This document shows, one piece after another, positions 1-53,169 of a DNA stretch of 53,169 nucleotides. Position 1 is the first letter of the stretch. Each line of letters opens with the position of its first letter. This DNA comes from Acidobacteriota bacterium (lineage in GTDB: Bacteria > Acidobacteriota > Thermoanaerobaculia > Multivoradales > UBA5704). The position numbers and the translations under genes are program-made. The notes under the pieces are model-generated. The model was not told the origin of the DNA, ran no database searches, and was given only the letters and a program-made list of their open reading frames with translations. The stretch is taken from contig JBDTZG010000038.1 of NCBI GenBank assembly GCA_040005235.1, positions 1 to 53,169 on the forward strand. Reading direction: 5' to 3'.

Positions 1-1472
1 TCGCGCCGGGCGAGCAGCGGCACTTTGCCGAGGTAGCGCGTGCCGTCGGGGAGCGTGCCGTTGGCCAACTCCATCGCGACGTACTTCAACATGTCGTTGA
101 CGCTGCTCCAGCCGGCGCCCGCGGGACGCAGAGGCAGGACCGAATAATCGATGTTGAACAGCGCGTGGGCGGGATGGCCGTCGATGTCGGGAGCGTGGGC
201 CGAGGCGTGGTTTCCCGAAAGCGCCTTGGCGTAGTCGAAGGTCGTCGACTTCATGCCGAGGGGATCGAACACCTCCGTCTGCATCGCCTTGTCGTACGCC
301 GCCCCCAGCTCCAGCGTCGGGTAGGCGACGTGCCCTGCGACGAATCCGGCCGCGCCGGCCAGCAGGTTCGAGTACTGGAACATCTCGCCGAATTTGCTGG
401 TCGGTTGGACGGTCGCAAGCGTCGCCATCGCCCCTTCCGGCGTCACCCCTTGGTATTGGAACAGCCACTCCATGTCCTGCCGGGGGAGGCCGGTGCAGGC
501 GCAGATCAGATGCTCGACGAGGACCTGCCGGGTGGTATCGGCGTCGCCGAGCTTGAAGCTGGGCAGCAGACGGGTCACCGGAGTCTTCCAGGTCAGCTTG
601 CCTTCCTCGACCAGCTTCGCAAGCAGGAGCGTCGTCAACCCCTTGGTGTTCGAGGCGATCATGTAGAGCGTATCGGCATCGAAATTCGTGTCTTTACCCA
701 ACTAGCGCACGCCGAAACCACCCGCAAAAACGACTTTGCCATCTTGGATGATGCCGACCGAAACGCCCGCCACGCCGGTCGCCTTCTGGCCGTCCTCGAC
801 GAACTTGGCCAACGCCGCGATCCGCGACGCATCGAGCCGATTCGCCTTCTTGCCCGCGAACGTTTCGCGCGAGTAGCCCTTGGGAAGAACCTTGCCCAGG
901 ATCAAACCCAACTGAGAGGCCCGCTTTTCGGCGACCCCCTGGGACATGTCGTAGATCGCTACGTTCCACGCGCCGCCCGCGAATCGAACCCGCACCGCCA
1001 CGTCGCGCCGCTCGTTCGGCGAGGTGAGGTAGATGAACACCCGCTGCTTCGACCAGCCGTCCCGGTCCGGTACGTCGTTCGCAATTTGCAGAGGCCACTT
1101 CGGTTCCTTGTACGCAGCCCATCCCGCCGCGAGAGCCGCCTCGGCGTCGGCAGCCTGCACGTCGACCAACGCGATCCAAGAGTCCCCCTCCGGCGCCTCC
1201 AAAATCGTCGCCGGGCCGCGGACGGAAACGCTCCAGCCGGCCGGCGCGATGAAGGTATTGCCGAGCACGGTGGTCTTCGGGGTATCGGCGGCCAGGCGCT
1301 CGGTCGGCGGAGCGGAACCCTTGGCTGGAGCCTTGGCCGGCTCTGTCGGTTGAGCCACCGCACCGTTTGAATGGCAACAGGCGAACAGAAGGAGAGCGGC
1401 TGTGCCGAGCCTCGGAATCCACCGGGACGCGCCGTCCAGTGGAAGATTGTTGATCGGTTGTGGCGTCGCCAT
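1..1472 (-). pseudogene. Serine hydrolase / beta-lactamase-family secreted protein with in-frame TAG at 702-704; runs off the window start
   Basis: ORF 702..1523 (likely start MATPQP at 1472, signal-like N-terminus) ends GGFGVR*. The same frame continues LGKDTNFDADTLYMIASNTKGL... with the SxxK motif (SNTK) and FQYSN typical of class C beta-lactamase-like hydrolases. Confidence 0.8.
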
Positions 1473-1526
1473 GGGGTTTTCCCTATCCTCTCGAATCGTG
1501 GCCTCTCCCCTGAGGATACGCATCCA

Positions 1527-1748
1527 TCATGGGAGAGTTTCCGGCCTCCGCGGAAAGCGTGTCAGCGCCGCCCCTGCGATCCAGGCAACCAGAAACGCGG
1601 GAACCGCAGTGACGGCCGGCCAGAGAACCAGGGCGAGGAGCCAGAGGGGCCGAACTCCGGAACCCGTCGGGAGCGACCGGACCATCCCCGCAACCGCTAG
1701 ACCGAATGCCCCGATCGCGACGGCCAGGGCGACGTAGGGATAGCCCAT
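1527..1748 (-). CDS. Small hypothetical membrane protein
   Basis: 73-aa ORF with two hydrophobic segments, co-oriented with neighbours. Confidence 0.4.
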   Translation of the reverse strand: MGYPYVALAVAIGAFGLAVAGMVRSLPTGSGVRPLWLLALVLWPAVTAVPAFLVAWIAGAALTRFPRRPETLP

Positions 1749-1798
1749 CTTTGACCAGGTTAGGAGAAGAGCGTTTCATGTCGATGCGCCCAGCGGGA

Positions 1799-3310
1799 TC
1801 ACTTTACTCCTGAGCCCAGCGACTGTTCGAGGCGAGAGAAAAGCCTGTTGATCCCGTAGCTCTCTGGCATCTCAGAACCCTGGAGATTGTGGAAATCTGC
1901 GAGAATCACCCGACGAATTGCCTCTTGCTCCTCAGGACCACCTTTGGGCGTGAGCTCGAGGGCTGCCAGGTGGAGGAGCGTTGATTCAGGGAATGCCCTG
2001 AGTGCCGCATTGAAGCCAGAGTCACCGAGAGTCAGTTTTCCTGCTTTCGTCAGGTAGATAAAGTGGTTTTCCGCACAGAGTCTGCCGCTAAACTTCTCCC
2101 AGCAAACGCGTTCTATGTCCGCACACCGCCCATCGGAATAACCGAGACAATTCGCCGCAAGGAAATCAGCGTCGTCTGCCGAAGCACCGGCGGAGAACGT
2201 GCGCTTCTCCAGGACGGGGCGGAGCCAACCCACGACTTCTGGCTCCGTCATCATCTTGCCCCGAATCCCAAAGGTCACGAGACCCCTCAGAACCTGGGTA
2301 GGGAGGTCCTTGCTTCGCTGTTCGAGCTGTTCGCGAACGCGTTCGCGAAGCTCGTTGCTGGGCGCCTTGTAGCCTTCGGCTGCATCCAGGAGGACCTGTA
2401 CGCTCTCTCGGACCTCAGGCTCGACCTGTCCACCCAGAGCTTCGAGATCCTCGTGTGCCAGGTCCAAGGAGGGCTTGGAGTTCCACCAATTGATCGGCCA
2501 TTCCAAGTCGTGCAGCAACAACTCCCCCAATGCACTTCCTGCATTCTCTCAGCTGACTTTGCCCATGAGCTCGCTTCGTACCAACCATGGATTGCGCAAG
2601 CCGAAAACATCGGAAATCCTCTCGTCAATTTCGACGTGATGATTTGTATGGTCGGCGCGATTCCACGCGTCGACGGCTCTCCGCAGATCATCCTGCTCCA
2701 AGAGACAATGAGCCCAGAGGGCGTTGATCACTTTGTAACTTGGGTTCCACGTCACGTAACGCTCAAACAACACGCAGGCGGCCTGACCTTGACCTGCACG
2801 CTGCAATTCGAAAGCAGCTTCGAGATTCGTGTTGGCGCTGTCTGGTTGTTGGCGAAGTGCCTCAAGATGCAGGGCATACGATTGTTTAGGATCAAGGCCG
2901 TACAGCAGGTTGCCAACGTAGAGGTTATGCGCCGCGGTTCGGTTGTTCTCCGAGACAACGTCGAGAAGTCGCTGGCTCGCCTCTACGATCCGTCCGCTCC
3001 GGACGATATCTTCATTTTGCTTTAGAACCGCTTCGTAAGTCGGTCTGACAGCATCGAGTTCCTTCCCCCCAATTGGATCGGACTGGCTCAGCGGTGGGAG
3101 GTTTGCCGGTATTTGACCTGACGGCTCTGTCGCACCTCTGTCGTTGGGTCCGTTGCCATGGCATGAAAACGATCCGAGGAGAAGAGTGAAAGCAACCAGG
3201 CCGACTTGAACGTGTATGCCGGCGGTAGGATTGAAATTGTGCCCTGCACCCTTGGTCATTTTAGGTCTCTCCCCTTGACAGCTCGATAGCATCGGGTTTA
3301 TCCCCCTCAC
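1799..3310 (-). pseudogene. TPR-like putative lipoprotein split by in-frame TGA at 2549-2551
   Basis: ORFs 2549..3310 and 1799..2530 are in the same frame (…GKVS*ENAGSALGELLL…). Lipobox-like LLGSFSC and helical TPR-like segments. Confidence 0.6.
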
Positions 3311-3397
3311 CTAACCTCCGGACGCAGCAACTCACGAGGGTCGGCCATGTCGCCGGCGGCCCTGACTCTCGATCCTCTTTGTTTGCCATAACGATTA

Positions 3398-4137
3398 ATG
3401 CATTCTATGCCACAGGCCGCGGCCCTTCAGCCGATCCCCGGTGTTTCCCTACGCCCCATGTCGAAGCACCTCCTCTGCCCGCCTCTCCTAGTCCTCCTAG
3501 CCGCCCTCCCCGCCACCGCCCTCGACAAAGTCACCCTGGCCACCAACTGGAAGGCCGAGGCGGAGCACGGCGGGTTCTACCAAGCCATAGCAACCGGGAC
3601 CAATAAGCGGCACGGCCTGGACGTCACCCTGCGCAGGGGGGGGCCGCAGGTCAACAACCCGCAGCTGCTGGCCGCCGGGGTGGTGGATTTCAATGTTGGG
3701 GCCAGCTCGTTTGCCGCGCTCAATTACGCCGGGAGAGTGGTGGGGGAGGTGGCGGTTCCGGTGCCCGCCTCGCGCGGGCCGGAGTTTCGGGAGTCTTCGG
3801 CGTATCTCGCCACCTGCCGGCAGGTTTCAGCAAAGCTCGCGGAGGCGATGGCGTGACCGCGAGCCGATTGCAAAAGGCGGGGCAGGGGTTCACTTGGCGC
3901 TCGGCGATTACGGCGCTCGGGCCGCCGCTCTCGGTGATTCTATTTCTCGGCGGGACCGAAACCGGGCTTGCGTATCGCATTCTGGAAGCCGGCTACACCT
4001 TGGAGATTCCCCGGATGGTCGCGGCTCTCGCGCTGTTGTCGGCCGCCGGAGTGGTGATCTGGGCGGCGCTCTCCGGGCTTTCCTGGCTGCTCCTGCGGCG
4101 CTGGCACGAGAGCGCGATCGGGCGGGTCGAAGGCTGA
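3398..4137 (+). pseudogene. Collapsed NitT/TauT (NMT1/THI5-type) ABC transporter operon remnant
   Basis: 3398..3856 starts as a substrate-binding protein (NWKAEAEHGGFYQA, GGPQVN) and ends with an ATPase-like C-terminal tail (RGPEFRESSAY…). 3853..4137 keeps only a permease C-terminus (GLAYRILEAGYTLEIPRM…RRWHESA). Confidence 0.7.
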
Positions 4138-4470
4138 AATCTTCTGGCCGCACTCCAGATCTTCTGGCCCAACTCCAGATTTCCTGGCCGGACTCCAAAT
4201 CTTCTGGCGGAGCCAGGAATCCGCTGGCGGGGCTCCAGATTTCCTGGCCGTGCCTCAAATCTGCTGGCGGGACTTCAAATCTGCTGGCGGGACTCCAAAT
4301 ATCGTGGCGGAGCTGGGGCCAGGAGATTTCGGCGTCCGCCAGGGAAATGCATTCCGCGGCCAGCGAAGTGGAGCCGCCCCAAGGGATTCGAGAGACCGCC
4401 GGGGGATTTGGCCCCTCGCCCGAGGATTCGGCGATCGGGCAGTACCTTCGCGAGCCGGCCGGGAAATTCG
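4137..4470. repeat. Bipartite 20-bp-period repeat array: about 9 direct units then about 8 degenerate units in inverted orientation
   Basis: Left arm consensus CTTCTGGCGGGACTCCAAAT with (A/G)(A/G)AT at 4137, 4157 … 4297. Right arm ATT(T/C)G-like starts at 4326, 4346 … 4466 resemble the reverse complement. Confidence 0.85.
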
Positions 4471-4545
4471 TGCGGCTTGGCGCGGGTGGTGCGGATCAAC
4501 CGGCAAGGGAGGGCGACTATCGCGTAACGTTCGCGCGAATTTCCC

Positions 4546-4575
4546 TTGACGCCGTCTTATGCTCATGACTAGGAT
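4546..4575 (+). promoter_or_regulatory. Putative sigma70 promoter of nadABC
   Basis: TTGACG (4546-4551) N18 TAGGAT (4570-4575). Confidence 0.5.
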
Positions 4576-4577
4576 AT
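4557..4577. promoter_or_regulatory. NadQ-type operator, site 1 (degenerate)
   Basis: TTATGCTCATGACTAGGATAT; left half matches the TTATGCTCA-N3-TGAGCATAA type motif and overlaps the promoter. Confidence 0.55.
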
Positions 4578-4614
4578 CCATGGCCGGCGCCCCGCCGGTT
4601 TTTTCGGGTCGTTG

Positions 4615-4635
4615 ATATGCTCACAAAGAGCATAA
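4615..4635. promoter_or_regulatory. NadQ-type operator, site 2
   Basis: ATATGCTCACAAAGAGCATAA: palindrome TATGCTC-N5-GAGCATA immediately upstream of the nadA RBS. Confidence 0.75.
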
Positions 4636-4645
4636 TGGAGATTCG

Positions 4646-5707
4646 ATGAATCCAGGTTCGGTCGCACCGAGCACTGCTGTACCTGAGGCTTCGCCGCAGT
4701 TCCTCGCCTACACGCCGGAAGTCGCCGCGGCGACCTCCGAGATCCTTGGACGGGCTCGTTCCGTCATCCCCGAGCTGGAGTGGCCGGTCCATGGGCCGTA
4801 CATCGCGGCGATCCAGGAATGGAAGAAGCGGCGCAACGCCGTGATCCTGGCGCACAACTACCAGGCGCCCGAGATCTACTTCGGCGTCGCCGACTTCTGC
4901 GGCGATTCGCTGTCGCTCGCCCAGGAAGGGGCGAAGACCGAGGCGGATGTGATCGTCCTCGCGGGCGTTCATTTCATGGCCGAGACGGCGAAGATCCTGT
5001 CGCCGGAAAAGACCGTGCTGATCCCCGACATGCGCGCGGGCTGCTCGCTCGCCGAGTCGATCACCGCCGAGGACGTGCGCCTGCTGCGCCAGAAGTACCC
5101 GGGCGTCCCGGTCGTCACCTATGTCAATACCTCAGCCGCGGTCAAAGCCGAGACCGACATCTGCTGCACCTCCGCGAACGCGGTCGCGGTGGTCGAGTCG
5201 CTCGGCGTTCCCCGGGTGATCTTCCTGCCGGACGAGTACCTTGGCCAGCACGTGGCGAGCCAAACCAAGGTCGAGGTCATCCTCTGGCGCGGCCACTGCA
5301 TGGTGCATGAGCGGTTTACCGGCGCGCAGCTCAAGGATCTTCGCAGCCAGTACGGCGCGAGCCTGCAGATTCTCGCCCACCCCGAGTGCCCGCAAGACGT
5401 GCTGGCGGAATCCGATTTCGTCGGCTCGACCGCCGGCATGATCCGCTTCGTCGCCGAGGAGAAGCCCAAGCGGGTGGTCCTGGTGACCGAGTGCTCGATG
5501 GCCGACAACGTCTCGGTCGAGCATCCCGATGTCGAGTTCGTCCGGCCGTGCAATCTCTGTCCGCACATGAAGAGGATCACCCTGCCGAAGATCCTCAAGT
5601 CGCTCGAAACGATGACCACGGCGGTCGAGGTGGATCCCGAGATCGGCGCCCGGGCTCGGCTCGCGGTCGAACGAATGCTTGCGGTCGGCCGGCGGGAGAC
5701 CCGATGA
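4646..5707 (+). CDS. nadA: Quinolinate synthase A
   Basis: [31 protein letters not shown] and CPHMK motifs. Confidence 0.97.
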
Positions 5708-7353
5708 GAGAGCTGGAACGGGAGATTGAGGTCCGCGAGACCGACGTGCTGGTGATCGGCACCGGGATCGCGGGTCTGACCGCTGCGCTCGGCTGCTCGC
5801 CGCTCCACGTCGACCTGCTCACCAAGTCGCGCTTCGGCGCGGGCGGGTCGAGCGCCTGGGCGCAAGGCGGTGTCGCGGTCGCGTTCGGATCGGACGACGC
5901 GCCGGCCCTTCATGCCGCGGACACGATGGCCGCGGGCGCGGGCTTAAACGACCCGGACGTGGTGGCGATCCTCACCTCCGAGGGGCCGCGACGGGTCGAG
6001 GCGCTGCTCGCGCTCGGCGCGCGGTTCGATCGCGACTCGGGCGGCCAGCTGTCGCTCGGCCGCGAGGCGGCGCATAGCCGGCGGCGCATTCTCCATGCAC
6101 ACGGCGATGCCACGGGCGCTGAGATGGTGCGGACTCTGTCCGTCGCGGTCCATCAGGCGCCGGAGGTCGAGGTGTTCGAGCGGACGTTCGCGATCGATCT
6201 CGCGACGATCGACGGCGCGGTGGTTGGCGTGGTCGCCGAGCATCCGGACGGCCGGTTGGTGCTGCATGCCGCTCCCGCGATCGTGCTCGCGACCGGCGGT
6301 CTCGGCCGGCTCTACGCGCGGACCACGAACCCGGTCGAATCGACCGCCGACGGTCTGGCGATGGCGGCGCGGGCGGGCGCCCGGCTGGTCGACGTCGAGT
6401 TCGTGCAGTTCCATCCGACGGCGCTCGCCGCCGGGGCGGATCCGATGCCGCTCCTAACCGAGGCGCTGCGCGGCGAGGGGGCCATCTTGATCGATGGCCT
6501 CGACGGGCTCGGCGAGCGCTTCATGGTGGGCGAGCACCCGGACGCGGAGCTGGCGCCGCGCGACGTGGTGGCCCGGGCGATTTGGCGCCGCCTGGCCGCC
6601 GGGCGCACGGTCTATCTGGATGCGACGAAGGCGGTTGGGGAGAGCTTCCCCGAGCGATTCCCGACCGTGTTCGAGATCTGCCGCCGGCAGGGGCTCGATC
6701 CGCGGCATCAGCCGGTCGCGGTCTCACCCGCGGCGCACTACCACATGGGCGGCATCGACGTGGACGCCTCGGGGCGCACCTCGCTCGCCGGCCTTTGGGC
6801 TTGCGGCGAGGTCTCGGCGACGGGGGCGCACGGAGCCAACCGGCTGGCCAGCAATTCGCTGCTCGAAGCGCTGGTCTTCGGCGCGCGGGTGGCCGAGGAT
6901 CTGCGCCGGCCGCGCCTTGCCCGACCGCGGCGCCATCCCGAGATCGAGGCCGCGGCGGGGGAGGCGGAGATCCCCGTGGGGATCGAAGAAGAACGCAGCG
7001 CGAAGATCGTCGCCGAGATCCGAGCCCTGATGTGGGACCAGGTCGGGCTGGTGCGCGACGAGGCGGGGCTGTCCGCGGCGCTCGCCCGGCTCGATGAGAT
7101 CGCCCGAGAGGTTCCGGAGCTTGGCGGCGAGGCGCGTAACCTGCTTTGCGCCGGCCGGCTGGTGACGGCGGCGGCGCTCGCCCGGCGCGAGAGCCGGGGA
7201 GGCCACTATCGCTCCGATTACCCGGAGCCCGATCCGGTCTGGCAGGTCCACCTGGTGACGACGTTTGGGAAGGACGGCCGGGTCCAGGTCGAGCTGGAAG
7301 AGGCGCCGCCGGCTCCCGCGCCTACGCTCCAGGCGGCGGGCGGCGCCCGATGA
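5704..7353 (+). CDS. nadB: L-aspartate oxidase
   Basis: GTGIAG FAD motif, [40 protein letters not shown] at 5704 overlaps the nadA stop. Confidence 0.96.
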
Positions 7354-8234
7354 GCTTGGCGCAAGATTCCGCGTCGTCAGAGCACCCGCCGGCGCCGCTG
7401 CTGCCGATTCTTTATGAAGGGCACGTGCGGGCGGCGCTGCTCGAAGATCTCGGTCGCGCGGGCGATCTGACCAGCGACGCGGTGCTGCCGCCCGGCCTGC
7501 CCTCCGAGGCGCTCGCGGTGGCCCGGCGGGCGGGACGGATCGCAGGGCTCGAAGTCGGGCTGTCGGCGTTCCGCCTGCTGGATCCGGGCATCTCGATCGA
7601 AATTCTCGGCGGAGATGGGCGCGACGCCGAAGCGGGGGAGACCCTGGCGATCGTTCGCGGCTCAGGGCGCACGGTGCTCGCTGCAGAGCGGACGATGCTC
7701 AATTATCTCGGCCATCTCTCGGGGATCGCGACGGTCACTCGCGACGTGGTCGCCTTGGTGGCGCCCTACGGCGCACGGGTCGCCTGCACCCGGAAGACCA
7801 CACCGGGGCTGCGCGCGCTGGAGAAGTTCGCGGTGCGCATGGGCGGCGGCAGCAACCACCGGTTCGGGTTGGACGACGCGATCCTGATCAAGGACAACCA
7901 TCGGGCGCTTGCCGGAGGGGTTCGCCCGGCGGTCGAGCGCGCCCGGCGGGCGATTGGCCATCTGGTGAAGATCGAAGTTGAGGTCGAGACGCTCGAACAT
8001 CTCGACGAGGCGCTTGAATGCAGGGTGGAGGCGGTCCTGCTCGACAACATGCCGCTCTCTCTGCTGCGCGAGGCGGTGCAGCGGGCTAAAGGTCGCGCGA
8101 TCACCGAAGCCTCGGGGGGCATCACCCCGGATACCGCTGCGGATGTCGCGGCCACCGGCGTCGATCTGCTGTCGATCGGCTGGATCACCCACAGCGCCCC
8201 GAATCTTGACGTGGCGCTGGATATACGGATGTGA
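7350..8234 (+). CDS. nadC: Quinolinate phosphoribosyltransferase (decarboxylating)
   Basis: TRKTTPGLR, NHRFGL, IKDNH, LLDN and EASGGI motifs. ATG at 7350 overlaps the nadB stop. Confidence 0.97.
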   Translation: MSLAQDSASSEHPPAPLLPILYEGHVRAALLEDLGRAGDLTSDAVLPPGLPSEALAVARRAGRIAGLEVGLSAFRLLDPGISIEILGGDGRDAEAGETLAIVRGSGRTVLAAERTMLNYLGHLSGIATVTRDVVALVAPYGARVACTRKTTPGLRALEKFAVRMGGGSNHRFGLDDAILIKDNHRALAGGVRPAVERARRAIGHLVKIEVEVETLEHLDEALECRVEAVLLDNMPLSLLREAVQRAKGRAITEASGGITPDTAADVAATGVDLLSIGWITHSAPNLDVALDIRM

Positions 8235-8346
8235 AAGACGCGAGTTGGCCTTGGGTGAGAAGCAAGGGCGAGGACGGACGCGCAACTGTTTGAGCCGGAG
8301 GCGAGTTTTGCGCGCCGCCCGCAGCGCTTGCTTCTCGCCCGGGGCT

Positions 8347-9564
8347 TTAGGGTCCGAATTCGCACAGGTCGTCGGCGCGGATCGCGCGATGGCCGACCCA
8401 GTATCCTCCGGCGTTCATTCGGACCTCCACCCAGGCTTGGGCGTGGGTGAGGTTGGCGTGCCAAAGGTCGAGCATCGCCCAACCAAACGGCGCGTCGGTC
8501 GGCAGATCAGGGCCGCCGACCGCCACTTTCTGGACCGCGCGGGGGAAGGCGTTGCTCTCGCCGATCGAGATCGGGTTTTCCTCTTCGTCGAAAAAGGCGA
8601 CCTGCGCCTCGCCGAGCGGCAGCCAGCGAGGGACCGTGCCGCACGGCCGGGGAGTGGGCGCGGCTTCGCGGGTGTCGCGCCAGACGACCAGCTCCGAGCT
8701 GCCGTCGAAAATGCCACCGGAGAGGATGCGCGCCTGGAAGAGCCCGGAAAGAGGAGCGCGATCGTCACGCGTGTCGAAACCGACGTAACGGCCATAAAAC
8801 GTGTAGTCGCCGGGCCGGAAAAACGTCGGATCGGCGACGATGTGGGCCGCGTTTTCGCTGGCGGCAAATCCGTGGCCCGGATCGAGATCGATCGAGTCTC
8901 CCCAGAGCACGTTCGCGTCGCTTGCGAGGCCCCGGCCGCCGGCTGAGAAATAGAGCGGGTCGGCGGGGGTGTTGCGCGGTGTGCCGACCGACGGCGGGGT
9001 GCAGCGGTTGACGACGTCGACCGTGATGTAGCCCACGGCCAGGCCGTCTCCCGCGCTCGCGGCGCACGCCGGGGGATTGGAGAGTGGCAAGGCTTTGCCG
9101 GTATGGGCGGCGCGGAGGATGTCGACGTCGAGGGCGGAAAGGGCGCCCGCGGCCGGATCTTCGCAGCCATCGGCGACCGGCGTGTCGCGGGAGAACGGCC
9201 CCGTCGGGCTCACCCGGCCACCGGTGCGCGGCAGGTGACCCTGGAACAGATCGCGCACGTTGATGGTTTGTACGTCGAAGCCGGTCAGGTACACGTCGAA
9301 CGCGAGCGTCGGCACGCCCCAGTCGGTCCAGAGCACCACCCGGGCTTGCGCCGCGGCGGAAAACGAGTTGCCGATCGACAGCAAAGTGGTAGCTCCGGCC
9401 GGATGGTCGAGATCGACCTGGAAATAGGGAAACAACAGCGTCGCCGCCGGCTGGTCGTCGAGGCGGCAATTGCCGACGAGCGCGCCGGCCTGGCCCGCGC
9501 GGGCTCCGGCGAGGCATCCCGCGAGGACGCAGAGGCAAAGGGTGGCGCCGCGGATCGATCTCAT
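8347..9564 (-). CDS. Secreted hypothetical protein (PAATLLFPYFxVD-type)
   Basis: Signal-peptide-like MRSIRGATLCLCVLAGCLA…, several Cys, good coding composition; function unknown. Confidence 0.75.
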   Translation of the reverse strand: MRSIRGATLCLCVLAGCLAGARAGQAGALVGNCRLDDQPAATLLFPYFQVDLDHPAGATTLLSIGNSFSAAAQARVVLWTDWGVPTLAFDVYLTGFDVQTINVRDLFQGHLPRTGGRVSPTGPFSRDTPVADGCEDPAAGALSALDVDILRAAHTGKALPLSNPPACAASAGDGLAVGYITVDVVNRCTPPSVGTPRNTPADPLYFSAGGRGLASDANVLWGDSIDLDPGHGFAASENAAHIVADPTFFRPGDYTFYGRYVGFDTRDDRAPLSGLFQARILSGGIFDGSSELVVWRDTREAAPTPRPCGTVPRWLPLGEAQVAFFDEEENPISIGESNAFPRAVQKVAVGGPDLPTDAPFGWAMLDLWHANLTHAQAWVEVRMNAGGYWVGHRAIRADDLCEFGP

Positions 9565-9616
9565 GAAGGTCTTCAAAGGGATTTCGTCGGACGAGTCCGG
9601 GTAGAGTAGGGAACTT

Positions 9617-10552
9617 ATGAGCGAGACTCTAGTGCAAATCGGCGGTGCCGGGCGAGGCGACAAAAATGACCCCCCGGCGCGGCGGCAGGGGCGTCCCGAG
9701 TGGCTGCGCATCCGTCTGGCCACGCCCACTCAGTACCATAAGGTCCGGGAGCTGGTGGACCGGCTCAATCTCCATACGGTATGCCAGGAGGCGCGCTGCC
9801 CCAACATCTATGAGTGCTGGGGCGAGCACGGAACGGCCACCTTCATGATCCTGGGCGACGTCTGCACCCGGCGCTGCGGTTTCTGCGCCGTCACCTCCGG
9901 CCGGCCGGCCGCGGGGGTCGATGGGCAAGAGCCGGAGCACGTCGCCGAAGCGGTCTCGGTGATGGGGCTGCGCCACGCGGTGATCACCTCGGTCGATCGC
10001 GACGACTTGGCCGATGGCGGCGCGAAGCATTTCGCCGAGGTGATCCAGGCGATCCACCGCCGGAGCCCCGGGGTCGCCGTCGAAGTTCTGACCCCCGATT
10101 TTCGCGGCGTGCCCGATGCGCTCGACACCGTGCTCGCGGCCAGGCCCCAGGTGTTTTCGCACAACATGGAGACCGTCCCCCGGCTCTACCGCAAGGCGCG
10201 CCCCGGCAGCCGGTACGACCGTTCGCTCGGCCTTCTCGCCGAGGCGGCGGAGCGCAAGGCGGCCGGGCGTTACCGCGGCACGATCAAGACCGGGATCATG
10301 CTCGGCCTGGGCGAAACTCGGGAAGAGATCGAAGCCACCCTCACCGACATCCGGTCCGCCGGGGTCGAGGTTCTTACACTGGGCCAATATCTCCAGCCGA
10401 CCACCAAGCACCTGGCCGTCGATCGCTGGGTAAGGCCGGAGGAGTTCGCCGAGCACCGTGATTTCGCGCTTTCTTTGGGTTTCGGCCATTGCGTTTCGGG
10501 ACCGCTGGTGCGCAGCAGCTATCACGCCCACGAGCACGTGGTCGCCGGCTGA
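9617..10552 (+). CDS. lipA: Lipoyl synthase
   Basis: CQEARCPNIYEC and CTRRCGFC clusters, C-terminal RSSY. Confidence 0.97.
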   Translation: MSETLVQIGGAGRGDKNDPPARRQGRPEWLRIRLATPTQYHKVRELVDRLNLHTVCQEARCPNIYECWGEHGTATFMILGDVCTRRCGFCAVTSGRPAAGVDGQEPEHVAEAVSVMGLRHAVITSVDRDDLADGGAKHFAEVIQAIHRRSPGVAVEVLTPDFRGVPDALDTVLAARPQVFSHNMETVPRLYRKARPGSRYDRSLGLLAEAAERKAAGRYRGTIKTGIMLGLGETREEIEATLTDIRSAGVEVLTLGQYLQPTTKHLAVDRWVRPEEFAEHRDFALSLGFGHCVSGPLVRSSYHAHEHVVAG

Positions 10553-10720
10553 AATCTGCCGGCTGCCGGCCCAAGGAGTCCGCTGTCACGTTCGCAGGGC
10601 CTGGCGCACCAAGATTAGTGAGCCTTCGTGCGGTGCCCCTTCTCTCCGGTGGCCTCGGAGCCGTTCCGAGCCTCGGGCGAGGTGTCATCGAGCGACAGCG
10701 CCTTCATCGACGGGTTCGCC

Positions 10721-11677
10721 ATGACGCTTGCTACCTTAGAAATCCTTCGAACGCCCGCGCGCATTCCCCGGCCGTCGCTGCGCGACGCCGCGGTTCCGAC
10801 CGAGTTTTTGGGACCTAGCGGCGCAGTCCGGCGGCTGATCGACCAACTCGACCTGGCGAGCCGCGGCCTGGATCCGGTCCTGATCCAGGGAGAGACCGGT
10901 TCGGGCAAGAGCCTGGCGTCGCGCATGTTGTACGAGCTGTGCGGCGCCGAGTCCGGCTGGACGGCGATCTCCGCCGACGCCTTCGACGAGCGCCTCTGTT
11001 CACGCCTGGTCCACGAGCGGCGGGAGTCGTCTCCTACGTTGCTCGCGATCGAAGAGGTGGGCGACCTTTCCGGCACGGCGCAGCGCCGTTTGCTGCGCCT
11101 GCTCTCGTCGCGCGAAGGGCCGCGGGTGATTGCCACCACCAGCAGGGACCTGAACCTCGAAGTCCTGCGCGGCACCTTCTTGCGCGCCCTGCTCGATCGC
11201 CTGGCGAGCTTCGCGGTGACCGTGCCGGCGCTGCGCGACCGGCGGGAAGACCTGCCGACTCTGGTCGAACGAATCCTGGTCGAGCTCGCCACCCGCTATC
11301 GCAAGAGCGTCCGCGGAGTGAGCCCGGAAGCGCTCGACCTGCTGCTCGAACACTCCTGGGGCGGCAACCTGCGCGAGCTTCGGCACGAGCTGGCCCGCGC
11401 CCTGCTCCTGACCCCGGCGGGGGAGGAGATCGCGGCGGCAGCTTTGTCGCCCGACCTCGTGCGCGGGTCTCGCTCCGGGCGGTGGACTTCGAGCCTGCGC
11501 CAGCGCGCCCGCGAGATCGAGCGGAGCCTACTTTCGCGGGTGCTCGAAACCAACGGCTGGAACGTCTCCGCCGCAGCTCGGGAGCTCAAGATCAGCCGGG
11601 TGGGATTGAGCAAGAAGCTGCGGGTGCTCGACATGAAGCGCCCTCTCGCGACCGCGCAGCTTTCGCGGCATCTTTAA
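10721..11677 (+). CDS. Degenerate sigma54-activator-like AAA+ protein with Fis-type HTH
   Basis: GETGSGKS Walker A, LAIEEVG Walker B, WGGNLREL, C-terminal WNVSAAARELKISR. No GAFTGA loop and no N-terminal sensor. Confidence 0.85.
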   Translation: MTLATLEILRTPARIPRPSLRDAAVPTEFLGPSGAVRRLIDQLDLASRGLDPVLIQGETGSGKSLASRMLYELCGAESGWTAISADAFDERLCSRLVHERRESSPTLLAIEEVGDLSGTAQRRLLRLLSSREGPRVIATTSRDLNLEVLRGTFLRALLDRLASFAVTVPALRDRREDLPTLVERILVELATRYRKSVRGVSPEALDLLLEHSWGGNLRELRHELARALLLTPAGEEIAAAALSPDLVRGSRSGRWTSSLRQRAREIERSLLSRVLETNGWNVSAAARELKISRVGLSKKLRVLDMKRPLATAQLSRHL

Positions 11678-11795
11678 GGGAGCTGCGTAAGAACCCGAAG
11701 GAGCGAGGAGGGCGATCGAAAACACCCGCTTGTCCTAGACAGGGGCACGGAGGGATGTTACCCTTCGGCCAGGTCTTCTCGAGGGTCGCGGCAGC

Positions 11796-12329
11796 ATGAC
11801 TTACCTGCAACAACCAGAGCTCCAAGACAGCCTAAACCAACTGCTGCTCGCCTCGCGACCGCGGCTGGAGCGCGTCTTGCGCCATTTCGAGATACCGCCG
11901 GAAGACGCGGAAGATATCCTCCAGGATGCGCAGCTCACCCTGCTCTATAAATGGGAGCAGATCCGCAGCCCGGAGAGCTGGCTGGTCGGTACCCTAAAAA
12001 AGAAATGCATCATGTATTGGCGCAAACGTCGTTCGAGTCTGTGCGATGCCGTCGATACGGCGATTCTGGATCTGGTGGCGACGCCGGTGGCGCCCGATCA
12101 GGAGAAAGCCGAGCTGAGCTTCGACCTCAACCGGGTGCTCGGCAATCTGTCGGCCCGTTGCCGTTCGCTGCTCAAACTGCGCTACGGCTTGGGATACGGG
12201 CCGAGCGAGGTGGCCGAGCAGATGGGCTATCGGCTGTCGAGCATTCGTAAGGTCACGAACCGCTGCCTCGCCGCGCTCACCCGGCAGCTCGTGGCGGTCG
12301 GCTTTCATCGCGAGCCCGAGGGCGATTGA
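11796..12329 (+). CDS. ECF-type sigma-70 factor, paralog 1
   Basis: Region 2 (DAEDILQD…WL) and region 4 (RSLLKLRYGLGY…EVAEQMG); 177 aa. Confidence 0.9.
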   Translation: MTYLQQPELQDSLNQLLLASRPRLERVLRHFEIPPEDAEDILQDAQLTLLYKWEQIRSPESWLVGTLKKKCIMYWRKRRSSLCDAVDTAILDLVATPVAPDQEKAELSFDLNRVLGNLSARCRSLLKLRYGLGYGPSEVAEQMGYRLSSIRKVTNRCLAALTRQLVAVGFHREPEGD

Positions 12330-12331
12330 CC

Positions 12332-13678
12332 ATGATTGAACGACACCCCTCGGCGGATCGGCTGCGGAGCTTCAGCCGCGCGGAGCTGTCCCGGTCTCAT
12401 AACCGCGAGGTGGTGAGACATCTCCTCACGGGCTGCGACCGCTGCTCACAGACTCTCGTCTTCTACGCCCCGCCGGGCATCGGCATCGCCCACCCGGGTC
12501 CGTCGCCGTACGATTACGACACGGCGTTCGCCAAAGCCCGCGCCGCCTTTCTCTGGTCTCGACATGAGCATCTGGAAGAGCAGCAGAATGCGCCAGGCCT
12601 GCTGCATGCTCTCGAAGAGCACCCGTTCGATCGCCAGATCCTGCTGCTGATGAACAGCCGGCGATTCTGGACCTGGCCCCTCTGTTGCCTGCTGCTCGAG
12701 CGTTCGCACGAGCTCGGCTTCCGGGACCCGAGCCGGGCCCTCGATTTCGGCCGGCTCGGCGTTCGCCTGTCGGAACAGTTGTCGGTCGAGTCCTATGGCG
12801 ACAGCCGCGTCGCTGATCTGCGAGCCCGCGCCTGGGCAACGCTTGCCAACGCGCAGCGCATCGCCTCTGACTTCCGCGCCTCGGATCAAAGTTTTCTCCG
12901 TGCCGAGCGCTCGTTGCGCAAGGGGACCGGCGATCCGCTCGAAAAGACGCGTCTGCTGCTGCTCAAGGCGTCGCTCCACGGCGACCAGCGGCGCTTCCCA
13001 GAGGCGATCAAAATGCTCGATCGCGCGCTCGCCATCGCGCGCCGCAACGGCGACGAGTCGCTGATCGCCCAAGCGTTGGTCAAGAAGGGTATCGTTTTCG
13101 GTACCTCCGGCCGGACCGACGAGGCGATCGACTGCCTGCGCGAAGGAGTGCGGGGAATCGATCCGAAAACCGATCCCCGCCTGATGGTGGCGGCGCACCA
13201 CAACCTGATCGTCTATCTGATCGAAGGCGGACAGCTCCAAGAAGCCGTCGCCCTGCTCGAAGCGACCCGGCCGCTTTACGAAGAGCTGGGCGATCGGATG
13301 AATCTGATCCGTCTCCAGTGGCTGGAAGGCATGATCGCCCAGAACCGCGGCCACCTCTCCGAAGCCGAGAGGCTTCTGCGGTCGGTCGGCGCGGCCCTCG
13401 CGGAGCAGGGGCTCGGCTATGACGCCGCGCTGCTCGCTTTCGACCTCGCCGGGGTCTACGCACGCCAGGGGCGGACCGAAGAAATGCGCGCGCTTGCCGC
13501 GGAAATGCTCCCTAGTTTCCAGTCCCGCGAGGTACACCGCGAAGCGCTCGCGGCGCTGATCGTCTTCCAGAAAGCGGCGAAGATGGACCGGGTGACTCTC
13601 GGCCTGGTCCACGAGCTTTCGGATTACCTTCGCCAGTGCCGCAAGAACCCCGGGGTACGGCTCCGGGATTCGGTCTAG
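12332..13678 (+). CDS. ZAS (zinc anti-sigma)-like N-terminus fused to TPR repeats, paralog 1
   Basis: H-x24-HLLTGCDRC followed by TPR-like helices; starts 2 nt after the sigma stop; no TM segment seen. Confidence 0.85.
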   Translation: MIERHPSADRLRSFSRAELSRSHNREVVRHLLTGCDRCSQTLVFYAPPGIGIAHPGPSPYDYDTAFAKARAAFLWSRHEHLEEQQNAPGLLHALEEHPFDRQILLLMNSRRFWTWPLCCLLLERSHELGFRDPSRALDFGRLGVRLSEQLSVESYGDSRVADLRARAWATLANAQRIASDFRASDQSFLRAERSLRKGTGDPLEKTRLLLLKASLHGDQRRFPEAIKMLDRALAIARRNGDESLIAQALVKKGIVFGTSGRTDEAIDCLREGVRGIDPKTDPRLMVAAHHNLIVYLIEGGQLQEAVALLEATRPLYEELGDRMNLIRLQWLEGMIAQNRGHLSEAERLLRSVGAALAEQGLGYDAALLAFDLAGVYARQGRTEEMRALAAEMLPSFQSREVHREALAALIVFQKAAKMDRVTLGLVHELSDYLRQCRKNPGVRLRDSV

Positions 13679-13809
13679 TCGTTCCGGCCCGGCCGACAAT
13701 CTCCGCGAAGAAGAAGCTCGTCATCGCGGCCTGCTCCAGAACCTACCTGGACAAAATGCCCTGCTGCTGATAATGTAACTTTGGTTTACACGCTGTTACT
13801 GCGCCCGCA

Positions 13810-14355
13810 ATGGCCGTCTCCGAACAAGACTCGAGCTCCGAGTCCGCTTTCGAGGATCTAGTCGAGAAGATCCGTCCGCGCCTGCGGAAGATTCTCTCTC
13901 GCTACCGAATTCCGCCTCAGGATGCCGACGACCTGATGCAGGAGGCATTCCTGATCCTGGTTACGAAATGGGGGACGGTTCAGAACCCCGAAGCCTGGAT
14001 CCTTGCAACTCTTGCAAATCGGTGCATCATCTACTGGCGAAAAAGCCGTAGCCGCCTCTGGGACTTGGTCGACGGTGTCGTCCTCGAGCTGCTCGCCGAC
14101 GGCGGTCCGCCGATCCAAGAAGGGATCGACCTGCGGGTGGATCTGGAGGCGTTGGTGGCCAACCTGCCGGATCGCTGTCGATCTTTGCTTCGGATGCGCT
14201 ACCAGCTCGGCTGCACCACCACAGAGACGGCGGAGAAGACCGGATACTGTCGTTCGAGCATCCGCAAAGTCACGCGGAGATGCATCTCCGCTCTAGCTAC
14301 CCAGTTGCTTGGGAAGCCGCTCTCGGCATCGGCGGACACTACCTTCGAGCCCTAG
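13810..14355 (+). CDS. ECF-type sigma-70 factor, paralog 2
   Basis: RPRL…RYRIPPQDADDLMQE, CIIYWR, LPDRCRSLLRMRY, SSIRKVTRRC, shared with paralogs 1 and 3. Confidence 0.9.
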   Translation: MAVSEQDSSSESAFEDLVEKIRPRLRKILSRYRIPPQDADDLMQEAFLILVTKWGTVQNPEAWILATLANRCIIYWRKSRSRLWDLVDGVVLELLADGGPPIQEGIDLRVDLEALVANLPDRCRSLLRMRYQLGCTTTETAEKTGYCRSSIRKVTRRCISALATQLLGKPLSASADTTFEP

Positions 14356-14371
14356 GTTCGCGCGGCGAACC
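14355..14371 (+). terminator. Short hairpin after sigma paralog 2
   Basis: GGTTCG-CGCGG-CGAACC stem-loop with a weak U-tract. Confidence 0.3.
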
Positions 14372-14484
14372 CTTCGATTTAGCTCGATCGTAGCTTTTCT
14401 GTCCCTCTCGACACCCCGAACGGTAACCTAAGTCTTAGAGGTCACGCGGGCCGCTCCCGTGTCCGCATACCAAGGAGAATCATC

Positions 14485-14802
14485 ATGTCTCGACGCATCG
14501 CCATGTACGCACTTTCGCTGGTCATCGCAGGAGCCGTCCTCGTTCCCTCGCCTTCTTTGGCGCAGGCCGACCCGGGTTCCCGGGCTGCGATCGGCGGGTT
14601 CGGTTGGCTCTCGGCGCTTTGGGAGCAGGTGATCGACCGGTTCGTTCCGCTCTCCGACGCCGGAATCCAGATTGATGGCAACGGATTTGCGTCCCAAATT
14701 ACCGCCGAAGCAGGAATTCAGATCGACGGGAACGGGACGAGCTCGGATGCCGGCATCCAGATTGATGGCAACGGAAGAACAGCGCCTACGATCGACTACT
14801 AG
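14485..14802 (+). CDS. Secreted precursor peptide with three [DE]AGIQIDGNG repeats
   Basis: AAGGAG RBS; signal peptide ending …SLA|Q; repeats at 14656-14685, 14707-14736 and 14746-14775 differ mainly at synonymous positions. Confidence 0.85.
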   Translation: MSRRIAMYALSLVIAGAVLVPSPSLAQADPGSRAAIGGFGWLSALWEQVIDRFVPLSDAGIQIDGNGFASQITAEAGIQIDGNGTSSDAGIQIDGNGRTAPTIDY

Positions 14803-14919
14803 CCGACCGGCGGCTCGCCGTCACTCTATTTGTGGGTATCCCCCAAAGCCGACTTCCTGGACTTTGGAAGGGGAAAGGTGTACCTTTGGCTGGAGTCAGA
14901 GATTTGGTGAGCACTGTCG

Positions 14920-15447
14920 ATGATTGCCCTCGACGAAATTTTCATCGAAACGTCCCTGGAGACGTTTCTCGAAGAAGCTCGCCCCCGGCTCAAGATCATT
15001 TTTTCTCGCTACAGAATCCCTCCAGACGATACGGAGGACATTGTCCAGCAGGCGCTGTTGGCCCTGCTGTATCGCCTGGGTTCGGTCAGAGATCCTCAGG
15101 CCTGGTTGATTGGAACCGTCAAGAACAAGTGCCTTCTCTATTGGCGCGATCAACGGCGGAGACTCTATGACTCGGTGGATTCGACGGTACTTGAGTGGAT
15201 TGCGCGCCCTTCGTCTCCCGAACAGGAAGACGACGATGTCCGTCGGGATCTAGATGCCGTGATCGAGACGTTGCCGAACCGTTGTCGCGCTCTCTTGAGC
15301 CTTCGCTATGGACTCGGGTACGAGCCACCCGAGGTCGCGGCCCGCTTGGGTTACAGCGCATCGAGCATGAGCAAGATCACCACGCGCTGTATTGCGATGC
15401 TCACCCGTCAACTTCTTGTCGCAGGTTTGGGTCGGAAAAAAATATGA
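14920..15447 (+). CDS. ECF-type sigma-70 factor, paralog 3
   Basis: RPRL…RYRIPPDDTEDIVQQ, WLIGT…CLLYWR, LPNRCRALLSLRYGLGY. Confidence 0.9.
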   Translation: MIALDEIFIETSLETFLEEARPRLKIIFSRYRIPPDDTEDIVQQALLALLYRLGSVRDPQAWLIGTVKNKCLLYWRDQRRRLYDSVDSTVLEWIARPSSPEQEDDDVRRDLDAVIETLPNRCRALLSLRYGLGYEPPEVAARLGYSASSMSKITTRCIAMLTRQLLVAGLGRKKI

Positions 15448-16841
15448 CGACGAATACCGATCATCCGAGCCGCGAGGTTTTGGAACGCTTCCTTCTGGCC
15501 CAGCTTCCGGCCTCCGAAAGCCGTCGGGTGCTCCGGCACCTCCTCGCCGGTTGCCAGGACTGCCAGACAAACGCCGGGGCCGCCTGGAAAAGCACCCAGC
15601 CGGGCGCGATGTCGCTGCCGCTCGATCCCGCGCTCGACGCCCGCTATGACGAGGTGCTGGATCGCGTGTTCCAGCGGGTCGAGCGGGTCGAGCGGGTTCT
15701 GGCGCGCGAACGCTCCCAGGCCCGCGAGCTTCTGGCCGCCCTTGAGCCGCATCCGATCCAGCGCCAACTCTTGATGCTGCGCAACAGCGCAAAGTTTCGC
15801 AGTCGCGCGCTGTGCGAACAGTTGATCGAAGCGAGCCAGGAGCGAGGCTTCAAAGACCCGGAAAGGGCGCTGGAGCTGGCCGACCTCGCGATCGAGATTT
15901 CGCGCTCCTTGCCCGAAGAGACCCACGGCGCCGACCCGCCGACCCAGCTCGAAAGCCGGGCCTGGGCACAATCGGCCAACGCCCAAAGAATCCTCGGCAA
16001 CCACGACGGCGCGGAGCGTTGCTTCGAGACCGCCGAGGAGCTTCTCGCCGAATCGCAAGGCGTGGGCATCTTCGACGAGGCGCGGCTCTACGACCTCAAG
16101 GCCTCGCTACGGCGCGACCAGCGCCGGTGGACCGAGGCGTTGGAGCTGCACGACCGGGTAATCGGCATCTATCAGTGTCTCGGGCAGCGGCATCTCCTAG
16201 GTCGCGCCTACGCTCAGAAGGCGACCGTGATCTCCGAGGTGGGGGATTTTGCCTCGTCCATCTCCCTCCTGCGCCGGGCGCTCGAGCTGCTCGATCCTAA
16301 GGAAGAGCCGCGGATGTTCCTAGCGGCGCGCCACAACCTAATCTGGGCTCTGTGCGAAAGCGAGCGCTACCGCGAAGCTTTCGCCCTCCTCTTCCACACC
16401 CGTCCGTTCTATCTCCAGGCGGGCGACCGGATGAACCTGCTCAGAATGCGCTGGCTCGAAGGCCAGGTCGCCGCCGGCCTCGGACGCTCCGAGCAGGCCG
16501 AAGTGGCGTTCCTCGAAGTGCGCCGCGCCTTTGGCGAGCTTTCCCTTGACTTCGACGGCGCCCTGGTCTCGCTCGATCTCGCCGTGCTGCTCGCTCGCCA
16601 AGGGCGCTCTACGGAAGTCCAGCGGATCGCCGAAGAGGTTCTCGCGAGCTTCGTCGCCCGCTCGATCCATCGCGAAGCGATCGTCGCGATCACCCTGCTC
16701 AAGCAGGCCGCCGATCAACAGCGCGCCGAAGTCGACCTCGTCCGCCAGGTCTCGTCGTTCCTGCGGCGCTCGCGGAGCAACCCCGAGTTGGCGTTTGAGC
16801 GCGGAAGCGGGTTAGAGGTTCCGCCCCGGGCGGCGAGCTAG
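15444..16841 (+). CDS. ZAS-like + TPR protein, paralog 2
   Basis: ATG at 15444 overlaps the sigma stop (ATGA). H-x24-HLLAGCQDC; GDRMNLxRxxWLEG and HREA shared with paralog 1. Confidence 0.85.
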   Translation: MTTNTDHPSREVLERFLLAQLPASESRRVLRHLLAGCQDCQTNAGAAWKSTQPGAMSLPLDPALDARYDEVLDRVFQRVERVERVLARERSQARELLAALEPHPIQRQLLMLRNSAKFRSRALCEQLIEASQERGFKDPERALELADLAIEISRSLPEETHGADPPTQLESRAWAQSANAQRILGNHDGAERCFETAEELLAESQGVGIFDEARLYDLKASLRRDQRRWTEALELHDRVIGIYQCLGQRHLLGRAYAQKATVISEVGDFASSISLLRRALELLDPKEEPRMFLAARHNLIWALCESERYREAFALLFHTRPFYLQAGDRMNLLRMRWLEGQVAAGLGRSEQAEVAFLEVRRAFGELSLDFDGALVSLDLAVLLARQGRSTEVQRIAEEVLASFVARSIHREAIVAITLLKQAADQQRAEVDLVRQVSSFLRRSRSNPELAFERGSGLEVPPRAAS

Positions 16842-16971
16842 GTAGGAGCGGCGCCAGGCTGTAAGATTAAAGGGTCGCTCCTTGGGAAGGCTTGGCACTT
16901 CCTCGTGCGCAAATCGGTGCGCGGGAGTAGTGTCTGTGTCTTTCTGGGGCGAGAAAAACGGCGATGCTGTG

Positions 16972-18240
16972 ATGACCCCGCGGATCGATTTGGCCGAGCT
17001 TTCTCGGCGCGAAAACGAACAGACAGAGTGGAAAGAGAGCGTCGCGGAGGTCGACGATGTCGTCGCTACCCTCACGGCGTTTGCCAACGATCTCCAAAAC
17101 CTCGGCGGCGGATACGTCGTCTGCGGAGCCAAGGAAGAGAAAGACGCTCAAGGCTTTCCGCGGCTGGTGCAGGTGGGGCTGGTCGCGCTCCGTTTGAAGG
17201 AAGTCGAGCACCAGGTCCTGGCCCGGTGCCGCGACCGTGTGTCGCCCCCTCTTGCGCCGCTCGTCGAAGAGATCCCGATCGACGACGAGAACCGACGTAT
17301 CCTTGTGTTCATTCAGCCTGCTACCGGATCCGCACATACCTTCCGCCGAGGGCACGAGGGCGCAAAGCATTTCGTCAGGGTCAGCCGTTCGACCCTCGAG
17401 GCACGCAACGGAACGCTCCGCGATCTGCTGGCCCGTAAAGGCGCAATAGAGCCTTGGGACCGACGGCCCTGCCTGGGGGCGACCGAGGCGGATATCGACC
17501 TGCTAACTCTCCGAGACACACTCCAGCGCATCGGACTGGTGGACTCCGAAACACCTTCGGAGCGTTTTGTTTCCGACAAAGTCTCGGTCAGCGCGTTCGT
17601 CCCGCCTCTCTTAGCATATGAGGCACTTACGGGTGTGCTGCGGCCTCGTCACTTCGCTATTCTTCTCTTCGGGAGAAGCCCACAGCACTTCATTCCAGGA
17701 GCCGTCTCTTTCTTCTCGAAATATGTAGGCTTCGATCGGGCGGCGCCGAAGGGACAACGGCTGGAGCTGGCCTCGACACTCATCGACCAAATGCGCTTGC
17801 TCTTGCCCGCGGTTGAAGCCGAGGCCCAGACACTTTTCGATAAGGACGACCCAGCGCGTCCCAGCGTTCTCAAGTACCCTGTCAGGGCGATCCGAGAGGC
17901 TGTCGTCAACGCCTTCGCCCATCGCGACTACGAGCTTCCGGATCCGCTGCGGGTGACGGCGTTTCGAGACCGCATAGAGATTTCATCCCCCGGAGCGCTG
18001 GCGTTCGGTGTCGCACCGGGCGATCTCAGCGCGGCGACCGCCGGGCCTCTTTGGCGCAATCAGTCCCTCGCCTGGTTTCTCACCCGCCTCGGGTACGCAG
18101 AAGGCGAAGGCCAAGGGCTCAAGACAATTCAAACGACGCTCCGAGATGCCGGCTGTCCGCCCGCCCAGTACGAGGCCAGTCCGGTTCGCGTGCTCTGCAC
18201 GCTTTGGGCGCATCCTCGGGCGACCGACGCCAAGACCTAA
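16972..18240 (+). CDS. Schlafen/AlbA_2 domain + HATPase_c_4 (RecG C-terminal-like) protein
   Basis: ENEQTEWKE…AFAN…GGYVVCG N-terminus; AIREAVVNAFAHRDY…IEISSPG…RN…GQG C-terminus. Confidence 0.85.
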   Translation: MTPRIDLAELSRRENEQTEWKESVAEVDDVVATLTAFANDLQNLGGGYVVCGAKEEKDAQGFPRLVQVGLVALRLKEVEHQVLARCRDRVSPPLAPLVEEIPIDDENRRILVFIQPATGSAHTFRRGHEGAKHFVRVSRSTLEARNGTLRDLLARKGAIEPWDRRPCLGATEADIDLLTLRDTLQRIGLVDSETPSERFVSDKVSVSAFVPPLLAYEALTGVLRPRHFAILLFGRSPQHFIPGAVSFFSKYVGFDRAAPKGQRLELASTLIDQMRLLLPAVEAEAQTLFDKDDPARPSVLKYPVRAIREAVVNAFAHRDYELPDPLRVTAFRDRIEISSPGALAFGVAPGDLSAATAGPLWRNQSLAWFLTRLGYAEGEGQGLKTIQTTLRDAGCPPAQYEASPVRVLCTLWAHPRATDAKT

Positions 18241-18317
18241 CGCCGGGCGCAGAGACTCAGCGGCAAGTCGCTGTACGAGCAGGCCACGGACCAGTGTCCG
18301 GGGGAAGAGCGAGGCGC

Positions 18318-18520
18318 CTAAGAGTCCTTGCCGACGCGATAGCCAATGCCCCGAATTAGAATCGCGGCGACGGCGAAGGTGGTTCGCATGCCGGTCGCAA
18401 CCTCCTCGGGACGGGCAGCCACAATGTTGCTCGTGGCTGCTCCGATGGCGAATACGGCTCCCATCAGGAAGGCACGGGGGATGAGGCCGAGATTGCGCGA
18501 CAGGTTGAGCAAGCCGGAGT
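18318..18520 (-). pseudogene. MFS (DHA2-like) transporter C-terminal fragment
   Basis: SGLLNLSRNLGL…MGAVFA…GMRTTFAVAAIL resembles an MFS C-terminus; the rest of the gene is absent. Confidence 0.55.
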
Positions 18521-18662
18521 ACTGGAGCCCGAGCGCCCGAGAGATTGAACGAACCGACCACCAGGCGCATCGCTGGAGTTGCGCGGGATTGTTGTGGAGG
18601 TCTGCGCGGCGATCCGGTAAGGGTTTACATCTTCCCGGTCGGGGCTTCTCGGATCGCTCGGC

Positions 18663-21074
18663 CTAAGTCCGCACCCCTAAGAACAGATAGCTCGACAGCA
18701 GCGTGAACAGCGCGCTCGGGCTCCAGACCGCGGCGGCTGGAGGGATGGCTCCGGCTTCTCCCAGGGTCTTGAAGAAGGCGAAGATCGCCAGGAAGAAGAT
18801 GCCGAGGACGATCGACACGCCGATGCCGTAGAGGGTTCCCTGGCGGCCGATGCGGAAGGCGAACGGCAGCGCCACGACCGACATGATCAGCGAGATCACC
18901 GGGAACGCCAGCTTGTTGTAGAGCTGCACCTCCAGCTCGGGCACCGCCTGGCCGCTCGCTTTGAGCTCCGCCACGTAGGATCGCAGCTCGCCGTAAGCCA
19001 TCTGCTCGGGGGGCCGGATCTCCGCGTCGAAGTACTCCGGAGTCTCAGGGAAGGCGACGGTGCGTTTGCCCCGGAACCGGGTGTAGCTCGTGATGCTGCC
19101 GTGGGCGAGCGTCCGCGCCCAGCCGTTCTCGAACACCCAATTGCCGTTGCCGCTGTAGACGGCGTTTTCGGCGTAGAGCCGACGCACCATGTCGTGCGAA
19201 TCGTCGAAGTCGAAGACGTGCAGCCGCTGGAGTGACTGGTTCTTCGGGTCGTAATAGGAATAGTTGTAGATGAACCGGCCGTGGCCGAACAGCCACTGGC
19301 GGTCGGCCCGGCGGTAGGTTCTCACGGTCTCCTTGCCGTTGATCTTGTCGCGGATCTGCGCCACCCGCTCGTTCGAAGCGGGGAGGACCTGAGCCTCTAG
19401 GTAGGCACAGAACGAAGAGACCAGAAGGGCGCTCACGATCACCGGCAGGGCCAGCCGGTAGAGGCTCACCCCGAGGGCCTTGGCCGCCGTGACCTCGTTG
19501 GTCCGGGAGAGCAGGCTGAAGGTCATCAACGTCGTCACCAGGATCACGACCGGGGCGATGTCGTAGAAGATCTGGAGCGACATGTACTTGTAATACGAGA
19601 AGACCAGGTCCTTGGCGATTTTATTCTTCAGGATCTCGTCGACCCGCTCGGTCAGATCGGCGATCACGTAGAGGGAAATGCCGGTGGCGGTCACAATCGA
19701 AAGGACGACCAGGAACAGCCGCACTACGTAGCGGTCGATCAGATTGGGGAAGAGCAGCCGTAGCCGCGGGATGCGCAGGACCACGCCGCGATCTTCGACA
19801 CTCTTGGCCACCGCCACGGCGGTCGCCGGCAACTGGGGATCGGGAAGCAGGGGAGAGACGACGACGGGCCGTTGGCGCAGAGAGCGAAAGCGCAGGATGC
19901 CGCCCCAGACATCGCGCCGGATCCAGCGATCGAGTCGCGAGAAGAGCAGGCCCTTGTCTCGATTGCGCCGGATCAGCAGGAAAATCCCGACCGCCGTCAA
20001 AATCAGGTTCGGACTCCACATCGCGACCCAGCCTGGGATCCTGCCGTAGCGCGCCGCCTCTTCGCCGTTGAACAGAAGGATGTAGTAGAAGGCCAGGACC
20101 GCGATCGACATGGCAAAACCGGAGCCCTTACCGCCGCGCCGGTTGTTGATCCCCAAAGGCAGCGCGATGAAGGCGAAGGCAAGGCAGGCGGCCGGGATCG
20201 AGAATTTCTTGTTCGTCTCGACCCGGGCGAGATTTCGCTGTTCGTCGGGCGCGCTGCGATCGCGGGCCAGCCGCGCCAGCTCTCTAAGCGTTAGTTCCCG
20301 GACGCCTTTCGAGCTCGCCCACTTGGCCCGCTGATTGGTCATGAACTGATCTTCCAGGATCAGCTCCAGGCGCTTGTTGCGGCTGACCTCGAATTTGGTG
20401 GGGGAGGCGAGGTTGACCTTCTGGCGGGTGGCATCGGTCAGCTCCAGGACGACCCGTTCGCCCTGCTGATCGACCTTGACCTCTCCCCATTCGGCGGTCG
20501 TAACCTGGTTGTCTTCGCTCGCCGAGCCGGCTTCGGCAATGAAGACGCCCTTCCACCGGGTGTCGTTCGGCGGGGTTTCGAAGACGTAGAGGACCTTGCC
20601 CTGCCAGTCCTCCGAAAAAATCCGCGGCTGAACCTGCTGCGACACGCTACGGGTGAGAATCTCCAGGCGAATCTGCTGGAGGGAGTGGTTGCCCCAGGGC
20701 AGGGCATAGATCATCAGCAAGACGTTCGTCGCGGTGAGCACCGCGGCCAGCAGCAAGATCGGCCGATAGAGGCGCGCGAGGCCGATGCCACTGGCCCGGA
20801 TCGCGGTCAGCTCGCTGTCTGAAGCCAAGCGGCCGACGGCGATCAAGATGCCGAATAGGAGCGACATCGGGATCGTCAGGACCACGATGTTCGGCAGCGT
20901 GACCAGCAGCAGCTCGCCGACCGTCGACCAGGGCAGGCCGCGACGGATGATCATGTCGGCCGACTGGAACAGGAACCGGAGCAGGAGGATGAACGTATAG
21001 ACTAGAAATCCCAGTACGAGCGGTCCGAGGATTTCTTTGAGGACATAGCGGTCAAGTCGGCGCACGCCCGGCAT
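18663..21074 (-). CDS. lptFG: Fused LptF-LptG LPS export permease
   Basis: Two YjgP/YjgQ-type halves (LDRYVLKE…DSELTAIRASG; IDRYVVR…TNEVTAAKALG). Confidence 0.92.
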   Translation of the reverse strand: MPGVRRLDRYVLKEILGPLVLGFLVYTFILLLRFLFQSADMIIRRGLPWSTVGELLLVTLPNIVVLTIPMSLLFGILIAVGRLASDSELTAIRASGIGLARLYRPILLLAAVLTATNVLLMIYALPWGNHSLQQIRLEILTRSVSQQVQPRIFSEDWQGKVLYVFETPPNDTRWKGVFIAEAGSASEDNQVTTAEWGEVKVDQQGERVVLELTDATRQKVNLASPTKFEVSRNKRLELILEDQFMTNQRAKWASSKGVRELTLRELARLARDRSAPDEQRNLARVETNKKFSIPAACLAFAFIALPLGINNRRGGKGSGFAMSIAVLAFYYILLFNGEEAARYGRIPGWVAMWSPNLILTAVGIFLLIRRNRDKGLLFSRLDRWIRRDVWGGILRFRSLRQRPVVVSPLLPDPQLPATAVAVAKSVEDRGVVLRIPRLRLLFPNLIDRYVVRLFLVVLSIVTATGISLYVIADLTERVDEILKNKIAKDLVFSYYKYMSLQIFYDIAPVVILVTTLMTFSLLSRTNEVTAAKALGVSLYRLALPVIVSALLVSSFCAYLEAQVLPASNERVAQIRDKINGKETVRTYRRADRQWLFGHGRFIYNYSYYDPKNQSLQRLHVFDFDDSHDMVRRLYAENAVYSGNGNWVFENGWARTLAHGSITSYTRFRGKRTVAFPETPEYFDAEIRPPEQMAYGELRSYVAELKASGQAVPELEVQLYNKLAFPVISLIMSVVALPFAFRIGRQGTLYGIGVSIVLGIFFLAIFAFFKTLGEAGAIPPAAAVWSPSALFTLLSSYLFLGVRT

Positions 21075-21162
21075 TATATGGGCAGCGAAGGCTTCCTTTC
21101 GGTCCGCGAACGATTCGGTCCCAACGCCACGAAGCTTCAACTCGATTCTCGGAGAGTCCGCG

Positions 21163-21588
21163 ATGCCGATCCGCCTCGAACGACGATTCCGTTTTAGCGC
21201 CAGCCATCTCTACCGCCGCTCGGGCTGGACCGAAGAAGAGAACCGGCGCCGGTTCGGCAAGTGCGCCAACCTGCCGGGGCACGGACACAACTACCGGCTG
21301 TTCGTTTCGGTGACCGGCGAGATCGACCCGGCGACCGGTTTCGTCGTCGATCTGGGAGCGCTCGATCGGATCGTCGGAAGCCGCGTCGTCGACATCGTCG
21401 ACCATCAGCACCTGAACTCGGTGCTGCCGGAGTTTGCCGACGCCGATGGTGGCGGAGCGATCCCGTCGAGCGAGAACCTGCTGCGGTGGGTCGTCGGGCA
21501 ACTGGAGGGACATCTTCCGGAAGGCGTAACGCTCGGCAGGCTGCGCCTCGAAGAGGATGAGGATCTGGCCGCGGAATGGGAGCCCTGA
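21163..21588 (+). CDS. queD: 6-carboxytetrahydropterin / 6-pyruvoyl-tetrahydropterin synthase
   Basis: FSASH, C-x5-HGHNY, DHQHLN and SEN motifs. Confidence 0.88.
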   Translation: MPIRLERRFRFSASHLYRRSGWTEEENRRRFGKCANLPGHGHNYRLFVSVTGEIDPATGFVVDLGALDRIVGSRVVDIVDHQHLNSVLPEFADADGGGAIPSSENLLRWVVGQLEGHLPEGVTLGRLRLEEDEDLAAEWEP

Positions 21589-21606
21589 AAGTCCCCAGCG
21601 CAGATA

Positions 21607-21634
21607 AGTTCACATAATCAATCTTATCGGGCCA
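21607..21634 (-). other. dif-like XerC/XerD recombination site
   Basis: Minus strand TGGCCCGATAA-GATTGA-TTATGTGAACT: 11-6-11 architecture with ATAA/TTAT inner repeats and a XerD-like arm; intergenic between convergent genes. Confidence 0.8.
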
Positions 21635-21667
21635 GCGGAGAATTGATCCAAAACGAATCCGGCCGTT

Positions 21668-22546
21668 CTACGATTTGGCTTGCGAGGTCCGCAGATCGAC
21701 CAGGATCTGTTCGAGGGCACGAATCAGATCGCCGCGGTCGACTTCGGATTGGCGGAACGTCAGCGCCAGACTGAACGTCTTGTCGGGCGCCCGAAACTTG
21801 AAGATGTACGGCTTTCGGCGCGACGGCCGACCCTTCTCTTTGCGCAGCCGGCGCCTGAGGTCGTCGCGGCTCAGTCCCTGGCGCGAGACCTGTTCGAGCA
21901 TCTGAATCATCTCGCCCTCGTCGCCCGCCTTCAGAACTTCGAGCAGCAGCGACTTCGACTGGATGCCCAGCGCCTGCACCGTGTCACGAACGCTGGTGGG
22001 CATTTGAAGAAGAGAAAGGCTCTCGGTGACCACCGTCCGCGATTTGCCGACAGCCTCGGAGATTTCTTCGTGGGTGTAATCGTGCCGCTCGGCGAGCGCC
22101 CGGTACCCTTCGGCCTCTTCAAACGGGGTCAGGTCTTTGCGTTGAAGATTCTCGATCAGCGCGATCTCTAACGCCTCGTCTTCCGAGACATCCATTTCGA
22201 TCACCGGCACTTCGTAGAGACCCGCCTGCTGCGCCGCCCGGTACCGCCGCTCGCCGGAAATGATCCGGTAGATCGGTCCGCCGGCAACGTCCAGAGGCCC
22301 ATCCTTCTTCGGCCGGACGAGGATCGGTTCGAGCACGCCTTTGTCGCGGATGGAAGCTGCTAGGTCGTCGAGATCGCCCATCACCGAGCGTGGCTGGCGG
22401 GGATCGGTCTCGATCGCGGAGAGCGGCGCCATCTTCCCCACCGGGATCTCGTGGCGAACCGCCAGCTCTTCCACGAAGTGGGTGTCGTGGCGCATCTTGA
22501 CCCTCAGGGGCAGACCGCGCTTGCGGTCGGTCGCCGGCTCAGACAC
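21668..22546 (-). CDS. parB: ParB/Spo0J family partition protein
   Basis: QPR, GVLEPILVR, ISGERRYRA, ALIENLQRKDL and an HTH. Confidence 0.92.
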   Translation of the reverse strand: MSEPATDRKRGLPLRVKMRHDTHFVEELAVRHEIPVGKMAPLSAIETDPRQPRSVMGDLDDLAASIRDKGVLEPILVRPKKDGPLDVAGGPIYRIISGERRYRAAQQAGLYEVPVIEMDVSEDEALEIALIENLQRKDLTPFEEAEGYRALAERHDYTHEEISEAVGKSRTVVTESLSLLQMPTSVRDTVQALGIQSKSLLLEVLKAGDEGEMIQMLEQVSRQGLSRDDLRRRLRKEKGRPSRRKPYIFKFRAPDKTFSLALTFRQSEVDRGDLIRALEQILVDLRTSQAKS

Positions 22547-23297
22547 GGCTCAAAACCTCCTCGGACAGGCGGTAGTACTCGTAGGCTCCGGTCGACTTTG
22601 GAGCGAACGTGAAGATCGATTCGCGGTAAGCCGGGCTCTCCTCCAGCCTCACGCTCTTGGTGATGACGGTCTCGAATACCTTAAGGCCGAACACGCGCTG
22701 AATCTGCTCGTGGATGTCTTTGGCGAGCAGCGTCCGCTTGTCGTAAAGGGTGATCAGGGCGCCGAGAATTTGCAGCTCGGGGTTCGCGCGCTGCTTGATC
22801 TTGTCGATCGTTTCCAACAGATCGTCGGTGCCTTCGAGCGCGAAGTAGCTCGCCTGGATTGGTACCAGCACGTGCGTCGCCGCCACGAGGGCGTTCACCG
22901 TGATGATCCCGAGCGTGGGCGGCGTGTCGATGATCATGAATTCGAAGCTGTCCCGGACCTTCTGAAGCTTGTCCTTCAGCCGGTAGTGGCCGTCGATTTC
23001 GCCGATCAGTTTGGCCTCGATCTTTGCCAGGGAGATCGCCGACGGAGCGATCATTAAGTTCGGAATCCGATCCGCGGGACGGAGGATGGAGTCGATTTCC
23101 CGGTTCTCGTCCGTGAGTACGTCGTAGATGGTTCCTTCCAGGCCGTGAACGTCCAGGAAAGACATGGAACTGTTCGCTTGGGGGTCGAGGTCGACGAGCA
23201 GGGTGCGCAAGCCTTTGGAGGCCAAGGCCGCGGCGAGATTGATGGCGGTGGTCGTCTTTCCGACGCCACCCTTCTGGTTGGTAATCGCGAGGATCAT
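22539..23297 (-). CDS. parA: ParA/Soj family ATPase
   Basis: NQKGGVGKTT, DLDPQAN, IIDTPP. Confidence 0.95.
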   Translation of the reverse strand: MILAITNQKGGVGKTTTAINLAAALASKGLRTLLVDLDPQANSSMSFLDVHGLEGTIYDVLTDENREIDSILRPADRIPNLMIAPSAISLAKIEAKLIGEIDGHYRLKDKLQKVRDSFEFMIIDTPPTLGIITVNALVAATHVLVPIQASYFALEGTDDLLETIDKIKQRANPELQILGALITLYDKRTLLAKDIHEQIQRVFGLKVFETVITKSVRLEESPAYRESIFTFAPKSTGAYEYYRLSEEVLSRV

Positions 23298-23360
23298 CGC
23301 GGCGCAGTGTATGGGAGGCCCCGTAGAGGGTCAAGCGCCACTCCCCCGTCGTTCGCCCAA

Positions 23361-23376
23361 TGTCGGCGCGCCGACA
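23361..23376. promoter_or_regulatory. Perfect 16-bp palindrome upstream of parA (candidate non-canonical parS or operator)
   Basis: TGTCGGCGCGCCGACA. Confidence 0.45.
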
Positions 23377-23417
23377 ATGCCTGTAACCTATTGAAAATCA
23401 GTCGTTTGGAAGAAAGA

Positions 23418-23933
23418 TCACATCGTGTAGCGACCGGGTTCGTTCGGATTCAGCTCTTCGAGAACGCGCCGAATTCTTTCGGCGGCGTCGGTGGGATCGA
23501 GAGAGGTCGTCATCACCTGCGCCCGGTCCAAAACTGCGCGCCGCACGTAGATCGGTGCCTCCGCCCGCAGGGCCAGTGCGATCGCGTCGCTGGGCCGAGC
23601 GTCGAGAATTCGCTTCGGCTCGTCCGGGGTGAGATGAATCTCCGCAAAGAAAGTTCCCTCCCGCAGATCGCTGATCACGATCTTCTCGATCGAGCCGCCC
23701 AGGCGCTCGCACACTTGGAGGAGCAGATCGTGGGTCAGAGGACGGGGAGCGGCAACGCCTTCCATCCGGAGGGCAATCGCCTGCGCCTCGGCGATGCCGA
23801 TCCAGATCGGCAGGAAGAGAGTGCGATCGAGGTCGCGCAGAATCACGATCGGAACATTCGAAGAGGGATCGAGCATGAGGCCGGTGACGGCCATCGGGAC
23901 GAGATCGATCCGCGGGGTGTCGTCCTGGCTCAT
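23418..23933 (-). CDS. Bifunctional nuclease family (DUF151)
   Basis: LPIWIG, RPLTHDL, DARPSDAIALA. Confidence 0.92.
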   Translation of the reverse strand: MSQDDTPRIDLVPMAVTGLMLDPSSNVPIVILRDLDRTLFLPIWIGIAEAQAIALRMEGVAAPRPLTHDLLLQVCERLGGSIEKIVISDLREGTFFAEIHLTPDEPKRILDARPSDAIALALRAEAPIYVRRAVLDRAQVMTTSLDPTDAAERIRRVLEELNPNEPGRYTM

Positions 23934-24039
23934 GAGCCCATTGTGGGCGCCCCCAGAGGCCGGGTCAAGACGAAATCGCTCGGGGCCTGGGAACGGCCGC
24001 GAGCGATTTGCCAAGGAGGCTGGAAGGGTGCCGAAGGAA

Positions 24040-25467
24040 CTATGCCGTCGCGTCGGAAACGCGACGTGCGGTGAGGCTGTGGGGATGCGCGGTCTCGATC
24101 TCGACCCAGGTGGTCTGACCCAGGGTGACCGGTAGATTCGCGGTCGGAAAATGAACGATCCGGTGGCAAGAGGTGCGGCCGCTTTGGGTGCCGGGAGTCT
24201 TGCCCCAGGCGGTGACCAGGATCTCGAAGCGCCGACCGATGAGCTGTTGGTTCAGCTCCCGCTGGATTCGGTCCTGGACCACAAACAGGCGCTGGAGCCG
24301 CTCGCTCGCGAGAGTTGGCTCCACCTTGCCGTCGAGGCGCGGCGCCGCGGTGCCCGGACGCTCCGAGTAGCAAAACGCGAAGACGACCGCGAAGCGGACC
24401 TGTTCCAGCAGCTCCAGGGACTCCGCGAAATCCTCCTCCGTCTCGCCGGGAAAGCCGACGATAATGTCGGTCGACAGAGCCAAATCGTTTCGTGCGTCGC
24501 GTAGCTGCCGGACTAGATCTAGATAGTCGGCGCGGCTGTATCCACGTCCCATTCGCCGCAGCAGGCGGTCGCTCCCCGACTGAACCGGCAGGTGGATATA
24601 GGGGCAGATGTTGGCGTGATTTCCGATCTGCGCCACCATCGCCGGGGTGAAATCGCGGGGATAGGAGGTAATGAAACGAAGGCGCTCGACGCCGGATTCC
24701 CGCGCCACGGCATCCAGCAGATCGGCGAAGTCCTGATCGGTTTCGGGGTCGCGCCAGTGGTTCACGGTCTGACCGAGCAGCTCGATCTCGCGGAAGCCGT
24801 AATCGACCAGGTGGCGTACCTCGGCGAGAATTTCCGTCATCTTGCGGCTCCGCTCCGGCCCGCGGGTCTTCGGCACGATGCAGAAGGTGCAGCTCTTGTT
24901 GCACCCTTCGATGATCGTCACCATTCCCTTGTATTCGCCCTGGCGGGAGATGGCGTCGAACTCGTAGGGTCGGTCGGCGGGAAAGCCTGTGGCTATCATG
25001 CGCTGTCCGGCGCGGGAGGCGGCGACCAGAGTGCTCAGTTCGGCCACCCGCGCCGGTCCCATGACGAAATCGAGGTCGGAGACCCGTTTGAGAGCCTTCT
25101 CCCCCTCCTGCTGGGCTACGCAGCCGCAAAGGCCGATGACCAGCCCCGGCCGCTCCCTCTTGAGCAGGCGATATTCGCCGAGGCGCGAATAGACCTTCTG
25201 CTCCGCCTTCTCGCGGATGCTGCACGAATTCAGCAGAATGACGTCCGCCTCTTCCGGCCGGTGGGTTGGCAGGACCCCCTGCTGCATCAGCTGACCGACC
25301 ATGCGTTGGCTGTCCAGCTCATTCATCTGGCAACCCCAGGTCTCGACGAAGACCCGGCGCGGGGTGGCAGTTTCGCCGGCCTCCTCGCTCCTTGGGGCTC
25401 CTTCGGCGGAGGCCGGTGGCTTCGGGTCCAACGAAGCCTCCGCACGGGGCGTCAATCCTTCACTCAT
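24040..25467 (-). CDS. miaB: tRNA-2-methylthio-N6-dimethylallyladenosine synthase
   Basis: TWGCQMN, CNKSCTFC, HLPVQSG, DIIVGFPGET and a TRAM domain. Confidence 0.95.
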   Translation of the reverse strand: MSEGLTPRAEASLDPKPPASAEGAPRSEEAGETATPRRVFVETWGCQMNELDSQRMVGQLMQQGVLPTHRPEEADVILLNSCSIREKAEQKVYSRLGEYRLLKRERPGLVIGLCGCVAQQEGEKALKRVSDLDFVMGPARVAELSTLVAASRAGQRMIATGFPADRPYEFDAISRQGEYKGMVTIIEGCNKSCTFCIVPKTRGPERSRKMTEILAEVRHLVDYGFREIELLGQTVNHWRDPETDQDFADLLDAVARESGVERLRFITSYPRDFTPAMVAQIGNHANICPYIHLPVQSGSDRLLRRMGRGYSRADYLDLVRQLRDARNDLALSTDIIVGFPGETEEDFAESLELLEQVRFAVVFAFCYSERPGTAAPRLDGKVEPTLASERLQRLFVVQDRIQRELNQQLIGRRFEILVTAWGKTPGTQSGRTSCHRIVHFPTANLPVTLGQTTWVEIETAHPHSLTARRVSDATA

Positions 25468-26291
25468 TACATTTCATCCTTTGGTTTATAGATTGGCGGT
25501 TCGATGGCGTCGGCCGTGGTCTTCGGCGGGGCCGGCGGTTCGGGCTCCAGCTCGGCGCCCTCGCGCAGCCAACCCGGCAGCGCAGCCGCCCGGCGCCCTT
25601 CTTCGAGAAATTCTCCCAGCTCTTTTTTCGCCGCATCCGCCCGTTCTTTGGCCAGTCGAAGACGGTCGAGCGTACGGTCCCAGCTCGGCTTGATCTCGCC
25701 GTCGCGGCGGAATGGATCCGCCTCGGCGTAGAACTTTCGGCGGTATTCGGCGGCCTGCCTTTCGAGGTCGACTCCTTCGTCGACCGCATCACGCCAGCGT
25801 TGCCGGATGGCTCGGGCGCGCCCGCGCCAGTATTGCTCCTGCTCGGTCGAGGTATCGTTTTGGACGGGAGGTCTCTCCCCCGGCTTCGTCTTCGCCAGGT
25901 CGGCGAACGTGAGCGAGCCTTTCTTCGCGAGCTTCGGCAGGGTCTCATCGGTAATCACGGCGACCGACTTGTTCCCTTTGGCCTTCCGTTCTTTCTCTCG
26001 TTTCGACGCCTCGACCAGGGACGGGTGTGAATCGGCGTCCGGATCTCCGGGATCGATCACGATCAGCGTCGCGTCGTGCGGCGGCGGCGAATCGGCCGCG
26101 GCCTCCGAGCCGGGTTCAGCCGGGGCTGCGGCAGGGACTGGATCGGGTTTCTTTGGAGGGGTTTGGGGCGGTGGCAGGGGCGGGGTGCAAGCGGCGCCGC
26201 CGATCGCCAGGGCAAGGGCGAGAGCGACCAGGGTGGCCGAGAGGCCGCCGAGGCCCGAGGGGCGGCGGGACGGGCGTTCAGCTCCGTCCAT
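25467..26291 (-). CDS. Hypothetical lipoprotein (Pro-rich linker, coiled coil)
   Basis: Hydrophobic N-terminus with GAAC lipobox; overlaps neighbours in the operon. Confidence 0.7.
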   Translation of the reverse strand: MDGAERPSRRPSGLGGLSATLVALALALAIGGAACTPPLPPPQTPPKKPDPVPAAAPAEPGSEAAADSPPPHDATLIVIDPGDPDADSHPSLVEASKREKERKAKGNKSVAVITDETLPKLAKKGSLTFADLAKTKPGERPPVQNDTSTEQEQYWRGRARAIRQRWRDAVDEGVDLERQAAEYRRKFYAEADPFRRDGEIKPSWDRTLDRLRLAKERADAAKKELGEFLEEGRRAAALPGWLREGAELEPEPPAPPKTTADAIEPPIYKPKDEM

Positions 26292-26631
26292 AGCGATCTT
26301 CGAGGCGGATGACGTCGTCCAGCTCCGGCGTGGAGACTTCGATGATGTCGCATCCGGCCGCTCCGGCCACCATCCGGTGTTTGGTGAACGGCGAGATTCG
26401 GTAGGAGTCGCCGCCGCGCAGGACCACCGAGACCATCTCGCCGTTCTCCTCGACTTGCAACTCCACCTCCCCTTCCTTCAGGAAGAGGGTCTCGTCCTTT
26501 CTCTCGTGGTACTGAAGCGAGAGGGCATGTCCGGCGTCGACGTGCAGGATCTTTCCGACGTAGCGGTCGGTGTGGGCGAAGATCAGTTCGTAACCCCAGG
26601 GCTTGTCGACGCGGCGAATGGACTGTTGCAT
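26278..26631 (-). CDS. Cupin domain protein (mannose-6-phosphate isomerase-like)
   Basis: KPWG, LSLQYH, EVSTPE, RLEDRYGR. Confidence 0.88.
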   Translation of the reverse strand: MQQSIRRVDKPWGYELIFAHTDRYVGKILHVDAGHALSLQYHERKDETLFLKEGEVELQVEENGEMVSVVLRGGDSYRISPFTKHRMVAGAAGCDIIEVSTPELDDVIRLEDRYGRS

Positions 26632-26661
26632 GAAGGATGGGCTCCGGCCTTCGGGTGGAAG

Positions 26662-28437
26662 TTAGGCTTTCCGCGCGGCGGCGGCGGTGACGTCGGCGAG
26701 GACAGGGTCGATCAACTCGTCGACCTCTTTGGCGGTGCGCAGATCGAGGCAACGCGCGGTAACCTCGGCGAGAAGCCGAGAATCCAGCTCGCGAATCCAG
26801 GTCTTGATTTTCGGCACCAGGCGCGGGCTCACCGAAAGCCGCCGAAGGCCCAAGCCCACGAGGACCGAGGCGAATCGAGGGTCGGCGGCCATTTCGCCGC
26901 ACAAGCTCACTTCGATTCCTGCCTGGGCGGCGCTCGCCACGACGAAGCGTAGCATGCGCAGGATCGCCGGATGAAGCGGCTGGTAGAGGTGCGCCACATG
27001 CTCGTTGTTGCGATCGACCGCGAGCGAATACTGAATCAGATCGTTTGTGCCGATCGAGAAGAAATCGACCTCGGTGGCGAGCGCGTCGGCAATCATCGCC
27101 GCTGCGGGCACCTCGATCATCGAGCCGAGCTTGATGTCGCGACGGAACGGCACGCCATCGCGCTCCAGCTCGGCCATCACCTCAGCCGTATAAGCGCGGA
27201 ACTCGCGGATCTCTTCTAGAGTCGAGACCATGGGCAGCATGATCCAGAGGTCGCCGTGGAGGGCCGCGCGGAACAGGCCACGCAACTGGGGCCGGAAGAC
27301 CTCGCGTCGGGCGAGCGTCAAACGGATGCCGCGCAGGCCCAGGACCGGGTTTTCCTCCCGAGTGTCCATCATCTCGCGGGCGAGCTTCCGGCCTCCGAGG
27401 TCGTAGGTGCGGATGATCGCCGGATGGGGCGCCGCGGTTTCGACGATCCGCCGGTAGAGCCGATAATGTTCTTCCTCGGTCGGCTGCTCGGGACTCTTTT
27501 CGATGTAGAGGAACTCGCTGCGGTAGAGGCCGACCCCTTCCGCGCCGAAGCGCACCGCCTCGTCCACCTCTTCGGGCAGGTCGATGTTCGCCATCAGGTG
27601 AACCCGCACGCCGTCGCGGGTGACCGTCGTCAGCTCGCGGGTTTCGAGGAGCGACTCCTCTTTCTTTTCGATCTCCCCTTTTCGCCGCCGGTACTCCAGG
27701 AGCACCTCGGGGGTCGGATGGACGATCAGGATCCCTTCATCGCCGTCGAGAATGACTCTGGCGGCATCGGTGATCCGCTCGCCGAGACCCTCTAGACCGA
27801 CCACCGCCGGCAGGTGAAGCGAGCGGGCGATGATCGTCGTGTGCGAGGTCCGGCCGCCGGTTTCGATCGCGAAACCGACCACCCGCTTCCTGCCCAGGCG
27901 AACCGCATCGGAAGGGGTCAGGTCGTCGGCGATGATGATCAGGTCGTCCTCGATCTCGGACAGCTCGTGGTGGGAGATCCCCTGAAGCGCGCGCAGGACG
28001 TGCCGGCTGACGTCGGAGACGTCTTCGCTGCGCTCGCGCAGGTAGCTGTCGTCGATGTGTGCGAACTGCTCGTCGATCTCCTCGGCGATCTTCGACACCG
28101 CCCACTCGGCGTTGACGTTCTTGTTACGGATCCGGTCGACCACCCGTCCGAGGAAGCCGGGGTCGTTGAGTAGCAGAACGTGGGCGTCGAAAATCGCGGC
28201 CAGCTCGTCGCCGACCTTTTCACTCGCCCGGACGCGGGTCTTGCCCAGCTCGACCTGCGCCTGGCGGACCGCTTCGTGGAAGCGCTCCACCTCCGCCTCG
28301 ATCTCCTCGGCGGCGATCGGCAGACGGAACACCTCTCCCACCCGGGTCGAGATCGAAACCGCACGGCCGATCGCGATCCCCGCCGAGACCCCCATGCCTT
28401 TGACCTGCAGCATCTGCTCGCTGGCGACTTCGTTCAC
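26662..28437 (-). CDS. ptsI: PEP-protein phosphotransferase (Enzyme I)
   Basis: GGRTSHTTI phospho-His, GLYRSEF, SIGTNDL, CGEMA. Confidence 0.96.
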   Translation of the reverse strand: MNEVASEQMLQVKGMGVSAGIAIGRAVSISTRVGEVFRLPIAAEEIEAEVERFHEAVRQAQVELGKTRVRASEKVGDELAAIFDAHVLLLNDPGFLGRVVDRIRNKNVNAEWAVSKIAEEIDEQFAHIDDSYLRERSEDVSDVSRHVLRALQGISHHELSEIEDDLIIIADDLTPSDAVRLGRKRVVGFAIETGGRTSHTTIIARSLHLPAVVGLEGLGERITDAARVILDGDEGILIVHPTPEVLLEYRRRKGEIEKKEESLLETRELTTVTRDGVRVHLMANIDLPEEVDEAVRFGAEGVGLYRSEFLYIEKSPEQPTEEEHYRLYRRIVETAAPHPAIIRTYDLGGRKLAREMMDTREENPVLGLRGIRLTLARREVFRPQLRGLFRAALHGDLWIMLPMVSTLEEIREFRAYTAEVMAELERDGVPFRRDIKLGSMIEVPAAAMIADALATEVDFFSIGTNDLIQYSLAVDRNNEHVAHLYQPLHPAILRMLRFVVASAAQAGIEVSLCGEMAADPRFASVLVGLGLRRLSVSPRLVPKIKTWIRELDSRLLAEVTARCLDLRTAKEVDELIDPVLADVTAAAARKA

Positions 28438-28706
28438 TACGACTCCTCACCAAATCGGTTGGCGATCAATTCCGCGATCGCGTCGAGGGCTTCGATCTCG
28501 TCGACGCCCTCGGTTCGCACGGTCATCCGCGATCCTTCTGCGGCGGCCAGAAGAAGGATTCCGAGGATGCTCTTGCCGTCGATCTCCTCGCCTTCGCGAA
28601 TCAGGGTGACCCTACTTTTGAATCCACTCGTCGTCTGCACCAGTTTGGCGGCGGCCCGGGCATGGAGACCTAGGCGGTTGACGATCTCCAGCTCACGCTC
28701 AATCAT
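28437..28706 (-). CDS. ptsH: HPr phosphocarrier
   Basis: GLHARA (His15), DGKSILG (Ser46). Confidence 0.96.
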   Translation of the reverse strand: MIERELEIVNRLGLHARAAAKLVQTTSGFKSRVTLIREGEEIDGKSILGILLLAAAEGSRMTVRTEGVDEIEALDAIAELIANRFGEES

Positions 28707-29160
28707 CCGTGCACAGGCCCTCGCGGTCGAAGGTGTTGGGTTTCGTTTCGGCGCAGCACGGTTTCTGGACGCAGTCGCTGCCCAAGCGGACGCTCTCGAC
28801 CACCTTGCCTTTCAGCCAGCGGGCGAGATCGCCGAGCGCCATCGTTTCGGTGCCCGAGCAGCCGAGCCGGACGATCATCGGCAGGTTCAAGCCCGCGAGA
28901 ACCTCGACCCGCTCCGGCGTCAGTTGGGACATGGCGATCCGCGCGGGCGTGCCGCCGAACAGGTCGGTCAAGACGAGCACTCCATCCCCTTGGTCGGCGT
29001 CCGCGATCGCGGCGCGGAGCCGTTCAGAGGAGCGGGTCGGATCTTCATCCCAGTCGAGCGAGATCTCGTCCACACCCGCGGGCCGGCCGAGAATCTTCTC
29101 CGCGGCCGCGAGGAGCTGGTGACCCCACTCCCCTTGCGTGACCATCAATCTTCCTACCAT
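28699..29160 (-). CDS. PTS EIIA mannose/fructose-type domain protein
   Basis: VLVLTDLFGGTP, GLNLPM; N-terminal VTQG instead of VTHG. Confidence 0.85.
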   Translation of the reverse strand: MVGRLMVTQGEWGHQLLAAAEKILGRPAGVDEISLDWDEDPTRSSERLRAAIADADQGDGVLVLTDLFGGTPARIAMSQLTPERVEVLAGLNLPMIVRLGCSGTETMALGDLARWLKGKVVESVRLGSDCVQKPCCAETKPNTFDREGLCTDD

Positions 29161-29253
29161 GGAAGGTGCCTCTGCTGGATGCCTCTTGCGGTGAAATGGG
29201 CCCTTCAGTCGCTCGAACGCGGACCTTGCCGGCCGCGACTCCACCGCGCGGAT

Positions 29254-30183
29254 CTATTTCCCGATATCGCGGTGAATCACGCGGGCCGGAAAGCCCAGCT
29301 CCTCAAGCTTGCCCCGAAGCTTCTCACAGACCGCGACCGAACGGTGCCTGCCGCCCGTACAACCGACGGCTACCGAGAGATAACTGCGGTTTTCGTTGCG
29401 GTATTTCGGCATCAGGAAGCCGAGGAGATCGGCCAGCCGGTCGACCAGCTCGGCGTAGTCGGCTTGGGCTTCGAGGTAGGCGACGATCTCGTCGTCCTGG
29501 CCGGTCTTCTCGCGCAGGCCGGGAACGAAGTGCGGATTGGGCAGGAAACGGACGTCGAACAGCAGGTCGGTGCCATACGGGATGCCGCGCTTGAAGCCGA
29601 AACTGATCAGGTTGACGGCCATCCCCGGCTCGACCCCGAAAGAGAATTCGCGAAAGATCTGACTGCGGATCTCGTGGATCGTCAGCTCGCTGGAGTCGAG
29701 CACCCGGTCGGCCAGGGCGCGCAGCTCGGCGAGCAGGTCGCGTTCGTGGCGAATCCCCTCGATCGCCGCGCCCTCTCCGGCGAGCGGATGCGGCCGGCGG
29801 CTCTCGGAAAAGCGCCGCACCAGCACCTCGTCGGACGCTTCGAGGAACAACAGCGTCGGCTCGATCTTGGTCCGGTCGATCTCGCGGATCAGCCGCGGCA
29901 GCTCCTCGGCGAACCCCGGCGCCCGAACGTCGGTGACGACCGCGATCCGGTCGTGCCCCGGGACGTTTTCCGCCGGATGGGCGAGGAACTGCTGAAGGAG
30001 AGGCAACGGCAGGTTGTCGACCGTGTAGTAGTCGAGATCTTCGAAACCCCGGGCGACGACGCTTTTGCCCGAACCGGACAGGCCGGTGATCAGGACCAGA
30101 CGCACCCGCTCCGATCGCGGTGTTTCCGGGACCGGCGGTGTTTCCGGAGTCCCGGCGGGCGAATCGGAATCAGCGGCGGCCAC
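29254..30183 (-). CDS. rapZ: RNase adapter RapZ (YhbJ/YvcJ)
   Basis: TGLSGSGKS, VDNLP, SFGFK, DVRFLPNP, GCTGGRHRS. Confidence 0.95.
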   Translation of the reverse strand: MAAADSDSPAGTPETPPVPETPRSERVRLVLITGLSGSGKSVVARGFEDLDYYTVDNLPLPLLQQFLAHPAENVPGHDRIAVVTDVRAPGFAEELPRLIREIDRTKIEPTLLFLEASDEVLVRRFSESRRPHPLAGEGAAIEGIRHERDLLAELRALADRVLDSSELTIHEIRSQIFREFSFGVEPGMAVNLISFGFKRGIPYGTDLLFDVRFLPNPHFVPGLREKTGQDDEIVAYLEAQADYAELVDRLADLLGFLMPKYRNENRSYLSVAVGCTGGRHRSVAVCEKLRGKLEELGFPARVIHRDIGK

Positions 30184-31138
30184 GGTTTCGTTCGATCTCC
30201 GCTTCGAGCTTGCGGACGAACTCGCGGGCCGAGTGGTGCCCTTGGAGCTTGAGCACGTGGTTTCTCGCCGCGATCTCGACCAGGACGCTGACGTTGCGGC
30301 CGAGCGCCACGGGCATCCGAATGTAGGGGCAGGGCGTGTCGAGGATGTGGTAGACCGATTCGTCGAGCCCGAGGCGATCGTAGGTGCGGCCATCCACCCA
30401 GGGTTCGAGCTCGATCACCAGATCGATGTTCGCCCGCTCGCGCACCGAAGCGAGGCCGAACAGGTCTTGGACGTTGATGATCCCCAGGCCGCGCAGCTCC
30501 ATGTGGTGGCGTACGGGACCGGTGGAAAATCCCGCGAGGTCGCCGTTGGGGAAGCGCTTGACGGTCACCCGGTCGTCCGCCACCAGGCTGTGCCCCCGGG
30601 TGATCAGGTCGAGAGCCGATTCGCTTTTGCCCACGCCGCTCTCACCGATCAGCAATACGCCAAGCCCGTAGATCGACAGCAGCACGCCGTGCAGCGAGGT
30701 CGACGGCACCAGGTGCTCTTCGAGGAAGAAGCTGATCCCTTTGATCACGGTGGACGAGAGCGCGGTCGACGAGAGGACCGGCACCTCGCGCGCCTGGCAA
30801 TAAGAGAGGAAGCCGGGCAGCGGCGAGATGCCCTTGGTCAGCACGAACACCGGTACCGGAAGAGCGGTGATGTTCTCGAACCGCTCCCGGCGCTCGGCCT
30901 CCGAAAGGGTCGATAGGTACTCGGTTTCGCTTTCGCCGACGATCTGCACCCTGCCCGGTTTGATGTAGGCGTAGTACCCGGCGAAGGCCAAGCCCGGTTT
31001 CTGCACCCTGGGGTGGCTGATCTTGTTGTCCAGATGGGACTGGCCCGAGAGGACCCGCAGGTGCAGGTCGAGCAGCTCTTCGCCGAGCAGCTCGCGAACT
31101 TCGACCGCGCCGGAAGCGGAAATGGCGCCGGTCTCCAC
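30170..31138 (-). CDS. hprK: HPr kinase/phosphorylase
   Basis: GESGVGKSE, LVADD, ELRGLGII. Confidence 0.95.
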   Translation of the reverse strand: METGAISASGAVEVRELLGEELLDLHLRVLSGQSHLDNKISHPRVQKPGLAFAGYYAYIKPGRVQIVGESETEYLSTLSEAERRERFENITALPVPVFVLTKGISPLPGFLSYCQAREVPVLSSTALSSTVIKGISFFLEEHLVPSTSLHGVLLSIYGLGVLLIGESGVGKSESALDLITRGHSLVADDRVTVKRFPNGDLAGFSTGPVRHHMELRGLGIINVQDLFGLASVRERANIDLVIELEPWVDGRTYDRLGLDESVYHILDTPCPYIRMPVALGRNVSVLVEIAARNHVLKLQGHHSAREFVRKLEAEIERNRGRR

Positions 31139-31140
31139 GA

Positions 31141-31599
31141 TCAGCTCTCCCCTTCGAACAGCGCGAAGATCGCGGCAGGCGATCCGGCGGCCAGGACCTG
31201 CTCGATCCGGCCGGGCGCCCGCACCCAGCGCGAGATCGCTGCAAGCACCTGGAGATGCTCGGCCGGCGATTGGCTGGGTGAAACGACCAGGAAGAACAGG
31301 CGGACCGGCAGGGCGTCGACGGCGCGGAATTCGATTCCCCCGGGAGCGATGCCGATCGCGAGGATGGCGCGGGAGAGACCGGCGAGCTTGCAGTGAGGAA
31401 TCGCCACTCCCCCGCCGACTCCCGTCGAGCCGAGCGCTTCGCGTTCGGCCAGGCGGGCGGCAAGCTCGCGGGCGTCCGGAACGGCTCCGGCGGCCGCCAG
31501 GCGCGCCGCCAGCTCGTCGAGCACATTTTGCTGCGAGCGTCCGCCGGCCCCTAGATCCGGAAAGATCAGCTCCGGGCGGGTGAGAGTCGCGAGTTGCAT
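31141..31599 (-). CDS. ptsN: PTS EIIA (Ntr-type)
   Basis: REALGSTG…VAIPHC; rpoN operon context. Confidence 0.9.
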   Translation of the reverse strand: MQLATLTRPELIFPDLGAGGRSQQNVLDELAARLAAAGAVPDARELAARLAEREALGSTGVGGGVAIPHCKLAGLSRAILAIGIAPGGIEFRAVDALPVRLFFLVVSPSQSPAEHLQVLAAISRWVRAPGRIEQVLAAGSPAAIFALFEGES

Positions 31600-31607
31600 G
31601 CCCTCGC

Positions 31608-32150
31608 CTAGAACTCGGGGGCGATCAAGCCGAAGTTCTGATCTTTGCGCTTGTACAGAACCGAGACCCGTTCGGTCGCCGCATCGAGGAAGACCACGAA
31701 CTCGCTACGCGAATCGCCGAGCTTTTGCGCCGCCTCCTCAAGCGTCATCGGCTTGATCTCCAGGCGGCTCGACTTGATCACCCGCGGGCCGGCGTCATCG
31801 GCAAGCGTTCCGGCTTCCAGCACCTCGACCGGCCAATGGTTCGCTGACGCCTCGCGCCGTCGGCGATCGATCCGCCGCGTCTTGTCGCGCTCGGCCTGGC
31901 GCTCGGCTTTCGTCACCACCTCGCCGATCGCTTCGAACATGTTGTCGTCGCTGCTCTCCTCGGCCTGGATCGAGCCGTGCCGATGATGGAGATGGAGGTC
32001 GGCGACGAACTTTCGCTTCTCGGCCGACAGCGTCACCCGCGCGTCGATCGGTTCATCGAGCACTCTGCCCAGCTTTTGCAGCTTCTCGGTGACCAGCTCG
32101 CGGACTCGATCGTCGATGGCGTAGTTGCGCCCGTTGTATTCGATATTCAT
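31608..32150 (-). CDS. hpf: Ribosome hibernation factor (long HPF)
   Basis: S30AE N-domain plus KPMTLEEA…FVVF…VLYKR C-domain. Confidence 0.9.
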   Translation of the reverse strand: MNIEYNGRNYAIDDRVRELVTEKLQKLGRVLDEPIDARVTLSAEKRKFVADLHLHHRHGSIQAEESSDDNMFEAIGEVVTKAERQAERDKTRRIDRRRREASANHWPVEVLEAGTLADDAGPRVIKSSRLEIKPMTLEEAAQKLGDSRSEFVVFLDAATERVSVLYKRKDQNFGLIAPEF

Positions 32151-32189
32151 CGCGACCCCCCTCATCCGTAGAAGGCGTTATACCCCTGC

Positions 32190-33788
32190 TCAGAAGATCT
32201 GTTTGCGGTCGTTCGAAGACGGGATGTGCAGCTCGTCCCGATATTTGGCTACGGTGCGGCGGGCGATCTGGATTCCCTCGCGGTTCAGGATCCGCATCAG
32301 CTCGCTGTCCGAGAGCGGCTGGCGCGGATCCTCGGCGCCGATCATCTGCTCGATCTTGCGCTTGACCGTGAGCGACGAGATGTTGTCGCCGTAATCCCGG
32401 TCGATGCCGCTGTGGAAGAAGAACTTGAGCGGGAACAGACCGCGCGGCGTATGGATGTACTTGTTGGACACCACCCGCGAGACCGTCGACTCGTGCATCG
32501 AAATGTCTTCGGCGACGTCGCGCAACACCATCGGCCGCAGGTAGTCCAGCCCCTGGTCGAGGAAGTCCTGCTGTTGGCGGATGATCGACGCGGCGACCTT
32601 ATAGATGGTCCGCTGCCGTTGGTCGAGGCTCTTGATCAGCCAGACCGCCGAGCGCATTTTGTCTTTGATGAAGCTCTGCGCCTCGGCCTGCTGCCCTTCG
32701 TTGCGCATCTTGGCGAGCATCCGCCGGTAGGCGCGCGAGACGCGCAGCCGCGGCAGGCCGTCGTCGTTGAGCTGGATCACGTACTCGTCGCCTACTCTGC
32801 GCACGAACACGTCGGGCTCGATGTAGTGCACCCGCTCGTTCGAGAACTGGCGGCCCGGGCAGGTTTCAAGTGTCCGGATCAGCTCGATCGCCGGCTCCAG
32901 ATCCGCCAGCTCGATACTCAATTTCTTCGCCACCAGCGGGAACTGCCGACGCAGGAAGAGGTCCCAGGCCTCGGCGATCACCCGGCGCGCGAGCGCCTCG
33001 TCCGGGTGCGCTCCGTTCTCGGGGTTTTCCCGCGCGCGGCGCTGGGCTTGATGGTCGAGCTGCAGCTCCAGGCTCTCGCGCAGGTTGGCGCAGGCGATGC
33101 CCGGCGGGTCGAAGCTGCGCACCAGGGCGAGCGCTCCCCGGACGGCTTCGAGCGAATAGCGCTGCCCGGCCGAGGTTCCGCCTTCCCCGCTCTCGGTGCT
33201 CTGGGGGATCTCGGGGATCTCAGGGGGTTCAGGTTTCTCGGGGTGCGCAGAGATCTCGGGGATCTCCGGCAGATCGTCCCCCATGGCGCGGATCTCTTCG
33301 ACCGTCGCGACCAGGAAGCCGTCGGCGTCCAGATTGCCGATGATCAGCTCGCCGATTTCTCTTTGGAGCGGCGTGCACTCCCCCATGTGGAGCTGCCAGA
33401 GCAGATGGTCGTAGAGGTCGCCTTCGCGCGACAGGCTGTTTTCGAGCGGCGAGGCCTCGCGCGTCTCGATCATCGACGGCTCGTAGGAGGAGTCCCATTC
33501 GTCGCCGAAGTAGGCGTCGAGATCGATGTTGTCCATCGACTCCCGATGGTCGATCACGTCGTCGTTGGCGGCGGCCGGCTCTTCCTTGAGCGTCAGGTGC
33601 TCCTCTTCCTCTTCGACCTCCGGGCTTTCGCTCGCCTCTTCGAGCACCGGATTCTCAACCAGCTCCTGGGCGAGAACGGTCTCCAATTCCATGCGCGTCA
33701 TCTGCAGCAGCTTGATCGCCTGCTGCAATGAAGGCGTCATCACCAGCTTTTGGGACAGCTTGAGCGAGAGTCGTTGCTCGAGGGCCAT
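32190..33788 (-). CDS. rpoN: RNA polymerase sigma-54
   Basis: LQQAIKLLQ, HESTVSR, RpoN box ARRTVAKYR. Confidence 0.98.
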   Translation of the reverse strand: MALEQRLSLKLSQKLVMTPSLQQAIKLLQMTRMELETVLAQELVENPVLEEASESPEVEEEEEHLTLKEEPAAANDDVIDHRESMDNIDLDAYFGDEWDSSYEPSMIETREASPLENSLSREGDLYDHLLWQLHMGECTPLQREIGELIIGNLDADGFLVATVEEIRAMGDDLPEIPEISAHPEKPEPPEIPEIPQSTESGEGGTSAGQRYSLEAVRGALALVRSFDPPGIACANLRESLELQLDHQAQRRARENPENGAHPDEALARRVIAEAWDLFLRRQFPLVAKKLSIELADLEPAIELIRTLETCPGRQFSNERVHYIEPDVFVRRVGDEYVIQLNDDGLPRLRVSRAYRRMLAKMRNEGQQAEAQSFIKDKMRSAVWLIKSLDQRQRTIYKVAASIIRQQQDFLDQGLDYLRPMVLRDVAEDISMHESTVSRVVSNKYIHTPRGLFPLKFFFHSGIDRDYGDNISSLTVKRKIEQMIGAEDPRQPLSDSELMRILNREGIQIARRTVAKYRDELHIPSSNDRKQIF

Positions 33789-33799
33789 ATCTTGACGAC

Positions 33800-34576
33800 C
33801 TAGAGAGAGAAGTCCTCACCCAGATAGATCTTGCGCACCTGTGGATCGGAGGCAAGCTCCTTGGGTGTGCCCGACTTCAAGATGGACCCGTTGTTGATGA
33901 TGTACGCCCGGTCGGTGATTTTCAGAGTCTCGCGGACGTTGTGGTCGGTGATCAGCACTCCGATGCCCATCTTCTTCAGATGCCGGACGATCCGCTGGAT
34001 GTCGATGACCGCGATTGGGTCGATGCCGGCAAAGGGTTCGTCGAGCAGGATATACCAGGGGCTGATGACCAGCGCGCGGGCGATCTCCACCCGCCGCCGC
34101 TCGCCCCCCGAAAGGGTGAATCCTTTGCTCTTCCTGACCTTGCCGAGGCCGAAATCGGCGATTAGCTGATCGATGCGCCGCTCCTGCTCGGCATGCGAGA
34201 GATCGAGCGTCTCGAACACCGCCCGCAGGTTGTTCTCCACCGTCATCTTGCGAAAGATCGACGGCTCCTGGGGCAGGTAGCTGATCCCGCGCTGGGCGCG
34301 CAGGTACATCGGCAGCTCGGTGATGTCGTCCTCGCCGAGGAAGACCGAGCCGTCGTCGGGCGGCGTCAAGCCCACCACCATGTAGAAGGTCGTCGTCTTG
34401 CCCGCGCCGTTCGGACCCAAGAGGCCGACGATCTCGCCGGGGCCCACGTCGATCGACACGTCCGCGACCACCGCGCGGCCGCGATAGACCTTGCGCAGAT
34501 TGGCGGTCGAAAGCGTCTGCGGCTGATCGCCGTTCGCCTCCCGGTGGGGATCACGATGGTTGGTGGTTTCGGTCAT
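33800..34576 (-). CDS. lptB: LPS export ABC ATPase
   Basis: [43 protein letters not shown]. Confidence 0.97.
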
Positions 34577-36684
34577 CGGCTCCCCTCGCGGCCGGTGGGC
34601 GGTTTCGTCGGTGGCGGGATCGGCTTCGCAGCGGCGGGCGGGGTGGGCGGAGCGGCCGGACCTGCGGGAGCCGCCGCGGGAGGTGCCGCGATCCCCGACT
34701 TGCCCTTGATCTCGACCTTGCCGCCATCGATGAAGTAGACCACCTGTCCGCCCTGGATCTGGTTGCCGTCTTTGTCGCGCATTTTGACCGGCGCCCCGGT
34801 AGTGCCGGAAAAGTCGATCTGCCGGGCATCGACCGAGTAAATCGCGCGCTCGCCGTTGATCGTTTTACCGGTCTTCGGGTCGGCCAGGCGGGCGTCGCCA
34901 GTGCAGACCATCTTCTCCGCCTTCTTGTCTTCCTTGAGGTCGACTTCCAAATTCTTGCACGCGAGCGTCCGCGCCGTCTGAATCACCCGGACGCCGCCGC
35001 TGTATTCCAGCTTTCGCCCGCTCTGGCTGTAGACCATTTCGGGCGCCACCACCTCGATCGGCTCCTGCGGCTTGCCCGAGGATTTGTCCTCGTCTTCGGG
35101 GATCCAAAGCGTTTTCACACTCCCCTTGGCGTAAAGCCGGTCCTCCGTCTTGTCGCCGCGCAGCTCGTCGGCGAGCAGAAGGTCCTTGCCGCGCCAGGCG
35201 CGGACCGCGCCGCGGAACAGGAACGACTGCGGATTGGTGCGATAGAACGCTTCGCGCGCATCGACCCAGACCGGTCCTTTCCCTGAGCCGAGGGCCGATC
35301 CGGCGAGCCCCGCCTCTTGGGTCTGCGTGAGCAAGGCCCGCACTCCGCCGTCCGCCCGCAGGAGGCCGTTCTTCTTTTCCCATACGACGTGCGGCCCGGT
35401 CATCCGGCCGCGCTCGCTCTCCGCTTCGACCGGGGCGCCGTAGAACTCCCCCTGGCCGGAGTCGAGCTGCAGCACCGCCCGGTCGCCCTTCGCCTTGGTC
35501 TTGCCGTCGGTGAAACGAACGTCCTGGCGCAGGATCGCCTCGGCCAACTGGCCGCCGGGGCCGAAATTGGCGAGCACGCCCAGCGCATGCGCCGTGCGGG
35601 CGGGGACGGGAGGCTGACCTTTCTTCGTCGCGAGCGTCTCGATCAGATCGACGCCGGTGACACCTCGGGCGGTCTTCATCACCCCGTTGATCATCCGCCC
35701 TTCCAGGCGCCGCGCCGTCAGCTTGCGGGTGAGCCCGGAACCGCTGGAAATCAGGGTGGCCGGTTCGAGCGGGGTTCCTTCGAGCTCGATCTCGCGCGCC
35801 GTCGCCTCCTGCGGCGGGGTGAGCATGCCGAGCGTCTTGCCGGAAAAGTCGACACGCGCGCCGCCCGGCTGGTCGCTATGGCCGGCGAGCGAGCCCGAGA
35901 CGTTGAGCACGGCGCGAATGAAAACCGCGCTCCGCTCGTCGGGCCCCAAGAAGGTGTTGATGATTTGCGCGGTCATCCGGTCGGCGCCGCGTTGCAGCTG
36001 GACTCTTCCCTCGGAGCGCAGACGCCGGCTGTTCCGCTCGTAGACCACCCGGTCGGCGCGCAGAGCGACGGCGGGGACGACGCCGGGCAGGCTGTGCAGC
36101 TCGACGTTGCCGACCAGGATGTACATCTCCCGTTCGAGGTGAATCCGCATCAGATCGGAGCGCACCTTGTACTGAGCTCCGCCGGGGGCGAGGTACCCGA
36201 TGTCCACCGGTTCGACGCTCGCGAGGATCTTGCCGCGATCCTGAAGCAGCAGGACCGGGGTTCGTAGCGTCAGCCCGTCGGGTCCGCGCAGCCGGACGTC
36301 CCCTTCGAGCCGCCCTTCGTTTTGCAAGCGGTTGAAGCTCGCGGTCTGGCTCTCGACCTCGTAGCCCCGCCCGAGCTTGTCGTACAGGGTAAGCCCCACC
36401 TTATCTAGATAGATGGTGTCCTGCCGGTCGGCTTTGACTCCCGCTCCGCGGATGCGGAACAGCGGCTTTTCCCCTTCGGTGAAGGTGTAGTCGAAGTCTT
36501 CGCCGATCAGCGCCAGGTTCTCGGTCTTGTCGGGCAGGTTCGATCCCGTCCGCGGCTTCGGTTTCGCCGCCTCTTGCCCTGCGCGGCCGAACCAGAATAG
36601 CCCCGCCAGCGCCACCACGCCAAAGACGAGCAGTACCAGAAGGACCCGGCGGATCCAGGCCACGGGAGATCGAAGCTTCGCCAT
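34573..36684 (-). CDS. lptC: LptC/LptA(OstA)-like multi-jellyroll periplasmic protein
   Basis: N-terminal TM anchor, repeated beta-rich segments (…GDVRL, …GGVRV), directly upstream of lptB. Confidence 0.75.
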
Positions 36685-36759
36685 GCGTGGTTCATTCTAC
36701 GTGTTGGCACACCAATTGAAAGGACTTGACTTCCGGCTCCCTCCCACGACTGAGTTTTA

Positions 36760-36809
36760 GTAGGGGCGGAGCTTGCCTCCGCCCGGTGGCAGGCAAGCTG
36801 CCTCCCTAC
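36760..36809. repeat. Inverted pair of GTAG-type REP palindromes (REPIN-like)
   Basis: GTAGGGGCGGAGCTTGCCTCCGCCC (36760-36784) and, on the minus strand, GTAGGGAGGCAGCTTGCCTGCC (36809-36788). Confidence 0.7.
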
Positions 36810-38449
36810 AACGTCGGTGCCGGCCGGGCGTCGATCAGGCGCAGGACCGGCTCCCCCAGAAACCGATCGAGATCGAGCGTCCCGAGCACCTCGAAACGCC
36901 CCGAGAGGTCATCCGCGCGCGTTTGCCAGCCCCAGCCCACCAGGTTGATCGATCCACCGTCGATGCCGCGGGCGCGGGCCGAGAGGTGCTCCGTGCCGAA
37001 ACATCGCGGCGGACCGGCCAGCTGCAACGGACCGACCCGGAGGACCGGCTGGGGATTTCCTTGGCCGAATGGGGCGAGACGCTCGTGGGCCTTGAGATAG
37101 GCGAGGTCGATCTCCCGGGGCTCAGCTTCCAGCTCATAGGAATAGCTGCGCAACAGCAGGTCGGGAGCGAACGCGCCGGCCGCCGCCTCTTCCCACTCTT
37201 CGCGCAGAGCGGGCAGGCATCCAAGGTCGGCGGAGAGACCGAGAGCCTGGGCATGTCCACCAAATCGAATCAGCCGCTCTTTCCAAAGAGCCAGGAAGCC
37301 ATGGAGCGCAATCCCCGGAACGCTCCGTCCCGATCCGGTCGCCGTCTCCCCCTCGACTGCCAGCAGCAGCGTCGGACGATTCCAGATCCGGGCGATCCGC
37401 CCGGCGGCGATGCCGACGACGCCGCGGTGCCACTCCGGGTTCCAGAGCGTGAACATGGCCGGGAGCCCGCCGAGATGTTCCACCCGCTCCTGCGCCTGGG
37501 CCTGCGCCTGCTCGACGACCCGCGCCTCTTCGGTCTGGCGTTCCCGATTCCAAACGTCGAGCTGGCCGGCCAATTCGATCGCGCGCTTTTCGTCGCGCGA
37601 CATCAGGATTTCCAGTGCCGGGTCCGCTTCGGCCAGCCGTCCGGCGGCGTTCAAGCGAGGGCCGATGCGGAATCCGATGTCCGACGCCGAATAGGGCGGT
37701 TTCATCCCGGCCTGGCGGATCAGCGCCTTCAAACCTACGGAGCGCGAGGTTTCGAGCGCTTTCAATCCGAGCGCCGCAATCACCCGGTTCTCGCCGCGGA
37801 GCGGCACCAGGTCGGCGATCGTGCCGAGGCAGGCGATCCGCAGCAGGGCATCGGTCGGGAGGGTTCGTCCGAGCCGCTCCCCCAAGGCGAGCGAAAGCTT
37901 GAGTGCGATGCCGGCCGCCGCGAGATCCGGAAAAGGATAGTCGCAGCCGGCTTGGCGCGGGTTGATTTGGAGAGTTCCGGCCGGCAGCGGCCCGCCCGGC
38001 AAATGGTGGTCGGTCACCACGACGTCGAGCCCCGCCTCCCCCGCCGCCTCGATCGCCGGGATCGACGAGCTGCCGCAGTCGGCGGTGACGATCAGGGCAC
38101 AACCTGCTTCTCTCGCGCGTTCGACGTGGACCGGCTGAAAGCCGTAGCCGTCGCGCATCCGGTGCGGCAGGATCGCCTGGGCCTCGATGCCGCAGGCTGA
38201 AAACACCGCGAGCAGCTGGGCGGTCGCGGTGACCCCGTCGACGTCGTAATCGCCGACGATCGCGATCTTTTGCTTCGCCTCCCGCGCGGCGACCAGCCGA
38301 TCGACCGATTCGGCCATGCCGGAGAGGAGCAGCGGGTCGTGGAGCTGGTCGAGCGAGGGGGAGAGAAAACGTTCCGCCGCGGCCGGGTCGGTGGCGCCGC
38401 GGCGGGCGAGGAGGGCGGCGAAACCGGGGGGATGACCGGCCGCGATCAG
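36806..38449 (-). CDS. recJ: ssDNA-specific exonuclease RecJ (start uncertain)
   Basis: GDYDVDG, TADCG, TDHH, GTIAD, GPRLNAAGR, GSGRS, GGH. The conserved N-terminal LARRG…LHDP lies upstream of the first ATG (38317). Confidence 0.93.
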   Translation of the reverse strand: MIAAGHPPGFAALLARRGATDPAAAERFLSPSLDQLHDPLLLSGMAESVDRLVAAREAKQKIAIVGDYDVDGVTATAQLLAVFSACGIEAQAILPHRMRDGYGFQPVHVERAREAGCALIVTADCGSSSIPAIEAAGEAGLDVVVTDHHLPGGPLPAGTLQINPRQAGCDYPFPDLAAAGIALKLSLALGERLGRTLPTDALLRIACLGTIADLVPLRGENRVIAALGLKALETSRSVGLKALIRQAGMKPPYSASDIGFRIGPRLNAAGRLAEADPALEILMSRDEKRAIELAGQLDVWNRERQTEEARVVEQAQAQAQERVEHLGGLPAMFTLWNPEWHRGVVGIAAGRIARIWNRPTLLLAVEGETATGSGRSVPGIALHGFLALWKERLIRFGGHAQALGLSADLGCLPALREEWEEAAAGAFAPDLLLRSYSYELEAEPREIDLAYLKAHERLAPFGQGNPQPVLRVGPLQLAGPPRCFGTEHLSARARGIDGGSINLVGWGWQTRADDLSGRFEVLGTLDLDRFLGEPVLRLIDARPAPTL

Positions 38450-38501
38450 CTCGTCGAGGCCGGGCGGTGCGGGCTCGGCGACCCAGGCCGCCGCCCGCTC
38501 C

Positions 38502-39476
38502 TTAGGTTTCGTAGACTCCCATCGCCCGGAACTTGGCGTAGCGTCGGGCGAGCAGCTTTTCGACCGGCTCTTTGACCAGCTCCGAGAGCGCCCGCTCGAT
38601 CGCGTCGCCGACTCTCCGGGCGGTCTCCGCCGGATCGGTGTGCGCGCCGCCGATCGGCTCGGGAATGATCGTGTCGACGACTTTCAGCTCGGCCAGGTCG
38701 GGCGCGGTGAGCTTGAGCGCCTCGGCCGCCTCGGCCTTCTTGTTCTGATCTTTCCACAGGATCGCGGCGCATCCTTCGGGCGAGATCACCGAGTAGGTGC
38801 CGTATTCGAGGATCAAGATCCGGTCGCCGACCCCCAGCGCCAGCGCGCCGCCGCTTCCCCCCTCGCCGGTCACGGTGACGACGATCGGCGTACGCAGCAC
38901 CGCCATCTCGATCAAATTCCGGGCGATCGCCTCGGCCTGGCCCCGTTCCTCGGCCTCGATGCCCGGGGAGGCGCCGGCCGTATCGATGAAGGTCAGCACC
39001 GGCAGACAGAACCGCTCGGCGAGCTTCATGATCCGCAGCGCCTTCCGGTAGCCCTCCGGCCGCGACTGGCCGAAGTTCCTGCGGATGCGCTCTTTGGTGT
39101 CGCGCCCCTTCTGATGGCCGATCACCGCAACGCTCCGGCCGCGGAAGGTCGCGAGCCCGGAAACGATCGCCGCGTCGTCACCGAACAGGCGGTCGCCGTG
39201 CAGCTCCACCCAGTCGTCCATCATCATCTCGACATAGTCGAGCGTGTAAGGCCGATCCGGATGGCGCGCCACCAGCGTTTTCTGCCACCGGCTGAGGTTG
39301 CCGTAGACCTCCTGCGCCGCCTTGCGCAGAGAGACCTTCAGCCGGTCGGCCTCTTTCGCCTGGCTGCTGCCGGCGGGAAATCCGGAAAGCTCGGCGATCC
39401 GATGGCGAAGGTCGGCGAGCGGTTCGTCGAAAGCGGAGTCTGTGGCCTGCACGGGAGACTGCGAATTGGCCTGCAT
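38502..39476 (-). CDS. accA: Acetyl-CoA carboxylase carboxyltransferase alpha
   Basis: ARHPDRP, ELHGDR, GEGGSGGALA, YSVISPEGCAAILWK. Confidence 0.97.
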   Translation of the reverse strand: MQANSQSPVQATDSAFDEPLADLRHRIAELSGFPAGSSQAKEADRLKVSLRKAAQEVYGNLSRWQKTLVARHPDRPYTLDYVEMMMDDWVELHGDRLFGDDAAIVSGLATFRGRSVAVIGHQKGRDTKERIRRNFGQSRPEGYRKALRIMKLAERFCLPVLTFIDTAGASPGIEAEERGQAEAIARNLIEMAVLRTPIVVTVTGEGGSGGALALGVGDRILILEYGTYSVISPEGCAAILWKDQNKKAEAAEALKLTAPDLAELKVVDTIIPEPIGGAHTDPAETARRVGDAIERALSELVKEPVEKLLARRYAKFRAMGVYET

Positions 39477-39624
39477 AGGGGCGTCAAGCTAGCAGAGGGC
39501 TGGACAGGGGGTCAAACTGCGCGAGGCGGTCACGGGTTCTGGTAGCAATTCGTCCCCCCCCTCACGGATTAGGATCTCGTTTCAGATTGAAGGATCCGTT
39601 CGTCCGATGAAAAGGGGAATCGCC

Positions 39625-40803
39625 GTGAGCGCCCGTTTCACCATGCTGACTTTGGCCAACTGGCGAAATTTCAAGAGGGTCGAGCTCTACCTCGGCCCTC
39701 GCGCGTTCATCGTCGGACCGAATGCTTCCGGCAAGAGCAACCTGCTCGATGCGTTCCGCTTTCTGCGCGACATCGCGGCTCCCGGGGGCAGCCTGGTCAA
39801 TGCCGTCAAGGATCGGCGCGGGCTCAAACACATTAGCAGTTTCCACGCCAGCCGAAACAGCGACGTTCGCATCGAAGTCGAGGTTGAGATCGACGAAAAT
39901 CCCTCCCGCTGGACTTACGCGCTGGAGATCGCCCGGGGGTGAAGGGAAGAAGAAATCGCTCCGCGTCGAGAGCGAACGCGTGACTCATGGAGACGAAGTC
40001 TTGCGCTTCCGGCGGGCTTCGGATGAAGACGAAAGGCTGCTGCAGCAAACCTACCTCGAGCAGTCGAGTCAACGCCTGCTTTTCGAGACCTTGGTCGCCG
40101 CCTTGAGTGGCATCGTTCATGTCCACATGGTCTCGCAGTTGGCACGTCCCGAAGATCCCGCGAAGCGGGATGCCCCTGACTTCGATCTCATCGAACAGCT
40201 CGCGAGCATGAGCGAGACCCAACAAATCCGAGCGTTGCACCGGATCCAGAGGTTGCTGCGGATCGCGGTACCGAAGTTTTCCGACCTGCGGTTGAACCGC
40301 GACGAGAGCGGCCGACCCCATCTCGAAGCGCGGTATGAGAATTGGCGGGAAGGATGGCAAAACGAGCAGGAGTTCTCGGACGGCACGCTCCGCTGTCTTA
40401 TGCAGGGGAATGGGTGAAATCCGTCTTGATCGGAGTTTTCTGGGCGATCGACCAGGGCACGGCACCGGTACTGATTGAGGAACCGGAGCTAATGCTCCAC
40501 CGAGAAGTCATTCGCCAGCTCCCCCGCCTGTTCGCGCGAGCCGGCCAACGGACAGGTCGGCAGATTCTCGTCAGCACTCATGCCGAGGAAATCCTCGCCG
40601 ATCGCGGTATCGACCCCTTCGAGATCGTCGTTCTCGATCCTTCGGAGAGCGATACGAAAGTCTTCCTGGGTAGCGAGCGCCCTGAGCTCATCGCTGCCGC
40701 GAAAGCAGGCGTCAAGCTTGGCCCGCTGGTGACAAGCCTCACCAAACCGCAGAAGATCGAGCAGCTTTCTCTTCCCGGTTCCGCAGCCCGCCTGTGGGCC
40801 TGA
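39625..40803 (+). pseudogene. AAA_21/SMC-like ATPase, frameshifted
   Basis: GPNASGKSN in one frame, SDGTLR in a second and LIEEPELMLH…STH in a third; shifts near 39940 and 40410. Confidence 0.85.
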
Positions 40804-41126
40804 TCGCCGTCTTCGAGGGAGATACCGATCCCGATCGTGCGGAAACTCGCGCGCGATGCGGGCCTCGAACTGTACGCCGAGATCGATGCGGCAGGAAAAA
40901 ACACGATCGACGCCGAGATCGCCGGCTACAACCTCGCAGCCCAAGGGAGCCCATGGTTCATCCTCCGCGATCCGGATCAGGATGCACGCTATGCCGCGGA
41001 ATTCTTCTCAAGACAGGGACTAGTGTGCCTTCACAATGGATGTGCTCCTGTCTCGCGGTTCGCTGGCAAGAAAATCTTCCAAACGTGAAATCCGGGGAGG
41101 AACGGTTCCTCCGTAAGGCGCAGTAA
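40794..41126 (+). pseudogene. DUF4276-like (TOPRIM-like) partner, frameshifted/truncated
   Basis: IAVFEGDTD, then after a frame change GYNLAAQGSPWFILRDPDQD; overlaps the ATPase end. Confidence 0.6.
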
Positions 41127-41410
41127 CTCGAGTGGGGCCTCTGCACGAGGCGGCGAGTCTGCTCCATGACATTGGTATCCCCACGCGTTCTGACAAGGTG
41201 AGGTCCACTGCTTCGCGTTCGCGGTAGAGAGCCGGCGGCTCCGTTAGTGAAATGAGGACTGACGCTATCAACCGGCCGCGAATTCTACATAACATTGAAA
41301 CCAAAAACGACGACTAGAATTTCGTCAGCTTGTTCGGCCCAGGCAAAGGTTTCGATTCTGCGGTTGAGTTTTCGACATCCCGGAGGACCTATGCTACCTC
41401 TCAGATTCCT

Positions 41411-41623
41411 TTAGCTGAAAATACCTTCGAAAAAGCCTTGGATTAAATTTACGAGCCATCGAATAGGCGCGGTAATGATTCGGCCAATCTGGTAAGCTAC
41501 TCTGTAGATCCATGATTCCAAGCTAGACTTAGAACGTTTCATTTCGCGAAGCTGTATATCAGAGAGATCGTCGACCTCTCTCTGCACTCTTCGTCTGACT
41601 TCATCCTCATCATTAGGATTCAT
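41411..41623 (-). CDS. Small hypothetical protein (70 aa) with amphipathic C-terminus
   Basis: MNPNDEDE…IRWLVNLIQGFFEGIFS; start overlaps the GTPase end; AT-rich cassette. Confidence 0.65.
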   Translation of the reverse strand: MNPNDEDEVRRRVQREVDDLSDIQLREMKRSKSSLESWIYRVAYQIGRIITAPIRWLVNLIQGFFEGIFS

Positions 41624-42413
41624 TCGTCTTGCCCTCCCTGTCAAGGTACTTCTCCTTGACGAAATCGCTCCAGTTTGCGATTTGCTTTTTGGCATCCAGG
41701 ACCCAAGCTTCACCAGAGGTAGAGATCAGTAGGGAATAAAACAGATGCTCTAAATGATATCGCTTTGTCGCCGAGTATGGCACTATTTGTCTCGGCTTGA
41801 TAGGAAAAGTCTTGCGGATGCTCCTTAGCCTCTCCTTAGCGATAGCCTGAATATTTTTTTCTTGCGCTGTCGAAGGCAAGTTCGCTCCATCAATCCAATC
41901 GCCCGGATAGACAAGGTCAACTTGGTTTAGGCCAATGACTATTTTTCTGGCTACTTGAGGAATGGTTGGATTAATCACTTCGCGAAAGATCCGTTGAACG
42001 TCCATCATATCGCGCGAATCAGCTCTCAGAACGAACAGGGCAATTTCACAGTTCTTGAGCACCTCTACATACATCGCGCGGTAGTTCTCTTCGGTGTCTA
42101 GATCTTCGCCGAGTCCGGGAAGATCAGAGATCCTGAGGCGGCCATGCTCATTTTCGTATAAATAGTCTTGGACGTGCTTTGTAGCCGCGCGTGTGTGACT
42201 CACCTTGCCTTTAAATCCAAATAGTGAATTAATAGTCGACGTTTTGCCAACACCGCATTTGCCAATGACTGCTATATGGGTTGGGTGAGCGAGTTCTTCC
42301 ATGACGCTTGTTTTTAGAAGGTTAATAGCCTGAGCGTTTTCAGAGCCCACGTCGGCTCTATCGAGATGAGTCTGAAGTTTTTCCATTAATTTCGGGACGA
42401 TTTTGTTTCGCAT
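41613..42413 (-). CDS. YfjP/YeeP-like (MMR_HSR1) GTPase
   Basis: G1 GKCGVGKTS, G3 DLPG, G4 NQVD. Confidence 0.88.
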   Translation of the reverse strand: MRNKIVPKLMEKLQTHLDRADVGSENAQAINLLKTSVMEELAHPTHIAVIGKCGVGKTSTINSLFGFKGKVSHTRAATKHVQDYLYENEHGRLRISDLPGLGEDLDTEENYRAMYVEVLKNCEIALFVLRADSRDMMDVQRIFREVINPTIPQVARKIVIGLNQVDLVYPGDWIDGANLPSTAQEKNIQAIAKERLRSIRKTFPIKPRQIVPYSATKRYHLEHLFYSLLISTSGEAWVLDAKKQIANWSDFVKEKYLDREGKTNES

Positions 42414-42899
42414 TCAGATCCCTTGCTGCCGCATTCGTGTCGCAAGTGCGTCCCGAAGCATCTGTGCCACATCTTTGGCTGCATTTGCTGAAGTATTGGG
42501 AATATTTTCTGCCGCTAATGCTCTTGAGTCAAGACTCAAGAGTTTTGTTTCGACGGCCTGGCGCAAGAGGTGGGCTATGAATTCATGATTGTTAGCGGCG
42601 GCTGCAATAGTGGTTCGCCTGCCCTGAATCTCAATAGGTTGAGCACCGATCGCCTCGAGCAATCTCTTTAGGCCACCTGATTTGATAAATTGGATTGCTG
42701 CTACTCCGAGAGCGGCTATGAAAACAACGGCAATCAGTGCCTCCAATTCGCCAGGGGAAGTTGAAGAAATAATTCTTGTAAGACTAAAGGCGTTCTTTAG
42801 ACGCGACAAGAGAGCGAAATAAATGGCAATTCCGCCCACAATGACGAGGACCGATAGAAGGAAATCTATTTCACCACTAGACATAGCATTATAGTCCAA
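42414..42899 (-). CDS. Two-TM membrane protein (alternative start 42884)
   Basis: Two hydrophobic helices; its stop abuts the GTPase ATG. Confidence 0.7.
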   Translation of the reverse strand: MDYNAMSSGEIDFLLSVLVIVGGIAIYFALLSRLKNAFSLTRIISSTSPGELEALIAVVFIAALGVAAIQFIKSGGLKRLLEAIGAQPIEIQGRRTTIAAAANNHEFIAHLLRQAVETKLLSLDSRALAAENIPNTSANAAKDVAQMLRDALATRMRQQGI

Positions 42900-42980
42900 T
42901 AGCCATGCATAACTTCTGGTTTATGAGAATTTATATTACTGGCATCGACTAGGTCAAGTGGTCGGAATTGCGATCGGCGG

Positions 42981-43310
42981 CTAGACATGGACGACCCTCT
43001 CCTCGATCCGTCGCGCTACTGCGGGAAGCTGAATTCCTCGCAGGCCAGCCGAAGTGATGACGTCCACCCTTCTCGCCAACAGGGCTTCTAGGTACTCGAC
43101 CAGCTCGACGAATCTCAGGCCGATAGGCCGCTCCAGGTCGACGATCAGGTCAACGTCGCTGGCTTCGTTCGCCGTCTCGCTCGCAAACGATCCCAATAGG
43201 CCGATCCGCCCGACTCCGAACTGGGCGCTGAGATCGGGGTAGTTCTCCCGCAGGCGGCGTAGGATCGCGTCGCGGGTGAGGTCGCCGGGGAACTGGAGAT
43301 CGGACGTCAT
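42981..43310 (-). CDS. Minimal nucleotidyltransferase (MNT) antitoxin
   Basis: GSFA…SDVDLIVD…RRVDV motif. Confidence 0.85.
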   Translation of the reverse strand: MTSDLQFPGDLTRDAILRRLRENYPDLSAQFGVGRIGLLGSFASETANEASDVDLIVDLERPIGLRFVELVEYLEALLARRVDVITSAGLRGIQLPAVARRIEERVVHV

Positions 43311-43356
43311 GGGAACTCAGGCCGCGGGCCAGAAGCCGGCGCGCGGCCCGGGGAAA

Positions 43357-43600
43357 TCAACTCGGCAGGTCGGGATCAATTGTCCTCTGCTCCTCAAGAG
43401 CGTCATCCACATCTGGATCCTCGATCCATCTGCCGGCCACGGTCGCTCAGATCCAGGCGCTTCAGCCACTCTCCTCTGAGCGCGAAGACTTGGAGCAGCG
43501 CTTCGAGGCCGACATCGTTCAGGCTCTTCTTCTCTTCCCGTGCTCGATTGCGCAAGGCACGATCTAGATGAAGCGGCACTTTGCGGAGCGTGTACTGCAC
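43357..43600 (-). pseudogene. FitA-like ribbon-helix-helix antitoxin, frameshifted
   Basis: QYTLRKVP…ALRNRAREEKKSLN; the tail GRWIEDPDVDDALEEQRTIDPDL continues in another frame. Confidence 0.6.
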
Positions 43601-43657
43601 CCAGGCAATTTAGACCTCCAATGCGAGCACGTCAAGACACACGGCCTCAAAGTTTGA

Positions 43658-44488
43658 TTAGCCTCCCGGAGGCGGCACTGGAGTACGGTCCGGAATCGAG
43701 GGGCTGGGCTGGCTGAAGAGGGAATTGAGCAGGCCGGCCAGCCGCACTCCCGCTTGGAGCAGCCGCTGTTTGACCAAAGGGATGTTGTCGAAGGCGTACT
43801 GATAGCCGAGATTGCCGTCGCCGATCTTGTAGACCTGGTCCCGAACCGCCATCGATTCCATGGCCCAAACGGCGGGGGGGGAACTCTGCCAAGTTTGCAG
43901 CTCCAGCAGGGTGGGATGGTCGATGAAACCGGCGAGTTCGGAGAAGCTCAGTTTTTCGCTTTCGATCAGGCCGCCGTCCCAAACCGAATGAAGATTGCTT
44001 GGCACGCCGAACCACATCACCTGGATGCTGTTGCCGCCCTTGTCGGCCCGCCGCCCTACGTGCAAGGGCTGATGGAGGTCGCCCACGAGGTGAACAAGAA
44101 AGCGCAACGCCTCCTGCTTCGCCGGCCCTGCCGCCTGCGGGTCCCGCAGCACAATGGAGAAACGCTCGATCGCTTCAAGCACGTCGCCCTTGGGATCGCG
44201 CGCGTTCGTCTCCAGGGTTTCACCGTCGTCAATGTCAATGTAGTGCCAGGGGCTCGGGTTCTTGAGCGGTGGCTGCCAGTTCGGATCGTTGCGGATCTCG
44301 TCCGGCCAAGTGCTCACCTGGTCCAGGCCTTCCGGCCCGATCAGCCAGGTGGCGGCGATGCGCGCCTCGTCCGTCAGGTGGTTGGCGGCGATCCTGCCGA
44401 CGACCCGGTGCCCGTTCGGTCCCCAGGCGACGACCGCAGAAGGAGCGGCAAGGAGCATCAAGAACGCAGCGAAATGGGCACGCTTCAT
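43658..44488 (-). CDS. S1/P1 nuclease, secreted
   Basis: Signal peptide then WGPNGH, WPD, WHY, HLVGDLHQPLH, NLHSVWD. Confidence 0.95.
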   Translation of the reverse strand: MKRAHFAAFLMLLAAPSAVVAWGPNGHRVVGRIAANHLTDEARIAATWLIGPEGLDQVSTWPDEIRNDPNWQPPLKNPSPWHYIDIDDGETLETNARDPKGDVLEAIERFSIVLRDPQAAGPAKQEALRFLVHLVGDLHQPLHVGRRADKGGNSIQVMWFGVPSNLHSVWDGGLIESEKLSFSELAGFIDHPTLLELQTWQSSPPAVWAMESMAVRDQVYKIGDGNLGYQYAFDNIPLVKQRLLQAGVRLAGLLNSLFSQPSPSIPDRTPVPPPGG

Positions 44489-44572
44489 CTTCAGACTCCC
44501 TGCCGTCGGATGCGCTTTCGTGGCGGACTTTTTGGAGTATAGGCCACGATGAAACAGGTTCCTCCTCCGAGC

Positions 44573-46105
44573 CTATTGGACGATGTTTGCGCAGTAGGAG
44601 TTGGTGCGGCTGGAGGTGCCGTAGCAGAACCAGCGGTCGTTGGCGTTGGCGATTCCGGCGCAGTAGGACGCATTCCGGTAGGTGAGAGCTTGGCAGAGAG
44701 CCTTGTCGGCGGCATTGGTGACGCCGGAGCAGTTGGCCGAAGACCCCCAGCTCGCCACGGAGTAGCAGAAATCTCTCATCACGCCGTCGGTGATGTCTCG
44801 GCAGTTGGTCGGGTAGTTGGGAGCCACCGACATGCCATAGCAGGCGAGCTGCAGGTTGCGGTCGGTCATCTGGGTGCAAGGCGACTGCGTGGAGTCCGAC
44901 ATGGCGTAGCACAATTGCTTGTCCTGGAGGTCGCTGATATCGCGGCAGTTCGAGGAGATGCGGCCGGCGATGCCCCAGCAAGCGAGGTATTCGTCACGCC
45001 CGTTGACGTATTTGAACGGACTGTTTCCGAGGGGAGCGGCAGCCGGCAGCCCCCATTCGATCGGCTGGCGGAAGTTGGCGGAATAAGGGGTGGCGTCGCC
45101 GAATTTCTCCGCGCCCCAGCAGTCGTAGTCCCGGGTGTTGTCGGGAAACCGGATGAAGCGGTTGAAGTTCCCGGACGCTCCGTCCTCGCCGATGTTCTGC
45201 AGCTTGCCCGCAATGTAGTCCCGCATATTGTATTGGTTGGTCGGGCACTCGTCTGTGAGAAAAGCGCCGGAGTCGCACTCACCGTCCGTGTGGTAGTTGG
45301 CGTGTTTTCCCTCCGCCGCGTAGCGCGTCTGATACGACGTGAAAGGCGTGGCCGAGTAGCAGGTGGCCTCCGGGTAGCAATCGGAAGCCACCCAGGTGCA
45401 CCCGGCAAAATAGCAGGAGCCTGCGTCGCTGAGCTGAGAACAGCTGGTGGTCGGATTTTGGCCGGAAGGCTGACCGAAGCAAGAGCCCGGGAAAAATTCG
45501 CACTCGGGATGCGAAAAGCATCCCTGCTGGTCGTTGGCATAGCGCCAGCAATCCTGCGCGCATTGGCCGAACGCCCCGACCTTGCTGTAGTCGCCGAGAC
45601 CGGTTCCCCAATGGGCGGAGGTGAAGTCGCGGACCATCTGCCAGCTCGCGACATTGGTTGAGGCGGTCGACCAGGGAGTCGTGCGCTGCAGGAGGACAGC
45701 ATAGACCTCGCTGTCGCCGGGATGGCCGCCCAGCCCGTAATCCTGCCGGTAGGCCATGCCGTAGCGGATTTCGATGCATTCCAAGTCCTCGTCGCAGCTA
45801 CCGATCTTGATCGGGCGAGCCCGGTACGGAAGGGAGGGCATCGAACAGGCGTAGGACGGCACCAGGTCCTGGTCCGACCACTGGAGGCGAAGGGCAGGAA
45901 AGTATTGATACGCGAGATCGTATTCGAGCTGGTCGGGAAGCCCATCGGGTTCGCTGTCCCCCGCACCTGGCCGATTGCAGCTCGTGCAAGTGCCGGAGGT
46001 GCAGAATTGAGCCGCGGCGGGAGCGGAAGCGTAGATCGCAAAGCAGAGGGCCATTCCTAGAAGGACGGCCGGAAACGACCCCGTGGGCCGGTGTTCTGAT
46101 CGCAT
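44573..46105 (-). CDS. Secreted cysteine-rich protein with C-terminal Cys repeats
   Basis: Signal peptide (…AAA|Q); repeats of the form C-x2-(I/M/V)-x-(D/N)-x6-C(Y/Q). Confidence 0.8.
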   Translation of the reverse strand: MRSEHRPTGSFPAVLLGMALCFAIYASAPAAAQFCTSGTCTSCNRPGAGDSEPDGLPDQLEYDLAYQYFPALRLQWSDQDLVPSYACSMPSLPYRARPIKIGSCDEDLECIEIRYGMAYRQDYGLGGHPGDSEVYAVLLQRTTPWSTASTNVASWQMVRDFTSAHWGTGLGDYSKVGAFGQCAQDCWRYANDQQGCFSHPECEFFPGSCFGQPSGQNPTTSCSQLSDAGSCYFAGCTWVASDCYPEATCYSATPFTSYQTRYAAEGKHANYHTDGECDSGAFLTDECPTNQYNMRDYIAGKLQNIGEDGASGNFNRFIRFPDNTRDYDCWGAEKFGDATPYSANFRQPIEWGLPAAAPLGNSPFKYVNGRDEYLACWGIAGRISSNCRDISDLQDKQLCYAMSDSTQSPCTQMTDRNLQLACYGMSVAPNYPTNCRDITDGVMRDFCYSVASWGSSANCSGVTNAADKALCQALTYRNASYCAGIANANDRWFCYGTSSRTNSYCANIVQ

Positions 46106-46276
46106 GAGTGTGACTCCTTAGGTTTACGCGCCGAGGCCGCCCGAGATTCTCGGAGAAATACCGGCGCCGGCAAGGTCTCTACCCAAAGTTGTGTCCCGCA
46201 GCCGGAAGATGGGACAACCGCCGTTTGGAGTCGCCACACCGCGCCACTGCAAACTAAAGTCTTCAATTCTTGACAG

Positions 46277-47168
46277 ATGCAATTTCACGCATACCATGAA
46301 GGGAGGTACCTAGAGATCGCCGTCGCGGCCCGCTCGAACCACGAGGTCTGGGTGGTCAACCACCTTTTGGACAGCGTGAGCATCATCGAGCTGGACGAGC
46401 ATGGCGGCGAGCTTTCCGGCGAGGTCGAGCGCACGTTGCTCGTAGGCGACGAGCCGCGCGCCTTGGTCTTCGCGGCGTTTGCCAAATTCAATGGCGCGTT
46501 TCCCGATCGGCTCGGGCGGAGCACGGTGCTCTCGCAAGCGGACAAAGGTCGGAATGTTCGGAAACCTTGAGAACCCCGGATTCCTCGGAGGCGACAACGG
46601 TTTCAAGGGAGATCAGGTGCGCGGCTTCGGGTTCTTGAACGACGGAACCTAGTCTAGACACGGTGTTCGCTTCGTTCATGGTGTCAGATTCTCGGACGTC
46701 TTCAACGGTCCCGGCACCCACAGCATCCCCGAAGGGCCGGCGGGCGAGATCCAGCGCCGACAGCTCGAGGCGTTCATCCTGGCCTTCCCCACCAACCTGG
46801 CGCCCGCCGTGGGACAGCAGGTCACGGTCACGGCAGGAAACGCCGCCGCGACGGCATCCCGCGTCAACGTCCTGCGCCAAAGGGCGGAAGCGGGAGAGTG
46901 CGATCTGGTGGCCAAGGCCACGATCGACGACGAGGTCGGTTTCCTCTACGTCGGATCAGGTCAGTTCGCAACCGATCGGCGCGGCCTGCCGCCAATTCCC
47001 GCCACGGCGTTGCGGGCACTGGCAGAATTCGGCCACGCCGTGACCTACACCTGCGTCCCCTCCGGCTCCGGAACGAGAATCGGCGTAGATCGCGACGGGG
47101 ACGGCGCCTGGGATGGCGACGAACGGCGTGCGCACACCGATCCGGAGGATCCGAACAGCCGGCCTTGA
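46277..47168 (+). pseudogene. Deleted remnant of a large YVTN beta-propeller-type secreted protein
   Basis: [15 protein letters not shown]…[31 protein letters not shown]…GVDRDGDG fragments in different frames with stops. Confidence 0.6.
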
Positions 47169-47260
47169 TCCCAGAACCGAACCGTGCCCGGCCCCGAAAG
47201 GAGCCGGCTCTCAACCGGCCAGAAGAAGCGCCAAGTGCTCCATTCGAGGCATTCGGTAGG

Positions 47261-47605
47261 CTAACGATCAAACAAGACGTCGACGCCTTCAAAGAGCAAA
47301 TCCAAGTAGCGGCGGGAGATCCGACCGATTTGTTCGGTGAGCAATGATCGGTCAATGGCAATCATCTGAGTCACATTGGCGACGGAGTCTTTGGGGAGGC
47401 CCGTTTTGCTCGCGGAAAGAAGCACATTGCCCGGCATGGCCGCCAAGCGAGTAGTGGTCGTCAGGGGAATTACGACGATGGTGGCGATCTGGCTGTAATT
47501 GAAGCTGTCACCTTGCACGATCACGACCGGCCGATCGAAACCTGGACCCGACCCGATTGGATCTGGCATCGTCGCCCACCAGATGTCGCCTTGAGAAATC
47601 ACCAC
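47261..47605 (-). CDS. mazF: MazF/PemK toxin
   Basis: QGDIWW…GSGPG…RPVVIVQ…FN…GLPKDSVANVTQ. Confidence 0.92.
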   Translation of the reverse strand: MVISQGDIWWATMPDPIGSGPGFDRPVVIVQGDSFNYSQIATIVVIPLTTTTRLAAMPGNVLLSASKTGLPKDSVANVTQMIAIDRSLLTEQIGRISRRYLDLLFEGVDVLFDR

Positions 47606-47832
47606 TCTGTACGATCAAGGACTCGCCGGGCCGCCTCTCTGAGGAAGGAGTCGGGGCGCGTGTCGACCTCGTCGCACACGGCGTTGATCCGGTCGGTGAT
47701 GCTCGGCTCATGGCGGGCCAGGTATTCAGTCACCGCTTCGCTGTAGACCTGGCTTCGGGATTTCTTCAACCTGGCCGCGAGACGCTCCGCGTCTCGGAAG
47801 ACTCTGTCGGGAATAGAGATAGCGGTCTTCAT
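47599..47832 (-). CDS. MazE/ChpI-type RHH antitoxin
   Basis: MKTAISIPD…SRSQVY; overlaps the toxin start. Confidence 0.88.
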   Translation of the reverse strand: MKTAISIPDRVFRDAERLAARLKKSRSQVYSEAVTEYLARHEPSITDRINAVCDEVDTRPDSFLREAARRVLDRTEW

Positions 47833-47938
47833 GCTCAAAGTATAAGCCCTTGGCTCCGCTCAGGCAATGAGGCGACTGCTCTCGAACCAGGCGCGCCCAA
47901 TGCCCTTACTGAAGAGGGCGGAACCTGTAACCCGGCAC

Positions 47939-48517
47939 TCAACTGGCCAGCAGCACCTCGTCGGCGCGCCGATCCGGCCGCCGTTGCGCCGCATCGCTTT
48001 CCCGGTCGATGCCATAACGGAGCATCTCCCGGCCGAAGAAAGAGATGCGGCCTTCCAGTTTCTCGCCGAGTCGCTCGGCGACACGGATCGACGCGTGGTT
48101 TTCCGGATGGATGAGGCTGATCACGCGATCCTTGCCCCACACGGCGAAAGCATGGGCAAGAGCGGCGCGGGCGCTTTCGGTCGCATAACCGAAGCCCCAG
48201 AAGCGGCGCGCGAGGGTCCAGGCAAGCTCGAAACCGGGCCAACCTTCCGGGGCGGCAAAGCCGGTCACGCCGACGAACGTTTCCGTCGTCCTCTCCTCCA
48301 CCGCCCACGCACCGAATCCGTGGAGCTGCCAGTGCCCCATCAGGTAGGCCATGTGGCGCCAGGCCCGGCCGCGGTCCCACGGCTCCGGCCCTCCGGCGAG
48401 ATAGCGCAGGACTTCGCGGTCCGCGTACATCGCGAGGTAGTCGGCAAAGTCGCTTCCTCGAAGGGGCCGGAGGACCAGACGCTCGGTTGCCAGGATCGGG
48501 ATTTCATTCGGGTCCAT
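47939..48517 (-). CDS. GNAT acetyltransferase (RimJ/RimL family)
   Basis: TERLVLRP, FWGFGYATE, NHASIRVAERLG. Confidence 0.92.
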   Translation of the reverse strand: MDPNEIPILATERLVLRPLRGSDFADYLAMYADREVLRYLAGGPEPWDRGRAWRHMAYLMGHWQLHGFGAWAVEERTTETFVGVTGFAAPEGWPGFELAWTLARRFWGFGYATESARAALAHAFAVWGKDRVISLIHPENHASIRVAERLGEKLEGRISFFGREMLRYGIDRESDAAQRRPDRRADEVLLAS

Positions 48518-48658
48518 CGAGTCTTCTCCCCAGGAATGGCGGATCGCGGAAGGCACGGCTTGCCCGCCGGTGCCGGAGGGGCGGACACTCCCGGGCGGAG
48601 GGACGCGCATCGCGGACGCTGATGCCCGCGCGGCAAACCGTCCCCGAAGGGAGAAGCC

Positions 48659-48796
48659 ATGCTTCGTCTCGTCCTGCTACTGCTTTACCTCACCGCTCAG
48701 TTCGCCGGCTGGCAGCCCTACGAAAGCGGCGGAGGGCTCGACCCGACCGCCCCGCCTCCGAGTGACAGCGGCGCTGGCTGGGATCCAAACAGCTGA
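48659..48796 (+). CDS. 45-aa putative exported precursor peptide with two [DE]SGxG(L/W)DPx cores (not in ORF track)
   Basis: MLRLVLLLLYLTAQFAGWQPYESGGGLDPTAPPPSDSGAGWDPNS*; AGGGAG RBS; hydrophobic N-terminus; upstream of a ZAS-TPR gene. Confidence 0.7.
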   Translation: MLRLVLLLLYLTAQFAGWQPYESGGGLDPTAPPPSDSGAGWDPNS

Positions 48797-48922
48797 CCCT
48801 CCGCCGGGCGAGGGGTACCTTTCGCGCCCCTCGCCGTGCTCTCGGACAGGAACTGTACGCAGGCGACTACTTCGTCGTAGACTTAAGTACCCGAAAAGAG
48901 ATTGTTCGGAGGAATGCCTTAA

Positions 48923-50251
48923 ATGTCCCACTTTGAGCAGGAGGCTCTGCGGAGGATCCTGAGCGGTGAGGGCGGCTCTCTCGAAACCGAGGACGCCGCG
49001 GAGCACTTGCTTTTCTGCGATCGGTGCCGGGCGGTGGCCGGTACCCTGCTCGAAGAGCTTCGCACCGAAATCCAGCCGGGACTTCCCAAGGGAGGCCGGC
49101 TGCAGGTGGTGTTCGATCTGATTGACCGGGAACTCCAATCGGGGGTGGTCTCGCTGACCGCCCTGGCGGAGTGGGCTGGGGTGCGTTGTCTGCCGAACCG
49201 ACGGAGCCAGCGGGAGCGAGACCGGATGGCGAAAGCCTGCCACACGACCGCTTTCCTGAAGCTCGTGCTCGGGGGGCTGAAGGAAGAGCCCAACGGAGAA
49301 GAGGCGGAGTTTCTCGCTTCGCTCGCCTTTCTCACCATTGAGGGGATGCTCCAGCGCCAGAGGACGACACTTTTCTCCAGCCGCGACCTCCAAGCCGAAG
49401 TCTGGACGGCGGTCGCGAACGCCCGGCGGCGGGCGGCCGAGTGGCGGCGGGTACATCAGGCTCTCGACAATGCGGAGCGCCATCTAAAGGAGGGGACCGG
49501 CGACCGCCGGCTGAAGGCGGGGCTCCTGTCCATCACGGCATCCACCCTGGACGATGAGGGCCATGTCTCCCAAGCATTGGACGCCCTGGAAGAGTGCAAG
49601 GCCATATACGAGAGTCTGGCCGAATGGGACAGGGTGGCCCGAACCCTGATCCAGATGGCTAACGTCTTGGAACCGATCAAGCCGGACCAAGGACTGCTGG
49701 CGCTGGATCGCGCACTCCCCTTGATCCCCGTCGAGAATTTGTTCATGAGGCTCTCTGCGGATTTTGTGCGGGTGGAGTGCCTGATCGGAATAGGTCGGCC
49801 GAGCGAAGCGCTGCGGGTGTTCAATCGCTCTTTCCACCTGCTCGCTCTGAGCCCCCGGATACGTCCGCGAATCCGGGGCCGTTTCACCACGGCTCGACTC
49901 CTGGATGCTCTTGGATTCAAGCAGTCGGCGGAGAGGTTTTTCGACGATGTCGTGGATCAAGACATCGAGCACGATCTGGTCAAGGATGCGTTTCTGGATC
50001 TCCTCTATCTCTACGAGCGCCATATGAGAGCAGGAGACCCCGACAAAGCGGCGCGGGTTTGCCGGCGGGCGCTAACGGATCCTGCGCTCGCGACGATCGC
50101 GCATGAGCAGCTTCAGGCTCTATGGACCCTCCTGCTCGAGGCGGTCGCGATCCATCCGATCAGCCAGGAGCGTCTGAGCGCCCTCCGGCAATACGTCAAC
50201 GTCCATTGGAAGCACCCCGCGGCGACGCCTCCTTGGGTGGGGTCTCCCTGA
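48923..50251 (+). CDS. ZAS-like + TPR protein, paralog 3 (divergent)
   Basis: H-x24-HLLFCDRC; DLQAEVWTAVANARR…AERHLKEGTGD matches paralog 1 (DLRARAWATLANAQR…AERSLRKGTGD). Confidence 0.82.
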   Translation: MSHFEQEALRRILSGEGGSLETEDAAEHLLFCDRCRAVAGTLLEELRTEIQPGLPKGGRLQVVFDLIDRELQSGVVSLTALAEWAGVRCLPNRRSQRERDRMAKACHTTAFLKLVLGGLKEEPNGEEAEFLASLAFLTIEGMLQRQRTTLFSSRDLQAEVWTAVANARRRAAEWRRVHQALDNAERHLKEGTGDRRLKAGLLSITASTLDDEGHVSQALDALEECKAIYESLAEWDRVARTLIQMANVLEPIKPDQGLLALDRALPLIPVENLFMRLSADFVRVECLIGIGRPSEALRVFNRSFHLLALSPRIRPRIRGRFTTARLLDALGFKQSAERFFDDVVDQDIEHDLVKDAFLDLLYLYERHMRAGDPDKAARVCRRALTDPALATIAHEQLQALWTLLLEAVAIHPISQERLSALRQYVNVHWKHPAATPPWVGSP

Positions 50252-50283
50252 GGTAAGTTTTCCGGGCCGGCAGAGATCGCGCT

Positions 50284-51966
50284 TTACTTCAACGCCTGCG
50301 ACAGCACATGCCCCTCGCAGCCGCTCGGCTGGAGGATGCCCAGCAGGTCGGACAGGGTGGGCGCGATGTCGAGCGTCGAGACGCGCTGGGTGTAGCGGCC
50401 GGGCTTGATGCCGGCACCGGCGAGCAGCAGCGGCACCGACGTGTCGTAGGCGTAGGGCGTGCCGTGAGTGGCGCCGGTCAGCCTTCCCGGAACCCAATAG
50501 GGATCGGAGACCATGATCAGCTCGCCGCTCACCTTGGGATAGAAGCTTCGGGAGATGCGTTGAGAGATGTCGTTGTCGAGCATCTGGCCGTCGAGGAGTT
50601 GGCTCCGGGTGTAGACGGCGTAGATCCCAGCCTGCTGGCGCAGGTAGCCGGCCGCGACGTCCTCGGCCCGGGTGTAGCTGACTTTCTTGGTCGAAATCGT
50701 CTGGAGGTTCAGATAGACGTTGTCGTCGACGATCGCCTGAACCCATTCGCCGGCTCCCAGCTCGGCGGCGATCGCTTTTTGCAGGCCGTCCTTGGTCACC
50801 AGGGTCGCTCCCGCGTTGAAGCCCGCCTTCTGCAGCTCCGCGACGATCGGCGCCACGCCATGATCGGCGGTCACTACGATCGTGACGTTCGCTAGACCGC
50901 CCTGGACGTTCTTGGCGAGAAAGTTGAAGAAGCGGCTCAACGCCGCATCCGTCTGCACCGCGACGTCCAACACCTCCGCGCTGTCCGGGCCGAAGCCATG
51001 GCCGATGTAATCGTTGGCTGACAGGTTGATCGCGAGGATGTCGGGAATCGCATCCTGCCCCAGCTTCTCCTGCCGAATGATCTCTTCGGCGGTGTCCAAG
51101 GTGTAGCCGTTCGCAAACGGGGTGCTTAAAAAGGCGCCGTAAAACGCCGGACCCGGCTGCTCCAGACCCCCGTTCACCGGGTGCGGGAACGTGGTCCCCA
51201 ATCCGGGGCGAGGACCGACGGAAGCGTTGTCGGGAGTCCAAAGCCGCTTCAAGGCCGCCGGAGGGAGGGAAAGCTCCCAGTTCTTGTTGAAGAAGGCGTC
51301 GATCTGCTTCTTCGCGTTCCAATCCGTCACCCACGTCGGCAGGGTGCCGTCCTTTCGGTAGTAGCGGCTGGAGATCCAGGCGCCGGTCTGGTCGTCGAGC
51401 CAGAGGACGCCGTCCGCCAGATGCCCCGCCATCAGCACCGCGGCGCGGTCCTTCGTTGCCACGGCCCAGACCTTCGCCTGCCCCCCCGTCGCCATCTTCA
51501 GCTCATCGCCGACCGTGCTCACCCGCAACGTCGCCGGAGAAACCCCCAGCTTGCCGTCCGGGTCGGCGGCGCCGACCAGCGGGAACTTTGCGTCGCTCAC
51601 GCAGTAGCGTTCGGCGTTCAGATCGCGGTCGAACCAGTCGTTCGCGACGATCCCCGACTTGTACGGCGGAGCGCCGGTCAAGTGCACCGAATGGCCGACC
51701 CCGGTCACCAGCGGAAAATGATCGTGATGGGCGTCGGTGTGGTACGCCCCCTTCTCCATCAGATAACGGAACCCGCCCAAGGCTCCCCCCTTGGCGGCAA
51801 CCGGAGGGAGATACAGATCGTCGAACCGCGTCTGATAGTCCGCGCGGAACTGGTCGATCGAGATCAAGACCACGAGCTTCGGCCGAACGGGAGCGGCCGC
51901 GGAGACTTGGGCGACGAAGAGCAGACAGACGATCGCGAGCGCGACCGGACGAAACGAGCGAGCCAT
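50284..51966 (-). CDS. Alkaline phosphatase superfamily (PafA-like) protein
   Basis: ISIDQFR, TGVGH, KDRAA, DYIGH, TADHG, HGTPY; signal peptide. Confidence 0.92.
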   Translation of the reverse strand: MARSFRPVALAIVCLLFVAQVSAAAPVRPKLVVLISIDQFRADYQTRFDDLYLPPVAAKGGALGGFRYLMEKGAYHTDAHHDHFPLVTGVGHSVHLTGAPPYKSGIVANDWFDRDLNAERYCVSDAKFPLVGAADPDGKLGVSPATLRVSTVGDELKMATGGQAKVWAVATKDRAAVLMAGHLADGVLWLDDQTGAWISSRYYRKDGTLPTWVTDWNAKKQIDAFFNKNWELSLPPAALKRLWTPDNASVGPRPGLGTTFPHPVNGGLEQPGPAFYGAFLSTPFANGYTLDTAEEIIRQEKLGQDAIPDILAINLSANDYIGHGFGPDSAEVLDVAVQTDAALSRFFNFLAKNVQGGLANVTIVVTADHGVAPIVAELQKAGFNAGATLVTKDGLQKAIAAELGAGEWVQAIVDDNVYLNLQTISTKKVSYTRAEDVAAGYLRQQAGIYAVYTRSQLLDGQMLDNDISQRISRSFYPKVSGELIMVSDPYWVPGRLTGATHGTPYAYDTSVPLLLAGAGIKPGRYTQRVSTLDIAPTLSDLLGILQPSGCEGHVLSQALK

Positions 51967-52097
51967 TGAAAGCCTCCTGGGTTAGAAACGACCGGGGAAG
52001 CCTAGCCGATCTTCACTGGAAACTGCGATTCTCATCCCCGGACTCGACGGACGAAGACATCAAACCTGGCATGGCCTTCCAACTGGATCGCGGCCGC

Positions 52098-52646
52098 TCA
52101 TGTCGGCTGAGGTCGAGCCATCCAACGACTGCTTGCTGCCAGCAGCGCACCGAGTGCAATACCCGCGCAGAGGGTCACCGGATCGCTCCACCACGCCAAC
52201 TTTGGGTAGGCGATCGCAGCGAACGCCGCGACGGCGAACGCCAATTCCAGGGCTGATCGACCCCGAGGGTTCGCAGGCAGCAGCAAACGTCGAAAGATAA
52301 AGTAGGAAACCAGAAGACTGTGGCCACTCACAGGCAGGAGAGCGGAAAGTCGCGCGCTCGAAAGGAGGACGATGAGGCCTATTTGAAACCCCAGCTCGAG
52401 GGTCGGCCGCGCGAAACCCAGCGAAATATAGAGATCGAGCAGGTCGGCTACCAGCGGGCCCAGAACGGGAAATGCCAGGAGCATGTACCAATACGGAGCC
52501 ATTTCGGGCAGAGGAGTCATTCCTCGAATCACGGGTGTGGGTCCTTGGAACCTCAACCAGACGATGCCTGCCAGGGTGCAGACGCCAATAACTCCTAAGT
52601 GAAGCGCCACCCCTGTTCCACCGATTTGCGATCGAGCTTCGTTCAC
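52098..52646 (-). CDS. Hypothetical multi-pass membrane protein
   Basis: Several hydrophobic segments, SGHS motif. Confidence 0.6.
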   Translation of the reverse strand: MNEARSQIGGTGVALHLGVIGVCTLAGIVWLRFQGPTPVIRGMTPLPEMAPYWYMLLAFPVLGPLVADLLDLYISLGFARPTLELGFQIGLIVLLSSARLSALLPVSGHSLLVSYFIFRRLLLPANPRGRSALELAFAVAAFAAIAYPKLAWWSDPVTLCAGIALGALLAASSRWMARPQPT

Positions 52647-52655
52647 TAAGTTGCC

Positions 52656-53168
52656 TCATCCTTTCCTCGTAGGCGGCAAAGGCTTGCCCTGAGCTTGAAG
52701 CACCTGTCGCGCCGCTGTCCATAGGTCAGACAAGTCCGGATCACCAGGGAGGCGAAGCACCTGCCAGCCCTGCGCGACCACCCTTTCGGCTAAGGTACGC
52801 TCTTCCAGTCTGAGATCAAATGAATTTCGAATCAGGGTGAGGTGTTCCAGCGCCGAAACGCCGCAAGTGGTAGGGACTTCAGCCGCCGACTTCAATGCCG
52901 AAAGGAACCAGCGCTCAGCTTCAACAGTGTCGCCGAGTTGCTCGCTCACCACGCCGATTGCTAAATCGAGGGTAAAGCGCTCGAAGTTGATCTCTTCTGA
53001 CAGTGAACGAGCAAGAAGAAAATCTTCTCGCGCTCCTTGAAGCTCATTCTGCTCCCTCCGAAGGTCGCCTCGAAAGCCGATCGCTTGGCGCTCAAGATCG
53101 AGAGGGAGCGCCTGACCTAGCAGCCCGTGGTGAAAGTCCGCCCAACCGGCGCAAGGCTCTGGTAAAAT
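52656..53168 (-). CDS. TPR-like hypothetical protein, partial (5' end outside window)
   Basis: Frame of ORF 52656..52952 stays open to the window end (…FRGDLRREQNELQGAREDF…LGDTVEAERWF). Confidence 0.5.
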   Translation of the reverse strand: MLPEPCAGWADFHHGLLGQALPLDLERQAIGFRGDLRREQNELQGAREDFLLARSLSEEINFERFTLDLAIGVVSEQLGDTVEAERWFLSALKSAAEVPTTCGVSALEHLTLIRNSFDLRLEERTLAERVVAQGWQVLRLPGDPDLSDLWTAARQVLQAQGKPLPPTRKG

Positions 53169-53169
53169 T

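Follow-up and report, generated by a model that had tools for sequence, protein, structure and literature searches.

An exported repeat peptide encoded beside ECF sigma factor and TPR genes forms what looks like a peptide-controlled gene switch in a soil acidobacterium

Results

The window, by which we mean the whole 53,169-nt stretch of acidobacterial DNA analysed here, carries on its plus strand a series of regulatory genes together with a gene for a small exported repeat peptide. The series starts with ECF sigma factor 1 (sigma1; 177 aa, 11796..12329, recognised by Pfam/NCBIfam), whose gene overlaps by 4 nt that of TPR1 (12326..13678), a ZAS-like/TPR protein of 450 aa when read from TTG 12326 or of 448 aa when read from ATG 12332, coupled to sigma1. 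ECF sigma factor 2 (sigma2; 181 aa, 13810..14355, with matches to Pfam Sigma70_r2/r4_2 and to TIGR02937) has no anti-sigma gene of its own. It is followed by the peptide gene (14485..14802, 105 aa), by ECF sigma factor 3 (sigma3; 175 aa, 14920..15447, likewise recognised by Pfam/NCBIfam), and by TPR2 (464 aa, 15447..16841), a ZAS-like/TPR protein that is a putative anti-sigma factor and peptide receptor. The ATG of TPR2 overlaps the stop codon of sigma3 by 1 nt, an arrangement from which translational coupling of the TPR2 gene to the sigma3 gene is predicted. No peptide gene belongs to TPR1 in this genome, and in genome G061 the sigma1 orthologue follows a peptide gene (locus L021).

The peptide gene begins with an ATG that is preceded, 8 nt upstream, by a conserved Shine-Dalgarno site (AAGGAG, 14472-14477). 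Residues 1-28 of the precursor (14485..14568) comprise an n-region reading MSRR, a hydrophobic core and an A-Q-A before D29, with a KD(19) value of 1.87 across residues 5-23 and a helix at residues 2-19 in the AF2 model; they are predicted to be a Sec-type signal peptide, and the precursor is predicted to be exported. Next comes an amphipathic W..LW helix, WLSALWEQVIDRF, at residues 41-53 (14605..14643; residues 40-52 in the AF2 model), which constitutes the conserved pro-region of the family: W41, L45 and Q48 are invariant in alignment A1, and the wider alignment A2 shows W46 to be invariant. Three cores complete the design, namely D-AGIQIDGNG (14656..14685, with the AGIQIDGNG unit at 14659-14685), E-AGIQIDGNG (14707..14736, unit at 14710-14736) and D-AGIQIDGNG (14746..14775, unit at 14749-14775), separated by spacers of 8 and 4 residues. 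Core 3 is the best conserved in the family, and its D94 and G97 are invariant in alignment A2. The AF2 model of the precursor (pLDDT 53) contains two helices and is otherwise uninformative, the repeats being disordered with pLDDT below 50. The search of the peptide against Pfam and NCBIfam returned no family, EF-hand and RTX included, and its matches in the ESM Atlas, with scores of 0.90 or below, were 'hypothetical protein' clusters from Acidobacteriota only.

A previous, sequence-only reading of this open reading frame had described a signal peptide, an amphipathic segment and three identical AGIQIDGNG units preceded by D, E and D, all of which are present, and the three codon strings that it quoted agree exactly with the sequence. 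It had also proposed that the peptide rather than the DNA is conserved, and this is borne out by the comparison of the repeats. The 8-residue cores of the window differ from one another at 5, 1 and 6 nucleotides, all of them third-position and synonymous. Across five orthologous loci, 15 cores occur in 11 DNA versions that encode a single peptide, with no amino-acid change and with synonymous third-position differences only. Because the 15 cores differ by synonymous changes alone, selection is placed at the level of the peptide and not of the DNA, a pattern that points to purifying selection on the core. The same reading expected the repeats to be conserved in homologues, and the core G-I-x-I-D-G-N-G is indeed invariant in the first and last repeats of 13 homologues (59-93% identity). 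Its description of the spacers as unrelated needs correcting, given that FASQIT is conserved among close orthologues. The exact core occurs three times in the 6.2-Mb genome, each time inside the peptide open reading frame, as compared with 67 occurrences of plain DGNG in six frames.

Copy number is variable: P0010 has two cores, P0017-P0019 retain an intact core in the last position only, and across the family the number of cores ranges from 1 to 4, with freely varying spacers. Orthologous genes of other genera contain one core, at the extreme C-terminus. The triple core is a genus-level amplification, and one short C-terminal core is the sole part of the precursor that is conserved across genera.

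By its sequence marks the precursor can be assigned, as a 'DGNG' variant, to a large unnamed family of small exported proteins. The pattern search suggested earlier proved productive in this regard, since [DE]-x-G-x-x-[ILVM]-D-[GP]-x-G defines a large family, whose cores read [DE]xGxx[ILVM]DPxG and whose A2 profile retrieves 382 proteins, all annotated 'hypothetical'; the A1 profile retrieves 18 representatives, DPNG forms included. In the three window cores G replaces the P of D-P-x-G, and every mark of the family is found at this locus: the signal peptide, the W..LW helix before the first core, the C-terminal position of the cores and a neighbouring TPR gene. The peptide gene is also the top match of the family HMM in the genome, and one paralogue in the same genome combines DPDG and DGNG cores. 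In other genera, the interval between sigma2 and sigma3 encodes peptide cores of the types xRIDPNG, xRIDPDG, xxINPDG or xQIDGNG. Cys-containing paralogues have two cysteines that bracket the core, and lipoprotein-like relatives whose repeats read DPxG[KR]P are found in Chitinophagaceae and in Pseudomonadota MAGs, on short contigs (L007 and L008) that encode repeat proteins and, within their limited length, carry no TPR or sigma gene. Among 201 genomes of the class, three gave a match to the A1 profile (the genome itself, one of the same genus and one weak match). Among 401 genomes of the phylum, two gave a match to the A2 profile, both from one family, a count that is not evidence of absence because scoring was limited to 12 candidates per genome. 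The four variable core positions show an identity of 0.61 within a precursor versus 0.20 between precursors; cores homogenised within a precursor and diversified among about 30 paralogues form the pattern expected, at the sequence level, of ligand-receptor specificity.

The peptide genes are, with few exceptions, accompanied by a TPR gene. The genome encodes 30 family peptide genes and 41 paralogous cytoplasmic TPR proteins; 26 of the former lie within 300 nt of a TPR paralogue and 27 within 1 kb, against a chance expectation of 1.4%. These counts stem from an HMM scan that superseded a regex-only scan for repeats beside the TPR paralogues, in which 12 of the 41 were positive, one of them spuriously. 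The window copy exceeds the 300-nt spacing because the sigma3 gene sits between the peptide and TPR2 genes, and exactly fills the 651-nt gap between them. In genome G061 all six peptide genes are near a TPR gene. The analysis of 30 loci around sigma3 homologues revealed a peptide gene in 12 of the 15 loci with a TPR gene after the sigma gene and in none of the 15 without one; the order peptide, sigma, TPR is found in 12 of the 15 related loci, the peptide gene being absent from the other 3 sigma-TPR loci, and the sigma-then-TPR order is kept in 15 of 17 family loci. A regulator that did no more than control the peptide gene would make such adjacency just as likely.

The TPR sensor is modular in its sequence, with a zinc anti-sigma-like domain at the N-terminus of some members and an XRE-type HTH at that of others. 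A motif H-x3/4-C-x2-C is found in 20 of the 41 TPR paralogues, and all five of the tested paralogues without it carry an XRE-type HTH, three of them above the Pfam cut-off. There are about 20 ZAS-TPR paralogues versus only 8 sigma paralogues of this type in the genome, and most ZAS-TPR genes have no adjoining sigma gene. Of all the copies, the one in the window tells the most, since its sigma and TPR genes are physically coupled.

TPR2 has neither a signal peptide nor a membrane span and is predicted to be cytoplasmic. A profile of its N-terminus matches the anti-sigma domains of DdvA (E=7.6e-4), RslA (1.3e-3) and ChrR (0.1), in alignments that match up the His and the two Cys, and H31, C36 and C39 are invariant among 41 homologues, in a motif H-x4-C-x2-C that is one residue longer than HxxxCxxC. 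Pfam did not call zf-HC2 in the first 100 residues of TPR1 and TPR2; it weakly matches 9 of 16 relatives, all below the cut-off. The PDB search with the single sequence of the TPR2 N-terminus gave no match.

The remainder of TPR2 is modelled by AF2 with a pLDDT of 88.6 for the protein, and its best structural matches are LGN/Pins, with Z of about 25 over 295-331 aligned residues, followed by RapI (Z 22.0), RapJ-CSF (21.3), phi3T Rap with pheromone (21.2) and NprR (21.1 and 20.1). Foldseek likewise matches TPR2 to peptide-binding TPR superhelices. The identity between TPR2 and Rap/NprR is 9-12%, and their likeness may be that of TPR proteins in general, because unrelated ones (LGN, KLC, APC/C and designed TPRs) reach equally high scores. 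When PDB sequences were searched with profile A3, the best match was KLC (E=2.6e-8), and no RRNPP chain was found. The TPR domains of LGN/Pins and of kinesin light chain (KLC) hold an extended peptide in a concave groove; the biology of these eukaryotic proteins is unrelated, and the likeness shows only a peptide-binding-type TPR superhelix, which is the fold predicted for the TPR domain of TPR2.

Upstream of the peptide gene, an element at 14395..14440 on the plus strand consists of TGTC, about 16 nt, CGG-AAC and a short palindrome. It is conserved in five loci of the genus, and its TGTC and CGGnAAC columns are kept in 11 loci from several genera; the element is probably the promoter or operator of the peptide gene. 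A further conserved upstream element lies at 14856-14889, between the peptide and sigma3 genes. When the conserved upstream elements were read as ECF-type or sigma-54-type promoters, the spacing was not consistent. Between 11600 and 17000, the scan for sigma-70 promoters found no site, and five terminator-like hairpins were found versus 4.4 expected, which is not above chance; two of them lie after sigma2 (14355-14371) and after the peptide gene (14809-14822).

The block conserved in five loci comprises only regulators and lipoyl synthase. The earlier remark that no tailoring enzyme is adjacent stands, in that the sole radical-SAM gene of the block encodes a genuine lipoyl synthase (TIGR00510, 369 bits versus a cut-off of 310). 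A protease gene is not conserved in the neighbourhood of the cassette, and the genome has one gene for an OppA-type binding protein. In three soil RNA libraries of one study, the peptide gene, sigma3 and TPR2 are covered by contigs of a relative that is 90-99% alike, with the proviso that such libraries can contain DNA; most of sigma2 has no RNA-contig cover in X5 and X10, gaps that carry no weight.

Discussion

The cassette described here looks like an undescribed peptide-controlled gene switch in a soil acidobacterium. The sequence-only reading had regarded the peptide gene as encoding an exported precursor, and a precursor-like protein with the marks of export is indeed encoded; it was right, too, about selection at the level of the peptide; what it overlooked is the pairing with sigma and TPR genes, on which the present interpretation is built. 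Our literature search found no published description of the cassette and none of RRNPP in Acidobacteria. In the available portions of the literature on ECF, anti-sigma, tetratricopeptide and Acidobacteria, the peptide/sigma/TPR pairing is not described, and the available portions of that on 'IDPNG' contain nothing on bacteria.

By analogy, we tentatively favour the idea that the peptide is an RRNPP-like signal with the neighbouring TPR anti-sigma factor as its receptor, a reading that could well be correct although it falls short of being probable. Following the RRNPP scheme, the precursor would be exported and cut to a short core peptide, for instance DAGIQIDGNG (958.44 Da), three core copies simply tripling the peptide yield. 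The peptide might leave the cell, as in quorum sensing, or report on the periplasm alone. It would then return to the cytoplasm, perhaps by way of the only Opp-type transporter that the genome encodes, and would be bound by the TPR2 superhelix on its concave face; as a consequence, the hold of the N-terminal anti-sigma domain on sigma3, and perhaps also on the orphan sigma2, would be altered and the regulon switched. The proposal in its specific form, in which a re-imported, multi-copy 10-residue pheromone binds the TPR domain of a zinc anti-sigma factor and releases the ECF sigma factor, is possible but somewhat more doubtful. Against a peptide signal stands the diderm host, as a peptide of about 1 kDa released by Sec reaches the periplasm only; to our knowledge, no RRNPP-type system has been described in diderm bacteria. 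The surplus of ZAS-TPR over sigma paralogues, the sigma-TPR loci that lack a peptide gene, the missing zf-HC2 call on TPR1 and TPR2, and the small number of sampled genomes with an A2 match weigh on the same side.

Several features are shared with the RRNPP systems Rap-Phr, NprR-NprX, PlcR-PapR, Rgg-SHP and AimR-AimP. A gene for a pro-peptide with a signal peptide lies beside a gene for a cytoplasmic TPR protein, the active or core motif is at or near the C-terminus of the precursor, and a single genome encodes numerous paralogous pairs that each use a distinct peptide 'code'. In Bacillus, Phr precursors with several peptide copies are known, and the HTH+TPR architecture of PlcR and NprR is found in about half of the TPR paralogues of this genome. 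Unlike in RRNPP systems, however, TPR1 and TPR2 have as their output domain neither an HTH nor a phosphatase but a domain resembling zinc anti-sigma domains, coupled to an ECF sigma factor; the organism is a diderm acidobacterium, and its cores, 8-10 residues long, are organised around a D-P/G-x-G turn. The RRNPP_detector survey is framed on Firmicutes and, in its available portions, has no mention of 'Acidobacter' or 'sigma factor' (PMC10075063).

With respect to anti-sigma factors, about 50 N-terminal residues of TPR2 align with DdvA of M. xanthus (8rlz), RslA of M. tuberculosis (3hug) and ChrR of R. sphaeroides (2q1z), and, as in class I ZAS anti-sigma factors, the putative His and CxxC ligands are in register and the gene is predicted to be translationally coupled to an ECF sigma gene. 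TPR2 differs from these three in being soluble, in having as its sensor a cytoplasmic TPR superhelix of 8-9 repeats, in its H-x4-C-x2-C motif and in being partnered by a secreted-peptide gene. In the available portions of the ECF reclassification, soluble anti-sigma factors are listed in 10 groups, and TPRs figure only as an extension of ECF42 or in a FecR-like protein of ECF267 (PMC7826278).

The most serious competitor holds that the peptide is an output driven by the neighbouring regulator, such as a periplasmic or secreted effector, a peptide with antimicrobial or protective action, or a component of the surface or matrix, with the TPR protein sensing something else. The adjacency statistics fit this explanation equally, and it would account for the conserved promoter-like element with an AAC-containing box 5' of the peptide gene and for the predicted disorder of the repeats, a trait of many secreted low-complexity proteins; ECF sigma factors, moreover, commonly drive adjoining envelope genes. 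We nevertheless consider it unlikely, as it leaves unexplained a constant peptide-binding-type TPR partner with interchangeable output domains, the conservation across genera of a single C-terminal core, and cores that are homogenised within and diversified between about 30 paralogues.

A loop that reports on the periplasm would, for its part, suit a diderm cell in which Sec export ends in that compartment. The precursor would stay within the cell, periplasmic proteases would free the cores, Opp would import them, and the TPR anti-sigma factor would read the envelope or proteolytic state and not cell density, in keeping with the classical role of ECF sigma systems in reporting envelope state. 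The pairing and fold evidence is the same as that for an RRNPP-like signal, and the OppA-type gene is present. A signal for the state of one compartment, however, would hardly call for about 30 distinct peptide-receptor pairs, and no protease gene is conserved beside the cassette, which makes such a loop distinctly improbable.

Still less credit can be given to a folded beta-hairpin or ion-binding mini-protein, in which the D-G-N-G and D-P-x-G turns would bind a cation or an envelope ligand with no processing. DPxG and DGNG are strong turn formers, the paired cysteines that flank the core in some paralogues resemble a disulfide-closed loop, and the lipoprotein-like relatives in Chitinophagaceae and Pseudomonadota MAGs fit this notion as well. 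The low pLDDT of the repeats and the provision of only one acidic residue (Asp) per core, with no Pfam match to EF-hand, RTX or any other domain, argue against it, as do free spacers and a changing copy number, unlike those of a folded repeat domain. A multi-core RiPP precursor modified by an enzyme encoded elsewhere, which the multi-core architecture and a conserved helix able to act as leader might suggest, is the most improbable of all, given that Sec signal peptides are unusual in RiPP precursors, that the conserved block offers lipoyl synthase in place of a tailoring enzyme, and that the conserved partner in 26 cassettes is a TPR regulator and no enzyme.

Should the RRNPP-like reading of the cassette hold, its consequences would extend beyond this locus. 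As far as we know, RRNPP-type signalling is regarded as a speciality of Gram-positive bacteria (and phages), and control of ECF sigma factors is thought to be exerted mainly by envelope-sensing membrane anti-sigma factors. If true, the findings would for the first time extend RRNPP-style signalling between cells to a phylum with an outer membrane, with about 30 orthogonal peptide channels in one genome and two kinds of output domain (HTH and anti-sigma), and a cytoplasmic peptide-binding anti-sigma factor would join RRNPP and ECF control in a diderm soil phylum. They would also provide short orthogonal peptide/receptor pairs for synthetic biology, and would change the search for communication and sigma-factor control in uncultured soil bacteria.

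The peptide gene and its cores

The peptide gene is real and lies, exactly as the sequence-only reading had placed it, at 14485-14802 (+), with 105 codons, an ATG start and AAGGAG 8 nt upstream. The order claimed there was also found in the precursor: a predicted signal peptide of Sec-type anatomy (residues 1-28), with an MSRR n-region, a hydrophobic core (residues 5-23, Kyte-Doolittle 1.87) and A-Q-A followed by Asp; a single amphipathic helix, WLSALWEQVIDRF (residues 41-53); and three cores on the + strand, D-AGIQIDGNG (14656-14685), E-AGIQIDGNG (14707-14736) and D-AGIQIDGNG (14746-14775), for which the codon strings had been given correctly. Pairwise, the three 8-residue cores differ by 5, 1 and 6 nt, at third positions and synonymously throughout. 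Across five orthologous loci, 15 cores occur in 11 DNA versions that encode one peptide sequence; thus, selection keeps the peptide and not the DNA, as had been argued from the codons. This exact core was not found outside the peptide ORF in the 6.2-Mb genome. In addition, a direct repeat of 55 nt with 80% identity (14631-14685 and 14721-14775) pairs the end of the helix (…VIDRF…) with a core (…QIDGN…), so that the stretch ahead of core 1 may represent a fourth repeat that has decayed.

Among 5.8 billion proteins searched, 13 homologues were found (59-93% identity), unnamed or 'hypothetical' and, where a taxon is labelled, from Thermoanaerobaculia. In their alignment, the first and last repeats never depart from G-I-x-I-D-G-N-G. 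Core copy number varies: a single homologue carries two, and in three others, slightly more distant, the last core alone is intact. An exhaustive profile search of 1.8 billion representatives yielded 18 proteins that include, beyond close relatives, small proteins of the same plan with ...IDPNG, ...IDPDG and ...VDPNG cores, some DPNG/DPDG-type cores being flanked by two cysteines. A profile built from these proteins matched 382 at E<=0.01, of which none is named and hardly any has a Pfam domain; many terminate exactly at ...DPNG or have Arg/Lys directly following. Their consensus unit, [DE]-x-G-x-x-[ILVM]-D-P-x-G, is the search pattern that had been proposed beforehand.

The window protein is a Gly-for-Pro variant of this family. 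DPDG and DGNG cores are mixed in one paralogue of the same genome, and genes at the orthologous position (the sigma2/sigma3 interval) in other genera of the same family encode xRIDPNG, xRIDPDG, xxINPDG or xQIDGNG, which together tie it firmly to the DPxG proteins. Since those genes usually carry one core, at the extreme C-terminus, the three copies reflect an amplification confined to the window's genus. Small repeat proteins combining GIQIDGNG and DPxG[KR]P cores were also seen in a Chitinophagaceae MAG (L007:489-872; lipoprotein-like, without the W..LW helix) and a Pseudomonadota MAG (L008:950-1261; a W-rich helix at the C-terminus), on contigs too short to show neighbour genes.

Organization of the locus

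A block is conserved in all five loci compared: a secreted protein of unknown family, lipoyl synthase, a sigma-54-activator-like AAA+ protein, sigma1-TPR1 (11796-12329 and 12326-13678, +), sigma2 (13810-14355, +), the peptide gene and sigma3-TPR2 (14920-15447 and 15447-16841, +). The three sigma factors are of ECF type (Sigma70_r2, r4_2; TIGR02937), and the sigma1/TPR1 and sigma3/TPR2 genes overlap by 4 nt and 1 nt, respectively. Gene content downstream of TPR2 varies among the five loci. A Schlafen/AlbA_2 + HATPase_c_4 protein directly follows TPR2 in the window (16882-18240, +), and relatives have an AAA ATPase or a small two-gene pair at this spot; the conserved block therefore ends at TPR2, where a variable region starts.

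In 5/5 loci the block is bounded on the left by the 460-aa secreted protein (8347-9729, -), which belongs to no Pfam/NCBIfam family. The genome encodes 6 paralogues of it, and the gene for one (C8:60836-62149) is located 1 kb away from a further peptide/TPR cassette. The AAA+ protein (10628-11677, +), conserved immediately 5' of sigma1, has a Fis-type HTH without a receiver or sensor domain; no convincing -24/-12 promoter was identified near its gene. Conserved elements lie upstream of sigma2 (13746-13790; CCTGGAC, then TGTAAC-TTTGG-TTTACA) and of sigma3 (14856-14889; CCTGGAC..., with the near-palindrome AAAGGTGTACCTTT). The sigma3 element of other genera is a clean palindrome, CTGGAC-N-TCCAG, which suggests an operator bound by a dimeric protein.

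In one study, three soil metatranscriptome libraries yielded contigs from a relative 90-99% alike that cover the peptide gene (14484-14677), and one of 1677 nt spans the stretch from within this gene through sigma3 into TPR2 (14588-16258). Since DNA may be carried along in RNA libraries and a contig is not the same as a transcript, these data weakly support transcription of the locus in soil.

Pairing with TPR proteins

The family HMM detected 30 small peptide ORFs in the window's own genome, in which phmmer found 41 TPR-protein paralogues (E<1e-10) and 8 sigma-factor paralogues. A TPR paralogue lies within 300 nt of 26 of the 30 peptide ORFs and within 1 kb of 27 (random placement, 1.4%); the additional one is the window peptide, at 651 nt, a gap exactly filled by the sigma3 gene. 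Likewise, 6/6 peptide matches in a genome of another genus adjoin TPR paralogues, one cassette being ordered peptide, sigma1-like, TPR. Thirty loci surrounding sigma3 homologues were taken from 121 genomes of the order. In 15 of them the sigma gene is followed by a TPR gene, and 12 of these 15 have a peptide gene just upstream, as against 0/15 loci without a following TPR gene. The peptide gene thus travels with the TPR gene and not with the sigma gene. In other families of the order (L039-L050), two or three ECF sigma paralogues from this subfamily stand in tandem, with neither TPR nor peptide gene alongside.

TPR2 is a cytoplasmic protein of 464 aa without a signal peptide, its sole hydrophobic window falling within a confidently modelled TPR helix. 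In the AF2 model (41 homologues; pLDDT 88.6), three short helices at the N-terminus are joined to a TPR superhelix by one long helix. Among solved structures, those most similar to the model in fold are TPR superhelices that cradle peptides, with LGN/Pins on top (Z about 25), and receptors of RRNPP systems, the Gram-positive peptide quorum sensing class, also match: RapI (22.0), RapJ with CSF (21.3), phage phi3T Rap with pheromone (21.2), NprR (21.1 apo, 20.1 with NprX) and RapF (19.9). These matches (Foldseek E, 1e-6 to 3e-4) place the modelled TPR2 in a fold class and do not imply homology.

The first 50 residues include H31, C36 and C39, which do not vary among 41 sequences. A profile of this region matches the anti-sigma domains of DdvA (E=7.6e-4), RslA (1.3e-3) and ChrR (0.1), whose His and CxxC line up except for a one-residue insertion; Pfam zf-HC2 matches weakly in 9/16 relatives and in none of the window TPR proteins. 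The H-x3/4-C-x2-C motif is present in 20 of the 41 TPR paralogues and absent from 21; all five motif-less paralogues tested have an XRE-type HTH, three above the Pfam cut-off. This split indicates one TPR sensor joined to two alternative outputs, an anti-sigma-like domain or a DNA-binding HTH. Physical coupling of the anti-sigma form to sigma genes is seen at only two places in the genome, the window and contig C12, the latter a distant pair.

A putative peptide signalling cassette

Starting from the observed gene, its selection, family and pairing, and a cytoplasmic TPR partner whose anti-sigma-like head is coupled to ECF sigma genes, we tentatively propose, at close to an even chance and by analogy with RRNPP systems, an exported peptide signal whose TPR receptor controls sigma3. 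The precursor would be exported through Sec and cleaved into short core-containing peptides (DAGIQIDGNG, 958.44 Da), which would be re-imported, perhaps by way of the one OppA-type gene product of the genome, and bind in the TPR groove, altering how sigma3, and perhaps the orphan sigma2, is sequestered. This gene, the only SBP_bac_5 (OppA/DppA-type) one, lies at C8:64502-65602, about 4.6 kb from a peptide/TPR cassette (C8:57982-59888).

The main rival, that the peptide is a regulated product and not a ligand, is clearly less likely, and a variant of the signalling proposal in which the peptide stays in the periplasm and reports envelope state is considerably less probable still. At the four variable core positions, identity in the window's genome is 0.61 within precursors (44 pairs) and 0.20 between them (1181 pairs), the window precursor, with three identical cores, being the extreme of homogeneity. 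Homogeneity within precursors together with diversity between cassettes is what ligand-receptor specificity would predict, and would be unexpected for a generic structural repeat. A folded or ion-binding mini-protein is a minor alternative, against which stand the one Asp per core, the lack of a Pfam match and repeats with pLDDT below 50. A RiPP precursor is likewise a minor one, given the Sec signal and, as noted from the sequence at the outset, no adjacent tailoring enzyme, the nearby radical-SAM gene being a bona fide lipoyl synthase.

On paper, the cassette with its putative signalling steps resembles RRNPP signalling; its sequence places it in no RRNPP family, and its output domain and host differ from RRNPP features. 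The HTH-bearing TPR paralogues of the same genome have the PlcR/NprR architecture. In the RRNPP_detector survey (PMC10075063), cassettes of this kind are described as typical of Firmicutes and phages, and neither 'Acidobacter' nor 'sigma factor' turned up as a term in its text. The ECF reclassification, in the sections consulted, predicts soluble anti-sigma factors in 10 groups and mentions TPRs solely as the ECF42 C-terminal extension and in the FecR-like protein of ECF267 (PMC7826278). A literature search over main article texts found no description of IDPNG-type bacterial peptides or of RRNPP in Acidobacteria.

The central idea of the sequence-only reading, a precursor processed into several copies of a short signal peptide, is plausible, its key part, the TPR/sigma context, lying outside the peptide gene itself. 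Taken together, our findings define the peptide gene as one half of a peptide/TPR cassette, with the TPR protein as putative receptor, which an anti-sigma-like domain here links to ECF sigma factors.
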